A stretch of DNA of 63,645 bases, counting the filler, from Neolecta irregularis DAH-3 (lineage: Eukaryota): assembly GCA_001929475.1 (NCBI GenBank). It is 6 parts of 6 records of this genome, joined end to end, with 100 filler letters (N's around TTAATTAATTAA, not from the genome) between each part and the next. Parts side by side here need not be neighbours in the genome. Positions count along the whole stretch, not along the records: positions 60,952 to 63,645 come from LXFE01000654.1; 5 more parts are not named here. One strand, written 5' to 3'. The translations under genes and the position numbers were made by a program. Position 1 is the first letter of the stretch. Each line of letters opens with the position of its first letter. The notes beneath the pieces are model-generated. The model did not search any database. It saw nothing but the letters and a program-made list of their open reading frames with translations, and was not told the origin of the DNA. Of the stretch, positions 1 through 63,645 are shown one piece after another.

Positions 1-158
1 GATCTCACTAGGCGAGTTACCTTTAGGAAGATTTGTAAACTCGAACATGACCAATAATCCCAAACATACTTACCTATCCATGTAGTTCTAGGCCACTAGT
101 CTACCCAATAGAGACATTAATCTCCGGGTCCTGTACTCTTATGCTCTACACCACCCTC
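1..158. repeat. Partial copy of the LTR-like repeat at 10755-10934
   Basis: Near-identical to 10755-10934; that copy has an extra 22 nt (ctgtatcacactacgtatacaa) and one substitution. This copy ends at an N gap. Confidence 0.9.
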
Positions 159-378
159 NNNNNNNNNNGGCATTCTAATTGAAGGATCCGGGGTTGGATG
201 ATGGACAAGACCGGAAGAGATTAGTTTTATTATAATCTAAAGGATACTCTCGACATCTAGTGGTTGTGGTTAGTTCACTTTACGTTTCGCGTACTTTACA
301 TTTCGCGTGGAACACATGTTATACACAGACAAGCAAGCAAACCGACGCGGGAATGGTAATGGTAATAAAACATGAGAT

Positions 379-1960
379 TTATTTCCTTTTTGGACCCGTC
401 TCGATTTTTGCCTTCTTTTCTGGCCCGCCTCCAGAGCTTCCGCTTTCAAAGATATCCGCTCTAGCACTAGCGAGACGTTTAATGTTATGGGCTACCCCTT
501 CTGGTTGCAGATTTGTGCTTGCTTTTCTAGCCTCTTCTTTTGCTTTTTGGTCTCTCCATTTTGGATCTAAGAGTTCGATTCGCATGTGCTCTTCAAGTTC
601 GCCAACAGGAATGGGTTGGTTGCAGCGGGGACAAACAGACGTTTGTTTGGCGCTGGTTGGGCCTGGTTGGATGTTAACAGGAAATTTTGCAGAAAGTAGG
701 GATACCTCGAGGAGTGTATGTTTGACGAATTTTCATGTTTCCGAGGTTTCCGGGTTGTTGAAGAGCAGGAGGAGGTGCCATATCATAATCTGAGACAGCG
801 ATGGGCACGGTAGTCTGCAAAACAGGCAAAAGAGGCTCAACTCGTTGCTGTTGCTGCCGTAAAGGTTGAGGTTGAACGGAAGGTATAGGTTGAGGCGTAT
901 ATTGGGGAGTGATAGCAGAGGATGTGTTGTCGATCATCAGCTGCCCTGGCTGAGGGAAGAGCGACATCATCCGCTTTTGCTCTAACGTAGCATGCTGAAG
1001 GTCGACCAAGTTAGTAGGTGGTGGTAAGTCCATATGATTGTCCACTTCAGTAAACTCCACCATCTCAACGACGATAAAATCATGCCAATCGATTTGGGCA
1101 TACAGAACTAGAAGAAATATCAAAAGAGTTTCTAGAGATAGGAGAGATGTACTTTTTTCCTTGTCCTCTTTATCAGCTTGACGTTTCCGTTCTTCTTCCG
1201 CTTTTCTCTGCCATGAAACCCGCACCTTAACTCGATCGAGCACCGACAATTTATTCTCCACATTCTTCTTCAGTTTGCTTTCCATATCTTTTGGCGGAAT
1301 TAAAACCTTGGTGTACTGTTCCACGAGTTTAGTAAAGAAAGTGTATAAACTATGATTCGGTCTCAGGAAATCGAATTGATAATTTCTACTCTCACGTTGA
1401 GATAAAGAAGTCATAAATTGGCGCCCATTTCGCGCAACAAACTGGGCAGTCAATTTCAAGACATCCCTAGAATATCATTAACTCGAGCTTTTAGAAACAC
1501 AAACAGATCCTGCGGCGAAATTGCCGGTAGTGGTGCTGAAAATTCAAAAGGGGGGGCCTGACCGAAGGGCTTCTGCTGTTGTTGCTGAGCCTGGAAGCCA
1601 TATGGTTGGTGTGTGTCGATTCCGCTTTCCAAAGTTGGAGCGAAGTTCGGCGTTGAGAGTTTAGGAACGGTAACGTTTGTTGTAGATGGTTTCCCTGATT
1701 TTAACTCATCCAGCCGGTACTGATAAAATTTGAAGTAGTGATCTGCCGGATTCAAAAAGCTGAATTTGACATTATACTGTTCCTTTTCTCTAATTTTGTC
1801 CTCAAACTGCAGACCGTTTCTCGACACGTAGGTAGCTGTCTTCTCGACAATATCTAGCCATATTAGTCCATCAGATCAGGAACACACCTCTGATGTCTTT
1901 TGGCGGAATGATAATGCCAGCAGGAACGTCCGTGCCCGGAGCGACTTCAAAGGTAGGCAT
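379..1960 (-). CDS. PRP21: Splicing factor 3a subunit 1 (Prp21/Sap114), multi-exon
   Basis: Two SURP modules (IVEKTATYVSRNGLQFEDKIREKE...FSFLNP; LKLTAQFVARNGRQF...NYQFDFLRPNH), YAQIDWHDF and EHMRIELLDPKW motifs. ATG at 1960, stop at 379. Confidence 0.93.
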
Positions 1961-2396
1961 AGTTGAGTGATCGGGGGAATGTCGTGGTGTCGGAGTTCAA
2001 GTTGAACTTGAAATGGTAATTATTGGTGTTCAACGTCCACTCTACCATTTGCGAAGTTCAACATATGAAATGTACCTACCGACTGAACAGCTTAGGGTCG
2101 TTGTTGATACTTCGAAGTGATATAAATACAAATTTAAGTACATATGAGCTTGATATTTTAATCTCTATTCATCAATTTGTTGGGTTTTTCTCCCGGCACT
2201 GTGCGTGTTGTTGAGAGTATCCACCTCAAATCAGGATTGCTCCCATAAATGGAACACTAGTCATATCAGTTGTACTGAATCCAGTTTTACTCCTTAAGCT
2301 AGGGAAATTATCAACATGCCTGAGAGCTCTCCATCCTCTTGGGCTACTTTCAAATCGCACAACTCTTCTACATGCTTCTATATTTCCGCAGCTCGC

Positions 2397-3917
2397 TCAT
2401 CCAAGCACCGCAATCAATCCCTTCAGTTCAGCAATAGCGCATCTCATCTCCCCTTCAAGAAACTCTTCTTTCACTTCCTCGAACACTCTCTGTGACCCCT
2501 GATTAATCACATCCCACATAACTCCCACAAACTCTATCACGGAATCCACTATCTCCACATTAATCATCCTGTTCTGAGTATTTCCAAGTATCTCCCAGAA
2601 TGATCCCTGTCCTATACATCCTAAATTAATACATTCCTTCAAATATATGACCCCATCAACATCACCCATCGGACTCTCCCAGATACCCAACCTGGCGATA
2701 ACTTCTAGTTCCCTAATCGCAGAAAGTTTTCTCGCATCAGACTTGTAGCCTAGTCTGATCATTTCTGACCAGACATGATGAAAAAATCGGGCTTTTTGAA
2801 TAGGAGTTGATCCAATATCTTCAAAATCAGCGTTCAGATATAATGAGATTTGTGAGATTTGCGATTTCAGATAGTCTTGACAGAATGACAATGATAGCGT
2901 GTTGAACGCTGTGATCTCTTGATAAGTGAGATTGTCGAGTACATGAGATTTTATCGAATCATTAAGAGAATCCCATTTTCGATGGAACATAGAAAGAGCC
3001 ATAGCTTTATTTGACGAGGTGCTGTGGCAATCATCTGGTAATATGGTTTCATGTAAATTGGATTCTTTAATGTCATCAAAATCCTCATTTGATTGAGATA
3101 GAACATTCAAAGTGGCTTTACAAAGCTCGTCAGTTTCAGGCTGAAGGTACAACTTCCATATTTCTATGTCTGAAGTTTCATGAGAAATCTCATTGGACCG
3201 ACCATCAGATTCAGGATTTAGAACGTCTCTTTTTTGGAACTGAACTCTGATAAGCTTGGTAGAAATAATGACCCCATTTGATCCCTCAATTTTGAGATTT
3301 TTGGAGTCCGAAACACCGTTCAACCAATCTTGAATAATTGCTGGTGTTTTGTAAGCAGGGATCTTAGGGGTATGAGAGATATGGTCGGTAGAGCACGACC
3401 CATCGATACGACCCAGATTTGGCTCTTGATCGAGTGTATGCACTTCTTGGTTATTGTGCACAAAAGATGATGGTCTAGGAGAACGAGAACGAGATGAGAA
3501 ATACATCGAGCTCTCTTCTTGTTCTGTCAACACCACATTCTTTGGGATCATTGATCTTATTTCCTCTTTTACTACATCGAATATTTGTTCTGGTGGAGTT
3601 CGTGGAGTTGACGGTCTCTTCATTGATGGAGGATGAATAATAATTTCAGGAATTAGCCATGAGACACCTCTTTCTGGCTGTGTGAACTGAGATATTTCCT
3701 CAATTGTTGGAGTAGTTGTTCGAAATTCAGAGAATTTAAGAGGTGCGAGGCGTTGTAATGGTGGAAGATTGTGCTCCATACGCTGAAGAGGGGGTAAATA
3801 TTGGTCTATCTCTGTCTCAGTTTCATAGTCTTTTGGACTAAGTTTCTTCAGATGAAGACTAAAGGATAGTTTATTGCTGTAGTTTGAACAATGAAACTTT
3901 GAAGAGCAGTTGCCCAT
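2397..3917 (-). CDS. Orphan 506-aa single-exon protein; N-terminal MGNCSS acylation motif, possible F-box-like segment
   Basis: Uninterrupted ORF with an S/P-rich disordered N-half and a helical-looking C-terminus. Confidence 0.75.
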   Translation of the reverse strand: MGNCSSKFHCSNYSNKLSFSLHLKKLSPKDYETETEIDQYLPPLQRMEHNLPPLQRLAPLKFSEFRTTTPTIEEISQFTQPERGVSWLIPEIIIHPPSMKRPSTPRTPPEQIFDVVKEEIRSMIPKNVVLTEQEESSMYFSSRSRSPRPSSFVHNNQEVHTLDQEPNLGRIDGSCSTDHISHTPKIPAYKTPAIIQDWLNGVSDSKNLKIEGSNGVIISTKLIRVQFQKRDVLNPESDGRSNEISHETSDIEIWKLYLQPETDELCKATLNVLSQSNEDFDDIKESNLHETILPDDCHSTSSNKAMALSMFHRKWDSLNDSIKSHVLDNLTYQEITAFNTLSLSFCQDYLKSQISQISLYLNADFEDIGSTPIQKARFFHHVWSEMIRLGYKSDARKLSAIRELEVIARLGIWESPMGDVDGVIYLKECINLGCIGQGSFWEILGNTQNRMINVEIVDSVIEFVGVMWDVINQGSQRVFEEVKEEFLEGEMRCAIAELKGLIAVLG

Positions 3918-4299
3918 ATAATATTGATGGTGGTTGAGATGAACAATAATTTAAACCTACCTAGCATGTGAAATGCTATCATGTTTATACTCCAGATCGT
4001 CCCTATTTTTTGCCATATCCCACCAGCAATCTTTCACAGAAAAATTGTTGATTCTTACTCCAAAATACCCAAATAACGCACAAACCCAGGCACCGATTTC
4101 AGCTAATCCGAATGTGCCATATCAAGGATAGATCTCTTAAATGTGCCTCGTTCGCGACCCGTGGTCGTTGTGCTACTCGCGAACAAGATAATGGCACTGG
4201 TAAAGGATCCTGGTTTTGTGATTGATGGTCATTGCCGCGTACCACCAAAGCATGGTCTTTATTCTTCCAATCCAACACTAAGCTAAAACTCTGGAAGGA

Positions 4300-5048
4300 A
4301 AGAAACATGTAGAATATTCCTATCAAAGACTAGAGCATCGTACCAATGGTTATATATGTCAATCATAGGAATGCCGACCAGAATCACAGCACCTAGAATT
4401 GGTAAAATGAGGACAATGAACTTCCAGTATCCGTGCCTTAACCACTAATTGCCTAAGGGACATACTCTGGCTTCAAATCCGATCTAAATTTAGTTCGTGA
4501 ATTAATCCATAATGATAGATAAATCATCCCGCAAATGCAGTGGCAGAGTGTCTTGAGGGAAAGCTTTCCAATGCAGCATTGACTTGTTCTTTTTTTTCCG
4601 TGCAGATATTCCGATCAAACATGATCATCCCGTATCCGTTGGGCGGAATGTAACACAAGTCAGGTTTATACCCTTTCTGTCATCCAATCAGGTTAAATCT
4701 CTGCCGATACAATCGAGAAATTGTAGACGGGACTCTCCAATCGTCCAATTAATGATAACGTGAAATAGTGCAGCGGTTATAAGGCTCTGTAACAATTAAC
4801 AATCCTTCGGGAATAAATTTGAGATCGCTCCAACTTCGAGCGAATACATATTCACGCTTCCACGGAATTGCGAATTGGGGATATATTATTTGTCCATCGT
4901 GGTAGGTCATGGGGAAAATACGGGCTGGTGGATTTGGTGGTGAGGCTGGACGATTCCACAGGTGGGTCATTATAAATGGGTACTTAATATCAAAGGGTGA
5001 GGATTCTGCAGGTAGGATGGTCACAGATTTGGTGGTGAGGTTGGACAT
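4300..5048 (-). pseudogene. Degenerate PAP2-family lipid phosphate phosphatase
   Basis: Remnants FPMTYHDGQIIYPQFAIPW, SLITAALFHVIINWTIGESRL, ESFPSRHSATAFAG followed by TGA/frameshift, and WKFIVLILPILGAVIL...DIYNHWYD. Confidence 0.75.
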
Positions 5049-5185
5049 TCCATAGGTGGGACAGAACCGGAATTGGCCGTACGGCCCCCACATGTGACAC
5101 TCGTGACAACCGACTCGACCAACTACCTACTTCATTAATCAAAAGGCCATTCTCTTCACAAATTTAGACAGAAATAAGCGCAAAT

Positions 5186-7673
5186 ATGGGGATTGCCACA
5201 CCAGATCTCTCTGCTCTGATCCTCCATTTGAAGGACCCAAAAGTGAAGGCCGCATTGGGAGTTTTGTCGACGGCGACTATTGCAACCCTTATTCAAATCC
5301 TCCGAACGAAGCATGAGGAGCTACCAAAAATTCACCGAAAAAATTCCGCTGTCATCCTAAGTGATGGTAAATTTCTTTGGTCCTCGAAATCGAAATTGAT
5401 TTCGCATAGGCTCTCGAGAGATATATGTCCCATATAAGAATGAGGAGGCGAAAGTAATTATTAATCCGACGAAGATAGTCACATTTGAAGCCCATCGTAG
5501 ATTGTTCCTTGATAAAAGAAGCGCAGCTCCCGTTGAAGGCAAGGTTGGTGTAAATAGGCGATTTATTAGGCAATTTGAAGCTATCTGGGCTATTCTTGTA
5601 TGTTTTGTAAATTTCCCTCGAGCTGATTATCCTCTAGGTTCCTCGCTTCCAGAGCAAAGAGACTGCTATTCTATTTCTTCACGCATGTTTCCTCATCGCC
5701 CGGACATGGTTATCGTTAGTAGTTGCAAGGCTAGATGGTACAATCGTTCGAGACCTTGTTTCTGCAAATGGGAAAGGGTTCATGCGAGGATTGGCATTTT
5801 GGTTTTTAATCGCCGTTCCGGCTACATACACCAATTCTATGGTATATCTGTCTGCGATGAATTTGCTGAGTTCCAAGATTCAATATTTACAAGCTAAGAT
5901 ATCCATTGGCTTTCGTACTCGATTGATTCGATACGTCCATGATCTCTATCTTAATTCTAATCTTTCTTTCTATAAGATCACCCTTGATGGTCAATTGACC
6001 GGTGCTGACCAATACATTACCACCGATATCACTAAATTCTGTGATACAGTCTCATCACTGTATTCGTCAATCGGGAAGCCTTCTGTGGATATCGTGGTTT
6101 TCACCTATCAATTGTTCCGGAGTATTGGTCCTCTCGGTATGGTTATGATTTTTGCAAACTATTTTGGGACTGCATATCTCCTACGAAAAGTCTCACCTTC
6201 ATTTGGAAGATTAGCTGTTGCTGAAGCAAGGCTTGAGGGTGACTTCCGTAATGCTCACTCTCGTATTGTTACTAGTGCAGAGGAGATTGCATTCTATGGT
6301 GGTGAAAAGGCTGAACTAAGGAGCCTTGATAAAGCTTACCTGAAGCTCATTCGACATGTCAATGGGATCTTCAAGGTAGCATATTTTGCTTTGGAAAATC
6401 TTCTGAATTCTAGATTCTAATTGCCTATAATATGTTTGAAGACTTCATCATTAAATATGCGTGGTCAGCCCTCGGACTTATCTGCTGCTCTTTGCCCGTC
6501 TTTCTTCCCAACCTTGGTGGTCTATCAGAAGGATCTCATGAGCATAATCGTACGAAAGCATTCATCACGAACAAACGGTGTGTTTCCACTGTATCATAAC
6601 CATGCTTATCTGATTAGTCTCTTGCTTAGTCTCAGTGATGCTGGCGGTCGAATCATGTATTCTTATAAAGACCTCGCGGAATTAGCAGGCTATACCGCAA
6701 GAGTCTATGCTCTTCTAAGCACCCTCCATCGAGTTCATGCAAACGCATATAAACCGTCTCGAAATGAAAGAGCCATACCTTATTCTTTCGCCGATATCAA
6801 GGGAACCGTTCAAGAAGGGTATATATCTTTGTTTAAATGCCTCCAATACGTCTAGGTTCGAAGGTATTCGTCTCGAATCTGTTCCTGTCGTAATACCCTC
6901 TGCTTACGCAGGCGAAGAGCTTTTTTCAAGCCTGTCATTTATTATTCGCCCTGGAGAACACATGATTATTTCTGGTCCTAACGGCATCGGGAAAACTGCC
7001 ATTGCAAGAGTTATTGCGGGCCTCTGGCCGGTGTATCAGGGTCTCCTTTCGAAACCTTCAAGTGGAGAAATCATTTATATTCCTCAACGCCCGTATCTCA
7101 GCATCGGAACTCTTCGGGAACAGATTATATATCCCCAAAGTCATCACGAGATGGTGACATCCGGAAAAACCGATGAAGATCTAATGGAAATTTTACGAAT
7201 AGTTAGATTGGAGTACCTTCCTGGCAGAGAAGGTGGACTCGATGCGAAACAAAATAACTGGGGTGCAGTATTTTCTGGTGGAGAAAAACAACGGATGAGC
7301 CTTGCAAGAATGTTTTATCACATGCCTAAGTTTGCGGTACTGGATGAAGCCACCAGCGCTGTCTCTTCCGATGTCGAAGGTATCTATTTCACTTTGCATT
7401 GCATTGCCCATATTTATAGGCATACTCTACGAAAAAGCAAAAGAATTTGGAATCACGCTACTCACAATCTCTCACCGACCTGGTCTCGTTAAATATCATA
7501 AGTACCTACTTAAACTTGATGGAGAAGGCATATGGGAAATCCAAAGAGTTGGGACAGAAAAAGAATTAATGAGCGTAGAACGAGAAATTCAAGATCTTGA
7601 GTGCAGATTAGCACAGGTCGAAGGTTGGACGAGGCGTCACAAGGAGGTTGAGCAGGAGTTGAGGATGGAGTAG
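5186..7673 (+). CDS. PXA1: Peroxisomal long-chain fatty acid ABCD half-transporter, multi-exon
   Basis: [18 protein letters not shown]...EEIAFYGG, Walker [27 protein letters not shown]-terminal IYVPYK...[10 protein letters not shown] is Pxa1-like. Confidence 0.88.
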
Positions 7674-8184
7674 GATATTTTGGTGTGTGAATCAGGCTCA
7701 TATGTTTTATTTGTTCATTGCTTGTCTAAGCAGACACCGGTGACTTTTCGGGTAGAACTACATATATTCCCCTCCTTCGGGTGCTGGCTTCGTATTTATC
7801 TACCCCCGAAGGAATTTTGTCCATAAGGCACCAGAGTTGGGCCTCCTGCAGTGTATAACCGATTCGAGATCCTATTATTCCATACGAGGCCAATGAAATC
7901 AACGAAACACAGGGATTGGGATAAACTATTCCTGAACCTTTGAGCTTCAGGAACCGCAGCAGAATCCACGCAAATAACGATCTATTGTGGTGCCTTTAGG
8001 CTACTATCAGGAGTGAAAAGACTGTCGGTGAGAGTGACCATCTAAATAATACTGTTCGTACAAGTGGAGAAATGTTCGAGAAGATCGTAAGAGTACCCAT
8101 TCTTCTACACGGAAGGCAACACCACAAATAATCATTCAGTCCAGGGGATTAACTTGAATGCACCAAAAATAAAAGCCATTCTCA

Positions 8185-10674
8185 CTAGTTAAGATTTTTC
8201 TGATTTTTTGGCAATTCATGAATGCAATGCCAAATTTGCTGCAGGGAAATCTTTCCTTTGCGACATAATGGGTACATAGCGCAGCCAATAGCAACATGAA
8301 ACTCTCCCAGGTGTGCCCATCGCACCTCGAGCTCCTCCAGGCTGGCAAATCTTGTCTTCCCCGGGAACCTGGGCCCTTTCGTTCGAGGAAGAGATTCACC
8401 GATTGTTTCAAATATTGCGGATAGGAAATTCATGACTGAGATTTTGTCGGAGATATATGACGGGTAAAGTGCGATAAGAGTTTCATATGCAGAATCGATA
8501 TGTTGTCGAATGAACCGGAGTCCAAGGATAACTTCTAGGTTTCGGATATTTGGTGCCAAAGCCGATGAGGTGGCTCTTGCATTTTTTAAAATATCTCCGA
8601 TCGAGTTATCAGGGCTCTGATTTGTCTTTCCGGAATACTGATTGTCAAAAGATGAACACTGACCTTGAGACTCCGTCATGGCAGGGCCCCAACTCGGGAC
8701 ATCTGATGTTTCTGGAGGGTTCCAACTCGGGACATCTGACATTTCTGGAGGGTTCCAACTAGGAACATCTGCCATTTCTGGAGACTTTTGTGGCCAAGGT
8801 TTTGATTCCACTCTTAATAACTCCTTCGTAAGATAAACTGTACTGTTGGCTTCTTCCACACAAACCTGTCCCCATCCAATAAGCCAGATGATTTTTAGAC
8901 CGATTATTCGCGAAATAGGATCATATCTTTCCCATTTCACTCGCAGAGAATTAAGAACCTGTCGTGCCGGAGGAACAAAAAGCTTTCCTGATATACTCTG
9001 AGACACAGCGGCAAACAAAGCGTCTGCAGCCGCACTTAAATTGACCGTAGATGGTTCTTTCTGAGTGAATAAATCTGCCAGTGCTGTTACCACACAAGAT
9101 CTGTGCCGCTGAACGAGTGGTAGCTGAAGCGAGACTTTAAAGAATAAGATTGTATAACGGCGAACTTTTCGACCCGTGCACCATTCAACGAGATCACTGT
9201 CACGAGGCCATTGTGACGGGGAGACAAGATTCGAATTAAGTGGACCAAGTTCAGACGACATGAATGAGGTGTCATGTTTCTCTCTTATAACAAAATCCAG
9301 ATCGTCCGTTTTATCCATCAAAACTGCAAATTTCGCAAGATTGGAGAGCTCCTCGTAACTCTTTTCGGCGAGACGTTCTCCCAAGTTTACCAAACAAGTA
9401 ATATACGATTTTGGATCTTTGACTTGTTTATCCAGTTCTTCTGTCCTCCGAACGATATCTTCCGAACTTTCGGCAGTAATCATATTATTCCCGAGTAATA
9501 TCAAACACCCTGATGCAACACTCTTGGGAAAACTATTGAGTGTTTCACATTTCTCAGAGAAGAAATGACATATTCTTTTCGATGGAAAGGGAGTCGATAA
9601 GCGAGGCAACTTCTTTGAAATCTCCCGGAATACTTCGATGACCAATCGCCGTAGGGGAAGTTTCGAGTTAAAAAAGTATTCAGAGCGGTGATATTCGTAC
9701 ACATCCATCGCAACATCGAAATGGGTCTTCAGGATATCAAGGGAGAATAAAGCATATGTATACTTAGATTTCTGCCGGGATATAGGCCTTTGAGGATCAG
9801 AGGTTAATAATCTTTTTAGTCTACTGTTTTGTTCAGGCGACAAGATGTGCAAGGTGCCAGTGTCGCAGTAGGAATTCGCTACTTTCGAACCGCCTGTGAG
9901 ATATCAGAATAACTCTAGTCTGGTAAGCTGGACCTGCATCCTCCAAAACATCAAGTTTAGGGAACTTTGAGAGATGAAGATTGTTCTTATCACCCAGTGC
10001 ATCCTCCAATGTACGCTTAGTTGAAAACTGAGACGTCGGATTTGAGAAAGCTTTCAGGTGTGGAGGATCACTCAAATTTTGAAGACGAGGATCTACCGCT
10101 CTGCTACTTGTTTGATCGCCAGAGTCTGAAACAACATGTGGTAAAAACCTTCGATTAGGTATATCAACTTCCGCGGCAGACGAAGGGTTTCGGCGAAGGG
10201 TGTTTTGATTTGAAAATATTTCGAGATCCCGTGAGAGTGAAGAGCGAAGTGCTACCGCCTTGTCTGCAATTTTTATCTAAAGAGATTTACTTTTATTAGT
10301 TATTAGTCCTATCATACCACCTGCTCCACCCTACGGGCCCTTGAAGCAGCTTCATCTTCGCCTGATTCATAGCCACTGTGAGGGTGACCATCGACACTTG
10401 TATCGATAGCAAGTTTTTCAAGATTAATTAGTTGAGTCATGTATAACAACAGAAGTCGGCTCTTTTGTTCGTTAATCCGGTTTTCAAGGAGGTTTGATTG
10501 GTCTCTATGAAGATGAAACTTGTCTGAGGAAAGTCCATCTCGATTTCCATCTATGTCGCCTCTGGAAGGAAAATCGACAGCGAGAACCTCAAGCGCCAAA
10601 GCCTGTTCTATCAGTTTCTCCGACTACTTGGAGTATACTGGCGCCATAGTGACTTGTCTCTTGCTCGATAGCAT
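8185..10674 (-). CDS. Large orphan multi-exon protein with three 11-aa repeats
   Basis: 555-aa ORF, plus upstream open frames (9833-~10278 and 10318-10602) joinable by short GT..CTAAT/CTGAT..AG introns. Candidate ATG at 10674; 3' end uncertain. Confidence 0.6.
8689..8783 (-). repeat. 3 x 33-bp coding tandem repeat (PPEMSDVPSWN)
   Basis: Unit ccaactcgggacatctgatgtttctggagggtt repeated with few substitutions. Confidence 0.9.
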
Positions 10675-10720
10675 GGCCTGCGGTGAGGTAAACGGTTAAT
10701 TCCTTACCCCGATTCAAGGT

Positions 10721-10975
10721 TGTCACGTGGGGATGAACTCGCTTATCGTATCCAGATCTCACTAGGCGAGTTACCTTTAGGAAGATTTGTAAACTCGAAC
10801 ATGACCAATAATCCCAAACACTGTATCACACTACGTATACAATACTTACCTATCCATGTAGTTCTAGACCACTAGTCTACCCAATAGAGACATTAATCTC
10901 CGGGTCCTGTACTCTTATGCTCTACACCACCCTCCAATTAGGAAGTCGGTCGTTCTACCTCAAATTATTTTTACA
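10721..10975. mobile_element. Solo-LTR-like element, ~255 bp
   Basis: Bounded by TGTCA...TTACA; its internal part recurs at 1-158. No clean 5-bp target-site duplication. Confidence 0.5.
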
Positions 10976-11141
10976 CCAATTCAAGGATAATTATGAGCGT
11001 ATAACATATCTCACCAGGCAACACTATTTATTTATTCCGCTGGAGATAGATACTTTGCTAGGGTATGATTGTTTTTATAGTAAATCAACAGACCATATCT
11101 CAAACCTGATCGATCAGTTTTGCCCCCTCCTAAATAAACAT

Positions 11142-11319
11142 CTATCAAAACTGCCAGTTCGATACGGATGTTATCTATTATTTACGCCGAGTCCTAAATC
11201 TCAAGCATTTCATTCAAACATTTCTAGCATTGTCAAGTGCTGAAATAACCTTTATCATTCAGTTAAATTAATTATTCTCATAGACATTTATTTATTGACT
11301 CTTCGGCCCAGTCGTATTT
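11142..11319 (-). repeat. Duplicate of the PDR transporter 3' end (12299-12476)
   Basis: ~178 bp with about 5 mismatches, including the last codons NTTGPKSQ* and the 3' UTR; abuts a 10-N gap. Confidence 0.9.
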
Positions 11320-12448
11320 NNNNNNNNNNAACGGGACACCCATTAAAACAGCAATCGAGTCATCAAAGTAACGTTGAGTCTGGTTGTTTGCGATTTGGAA
11401 ATAGTAAAACAATCTGCCAGCCGAGATATCCGTCAAGCTTCGGTAGAAACAGATCAGGTCCAATCCTACCTTATCTAAACAATTGATCTTTGGAACCTGT
11501 GGTAAGAAAATGATAAAATATTTCTGAATCATCTGCTGTTCCTCTCAGTTGTTGCGCTTTTCCAGAAACCTTGAATAGAAGCCTCTTACTCGGCATTATC
11601 CTCTTTGAATATTCGCACTTTTATATTCCACGGCAAAAACATTATTCTCGTGGCTGCATGGACTCCAGGACTATACATTACCTTGATTTCAGAATTCTGT
11701 CATCCTGAAAACGTCGCCAGAATTTGACACCACTAAAATAAGTAATTCTGGGTCTCTCTTACTTCCAAGGACGACTTCTTAGTCAGAGATTGGGGAGGAA
11801 TTCTGATCCTTTTCCAGTTCTGGCATTGCAACTTTCTTCTTTACAATTTGTTTTTCATGGCGTTCCGTTCTGCAGGGTTTTTTGTGGGGATTCGAAGTTA
11901 TCCCACAGCAAAAGATCCACCGGGTTGCCACCGTCACCATCTCACCGTTGGAGGTAGCTGAGGGAACTGTTATGGGAAGCCGCCATCGTGATGGCCTGGC
12001 TTATTCGGGCTATCACAGAATCGCCACCTAGTACGTAATAGGGAGGCCAATAGGCAACGACGGCAGTGTGCAAATGTGCAGATTTTATATATAAGTAGCA
12101 CCTAGCCTGATTATCAGACTAGGTGATATCTGATATTCAACGTAGTTACTCAAGTACCTAGATCGGAATATCCAACTAAAGTCCTGCCTAGCATCAACAT
12201 CGAGCTTGAGTGCTGACAGGTATGTTTTCGTGAACCCCGCACTATATTCAAATCTATGCCATATGCTAGATCAATCTCAAATTCGTGTGATCATTTGCCT
12301 ATCAAAACTGCCAGTTCGATACGGATGTTATCTATTATTTACGCCGAGTCCTAAATCTCAAACATTTCATTCAAACATTTCTAGCATTGTCAAGCGCTGA
12401 AATAACCCCGATCATTCAGTTAAATTAATTATTCTCATAGACATTTAT

Positions 12449-15400
12449 TTATTGACTCTTCGGCCCAGTCGTATTTGCAACATCCCCCGACTTTAAGCTA
12501 CGTTTCTCACCAGTTTTCTTGAAGAGTTTTTGAAAACCTCCAAGGTAAATCCATGTGCCGACAAAAACGAGGGCGAAATCGAATATGACATAACCCCTAC
12601 AATTGTTAATTTAGCCATAGATCGTGTTGCATACCAGAAGATGCCGTAATCTCTCCAACGATGATAATAGAAAACCCTGAGCACAGCGCCCTGAATTATT
12701 AGAAAAAGCCAGGAACAAGATCGCACGTATTGGTCTCCAGATGAATAAGGACAGAAACCACACAATCCGCCATCAAGATCTTGTAAATAACCCGAACCGA
12801 TCATCTGAAGGAATTGGTTAGCATATTGCTGACAAGTTTGTCCGCTCGGTGGCAAGAAAGTTGCAAATTCATTACTACTACATTGGACCGGAACATTATG
12901 AATGACGCTTGACAAAATGCCTTCGAGGAGATAATGGAATGGTGACAACGGATACATCCAGCTTCTCCAAAAGGTGGGTATTTGATCAGGGGGACTAAGA
13001 ACCCCGCAGAATCCTAGAGATCAGTGTATTCAAAATTGAAAACGCACCAACGATAAAGGAGAAAAGAAAAGGAACAAGAATACTGGCGAATAATTCATTT
13101 GGACTGAAAGCAGCGATCATTTGTCCGAGAGAGACGTAGTAAAAAGTAAATAGAACAATTGACATCCACACGTAGAATCCCGAGGTAAAGGTTGTAGGGA
13201 ATCCGGTGCCAAAGTACCAACAGAGAAAGTATATTGTTCCGCAGAAAGCACTCCAAGGTATTTCCACCAAGATTGTGGACAAAATCAAGGCAGTCCAATG
13301 GTAGATTTTTGAAGCTCTTTCTCTTGCAGAGAATATATCTCGAAAAGCAAGGAAACGTGGTTGAAGTTGTTGAATTAACGGCGGCGCAATTGTAAGCGTA
13401 ATAAAGATAGAAAATAGACGATTTTGCATTCCGATGATAGTGTCTGGTTGTTTCCAAAAGGTGAAAGTGTTGAAGAGAGCGGTTGTGATGTGAAGTAGAA
13501 CCTTACCGATGATATACTGCGGTTCTCGCCAATATGCTGCGAATGTACGCTGGTACATAAGTCACAATAAGAACAAGGATTACACTACCATCAAAACCGC
13601 TTGAAATTGAATGGTCCAAGGCACAGCAAACTCCTTTTCGTCGAGTTCAACTGATGGTTTCTTGGAACCACGTTCATTGATTATGTGTTCAATCTCCAAA
13701 GTAACTTTCTTGAAAAGTTCTGAATTTCGCCATATTTCAGCCCAGTCTTGACTAACTTTTGCAGTCGCCCCAGCTGAAGATCAGCATTATTCAATCTGCA
13801 AGGGGATCACCTCCTACGACTTCAAGGCAATACTCTGCAGGATTCGCATTCGGTGGACATTTGGATGCTCCGTTATCCTCAAAATATTTAATAAGTGTCT
13901 GAGAATCTTTGCCTAATTCACCGAAATAGAGCTTGATGGTCAGGTAGACAAGATTAAAGAGATACCGTATGACCACCTGCTCCAAGGATCAAGAGGTCAT
14001 CAAAATGTTCAAACAAAAGAGCACTTGGTTGATGGATTGTACAAAGAATAGCTTGACCTGCTTGGGACAATTTGCGAATGAAGCGGATGACGTTGAATGC
14101 AGATTGTGAGTCGAGACCGCTCGTTGGCTAAGATTAGTGAACGCCCCTGATCAAGTGTTCAAACTTCGTCAAGAAACAGGAGCAATTGGGGTTTTGAAGC
14201 GAGTTCAACACCAATAGTCACTCGTTTTCTTTGCTCTACGGAAAGACCTTCACCAACTCTTCCAATCGCCGCAGAGGCCAGATCTTCCATTTCGAGAAGT
14301 TTAATGACCTTTTCGACATATTCATACTTTTCTTCTACAGGAGTTTCCTTGGGTTGTCGAAGTAACGCGGAGAATCTCAGTGCTTCCCGAACAGTAGATG
14401 TAGGCTCGTGAATGTCCATCTGTTCGACGTATCCTGTCGATCGCTGGAAAGACTTCCCAAGTGGTCTTCCATCTACCAGGATATCACCGGTGATAACACC
14501 TGTAGAAATCCGTTGCGCTAGTGCATTCAATAATGTTGTTTTTCCTGATTTATCAGATCTACTCTATCAAGTATTCTACCTGCTCCGCTCTGGCCAACCA
14601 AAGCAGTCAACCGACCAGGTTTGACCCAACCCTGGACATCGTTCAAGAGCGTTCTCGTTCCTCCCTGATAAGGAATGATATAGTTGACATGTTTCCAGGT
14701 AAAGATTGAGGTGCTTCCTGCCATTCCTTTCACTTCTTCCTTGATTTCGGATTCGTGGTGGCTGGTTGCTTGCCCAACTTCTTCATCAGAAGCAACTTTA
14801 ACGAGCGCATCCTGGACATGCTTGGGTGTTCCTCCCCGCTTGAATATAGTGACTGCACCACCTCCTCTGTGAGGTTTAAAGTTCTCCATTCCAATCATAG
14901 TGACAACAGTGAATAAAGCCCACCAGGCCAAAACTAGACGGTGAGACGATGAAATAGGGTCTTGCTTACTGATCCCGAAATTCCTCCAGAGGTGCGATCG
15001 ACTATAGGTAAAGCTCACTATCAAGTCAATCTCCAGTCAAAAAGAGTAAGAAAGATCACGTTCTATGTATCTTGCACCGGAAACTGTCGCACTTCCAGGT
15101 TCTGAACCGACGAGTGAGCATCCTTTGTTTGCAATGTCATTGTATCCTGGTCCAAAAGGAACTAGTTGAGGCACCACACACTGTAACTCGAGATTGTAAA
15201 ACTTGTCATTAGCTAGACGACAAGAGCCTTTTCAAACCTCGTTCGACATCAAGGCATCAAAAGCATAAGAAAGCGGATTGATATAAAATATCCAATATAA
15301 CCACTATAAAAAATTAATCATGGCTGTAGATTGAAATGCTTACCGGGTGCATACTCGGCCTGGGAATAAGATATCCCGAGTAAACGACAATAGCCTGAAT

Positions 15401-17493
15401 ACTCAATCCAGAAAGTCTGGTAGCAATATCCAAGCTAGAGCACAACGCCCCCAACATTCGGAAGAAACTGTACATTGTCATGGTTGAAATATAGAGAAAT
15501 AGACTGTTTATAAAGAATTGAGAAGCTGTTCTTTGGAGACCGGAGAGAAAGTACAAGATGAGATTGAAAGCCATGATTTGTATGAATATGACTGGAATAT
15601 CAGCGACCAGTTGAGCGACTGCAAAAGCCGCTGGACGATAAAATGTAAACGATTTGTGTTTAAGCTAAACGTTGGATCAACAGATAAACGGTTACGCACC
15701 AATATCGGCCGAGCTTGAAATGCAGCCGATAATTCAGCGAGAGCAAGTAAAGCATTAAACTAGATATTAGCCCCTGAAAAGAATATATATACCAAAAGAG
15801 CAAAGAATAGAGTTCCGCCTCTGGTGAATGCGCCTGCACTTGTTTTTTGTTGATTATAGAAAAGACTTCCAACGATTAATGCTTGAAACATTGCACTCGC
15901 GTTTTTCCCTATTAAAGAAGGTTTATCTCCCCATGTAACCTGATACTGTCGAATAGTACAATTCCAAATTTGACGGCTAAAGCTAGCTGTATATATGCCC
16001 TTCTTACTATTACCGGTTGACTCCCGTTTCGGAGAAAGTTGATTTTCAAAATCAACGACGTCTTGTTCATTTGTTTGAAAGAGTGGACTGTTGTGCCATT
16101 TTTGTTCGAGTTCGTCGGGAGTTAGCGGGGGATGTGCTCCATTTCGAATGACACGGGCGTTTGAATCAGTGACTGAAGTTAAAAAGTCGGCTGTTGTTTG
16201 ACGATCGGGACATTCAAAACCGAGATCGAGAAAATATGCCTTGGCGTCTTCTGATCGGCCAAAGAAGATACATTTCCCGTGATCTAGGAGAATAACCTTG
16301 TCAAACATCTACTTGTTTAGCTTGACCAATAAATAGACGGACATTGTAAAGACTTTCGCCAGCCTGGTAGATAGCTACTATAGTTGAGCATCTCGTCATA
16401 TTCGTCAAAACTCGAAGACTACGGACATATTCGACAGCAGCTATTCCATTAAAAGCGTGTCAACATAAAAACATACTACTAGCATCCAAGCCTCTTGTAG
16501 AATTGTCCCAACAACCAACGGCAGGCCTGGTAACCATAGTTTCAGCGATACTAGCTCGTTTCTTCTCGCCGCCGCTAATCCCACGAATATATTCGTTGCC
16601 AATTTTAGTGTGTAAAACATGTGCCAAGCCAAATATTTTTGTCAAAATCTCTCGAAAGCGCAGTTTATATTCCTTTCTGGATTCACCTTCTGTTCGTTTT
16701 TCAGGTGTCCGTTGTCGGACTGCAAAATCCAGAGTTTGTTTAACGTTGAGTCTGTAATTAAGCGCCCGTAAGATAATTTAATCATACGTGGCATAATGAA
16801 TGTCGTCTTCCTGATTATAAACGATTTCTCCTCTATATTTTTCTCTCATTTCAGATGAAGAAACACCACCATAAGTTATGTTTCCGTCAACCTTTTCGTA
16901 TCCTTCATGTAGATTTGCCAAAGTCTTTAAAAAAGTGGTGCTTCCACCTTCAGGTCGCGCTAATACAAGAAGCATCTCTCCATCGCGTACACATCCCGTC
17001 AACTTGTTTAAAATGGTACGAATTGGTTTAGTTTTATGCAAGGAAAAGTTTGGTCGGAAGAGTTCTGACACTGTAGGTTGAATTGATGTGCCGATACCGA
17101 TTCCTTGAACCTTGACGTTTCAGAGAGGAATGTATAAAAGACATACGGTGACATCTCGAAAGATTACTCCAACGTGTTTATGCTTTTCTTCTTCTCGATT
17201 AAAGATATCAGCCATAGTGTCTTCAAGATCATCGCCCGTCCTACTGGCCTGTCCCCCACGGGTACTATACTTTCGCACGAGATCGTCAAAGGCCAAGTCT
17301 CGGGCACTTCGAACAGTGGTGACTCGGTGTATGTCCTGTTGTTGAGTCTCCACCTGTAAGGAATTCTCGCTATTTTCTGCATTTGAGTCGGCAAAAGGTC
17401 AACTCAACTATTACCAGCAGATATACTCTCCCCGAGCATAGTTTCTCCTAGAGGAGGCAGTTGTTTCTCGGGGTCCAAGTCGTTAGCGGACAT
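12449..17493 (-). CDS. Full-size PDR-type ABCG multidrug transporter (Snq2/Bfr1/AtrB-like), multi-exon
   Basis: NBD1 [14 protein letters not shown] and [13 protein letters not shown]2 [29 protein letters not shown]; two TMDs and PDR cysteine-rich loops. Confidence 0.95.
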
Positions 17494-17820
17494 GTTAGTG
17501 AGAACGGAGATAGGGGCGTCGCTTGGTTAATATTTCCGCTGGTCCATGACGATTTGCGAAAAGCCATTATGTGGCGTTTCTGGATCGGTAATGATCTCGG
17601 CGGAAGGGTATCCCCGCAAGCTGTGCTTACTAAGATAGTTACACTGAACTTTGTAAGATAACGCTTTGTAAGATAAAACTCCAAGTTTGTTTTCAGTCAC
17701 AGCTGTGATTAATATTTGCAATGACCAAGGGTCTTGTATTGCGTTAAATCAGGAGTCAGGGTATTGTTGCGTTAAAGAGTCAGGGTATGAAGTCGGCAAC
17801 TACATCATTGGTAACTGAAG

Positions 17821-17836
17821 CTTATCCATCGATAAG
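17821..17836. promoter_or_regulatory. Inverted GATA pair in the divergent PDR/CIA1 promoter
   Basis: CTTATC-CATC-GATAAG; further GATAA sites in a duplicated ctttgtaagataa at ~17650-17678. Confidence 0.35.
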
Positions 17837-17932
17837 CCGGTGATTTGACATGTTAAAAGTTACAAGCCAGCTTAAATACGCATGGCTAATCTGATGGGAC
17901 AAAGCCTGTTGCAGCACAACCCACCTCCATCC

Positions 17933-18996
17933 ATGACCACTCGCAACATCCACGCATTACAACCCTTTCCCGAGCTGAATTCTCGTATATGGCATTTATC
18001 GCATCATCATAGTCTCCCACTTTTATCAGCATCCTTGTCTTCTCGGTCATCGAAAATTTTAAATACGACGACAGATGAGATCATCGCGACGCTAGATGAC
18101 ACGCATACCCGATCCGTCCGCGCGTCTTCATGGAAACCGATTAGTGAACCCTTGCTGGCAACTGCGAGTTTTGACGGGACTGTGGGGATTTGGGAACATT
18201 GGGATTGTACTGCGACGTTGGAGGGTCATGAGAATGAAGTGAAAAGCGTCAGTTGGAATTCTCGAGGTGATTTACTGGCTAGTTGTTCGCGTGATAAAAG
18301 CGTATGGATCTGGGAAGGTGTGTTCTTTCTGTGTTGCATGCCGGATGGATCGACCTGATATTCTTTTTCTGTGTTGGTGCTGATGGCAGTGGACGACGAA
18401 AATGAGTACGATTGCATCGCTGTTCTTCAAGATCACACTGCGGATGTCAAGTCTGTGCTGTTTCATCCTACAGAAGATGCATGTGGAATTTTCTATGCGC
18501 GCTGACGCTAGATTCTATTGTCGTGTTCGTATGACGATTCGATTCGGGTATACATTGACGACGACGGGGACTGGGGATGCATCCAAAAGATCAGCGCTCA
18601 CGATTCCACGGTGTGGGGCTTGGCATTCAACGAGGATGGAACATGCTTTGGTATGGGCCGGTATTATAGTGTTGACAGGCAGCAAGTTGTTCTGCGGACG
18701 GGACGGTCAAGATCTGGTCTACGGATGATTACACGCATGTGTGCACGTTGCCGGCGATCCACCAGGGGGCGGTGTATTCTGTATCATGGAATGGGACGGG
18801 GCTGCTGTCGACTGGGGAGGATGGGCGGGTGGTGTGGTATACGGCGGCGGCGGAGGGGGAGTGGCAGATCAGCGGGACGCGCGAGATGGCGCACGGAATG
18901 TTTGAAGTGAATTGCGTAGTGTGGAGCCCGGGCACTGCAAACAAGTTCTTCACTGGCGGGGACGACGGGGTAGTGCGGTGCTGGACGGTTGAGTAG
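17933..18996 (+). CDS. CIA1: Cytosolic Fe-S assembly WD40 protein Cia1
   Basis: [79 protein letters not shown]. Confidence 0.93.
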
Positions 18997-19024
18997 ACAA
19001 ATCAAGACCGCATATGCGGGAGGC

Positions 19025-19090
19025 GGCAGTATCGGGAGGCAGTATCGGGAGGCAGTATCGGGAGGCAGTATCGGGAGGCAGTATCGGGAG
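19025..19090. repeat. 13-bp minisatellite (ggcagtatcggga)n, ~5 copies, running into a gap
   Basis: Direct inspection. Confidence 0.9.
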
Positions 19091-19190
19091 NNNNNNNNNN
19101 NNNNNNNNNNNNNNNNNNNNNNNNNNNNNNNNNNTTAATTAATTAANNNNNNNNNNNNNNNNNNNNNNNNNNNNNNNNNNNNNNNNNNNN
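19091..19190. other. Assembly gap with artificial TTAATTAATTAA linker (also 33819-33918, 46900-46999, 52559-52658, 60852-60951)
   Basis: Each is a 100-nt N block with a central linker giving stops in all six frames. Confidence 0.97.
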
Positions 19191-19436
19191 GGCGGCGGCG
19201 GCTTCCGCCCGGCGCGCGCCTTTGAGCCCAGCGCGTTCAGCTGCGACGACCCCGGCCGCCACCGCAGCTTCCCGCTGCCCAGAGACTTCATGCGCCCGCG
19301 CGACGACGGCCAGCCAGTCATGGAAATGCCGCTGCCCCACCAACGCATCGGGTTTATCCGGGGAACCGTCATCAAGGACGCCCGCGGAGACATCGGCATT
19401 GCGAACTGGGTGTTCCAGCAGCCAGACGGCTACTAA
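19191..19436 (+). CDS. C-terminal fragment of an unidentified protein (5' part lost in gap)
   Basis: GC3-rich open frame ...MEMPLPHQRIGFIRGTVIKDARGDIGIANWVFQQPDGY*. Confidence 0.6.
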   Translation, partial: GGGGFRPARAFEPSAFSCDDPGRHRSFPLPRDFMRPRDDGQPVMEMPLPHQRIGFIRGTVIKDARGDIGIANWVFQQPDGY

Positions 19437-19515
19437 GCGCGGCTCCGAGAAAATCTCGACCCTTTGTAATGTACTTGACTACTGTTTTATAAAAGCCTGC
19501 ATCATCGCAGATGCT

Positions 19516-20862
19516 CTACTCTACGGTCGGCTCGGACACTGCTCCAGAGTCCGGCATCTTGATCGATGCGGGAATGCCGATCGACGTCTTGAACGTCAAG
19601 ACATCCGCCGCTTCTTTCGCCGGCGCTTCTTTCGCCGGTACCTGCTCATCCAGAGGTGCCTTGTGAATCAAAACACTCTCACACACTGCGTACCGCCCTC
19701 GTCGCCTCCAGCACTGCGCTGTCCTGCACGGGACTCGTCGATTCAGATGCCTCTGCGTCAGCCGCACCCCCAAATATGCATACTGCCTTCTTCTTGTAGG
19801 GCCCCCGTTTCGTCCCTGCTTTCGAAAAAGGGGTAAATGGCGCATAGCGATCCTCGCTCTTGACAGTCGCAGATATAGCTGCAAATTCACTAGTCACCTT
19901 TGAGCGTGCAATCTTGTTCATTGTCTCTGCCATCTCTTGTGCCACCTTTTCTAGAGGGTCGATCACCTGTCGGATCGCCTCGCATATCTTACCCGGGCAA
20001 TTATGCAGCGTCATAGTAGTCGGCTGGTAATGAACAGTGATGCCTTCCAGAGGAGGCGTGACGATCAAAAAAGACAACAAAGCCTACAATTACTCAACGT
20101 GCAATACCCGAATCGTACCTCTTGCGGATTTGAAGTATCCAGAATCGCACTTTTGGGCAGCATCCACCGCTCAGAGACATTCTCGCGGAATTCAAACACA
20201 ATGTCCGTTCCCATAACAATTCTTGCCTGAGGAGGCGATTTCGCCTTGGGCGCTTTGGCTTTGGCCTTGGCCTCTGGCCGTGCAGGAGAATGCAGAGTCG
20301 GATTACTATCATGCCCAACAGAAGTAGCTTGTATATAATTGGTCAAAACTTCAACCTGTTGAGGGGATGCTGTCCCATTCGCTACCATTGATAATATTTG
20401 CATAAGCTGCGGGTTTGATCGAGCAGCCTGGTTTAGTTTGTCAATAACTGCTTGTTGTTGCAATGGTGATATGGACGTGAATGTCGGACGTGAAGACGCT
20501 CCAGTCACTACAGACGCTCCAGTCACTGAAGACTCCTGAAACAGCGGAATATTCTTGGTCATCATAGCCTGACAACTACCAGACTCTGCAGCCGACCCTG
20601 TCGGTGACTCCACTCCTGAACTCGCTTTGAGCGGACCCAAATATTTCGCAACAAAGAATTTCGTTTCAGGAAATGTATGCACTCCAAATGACACGTCACA
20701 TACACCCAGACGAGTAAGATTGTGTTCAGGTTGATTGGATTTGCCTTCAGGATTCTTTTTCGATTTCCTCGTCGCAGATCTCGACCAAAAGCTTTTGAAT
20801 AAACCAGCACTGAGGTAAGTTTGTCTCGAACGCAACAAAGCAGCAGATAATCCTCTAACCAT
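19516..20862 (-). CDS. SWC3: SWR1-complex subunit Swc3-like
   Basis: LFKSFWSR, LGVCDVSFGVHTFPETKF, IDKLNQAARSNPQLMQILSMVANGTASPQQ, IVFEFRENVSERWMLPKSAIL and YQPTTMTL recalled as Swc3 blocks. Confidence 0.72.
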
Positions 20863-21021
20863 AAATACATACTACATGGGAAATGTACGAAAAGTCGGGA
20901 ATCAGCTCTGGAGTTGCATTATTCAATTGTATCTGAGACTGTGAGTGCATTGGAGGTTGCAAATCGATCCACCAACAACCACTATTTTTTGTGTTGCTGC
21001 TTTACTTTACTAGTATTACTG

Positions 21022-22258
21022 ATGGCCACTACATTTTCCCTTTTGCGTGCCGGCTGGCTGTTTCTGCTAGTGCTCGGAATTTTATACATGTTGTTTCTAA
21101 CAGCACTGGCGGTACCGGTATTACAACGCGCAGTCCAATATGCGCATGTTGTGCGGCTGCCATATGTTTCTTGGCTCCAAAAACCAGAAATGCTGGGTTT
21201 TGCCCCAGGACGGGTGCATTCAATGTTTTTGCCAACAGCGGACGGTCAGATTGTGCATACATGGCATATTCGACCCCTGCATTCATCTAGCAAGGGATCT
21301 TTGGTCGATTCTACATCGCATCTGGTCGTGTATTGTATGTCTTTGTGCAGATCTGCCAAACGACTCACCTGTCAGTTCATGGCAACGCTGGTACTCTTGC
21401 TTCCCAGGGCCGCCGCGACTTTTTCCATGCCGCCTCGGCCCTCCCAAACACCCATGTCCTTGCAATCGACTATGTACATCCTCCAACCCTAAACACATCT
21501 TACATCTCCAGCGCGGTTTCGGCCAGTCATCAGGCTCGCCGTCGGAAGAGGGCTTGATCCTGGATGGTATCATTCTTATCTCGTAAATCTGGTCTCACTT
21601 AAAGGCCTTGCAGCCGTACAATGGGCCCTTGATCAAGGCATAGATCCATCCCGCATCGCCATTGTCGGGCAGAGCCTTGGATCTGCCGTATGCATTGCCA
21701 CCGCTGAGCGCCTTGCCTCTATGAACATACACGTCAAAGCACTAGTGTTGATCGCTGGATTCACATCGGTGCCCGACCTGCTCAGTACCTTTAGAAACGG
21801 CGGCGTTTTTTCAATATTAGGGTATGTTTTCCCCCATTCTCTCTCTAATTCCGTCTAGACCCCTACAAAACTATCCTCTCCTTCAAAAGTGGCTAATCAA
21901 CACTTTTGTCCTCGACAAATGGGATTCTGCCAATCGACTTCATCTGTTGGTCCCAAAGTTGTCAACCGAGACCTCCATCCTCATCATACACGCTCACAAT
22001 GACTTTCATATCCCGTATTCACATAGTGTCCAGTTGTACGAAACGGCAAGAGCGCTTGTTCCCCACGATCTGTCAAAAAACGAAATGAGTGGAGTCGACA
22101 AGCACTTCTCGCTTGAAAGGGCAGGCAAACAAGTGGTCAAATTTGTGGAAACGTCTTTTGGCGGGCACAACCAAGTGCAAAACACCGATGCATCCATCAT
22201 AGCCATCGGAAAGGCTTTGGGTGTTTTACATGACTCATTTACGTACACATATACATAG
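21022..22258 (+). CDS. ABHD12/ABHD13 (Bem46-like) alpha/beta hydrolase with N-terminal TM anchor
   Basis: HGNAG, AIDY/RGFGQSSGSPSEEGLILD, GQSLG nucleophile elbow, C-terminal GGHN. Confidence 0.88.
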
Positions 22259-22293
22259 ATCAAGGAGAATTCAACATGCTCCTAATAAACTCC

Positions 22294-25200
22294 TTATGAT
22301 TCGTTCTTACTCTCCCACTCGCCCTTTTGGATCAGATTGTACAACTTGCCTTGCCGCTGCATCAAATTGTTGAACGCTCCAACTTCCACAACTCGTCCGT
22401 TTTCCATTACAACAACTTTATCCGCCAACTCCATCATCTCGCGTTTATGTGTAACAATAATACCCGTATGGCCGTTTAGACACCTACGAATGGCATCCTG
22501 GACACTTTTGCTGGACTCAGGATCCAATGCACTGGTGCACTCGTCAAGAATAAGTACTCGAGGCTTTCGAATAAGTGCTCGTGCCAGAGCAATTCGCTGA
22601 GCTTGACCGCCCGACAGCGCTCCACCAGACTCACCCAAGGTTGTATCATATCCTTCTGGAAGTGTCATAATAAAGTCATGAATAGATGCAAGCCGTGCTG
22701 CTTTGACGATTTCTGCCCGATCAAACTCACCATCCCCATAAGCAATGTTTTCAGCTACTGTAAGGTCGAACAACATTGGAGATTGGCTGACAATTGCAAT
22801 CTTGCTTCTCCACCACGATGTATCAAGTTGCGTGATTTCATGACCATCAATCTTTATCGCACCTGTATTTGCTTGATAAAAGCGTTGAATTAGACTAATA
22901 ACGGTTGATTTCCCTGACCCTGATCCCCTGTATGGTCAGTTTACACTTATCACCCATTCACATACCCTACAATAGCAATAGACTCGTTTGAATTCACACC
23001 AAAGCTAACGTCACACAATACAGATGCATTAGGACGACAGGGATACGCAAAATTCACCTTTTCGAAAAGTACCGCGCCGCGAAGAGGGAAGTGAGCGCTG
23101 CCCTGCCCCTCTTCTGTATCTACTTCTAGGTTCGAAAGAGTATAAATATGCTTGGCTGCTTCTTTTGTTCTGCTGATTTGTGGGAGTAGTGAAATCGATT
23201 GAGACGCATTGGATAGCGAAAACATCAGAATGGTAAACACAGTGAGAAGCCTGACGGCAGTGTAGGTCCCATTCGCGACCAGGTATCCTCCGTACCAGAA
23301 CAGTAACGCTTCAAATTAGTCTACATTATGGCAACCTCAAACCTTTGGTAAGATAACTGATAGCTTCAGTCATTCCATGCCCAAAGCCAGAAGCAAGGGC
23401 TCGTTGTGAAGAGCACTTGTCCAAGTTGTCAACCGCTTCGTTATGACGTTTCCGCATCAGTGGATTCAAGACAAAAACTTTAAGTATCTCATGGTTGAAA
23501 ATGCACTTGAATGTTAGTATATAATGCACTAGTAGCCATACGTCGTATTGGAGATCCCATACTTTCTCCAAAGCCTCGTAGCATTTCTTCTGAGATTGAT
23601 CCACCAGCCATGCATAAAGACGAGTAGAAAGATACATGACTGGTGCAACAGACAATCCAGCCAAAGTGAGCTGCCAGCCGACAATTAGAGACCAAATTAT
23701 TCCCATGACAATCATCGTCACTGCCACGAGTAAGCTGCCGGCGTACCTTCCTAAAATCGATCGTAAGGACTCAGTATCGCTCATTAAAATTCGAGTAATC
23801 GCCGAAGCTGAATGATCCGTGATATCAAACCACCTCTGGTCCTGCATGAGAATCTTTTCCATGCTTGTCCTTCGAATAACATTGACCCAAATCTGACCAC
23901 AGCGATCCAAAAAGTACGTTTTGAAGGCGAATGATAAGCCATCGGCAAATGCGATCAGCAACACTATAAGGGTCCAGTGATTGGCAAAGCTTGTGTCATC
24001 GAGTATAGTTTGAGAGAATAAAGAACTCAATAAACGAGACAAAGCGAAAGAAAAAAGGGGTGTAGCTGTACCATTTATAACACTGGCCAGAATGCCCACA
24101 CATAAAGCAAACTTTGAAGGAAGACCGATGATGGCATCTTTTACAAGCCTTGTAAAGGAAATGTTGATCTCTGCTTCTTGAGGAAGAACACACTCCATAC
24201 ACTCGACTTTTTCAGCAAGGCGTCTAGGTACGTAACGCTTTTGAACAGCAGTAGCTGCAGATATGACTGCCTTCAAGTCACTCTCCGGAACCGTTAATCC
24301 CCCTAGTGACAATTTTGCATTGTACGCAGAGGAGGTGAAGTCTAAAATTGTGCTTTGGTGACCGCCCTTTGAGATGCCAACCTTTTGAGGAATATGCGGT
24401 AGAAATGAAGATCGCCTACGGATCCAGGACGCCCGAATAGTTGATCGTCTTGATATAGCTTGTTGATTTAGCTTTTCAAGCTCTGGCTCAGAGAGGTGAA
24501 TCATGTTAAAAAACGGCCCTGAAGGATCCTGTATCAAGTCCCGTCTGAATCCACCTTGCACAACTAAACCATCTTTCATGACATAAGCGAAATCATCGTC
24601 TCGAATCTGTGAAATATCGTGAGTGATGATAATGGTCGTTTTCCCGCGCCTCCAGGCGCGGACAGCATCATTCACCAATGAACGTCGGATATAGTCCAGA
24701 GCGCTAGTTGCCTCATCTTGAGAGTTAGGTACTTTAAGGGTTGAAACTAGTACCAAGTATGAGGATCGATGTATCCCTTAAACGAGCTCGAGCAATGGCT
24801 ACCCTTTGCCGTTGACCACCACTAAGAAGATCATCAGTGACAACGGTGTCAATACCCTCAGGAAGATCAAACAAAGTCTCTGAGAGCATAGCCATTTGAC
24901 AAGCATTTTCGACTTCCTGCAAGGGGACGTTCAAAGGATCACCCCGAGCGAACGCGATATTATTGAATATTGTGTCGTCGAATAGGGAAGAATCTTGTTG
25001 AACCAACGTTACATTCTTTCGCAACCAGTTAGGATCAATTATGTCGATGGGATAGTTATCAACTGTTAAAGACCCATGAGAGATTTCGTAGAGTCGAACA
25101 AGAAGCGAGCCGATTGTACTCTTGCCAGATCCACTAGGACCCACGATATATGTTGTTTCGTAGGCAGGTATTTTGAGACTTAATCCACGCAATACATACG

Positions 25201-26511
25201 ACTGTGGCCGAGAAGGATATGCAAATGACACCTAAATCTTCAGTATCTCAAGAAAGCGAAGTGCTTACATCCCGAATCGAGATTTCGCCAAAGCATTGAA
25301 TAGGCCTGATCCCAACATCAGATGTCGATTTGTTTGTCTCCTTAAATCGGAGTAACTCAAGCAGAGCAGAGGCGGCTGACCTGCCTTTGTCGATTATGAC
25401 CATTTGAGGAGCAATTGACTGTAAACTTTGGGCCGCGGTCAAGCACGACCACATTGTGGTCATAACGTTTCCCGGGGTAGCAGAGCCCTTTCGAACGAGG
25501 TAAATTCCAAACCAGAACCCTTGGACGAACATCGAAAGTATGACAAATTTAATAGCACCCTGTTGATTTGAATTGAGGTAAGTCTGGCGAGTAAAAGATA
25601 TTTCTGCAAGACGAATCGCTGCCGCGAATTTCTTGAATTCAAATTTTTGAGCATTGAAAGCCTTCACAGTAGCGATAGCACTGATGGCTCCATCGAGTAT
25701 CGATGAAGCTTTCGACAAATGAACTCTTTCATCGCGGATTGGGGCTTGAATTCGCGTCGCAGCGGCTACCGCAATAACCACAACAACCGGCAAGGTTGAC
25801 AATATGACCAACGTTAAAGACCACGAATTATAAAAGCCTACTCCTACAGAAACAAGGCAGGAAGTTATACTTGTGACAACATATCCAGTTGGCTCTGAGA
25901 TAGACAACTGAACTTCATCGAGCTGTCTAGAATTGTTAAGACAGTATATTGAATGAATTTTGCCTTTGAGATATAGTGAGCAACCCCGCAGCGCCGTCTT
26001 GGTGAAGGTCGTACCAAGTATTATTTTTCTCAGATAAAGCAGTAAACAAGAGCTTGCGAGCTCTTACGACTTGTCGTGTACCAAACATCATCCACGAGAA
26101 AATGAACAAGAACCCAGATATCCAGCTCAAGATCCCAATGACAACAAGTCCAAGGACGAGATTGTTGATGGTTTGTGATAGCTCAGCTCTGGTGAGTAAA
26201 CTCGGTACAGAATATTTGGAGAAGGCCTCAAATATACGTCCTAGCACTATTGTCAAGGCCGGACTGGATAATCCCGAGAAGACAGAAGATGCAATGGCAA
26301 TTAGTAAGATAGGAATATCTGAACGAGTAATAAATGCGAATAAATGTGCGAATTTGGATGAGCGAGCCATGTGAATCTCATCGGAATTGGAAGCTTTATG
26401 TGATTTGATTTTGAGGGTTTCCAAAGATGAGTTGACAAGATCTTCTTGTGAAGGAGCAAAAGATAGATGTTCTTGAAAAGTCCGAGCAACATGGACAGGA
26501 CCGGCCTGCAT
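22294..26511 (-). CDS. STE6: Full-length ABCB transporter, Ste6/Mam1 (lipopeptide pheromone exporter) type
   Basis: TMD-NBD-TMD-NBD layout; GPSGSGKST, LSGGQRQR, LSGGQAQR, LDECTSALD; VKAFNAQ and FVILSMFVQGFWFG are typical of Ste6 orthologues. Confidence 0.8.
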
Positions 26512-26939
26512 AATGATCGTACTGAACGACAGATGATAAAGCGGTAAATTGAAACGAAAGTGACAACCATGTTATTCTTATTGTCATACTTGATCAATGC
26601 CCAGTTGTCGAGGAAAGCGGTAAGCATTGTTGGATCAACAATGGTGGGCGTTCCGTGAAACAGACTTGGTCGCTAATGTGAGACACACGGATAGGGGCGG
26701 TCTTCCATTCAGTTCAGAACTGTCGAAGGTATTATATCTGATAGAATGAGAAAAGACTTGTTGAACATTTGTTGGCCAAATCACTAATGGAATAGCGCCA
26801 AGTAGCTTTCTGCGAGATTTTTTAACTTGCAAGTCTAGTGTACGACATGGTATTGCTTGTCTCACTCACAGTAACGTAGGGCAAACTGTCATACCAAAGT
26901 GCTTCCGACCTTTAACAAATTAGTACTTCCCATATAATA

Positions 26940-27600
26940 ATGGCATCTCTCCTACGGTGGTACAATAGGAAATTAGCTGCACGCCCCCTGTTGACCCAAT
27001 GTTGCTCGACTGCGGTATACATCAGCGAAACAAGCCCTTTGTTTGACATGAGATCCTTTTCGGTACTGGAGATATCATTTGCCAGCAGGTGATCGAGAAA
27101 AGGAAGTCCCACAACCTCTTGAGAACTTTGAGGTTTGGAATTTTTGGATTTGTAGGAGCAGCACCCGTATTCCTCACATGGTATAATGAAATTTCTAGCT
27201 CTCGTCATAGAAATGAAAATTAATGATACAGGTACGGCGCGTTAAACAGGTTTGTGACATTTAAAAACCAAAACCTTGCACTCATCAGCCGAGTTGCTCT
27301 TGACCAGCTGGCATTCGCTCCGTTAAATATTGCTTGGTTCTTCTCTGCTGTAACCTTTCTCGAGGGGAAATCTCTCCCCGAAATAAATCGAAAACTCTCG
27401 GACACGTATTGGTCTACGTTAAAAGATAATTGGAAGATTTGGCCTATGATCCAGTTGATCAATTTCAAGGTTTTATAGCGCGAAATAGAACAACTCTGAC
27501 TATCTAGTTTGTGCCGTTACACCACCGTCTTATTTTTGTAAATATATGGGCGCTGGGGTGGAACTCATACCTCTCCTATGTCAATGCATCCAAAACGTAA
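26940..27600 (+). CDS. SYM1: Mpv17/PMP22-family protein Sym1
   Basis: MASLLRWYNRKLAARPLLTQ, GTGDIICQQ, RVALDQLAFAP, NWKIWPMIQLINF, WNSYLS. Confidence 0.9.
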
Positions 27601-28087
27601 AGGAATTGGAAAACTGCATTTATTTTCCAAAGAATACTGTAGTAACATGTTTTGTACAGAAAATCCCTTGATGATTTCTATAAACTGACTTGTCTTAGCT
27701 CTGACCTGTGCTGGACGGCTGCTGGACATTAATGTTCCATTTGTCTTTCAAGATTAGTTTTAAAGACTTTACCTGAGCCACTTCCAATAACTGGCTGGTA
27801 GCACTCCTACCATGGATAGATAATTATTGTCCTTAGGCCATAATCCGGGAATCCCTGAATCTGATTCTGGCAATGGCCATGACATTATAGATAGGCTTGG
27901 TTGCCACTGTTTCTTTCTATCAATATTTTGCACACATCACTCTCTCGCTTGGGCAAAAAGGTAACTAGGATACTAGTTTTCATATCAAGTGGGTATCAAT
28001 GGCCGTCCAGAGGTATTCGAGAAGCATTTGACGAGTTAATATGGTCACAATTATTGCAGCTGTTGAGCGTTTAAAACAAACCGCCTT

Positions 28088-28294
28088 TGTAAGGAGGATA
28101 CAGGGTATATTCTTACCGATAGGGCAAGTGGCTTAGTGATATTGACGGCATTAAATAAGAGGGTATATCAAGAAGGGAACCACATATACCTAACCTGGGT
28201 TAGGTTCATATAACATAGGTTAGGTATGTCCCTGGGGTTACGTTCATATAACATAGGTTAGACAATTAAACCTACTCATATTTGTATCCCAAGC
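28088..28294 (+). mobile_element. Degenerate copy of the TGTAAG solo-LTR-like family with an internal duplication
   Basis: Aligns by eye to the reverse complement of 56132-56294; the core gttcatataacataggttag is present twice. Confidence 0.7.
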
Positions 28295-28659
28295 AGCCTT
28301 GCTGTCATTTAAAGTCTGCAAATGTTGTACAAAGCTCGTTTTGCTTATTTTGGCAATAGATTACGCGATGCATCTTTTCTATCTGGATTTCTTTTAGTTT
28401 TATCTTAGTTTTATCTTTTTTAGCATCGTCGATCAATTTTGGGATTGTAAGTGTACACATACGGATGTTTCACCACTCTTTATCCTGCAATATGTATACT
28501 GGATAATTGCGATTTTACAGGGTATACAGAAATGTCCTCTGTATTTGCGTACTGTACAGAGGTAACAAATTGAGTTGTTTCTATTTTCATTTGTTTCCCA
28601 CTGTACGACACGTGGGTGAAGCATCGCGTTCCACATTCAACACCAATCATAATAATACG

Positions 28660-29491
28660 ATGTCAACGCAAGTCCCAGCAAGCGGCAAAGACGAGCCTGT
28701 TTCACAAAACCCCGTTACAGAGACAATTCCTCAGATGACCGAAGATGACCATGATTTACTCTCATCTCCCGTAGGTCCAACAACCGTATTTCACGACCCC
28801 GAGAATTTTAATTTGAAGCACCCGCTCATCAACAAATGGACCCTTTGGTACACTAAACCCCCGTCTCAAAAAGGCGGTGTCGGTGAAAACTGGGCTGAAT
28901 TGCTCAAAGAAGTTATCACATTCGACTCTGTGGAAGAGTTTTGGGGGTATTTCCAGGAAATAAAATCCCGTTAATATTTTTCTCCAGTGTCTACAATAAC
29001 ATTGCAAAGACCAGCGAACTAGCACATAAAAGCGACTACCATCTGTTTAAAGCTGGCGTGAGACCAGAATGGGAAGATCCTCAAAATAAAAATGGAGGTA
29101 AGTGGAGTTATCAGTTTAAAAGTCAACGGCTGCAAGTGGACGAATTATGGCTACATGCAGTATAAACCACGCATGAAGCCCTTGCTCACTCTAGATGCTT
29201 GGGGCTATTGGAGAAACACTCGAACGAGAGAATGACGATGAAGTTATGGGGGTTGTAGTGAACGTCCGTCGAGGCTTTTGTCGAATTGGCCTATGGACTC
29301 GAACTTGTGACCGAAAAGACGCTCTTCTTAAAATTGGGTTTGTCTTTTGCTTCATATTTACGTCTTGATAGGATAGGGAAAAATTTAGAGAGCTACTGAA
29401 ACTCCCCGAACAGGAAAAGTTGGAGTTTAGTGTTCACGCAAATGCTGCGCATAGTGGCAGTTCTAGAGCAAAAGCGAAATACACAGTCTAA
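28660..29491 (+). CDS. TIF45: Translation initiation factor eIF4E
   Basis: KHPLINKWTLWY, FDSVEEFWG, DYHLFKAGVRPEWEDPQNKNGGKW, GVVVNVRRGFCRIGLWT. Confidence 0.95.
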
Positions 29492-29811
29492 AAAAAGATG
29501 GGACGTCATTGCTGTATAGAATGCTAGATATTTGTGCAAAGAGATTTGCCTGTGATGATTTGTGCTAATTACATTCTTCATGCTCGCTATGGCTCCCTAT
29601 AAATACTGCTCGCTATCATGAGAATAAAACTGAAACGAACCCATATATTAAGCGCTTGTCTGCCTGCGAACACTCCTTTCTATACAAAGCTCCGAAATCC
29701 AACCCGAAAGAAATAAATAAAAAACGACAAACGAATAGATAATGCAGCAATTCTTCGCAAACAACCATATTTACATAAATACCAACCGGATGGCTGGAAA
29801 GTCAAATTTAA

Positions 29812-30886
29812 TTAATCCTCATAGACAGTATAGCACTCATCTGAAGGAGGTGTCGGAAGCCCTGTTCCTCTAACACGGTCGCAATTTCCAACCGAGGCCA
29901 GTGTCGGAGTACGAGGCGGGGTATCGAGACTGATTCGGGGAATGTACTTCTTTGGGGTTACAGGTTCGAGCAAAGACATGACCGAAGCGAACGATGGGTG
30001 TGAATATTTCTTTCGAAGTGTTGCAGATGCTTGAGGTAATAATTTAAGAAGGGCGCTGATTGTCGAGGCGATTTCGGGTAATTCGCAGGGTCGAATATGG
30101 CGAGTGATGTGACGAGATAGTTGCATAGCAGCACGAGCAATAGTACTAGGATGAAGAGAAACAAAATCGCGATGAAAGATTGATAGTTCGCAAAAGAACC
30201 GGGCAAGGCTGGAGGTTTTTTTATCATCACGATCAACGAATTCCGTCATGAGGAATGACTCTACTGTAGGGTGTCCGATTTTCCAGGATAGCGTGCTGAG
30301 AATATGACCTTCCATTTGGGTAAACATGTCTTCGTCGTATGCGTTGCAGCACATGGTCCGGAGTTCTCTAACAGTTGGGACTTTGTCCTTTGCGTCTTCG
30401 TACTTTGACGCAATCCAGAGGCAGCAGCAGCCAACGAGCTGGTAGTGTTTCTTAAAGACAATTCGTTTGGACACATAGCGGTCGATGAGGAGCACGGCAA
30501 GATGCAAGGTTTGCGGAGACATTTTGAATTGCGAGTGGACTTCGATAAGAAAGTCGACGAGATACGGCCGCATGAACCATTCAAGCTCTGGTTGCAGATC
30601 CATCATCTCAGCATTGGCGCCTGTGTCAGACTTCTAAGTCAGAACAAGCTGTGAGATGGTGTAGTACCTCGAGAGCGTGCATATAATCCAAGATATCTTC
30701 GCGGTACTCTGCCTCGTCCTTCGCATTCATGCGTTTGTCCATAGAGGCTGTGTGTAGTGGGGCGCGAAGCCGTTTTACTCCCTCAAAGAGGACTGTTGGA
30801 GGCGTGAACTTTGACAATGGGGATACTGGTTCCTGGTATCGTTTCTTAGAGATACCTCTAGAAAGGACTGGCGAAATTCGTTTCAT
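29812..30886 (-). CDS. G1/S cyclin (Puc1/Cln-like), one intron
   Basis: MDLQPELEWFMRPYLVDFLIEVH, HYQLVGCCCLWIASKYED, PEST-like tail LPTPP. Confidence 0.92.
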
Positions 30887-30910
30887 TAGAAGAGGCTAAA
30901 GGAATGGTAT

Positions 30911-31037
30911 TGATCGAGTTGGCCAAGGAAGGTGTAGCAATTGTAATCGAGTTGAGTTGACCAAGGAATGGGTAGCAGGTGTATTTGGCTTGACCAAAAG
31001 AACGGGGTAGCAGTAGTAATCGGCTTGACCAGAAGCT
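30911..31037 (-). repeat. Imperfect ~30-38-bp tandem repeats upstream of the cyclin ATG
   Basis: Four ttg(a/g)cca cores with recurring gtagca..gtaatcg. Confidence 0.7.
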
Positions 31038-32113
31038 TGGACGACAACCGGGCGGTGAATGAGCGACGCGGACCTTGATCAAGACTCGCCTTTCTTGGTG
31101 GAGGAAAGGCTGCTGCTAAATAGGCTGACAGGTGGAACGAAGGAGGTGAATCCTCGCGTAAATTGGCGGGCAGGCACGAGAAAGCTCTTGCAGGAGGCGG
31201 GTTGCAGTGGTTTTATGCCTCCAATTAATAACGAATTGTGCCGAGACCAGCTGTTTTCCCCTGCAAAACGCTCTTTTTGCCTCAATTGCAATGCACACTC
31301 GCAGCGCAGCGCAGCGTCTCAGACGGCAATAAAAAGCGTATTAAGGTCTGCGGTGATGACCGTGCGAGGAGGCGTAAATTTGGTGGTGGTGAGCCGCGAA
31401 TGCAGGGTCTGAATAGTCGGTCAATGGCGTTGTGGGTCTGCGGGATGCGATATGTCTATCACACGAGCACCCTTTTTTATAATCGCCTGCTAGTAGAAAG
31501 ACGTGACTGGACGTGATATATTCCAATCGTCCGCAAGTAGAGCTGCAATTATGGCGGCGGGTTGCAGTTTCGGATATGGATGTCTCACGCCGGGAGGCAA
31601 GACAGGCGACTAATCTTAAAGGTGGGTCAAGAGCAGGAGGAAAGCATTTTTGCAGCTTAAATATAGCTAGAACAGCCGAAAAAGGCCCGGGACGAACTTT
31701 CGCTACCAATAACTCTAGCCAGGATGAACACTCGAAATTCGCATGTCGTCCAACCACCGAGACTAGCCCGTGTTCGTTCAAACAGACGTGTGAAACGTGA
31801 TAACTTATGTATACACCTGCGGTGATATATCTGGGGAACCGTAGCGCGCCCCATCACTCACGCACAATGCAGATTTGATTGGCTTGATAAGGCGCAACAC
31901 TCGTGCTTGAGACAACATAACATGAAGACCGAGACAACTATATTATTTGCACGACGTGTTTGGGCTACGTAAAGCGAATATAACGCGTGCTTGAATGCTA
32001 ATCCGGTTTATATTCAAGCAATGTAATCAATTATTATTAAACTCAGAGACAGTTAATGAAACTCCACCCAGAGGCACCCATAGAGCACCCACCACACAAA
32101 CGACCAGCCCCAG

Positions 32114-33295
32114 TTAGTTATTCTTGGTGGGTGTATTATTGTTTGATTTATTCTTGTTGGGGAGACCAAATTTGATTGCAAGCGCGACGGCTCGGCCTTA
32201 GCAAAGAATGTAGAAAGGAAAATACCAATAATCACGAGAATAAGAATAAGAATACCAAAGCAGATCCATTTTTTGCGCCGAGCTGCTCTTGCGCTGTCGA
32301 CTGCCATTTCAGTTTGATCTCGAGCCTTTTCCACGTCCTGTTGCACGGCTACAGCGGAGTTTTCAATATGAATGATTGTAGCATCTTGTTCTTCGACGAG
32401 GATGCTCATTTCTTGAAACAGTTGGGCTAATTCTGTTATGGTCTTTTCAATCTTTTGAATGTCGCGATGACGGCTTTGAACTTCGCGCAAGACAGAGGTG
32501 GCTTCGCCACGGCGATTTGAAGTGAGAACCTGCAAGTGAGTGGTGTGAAAGAGTAGAACACACAGCTTGGGAAAAGATTTGGTTTCCTTGTTCGCTATCG
32601 AGAACTTGCTTCACTTCTTGCTCGGTCGCATTGGGGTTTACTTGGGGTCAGCAACGTAGACTAAAAGACGTACCAATTAGATATTGGCGCTGTATTCGCT
32701 GCTTGTATCTCTGGCGAAATTGCTTTTCGACGCCCTGGTATTTCTGGATAGCGTCCATGAATCGTTTCTTGACATTTGCGACCTGTGTTTTGCGGGTTTG
32801 GCTGTCTCCACCGGAGGGAAGACGCAAGTTTTTCGCCTCAAGGGATTTGATCGTGTTTTTCAGATTATTGGTCAATTGTGATGTTTCTGCAATCATAGAG
32901 TCGAGCTGTTTCTCGTTCCAAGCAACCTGTTCGTCTCCAATTTCATTGAGGGATCGCTGGTGGATCGCTTCGATCCGCTGTATGTTTTCGTCTATGCGGG
33001 CGATCGCGGAACGGATATCGTCAATCTGGGGAGATTGTCAACAAAATAGGACGGGAAAGGGGCGGTGCCTCCGCAAAGAATTCGTTTATAGTGCTTGTAG
33101 GCTGTTGTTGGGAAAGATTTGCCATTTCATATCCTTGGTCTGACGGAGCCAGGTATGTGATATTTCTGCAGGATTAGCTTTAATAACAAGACTTGGCTGC
33201 TTGCGATGACTGTGCGGATATGCCTGCTGGAGTTGGCTAGTGGTGAGCGGTGATCTGCAAAAATGCGAATTTACGCCGGGTCTACCTCCGGACAT
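32114..33295 (-). CDS. SSO1: Plasma-membrane syntaxin (Sso1/Psy1)
   Basis: Habc helices, SNARE motif EVQSRHRDIQKIEKTITELAQLFQEM, ARAARRKKWICF plus TM segment. Confidence 0.92.
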
Positions 33296-33941
33296 GGTAG
33301 TAAAACGTGGTGGTGAATGGATGAAGGAGTGTGGGATGTATGGACGACTAGGGAGTGGGCTAAGGTCAGGCGGTGCACAATAAATACACCTGATGATGTA
33401 TAAAAAGCGGCTAATTTACTACACATAACTGCCATGGTGGCGAGGATGCGTACTGCACCGAGAACCACGAATGCACCAGCCCCATCCCTGCCAAGAATTG
33501 TCCTGTTCAAGGATACTGATAAAGGGCTACTTCATGAAACAATCAAAAAAGTCACAGTTATTCACATTGCTCCATATCAGCCATGGCAATTGACATCATA
33601 TACAATGAACCTGCAGAGAAGAAAGTTGTAACCCCGCGATATACATATGCCTGTATGATGATATGCAAATGTAGACATATAATTGGACAATAATTTCGAA
33701 GAAAAGGTAAGACTGAATCAAACTATGTTCAGTATGGGATAAATTAGAGTGCACAAAGGCATAAGAGGTAGCTCAGTATTCAGCAAGTCGTTTTAACTTG
33801 ACAAATAATGACAAACATNNNNNNNNNNNNNNNNNNNNNNNNNNNNNNNNNNNNNNNNNNNNTTAATTAATTAANNNNNNNNNNNNNNNNNNNNNNNNNN
33901 NNNNNNNNNNNNNNNNNNCTCTATACCTATTTGGTATGGTA

Positions 33942-33984
33942 TTGCCGTATTGGTAAGGGTATACCCGAGGGGTATATCCTTACA
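33942..33984 (-). mobile_element. Terminus of the TGTAAG LTR-like family with a 14-bp hairpin
   Basis: ttgccgtattggtaag identical to 56257-56272; gtaagggtataccc-gag-gggtatatccttac is a near-palindrome; ends CTTACA. Confidence 0.65.
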
Positions 33985-34736
33985 ATTCTAACTGCCAGAG
34001 CTCCAGTTTCCCAGTATCTGGGTTATCAAAAACCTGAAGTGGTGTATTTTGTCTTGCTGGACCAGCCAGAGACTACATCATTTAGAAGAAGTGTTCTTTG
34101 TCTACCTGGGCTGGGTAGAGAGAAACTTCTTGACCGGATTCTTCGGTTTTTGCCACATTCATTGTCTCCCTTGCTACCCTGTCCTCCCTCCCATTTTTGT
34201 TTTCCACTTCAACTTCTCCTAGAATCACCAATTTCGCTCAAAAGTTATCACTCTTGGTGTCACTCTGATCGTCTCGTCCTGCTCATCATGCTCCTAGAAG
34301 ATCGCAATCAAATCTTTAATCTGGAACTGTTGCTGATAAGTTGAAGGAATCAGACATTTTTATTTTTGAATGCCCTCAGAATGTTCAGTTTTGGTTCGTT
34401 CAATGCCATATTTTAGTATTCCGTTCGTCTCGTCTCACGCTTTGTGTTCCTGAAATTTCAATTCAATAACTCGAAAATCGAATAAATATGATAAGCTACA
34501 AGAATGGTTACCTAGCCCGACCAAGCCCTTCTAAATAAACCCGTCGGAGCACGCCTTGAGTTTGTGGCACCGCTGACGAGATATTGACTGCCATACCATT
34601 TCAACACTAATTCCGTCAACCCACACACCTGTCCATTTTCCTCCTTGACCGGACCCAGGATGATGATGGCGGATATTTCCTTTTTTTTTCTCTTATATCT
34701 ATTTTATCTTTACTTCCGGGGAGGCTGGTAGCCTGC

Positions 34737-34930
34737 TGTCACCGTGCTGTGCAGCCATCGACCGGTCCCGGATTTTCTACTCTGTAATTACTGTTTTCGC
34801 GTTCTCTTATCTTGTCGACTGCTCTTTCCGTTTGATAGCAGCCTGCTGCTAGCGGCTATTAAAAGGGCTGGTCTTCTGTAATGTTAGCTAGCCAATTGTA
34901 TTAATCTATTTCCGTTTCTAAGTCTTGACA
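34737..34930 (+). mobile_element. Possible LTR (TGTCA...TGACA, 194 bp)
   Basis: 5-bp inverted termini, internal TATA-like tattaaaagg, weak purine run upstream; no second copy in the window. Confidence 0.3.
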
Positions 34931-35004
34931 GCCCAAGAGACTGAACGCCAATACGACCGCGCTCACCAATCAACAGTCTATAATCCTATAAACGCTTGCG
35001 ACAT

Positions 35005-35037
35005 CTAGGTACACTCCGCGTGCAACAAGTTGCACGC
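35005..35037 (-). mobile_element. Helitron-like 3' end (hairpin + CTAG)
   Basis: Perfect 9-bp stem gcgtgcaac-aa-gttgcacgc, 9-nt spacer, then CTAG on the minus strand. Confidence 0.45.
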
Positions 35038-35349
35038 CTCCTTCCGCTTCTGACTCTGTGACCTCCATTTGTGCTCTGTGTGCCCCAACTGGACAGGCGC
35101 CACCAGTTCATTCGTTCCGTGGGGTCAGTGTGTCCACCCGCCCGCCGGAGAAATCTGAACCTCCCGCCCGCTGGGGAGGCTCCGGCGGGCGGGTGGGCGG
35201 ATGGATTTTTATGCCGCAGGCCTTCACCAAGAGATCCAAACCACCCACCAGTGTTGGGGATGGGCTGGGCTTTTTCAGGTGATATTAGATAATACTATTT
35301 GGGCAGCCCTTCCCCTCCGCTAAAGCATCCCTATCCGCCTTCCTACCCC

Positions 35350-35645
35350 CCTTGCCTGCCTGCCCGCCTCACCAGCCAGTCTCGCTAGCCTCTCCCATTG
35401 CTCGTGCCTCCCGCCCGCTCGTGCCTCCTCTTCCGTCCTCTTGTCCCGTGCGTCTCTCTCGCCTCGCCCGTCCCGTCCCGCTCGTCCCTCCCGCCTCGCC
35501 CGTCCCGTCCCGCTCGTCCGTCCCGCCTCGCCCGTCCCGTGTGTCCCGCCTGCCTGTCCTGTCCGTCCGCTCTCCCGTCCCGCCCGCCTATCTCGCTCTC
35601 CGACCCGCCTCTCCCGTCTGTTCAGCCTTTCCCCGCCCTGACCGC
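35350..35645. repeat. Pyrimidine-skewed CpG-rich repeat (cgcccgtcc/ctcgcc)n
   Basis: Low-complexity array; related tracts at ~35930-36030 (reverse), 52187-52558, ~61575-61660 (reverse) and 62935-63580. Confidence 0.85.
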
Positions 35646-36311
35646 CACTCGGAAAATGGACAAAAGTCAGTCTTCAAGTCTTTAATAGCAAAGTTGTGAT
35701 TGGTACTTGTTTTTTATATGGTTTATTAATCAACAGGTGCAACGCCAGAATATTTAGCTGGGCACTTCATGATTCAGGCCGCATAGTCTTTTCTTCCGGT
35801 TATTGCATTAGCACCTCAGCCGAATGAACGTATTTTGATATGTCGGCGGCTCCTGGTGGGAAAACAACCATTATCGCCGCTCTCCTCAAAAATACCGGCT
35901 GTGTGTTTGCTAACGATTCCAGTAAAGAGTCGGGTGAGGTGGGCGAGGCTCCCGAGATGCGCGAGATTGGCGGGCGAGGCAGGAGAGGCGTGAGAAATGG
36001 GAGAGACAGGCAAGATGGGCTTGTCGCACAGATTCTCTTTGTAGAGTTTTGCAGGAGGTTCTGATAAATATCAGAAAACGATTCTTAGATGAGATGAAGC
36101 GAAAACGATTCTTTGATTCTACAGTGTCGGGTGGTGATGGATGCTGTGGTTGTTGCAGTGGGTCGGGTGGTAGTAGCTGCAAACTGTGGCAGACCCATGT
36201 TGCTTTCGGACAAGAAATAGGAAATAGCAATTATTACTAAAAAACAAAGAGACACAACAAAAAAACAAACATTGACAAAAGCTAAACCACAATTCGACTA
36301 AGTAAATATTA

Positions 36312-36776
36312 CTAGTCAGCATCATTGTGCTGTGGCGAAGGAGCACGAGTATTATCTCCAAAGTGGTGTGGTTGAAATTCGATCGGTGCAGCAGTGTGCT
36401 GTGGATGATGTGCGGTCGCTACAGCAGTGTGCTGTGGATGATGTGCGGTCGTTACAGCAGTGTGCTGTGGATGATGTGCGGTCGCTACAGCAGTTTCTTG
36501 CGGTTGATGTGCGATCGCCATAGCAGTTTCTTGCGGTTGGTAATGGTGGCCATGATCATACACTGGGTGCGCATGACCTCCATGTTGGAAGTTCTCTGGA
36601 GCATATTGTGGTGGATTGTGATAGTTGTAATGACCATATTCTTCCCCCCGTTTAGCGAGCTCTTCAATCTATTAATGTATGTCTAGCAGCTTTTACAAAC
36701 CCAAGTCTGCCGAAGCACCCAGTGGAGCAGCTAGAACTACTCCAACAGATAGCACAAGAATATTGACATAAAGCAT
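36312..36776 (-). CDS. Putative secreted His-rich repeat prepropeptide (two exons)
   Basis: TATATAAA ~40 nt upstream; MLYVNILVLSVGVVLA-APLGASADL, a 39-nt GT..AG intron, then ELAKR and a His/Gln/Pro-rich body with ~5 x 11-aa repeats. Confidence 0.7.
36391..36545 (-). repeat. 33-bp coding tandem repeat, ~5 copies (TAHHPQHTAVA)
   Basis: Unit gcagtgtgctgtggatgatgtgcggtcgctaca, three near-perfect and two diverged copies. Confidence 0.92.
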
Positions 36777-37584
36777 AGTGAAAGATCACAACTACAAGAG
36801 GAAATCTAGACGGTTTATATAGCCAAATGGCTGTCTTTCTATTCCGGCATTCAACTCGATGCGTTGTTACTGCATCCAGAAGAAGTGGCTTGCAGAAGTG
36901 ATATTATTTCATGACGTGTACGCAAGCAGCTCCTCCAGAAAGAATTATTGAAAACTGAGTCCGGAAGCGTCGTCGATATGAGCCACATTACCACATTCAA
37001 ACGAAGTCGCTGTCTGGCATAGCTGAATCCGGAAACGTCCTTACACTTGAACTTGCGGTCCCGGTGGGGTAGGAGAACTCAGTGTCGGGGGTCAATTCTC
37101 TCTCCTCCTCCAGCCCGCGCCCCCATCGAAGGCCTCACCTGTCCCGCACGTCCCTCCTGCCTCGTCCGCCAGCCTGCAGCTTGCCGCATCCCGTTTGCCT
37201 CGCCGTCTTCGCCTCCAAGGCCAGCTACAACCGCTCGCCCCGCCCTCAACATCGTCCAGGCCCACCCCACCCTGCGCTACAGCGACCGCCACGACCCGCT
37301 CCCCAGACCAGAGTCTGGCTTGTCCAGAAATATCGCGTCCTTCCCCAGGATCGCTGAAATAGCTGACGATCTCAATGTAAAAGAAATGCGGAGGCTTATC
37401 CGCTGATCGCCGCAGCCGTCCTCGCCGTCCTGCTGCTCGACGTCCTCGCACCGATTGTCATTTCGAATCTCTTGGTAGCTGAAATCCGACTGAAGCCCAT
37501 CTTGAATTTCCAGGTTAAACTCATTTCCATCCAATGAATCCCTGAACCAGTCGCTAAGCCAATTGATGCCGAAATCCCCGCTCT

Positions 37585-60951: not shown

Positions 60952-63645
60952 AGTTCACCTAAAGTCTGGTATAGGAGTTCTAGCCCTCAAGGCATACACA
61001 CAAAGAGCTCCCACAATAGGTGAGGATAAGATGGGGGCCAAAGCTCTGCAGGGATCAAGTGATGAAGGCAAAGCAGTCACTGGCCACTGCACAGTACAGG
61101 GAGAGGATGATGACAGTGGTGAGTTGGCAGGCTGCAGGTTAGGGTTTTCGAGTCAGGCGGCCTTCAGCAGTGGTGGAATATACACAGGCATTGCAGATGA
61201 TGCAGCCCTCATAGTCCTGGTACCAGAGCAGTGTCAATGTTGTCCCTCAGTGCTGGCATGCAACATCCCACAGCCCTGCAAGTAGGCTGAGTGGGGGCAG
61301 GTTTGCCCATGATGTGTTTGTGGGCAGTGGTGAGCAATGGGTTTGGGTGCTTATTGTTGAACACTGGGCACCCGGCAAAGCCCACTGCACCTCCCATGCA
61401 GTCACAGCACCTGGACAGGTGCCTGTCTGCAGTGGTGGCACAGGTTGGCCACAAGGTGGCATGAGCAGATGCTGAGGTCAGCAGTGGTGGTGGGAGGACA
61501 TACAATGTCCTGCAGCTGGCTCAGATCCAGCATGACAAAGCCAGCAATCTCTTCGAGGCACGAGTATGCCTGGGAGGGCGGGACAAGCAGGATGTGCCGG
61601 CAGGACAAGTGTGATGCACTGGCAGGATGAGCAGGACGGGTGGGCAGGACAAGCAGGACATGTGTAATCATAATTTCTCACTTATGATACTACAGATGCC
61701 TTTGGAGTTTGGAAAAACTCACTACCATCAATTGTCAAGTGGAAAATAGCTACATGACATTGTTGTACATAATTCTACACTTGCTGCTCATGTGCTGACC
61801 CATAGGTTACAAGTTAGAATTGTAAACAACATCTATGAAGCTGTGAGCGATATGCACTCAGAGGAGTAGGTATGCGAGAGGACGAGAACTTGGTGAAGTT
61901 CGGAATGAGATGTAGGCTTGCACAATTAACAAAATGGTTTTTAGGATAAGTAATTATTTTTTTTTCCATGTACAAATGCCACATATTTATATGAATACAA
62001 TTATTTCCTAATTCGGCAGTCAATAGAAGTTACTGCTTTGTGTGGGAATTAGAACTTAACTCCAATAACTCCTGTTAGATCCATTATCTTAATTCTGCAA
62101 TCTCCACTTACCTCCATTATCACCACCATCAATGTATGACTGGCTCTAACTCACCACAGAACCTGCCTGTGTATCTAGGAATCCATGGTTGGTTGCTTAA
62201 GATTTCCTTGTAGTTTTGTGCAGGCACAGGTATCATTGGTCTATGATTCCTTAGGGTATTCCAGTCAATCATTGGTGTCGCATATTTGATAGGTACTCAC
62301 CAGGTGGCATTCCAGTGCAGCTCATCAACCAGGTGTGGAAACTTAACAAGCATTTCCATTAAGTATCATAACCCATAATAGTAGTCAGGGTTGCCACTAG
62401 GTTCTTTTTGGTGCTGCTCATAGCTCATACATAGTTGATCAAAGAAGGTCAATATTAACCATGCCTGGTATACTTCATGCCATCATTTCAGTGTGTCCCA
62501 CCAGTTTTCGTAATCTTCCTTTATACCCAGTCAATAGAGTAGGTCATTCAGCTGTTGAAAGAAGTATTTATGAATTTTGCTGATGATTCTCGCTGGTTAT
62601 TCCCCCCAATCCCTAAGGTCGCAAGACTCCACTTCAATCCATGTCCTTCAAGTAAGTTGTTGAGTGCTGTTTACTTCATCTGATACATAAGATGAGGCCT
62701 TTGATGACCATGAGGTATTGTCCTGACTTTCCTCACTACAGTAGTGATGCAGGGTTGCAGGTGTACAGGGTTGCACATAGGGAGCAACTTCCACCTCAAC
62801 AGGCTTTGCAAAGATAATTCTTGTATAATATAGTACATATATGCAATTTTTTCTTTGCATTTTCTAGCTCATTTTCCAACCAATTATCCTGCAATTCTCT
62901 ATCCAATGCTAAAACCCACCTCTCTCACATGTCTCAACTGCCTGTCTTGCCCGCCTGTCTTGCCTGTCTTGCCCGCCTGTCTTGCCCATCTTGCTCTCCT
63001 GCCTGTCTCGCCTGTCTTGCCCGCCTTTCTTGCCTGTCTTGCCTGTCTGTCACACCTGTCTTGCCTGCCTGTCTCACCTGTCTTGCCTGCCTATCTTGCC
63101 CATCTTGCTCTCCTACCTGTCTTGCCTGTCTTGCCTGCCTGTCTTGCCTGCCTGTCTTGCCTGCCTGTCTCACCTCTCTTGCCTACCTGTCTCACCTGTC
63201 TTGCCCACCTGTCTCACCTGTCTTGCTTGTCTTGTCTGCCTGTCTTACCCTCCTCACCCTCCTTGCCCGCCTTGCTCTCCTGCCTTTCCCACCTCACCCA
63301 TCTTTCCAGCCTTGCTCTCCTGTCTGGCTATCCCCCCCACCTTACCCACCTGCCTATTACACCTGCCTTGCCTGCCTTGCCCACCTTGCCTGATCACTCT
63401 CCCTTCTCACTCATCCCATCCCACCTCACCTATCTTGTGCTTTCCTTCCATGCCTCCTCTCCCTTCCCACCTATCCCTCCCATGTCTCCACCCCCTTCCT
63501 GCCCGTCCCTCCTATACCTCCTCTCTCTTCCCTCCTGCCCACCCTGCCCATCCCTCCTGTGCCTCCTGCCACCCGCCCCTTATTTGTATTTGCCAAGTAA
63601 AGTATTTACTATAAAAACATTGTTTACAGTGCAAGTACAAGAATC
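60952..63645. mobile_element. Decayed, CpG-poor repeat/transposon-derived region
   Basis: No recognisable gene; TG/CA-rich; contains the (cttgcctgcctgt)n array at 62935-63580. Confidence 0.55.

What the first reader, a model, noticed from the sequence alone, without database searches (positions are those of the whole stretch)
62935..63580. Same repeat in CpG-intact and CpG-decayed states: footprint of CpG methylation or RIP-like defence
Seen: arrays at 35350-35645 and 52187-52558 read ctcgcccgcccgtctcgcc, while this one reads cttgcctgcctgtcttgcc and ctcacctgtc, i.e. most CG replaced by TG or CA. The block 60952-63645 looks CpG-poor throughout. Known: deamination of symmetric 5mCpG gives TpG+CpA; classical Neurospora RIP prefers CpA; S. 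pombe lacks 5mC. Inference: region-specific CpG-targeted methylation or mutation in a lineage where it is poorly described.
Basis: partly seen in the sequence, partly recalled or inferred. Interest (0 to 1): 0.7.

Follow-up and report, generated by a model that had tools for sequence, protein, structure and literature searches.

The report
CpG-decayed repeat contig in a fungus
A short, gene-less piece of a fungal genome assembly has lost about five in six of its CpG sites to TpG/CpA, including its copy of a repeat that is CpG-rich elsewhere, which is the ordinary footprint of cytosine methylation and not a new defence system.

Summary
Block 60952-63645 has CpG o/e 0.157, against 0.85-0.97 in the six other blocks of more than 1 kb. 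Eight of its 9 500-nt windows lie below the lowest of 234 windows elsewhere.

The array at 62915-63594 (A3) is related to the CpG-rich array at 52174-52558 (A2). Both have a 22-nt period, and alignment scores exceed every order-3 Markov control. Cytosines in A2 CpGs read T in A3 at 26 of 39 sites, against 30 of 174 for other cytosines.

Three caveats:
- The block is a separate contig. It is joined to the rest by an artificial linker (N44-TTAATTAATTAA-N44), so "region-specific" means contig-specific, and foreign DNA is not excluded.
- The array copies arose by amplification, so few independent mutations are needed. The stronger evidence is the 1983-nt non-array part, with 17 CpG where about 100 are expected.
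- No methyltransferase gene lies in the window, and 5mC was not observed.

Classical RIP is rejected (TpA/ApT 0.77, substrate index 1.60). So is TCG-specific hypermutation.

My best reading is long-term deamination of methylated CpG in gene-poor repeat DNA of a deep-branching ascomycete. This mechanism is known in fungi, so interest is moderate to low.

The parts
60952..63645 (.). CpG-poor contig, cut by the window end: 2694 nt, GC 48.1%, CpG o/e 0.157, TpG+CpA o/e 1.47, no recognisable gene
   Evidence: for composition; 0 meaningful Pfam matches on 21 ORF fragments; 0 hits for the longest stop-interrupted frame among 1.84 billion representatives; no similarity of the non-array parts to the rest of the window.
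62915..63594 (+). A3: pyrimidine-rich degenerate tandem array (periods 9, 13, 22) in the CpG-decayed state. 7 CpG, 74 TpG, 32 CpA within 62935-63580.
   Evidence: Homology to A2.
61540..61670 (-). Purine-rich partner of A3 in inverted orientation, 1.26 kb upstream
   Evidence: arms 61621-61668 and 63356-63403, 48 nt, 73% complementary; its reverse complement against A3 scores 28, reached by 1 of 300 order-3 controls. Its relation to A1 or A2 is not shown.
52174..52558 (+). A2: CpG-intact array of the same family (44 CpG, o/e 1.23, GC 72%). It ends at a contig end and lies just 5' of an OPT-transporter gene on the minus strand.
   Evidence: OPT Pfam matches at 49393-51702.
35334..35653 (+). A1: CpG-intact pyrimidine-rich array (38 CpG, o/e 1.25). 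It is only loosely related to A2 and A3.
   Evidence: A1 against A2 scores 63, reached by 35 of 200 order-3 controls. A3 against A1 scores 50 raw (reached by 10 of 200) and 84 after CG->TG (reached by 0 of 200).
35925..36024 (-). Purine-rich inverted partner at the A1 locus. Its reverse complement is clearly related to A2.
   Evidence: pairs I1, I3, I4 and I9, 75-85% complementary; score 38 against A2, reached by 0 of 300 order-3 controls.
35736..35929 (+). Pseudogene fragment of the rRNA m5C methyltransferase Nop2 (residues about 311-380), with an in-frame TAG and a 1-nt frameshift, enclosed by A1 and its inverted partner
   Evidence: E 4.5e-14 to chain 8esq_q residues 311-344. E 1.2e-10 to chain 6elz_q residues 351-380, in a different reading frame. 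No other ORF of 110 aa or more in the window matched an NSUN domain.
60852..60951 (.). Artificial contig linker (N44 + TTAATTAATTAA + N44), one of five in the window
   Evidence: The others lie at 19091-19190, 33819-33918, 46900-46999 and 52559-52658.

Best explanation
The last block is a separate, gene-poor repeat contig of the same fungal genome. It has been, or still is, CpG-methylated, while the gene-rich contigs are not. 5-methylcytosine deaminates to thymine, so over a long time about five in six CpGs became TpG (top-strand event) or CpA (bottom-strand event). This happened in unique sequence and in the local copy of a C-rich minisatellite family alike. The A3 array was probably amplified from units that had already decayed.

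Shown:
- Contig-wide, CpG-specific loss with a matching TpG/CpA gain, independent of the 5' neighbour.
- Homology of A3 to a CpG-intact array.

Inferred:
- That the contig belongs to this genome.
- That methylation is the cause.
- That the process is slow and passive rather than enzymatic.
For: 1. CpG o/e is 0.157, against 0.85-0.97 in the six other blocks of more than 1 kb. Eight of 9 windows lie below the minimum of 234 windows elsewhere.
2. The non-array 1983 nt holds 17 CpG where about 100 are expected from base composition. TG (172) and CA (197) are nearly symmetric there.
3. All four NCG contexts are depleted (o/e 0.06-0.20, against 0.71-1.07 in the main blocks). TpA-containing trinucleotides are unchanged.
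4. Decaying 82% of the CpGs of the main contigs in silico predicts TG/CA rho 1.42; 1.50 is observed. On the eight dinucleotide classes not touched by CpG decay, the contig is no further from the genome mean than 10 of 52 decayed 2-kb chunks.
5. A3 is homologous to A2. Both have a 22-nt period. blastn finds 66-80% identity, best E 3.4e-9. Alignment scores exceed all order-3 Markov controls. CG->TG conversion of A2 raises shared 12-mers with A3 from 1.2% to 19.1%; converting the same number of non-CpG C gives mean 0.5% and maximum 3.1%, and 0 of 500 controls reach 19.1%.
6. With scoring neutral to all transitions, CpG C reads T at 26 of 39 sites, against 30 of 174 for other C (Fisher 3e-9).
7. 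Non-CpG divergence between A3 and A2 is itself high: 17% C->T, and 35 of 104 non-TpG T changed. This fits a slow process better than an acute one.
8. In print: CpG-transition excess in repeats of Agaricomycotina and Ustilaginomycotina is attributed to 5mC deamination (PMC3318451, passages). DNA methyltransferase homologues are reported in some early-diverging ascomycetes: Neolecta irregularis and Saitoella complicata (bioRxiv 10.1101/2023.05.12.540427, passages), and S. complicata and Taphrina deformans (PMC7882544, passages).
Against: - The contig is joined to the rest only by an artificial linker, so neither adjacency nor same-genome origin is shown directly.
- It holds no fungal gene, and nothing in its 1963 non-array bases matches the window or any protein searched.
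- No DNA methyltransferase and no transposon domain was found among 87 ORFs of the main blocks. 5mC was not measured.
- A3 copies share ancestry. Four of its 7 remaining CpGs sit in the identical 9-mer TGCCCGCCT, so the array may record only a handful of independent mutations. The Fisher tests therefore overstate independence.
- In A3 the decay is strand-asymmetric: 26 C->T against 10 G->A, and 74 TG against 32 CA. G->A at CpG is not enriched over other G (10 of 39 against 3 of 18, p 0.52). Simple symmetric deamination does not predict this.
- The direction of change is not polarised by an outgroup.
Confidence: 0.6

Rival explanations
1. The contig is foreign DNA in the assembly, from an organism with genome-wide CpG methylation such as a vertebrate. 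Its resemblance to A2 is then a coincidence between low-complexity C/T-rich arrays.
For: It is a separate contig behind a linker. It holds no fungal gene and has no protein homologue. CpG o/e of about 0.16 is typical of vertebrate DNA (recalled, not from a call). No other part of the window shows this state.
Against: A3 shares the 22-nt period and unit order with A2, and scores above all order-3 Markov and reversed controls. A 60-nt ungapped stretch is 80% identical. The contig also has an inverted partner array like the A1 locus. Its dinucleotide signature outside CpG/TpG/CpA lies within the range of in-silico-decayed chunks of the main contigs, and its TpG/CpA excess (1.50) matches decay from this genome's composition (1.42). 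No eukaryotic DNA collection was available, so a direct match to another organism stayed unchecked.
Confidence: 0.15
2. An enzymatic, repeat-directed hypermutation aimed at CpG caused the decay in few generations. A RID/Masc1-type or DNMT-coupled deaminating activity acting on duplicated or fold-back DNA would be the agent, not slow spontaneous deamination.
For: The affected DNA carries repeats in direct and inverted orientation. The decay in A3 is strand-biased, 26 C->T against 10 G->A, which a strand-directed enzyme could produce. RID and DIM-2 homologues are reported in two Taphrinomycotina (PMC7882544, passages).
Against: Unique, non-repeated sequence of the contig is as depleted as the array (o/e 0.17 against 0.18), and symmetrically so (TG 172, CA 197). 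Non-CpG divergence between A3 and A2 is high too. There is no 5'-neighbour preference. The strand bias can come from amplification of a few mutated units. PMC7882544 reports no detectable RIP in the three Taphrinomycotina genomes it analysed (abstract and passages).
Confidence: 0.12
3. Classical Neurospora-type RIP (C->T mainly at CpA) produced the state.
For: The sequence is repetitive and the organism is an ascomycete.
Against: TpA/ApT is 0.77, (CpA+TpG)/(ApC+GpT) is 1.60, the composite is -0.83 and GC is 48%. CpA and TpG are enriched, not consumed. TpA trinucleotides are unchanged.
Confidence: 0.01
4. The direction is the reverse. The TpG-rich state is ancestral, and the arrays in gene-rich contigs gained CpG, for example by GC-biased gene conversion or selection for CpG-rich promoter DNA.
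For: No outgroup polarises the change. A2 lies directly 5' of a gene. Some sites go the other way: T of TpG in A2 reads C in A3 at 5 of 18 sites.
Against: This would not explain why the unique 1983 nt of the contig also lack CpG (17 observed, about 100 expected). Nor would it explain why the genome background sits at CpG o/e of about 0.9. I know of no mechanism that converts T to C specifically before G (my knowledge, not a call).
Confidence: 0.04

Closest known systems
CpG depletion of methylated repeats and transposons by 5mC deamination, as described for Agaricomycotina and Ustilaginomycotina repeats (PMC3318451) and for vertebrate genomes
   Same: CpG-specific loss, matching TpG/CpA gain, no 5'-neighbour effect, and restriction to gene-poor repeat DNA while genes keep their CpG.
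   Different: The host is a deep-branching ascomycete, not a basidiomycete. The affected sequence is a minisatellite plus unidentified DNA, not a recognisable transposon. Neither methylation nor a methyltransferase was observed.
Repeat-induced point mutation (RIP) of Neurospora and other Pezizomycotina
   Same: C->T transitions accumulate in repeated DNA of an ascomycete.
   Different: The target dinucleotide is CpG, not CpA. All three RIP indices point the other way, there is no AT enrichment, and unique flanking sequence is affected as well.
TpCpG hypermutation of Pucciniomycotina repeats (PMC3318451)
   Same: The C of a CpG is the mutated base.
   Different: TCG (o/e 0.19) is no more depleted than CCG (0.20), GCG (0.17) or ACG (0.06).
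Foldback-type elements: inverted arms built of short tandem subrepeats, sometimes enclosing captured DNA (recalled from Drosophila FB elements, not from a call)
   Same: At two loci a C-rich array faces a G-rich partner in inverted orientation. One pair encloses a Nop2 pseudogene fragment.
   Different: The arms are only 72-85% complementary, with fuzzy ends. No target-site duplication or transposase was identified, and mobility is not shown.

Membership tests
5mCpG-deamination footprint (methylated compartment) | CpG observed/expected far below the genome background | tested here: met
   0.157 against 0.85-0.97. Eight of 9 windows lie below the minimum of 234 background windows.
5mCpG-deamination footprint (methylated compartment) | Matching excess of TpG and CpA, on both strands | tested here: met
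   TpG+CpA o/e is 1.47. Rho is 1.50, against 1.42 predicted from 82% decay of this genome's CpGs. TG 172 and CA 197 in the non-array part. In the array itself the ratio is skewed, 74 to 32.
5mCpG-deamination footprint (methylated compartment) | No dependence on the base 5' of the CpG | tested here: met
   ACG 0.06, CCG 0.20, GCG 0.17, TCG 0.19.
5mCpG-deamination footprint (methylated compartment) | 5-methylcytosine present on the DNA | not testable with these tools
   Sequence only; no methylation data.
5mCpG-deamination footprint (methylated compartment) | A cytosine-5 DNA methyltransferase gene in the genome | not testable with these tools
   Only the window can be read. 0 of 87 main-block ORFs scanned match a DNA methylase domain. 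The only m5C-methyltransferase-like sequence is an RNA-methyltransferase (Nop2) pseudogene fragment.
5mCpG-deamination footprint (methylated compartment) | The affected DNA belongs to the same genome as the unaffected DNA | tested here: inconclusive
   Supported by the A3-A2 homology and a compatible dinucleotide signature. But the contig is joined only by an artificial linker, and no eukaryotic DNA collection was available for a search.
Classical RIP | [quoted passage not shown] | tested here: not met
   0.77, 1.60 and -0.83.
Classical RIP | Marked fall in GC content of the affected DNA | tested here: not met
   The contig GC is 48.1%, within the 42.5-49.5% range of the other blocks.
Pucciniomycotina-type TpCpG hypermutation | Preferential loss of TCG over VCG | tested here: not met
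   TCG o/e is 0.19, against 0.06-0.20 for the others.
Foldback-type mobile element | Long inverted arms made of tandem subrepeats | tested here: inconclusive
   Inverted partners are present at both loci. Significance is modest: 1 of 300 and 0 of 300 order-3 controls reach two of the comparisons, but 30 of 300 reach the score for the G-arm against A1 itself.
Foldback-type mobile element | Target-site duplication and evidence of mobility | not tested
   The array ends are too fuzzy to place boundaries, and no empty site is available.

The most novel reading that the evidence does not exclude
A deep-branching ascomycete lineage with no close named relative keeps a sharply bounded, vertebrate-level CpG-methylated compartment. 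Within it, a fold-back minisatellite is mutated preferentially on its C-rich strand (about 2.6 C->T per G->A). That would point to a strand-directed, CpG-specific, RIP-like deamination acting on hairpin-forming repeats, and not to passive decay.
Probability: 0.1. Interest if true: 0.65.

Novelty: new member of a known kind. Interest (0 to 1): 0.3.

Why it matters
If the contig is truly part of this genome, this early-diverging ascomycete has, or long had, an effective CpG methylation system confined to gene-poor repeat DNA. The papers I could read give little for such lineages. One review table lists only S. pombe, without 5mC, for Taphrinomycotina (PMC7862722, passages). Two other papers report methyltransferase homologues in Neolecta, Saitoella and Taphrina without methylation maps. 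A sequence-only footprint like this one can pick out which contigs to examine with bisulfite or nanopore data. It can also flag unplaced CpG-poor contigs as candidate heterochromatin or centromere fragments. The mechanism itself is textbook, so the value is as a pointer, not a discovery.

Tried and rejected
- Coding content of the CpG-poor contig. Pfam on 21 ORF fragments at E<=10 gave only two chance-level matches (E 0.11 and 0.25). The longest stop-interrupted frame is 62072-62863 on the minus strand; 6 of its first 7 stops are TGA. Read with X at stops, it gave 0 hits at E<=0.001 among 1.84 billion representative proteins.
- Homologues of the non-array parts elsewhere in the window. blastn with word size 9 found only three 16-39-nt matches, E 0.039-0.14. 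Transition-tolerant Smith-Waterman scored 29-42, against 27-45 for reversed and complement controls.
- Relation of the G-rich arm 61540-61670 to A1 and A2. It does not exceed composition controls (70 against 72 and 58 against 52; 28 of 300 and 25 of 300 order-3 controls reach it).
- A1 and A2 as close relatives of each other. Not shown: score 63, reached by 35 of 200 order-3 controls.
- G->A at CpG in A3. Not enriched over other G (10 of 39 against 3 of 18, p 0.52).
- Rfam (0 matches) and tRNA scan (0 genes).
- Naming the organism. ABC-D and cyclin searches gave no named hit above 57% identity. A cyclin tree places the window inside Ascomycota (100/99 support) but unresolved within it.
- Bewick et al. 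2019 could not be read, by PMC id or by DOI. What it says about Taphrinomycotina is not used.
Full report
What the window is. The 63,645 nt are not one stretch of chromosome. Five identical spacers (44 N, TTAATTAATTAA, 44 N) lie at 19091-19190, 33819-33918, 46900-46999, 52559-52658 and 60852-60951. Two 10-N gaps lie at 159-168 and 11320-11329. The spacers carry a stop in all six frames and are plainly artificial, so the window is six contigs strung together. Several contigs end in tandem repeats (19025-19090, 52174-52558, 60826-60851), as short-read contigs do. The block the finding sits in, 60952-63645, is therefore an independent contig cut off by the window end. Its position next to the others carries no information.

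The other contigs. They are gene-dense and fungal. I scanned 87 ORFs from the main blocks (12, 11, 64). The matches include a fungal-specific transcription factor domain, Swc3, a cyclin, But2, ABC and OPT transporters, syntaxin, UreF and DnaJ. None matched a transposon domain or a DNA methyltransferase. The cyclin ORF has a 93% identical unnamed relative, and no named hit above 57% (Lipomyces, Taphrina, Kwoniella, Pneumocystis). In a tree of 18 cyclins the window falls on the ascomycete side of a 100/99-supported split, unresolved among Taphrina+Pneumocystis and Saccharomycotina+Pezizomycotina. I call it a deep-branching ascomycete and cannot name it.

Checking the observation. The decayed 19-mer it quoted occurs exactly twice. 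The CpG-intact 19-mer occurs nowhere exactly. It occurs twice with one mismatch, both times in the 52174-52558 array (A2), and never in the 35334-35653 array (A1).
- A1 has 38 CpG (o/e 1.25, GC 72.6%).
- A2 has 44 CpG (o/e 1.23, GC 71.8%).
- A3 has 7 CpG (o/e 0.18, GC 59.6%), with 74 TG and 32 CA.
The fall in GC is about what losing 11 CpG per 100 nt predicts.

The whole contig has CpG o/e 0.157, against 0.85-0.97 for the six other blocks of more than 1 kb. In 500-nt windows the rest of the window gives mean 0.90, sd 0.18 and minimum 0.36 (n = 234). The nine windows of the last contig give 0.08-0.40, and eight of them lie below that minimum.

Are the arrays really related? Low-complexity sequence makes this the weak point, so I used several controls.
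- Period. TRF finds a 22-nt period in both A2 (52320-52436) and A3 (62939-63254).
- blastn finds only array-to-array matches, 66-80% identity, best E 3.4e-9, including a 60-nt ungapped stretch at 80%.
- Smith-Waterman (+1/-1): A3 against A2 scores 77. Reversed A3 scores 27. Sequences simulated from A3's own order-3 Markov chain score 54.7 +/- 6.6 with maximum 72, and 0 of 200 reach 77.
- After converting every CG in A2 to TG the score rises to 112, against 76.8 +/- 7.4 and maximum 98; 0 of 200 reach it.
- The same conversion raises the share of A3 12-mers found in A2 from 1.2% to 19.1%. Converting the same number of non-CpG cytosines gives 0.5% on average and 3.1% at most; 0 of 500 controls reach 19.1%.
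- A3 against A1 is weaker: raw 50, reached by 10 of 200 controls. After conversion it scores 84, reached by 0 of 200.
- A1 against A2 is not above the order-3 control: 63, reached by 35 of 200.
So the pairing that carries the finding is A3 with A2.

Which sites differ? I aligned 44-nt windows of A3 to A2 under a scoring that treats every transition alike. Nine of 15 windows passed the score cut.
- C of CpG in A2 reads T in A3 at 26 of 39 sites. Other C does so at 30 of 174 (Fisher 3e-9).
- Against A1 the figures are 24 of 35 and 22 of 100 (2e-6), from 6 of 15 windows.
- The control comparisons A1-to-A2 (6 of 21 against 13 of 82) and A2-to-A1 (4 of 28 against 10 of 56) are not significant.
- G of CpG reads A at 10 of 39 sites, not more than other G (3 of 18, p 0.52).

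Two cautions apply. First, the copies in a tandem array share ancestry. Four of the 7 surviving CpGs in A3 lie in the same 9-mer, so A3 was probably amplified from units that had already changed. The independent events may be few, and the Fisher tests overstate independence. Second, non-CpG divergence is also high.

The stronger evidence is outside the array. The 1983 nt from 60952 to 62934 hold 17 CpG where base composition predicts about 100 (o/e 0.17). TG (172) and CA (197) are nearly equal there. All four NCG trinucleotides are depleted (0.06-0.20, against 0.71-1.07 in the main blocks). The TpA-containing trinucleotides are the same as in the main blocks. If 82% of the CpGs of the main contigs are decayed in silico, TG/CA rho becomes 1.42; the contig shows 1.50. 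On the eight dinucleotide classes untouched by CpG decay, the contig is no further from the genome mean than 10 of 52 decayed 2-kb chunks. The contig thus looks like this genome after CpG decay. With 2 kb, that test has little power to exclude other sources.

What it is not.
- Classical RIP consumes CpA/TpG and makes TpA. Here TpA/ApT is 0.77, (CpA+TpG)/(ApC+GpT) is 1.60, the composite is -0.83 and GC is 48%. The thresholds quoted in PMC7882544 are >1.15, <=0.75 and >0 (passages).
- The TpCpG-specific hypermutation of Pucciniomycotina (PMC3318451, passages) is excluded, because there is no 5'-neighbour effect.
- It is not a general property of non-coding DNA in this genome. The non-coding arrays A1 and A2 are CpG-rich, and no 500-nt window elsewhere falls below 0.36.

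What else is on the contig. I could identify nothing.
- Pfam on 21 ORF fragments gave only chance-level matches.
- A minus-strand frame at 62072-62863 is open for stretches of up to 71 codons, and 6 of its first 7 stops are TGA. CGA->TGA decay would produce that pattern. Read with X at the stops, however, it has no relative among 1.84 billion representative proteins, so I do not call it a gene.
- The non-array parts have no counterpart in the window, even under transition-tolerant scoring.
- Upstream of A3, at 61540-61670, lies a purine-rich stretch in inverted orientation. One arm pair is 48 nt at 73% complementarity. Its score against A3 is reached by 1 of 300 order-3 controls.

The repeat family. 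The A1 locus has the same layout: a C-rich array (35334-35653), a spacer, then a G-rich partner (35925-36024). The reverse complement of that partner matches A2 well (38, reached by 0 of 300 controls). The spacer holds a fragment of the rRNA m5C methyltransferase Nop2, residues about 311-380, with an in-frame TAG and a 1-nt frameshift. It is CpG-intact. Arrays of short subrepeats in inverted orientation around captured DNA recall foldback-type elements. That comparison is recalled, not tested. I found no target-site duplication or transposase, and the arm ends are fuzzy. A2 lies directly 5' of an OPT transporter gene.

Most likely mechanism. The contig is a fragment of gene-poor repeat DNA of this fungus that is, or long was, CpG-methylated. 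5mC deaminates to T and CpG decays to TpG/CpA. The gene-rich contigs are unmethylated and keep their CpG, including their copies of the repeat family. The near-equilibrium CpG level and the high non-CpG divergence favour a slow passive process. The literature I could read makes this ordinary for fungi.
- CpG-transition excess in repeats of Agaricomycotina and Ustilaginomycotina is attributed to 5mC deamination (PMC3318451, passages).
- A 2026 review states the general principle (PMC13297926, passages).
- Methyltransferase homologues are reported in Neolecta irregularis and Saitoella complicata (bioRxiv 10.1101/2023.05.12.540427, passages), and DIM-2/RID-like genes in S. complicata and Taphrina deformans. 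The same paper found no RIP in Taphrinomycotina (PMC7882544, abstract and passages).
- Supplementary tables of these papers were not opened and may list more lineages.
I give this reading 0.6.

Rivals.
- Foreign DNA from a CpG-methylating organism (0.15). It explains the missing genes and the isolation of the contig, but not the homology to A2.
- An enzymatic CpG-directed hypermutation (0.12). It is suggested only by the 2.6:1 strand bias in A3. Amplification of a few units can also produce that bias, and the symmetric decay of the unique sequence argues against it.
- The reverse direction, CpG gain in A1 and A2 (0.04).
- Classical RIP (0.01).

Verdict. The mechanism is a known kind, and the case would be a new example in a poorly sampled lineage. 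Interest is 0.3.

Noticed in passing
window 19091-19190, 33819-33918, 46900-46999, 52559-52658, 60852-60951: Five identical artificial spacers (N44-TTAATTAATTAA-N44) join six independent contigs. Any inference from adjacency across them is void.
   Followed up: yes
window 35736-35929: Pseudogene fragment of the rRNA m5C methyltransferase Nop2 (residues about 311-380). It has an in-frame TAG, a 1-nt frameshift and what looks like the end of an intron before it. It is enclosed by a C-rich array and its inverted G-rich partner, which suggests capture by a foldback-like repeat.
   Followed up: partly
window 19025-19090: Perfect 13-nt tandem repeat (GGCAGTATCGGGA, 5.1 copies, 100% matches) running into a contig end. 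It starts about 30 nt after the apparent stop of a WD40-repeat gene. Its nature is unknown.
   Followed up: no
window 35134-35196: Perfect 17-nt inverted repeat (CCACCCGCCCGCCGGAG / CTCCGGCGGGCGGGTGG, 29 nt apart), about 140 nt upstream of array A1. It is built from the same GCCCGCC motif as the arrays.
   Followed up: no
window 62935-63580: Decay of the array is strand-asymmetric: 74 TpG against 32 CpA, and 26 C->T against 10 G->A at aligned CpG sites. The unique part of the contig is symmetric (172 TG, 197 CA).
   Followed up: partly
window 62072-62863, minus strand: A reading frame with open stretches of up to 71 codons. Six of its first 7 stops are TGA, as CGA->TGA decay would give. It has no protein relative and no Pfam match.
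   Followed up: yes
window 36389-36527 and 8689-8783: Two well-conserved 33-nt tandem repeats (4.2 and 2.9 copies, 90-91% matches) lying inside long ORFs without Pfam matches. They may be in-frame 11-residue protein repeats.
   Followed up: no
window 27501-28250 and 50501-51250: The lowest CpG o/e values outside the last contig (0.36-0.51). The second region also has raised TpG/CpA (1.33-1.39) and lies inside the OPT gene region. Probably the tail of the distribution.
   Followed up: no
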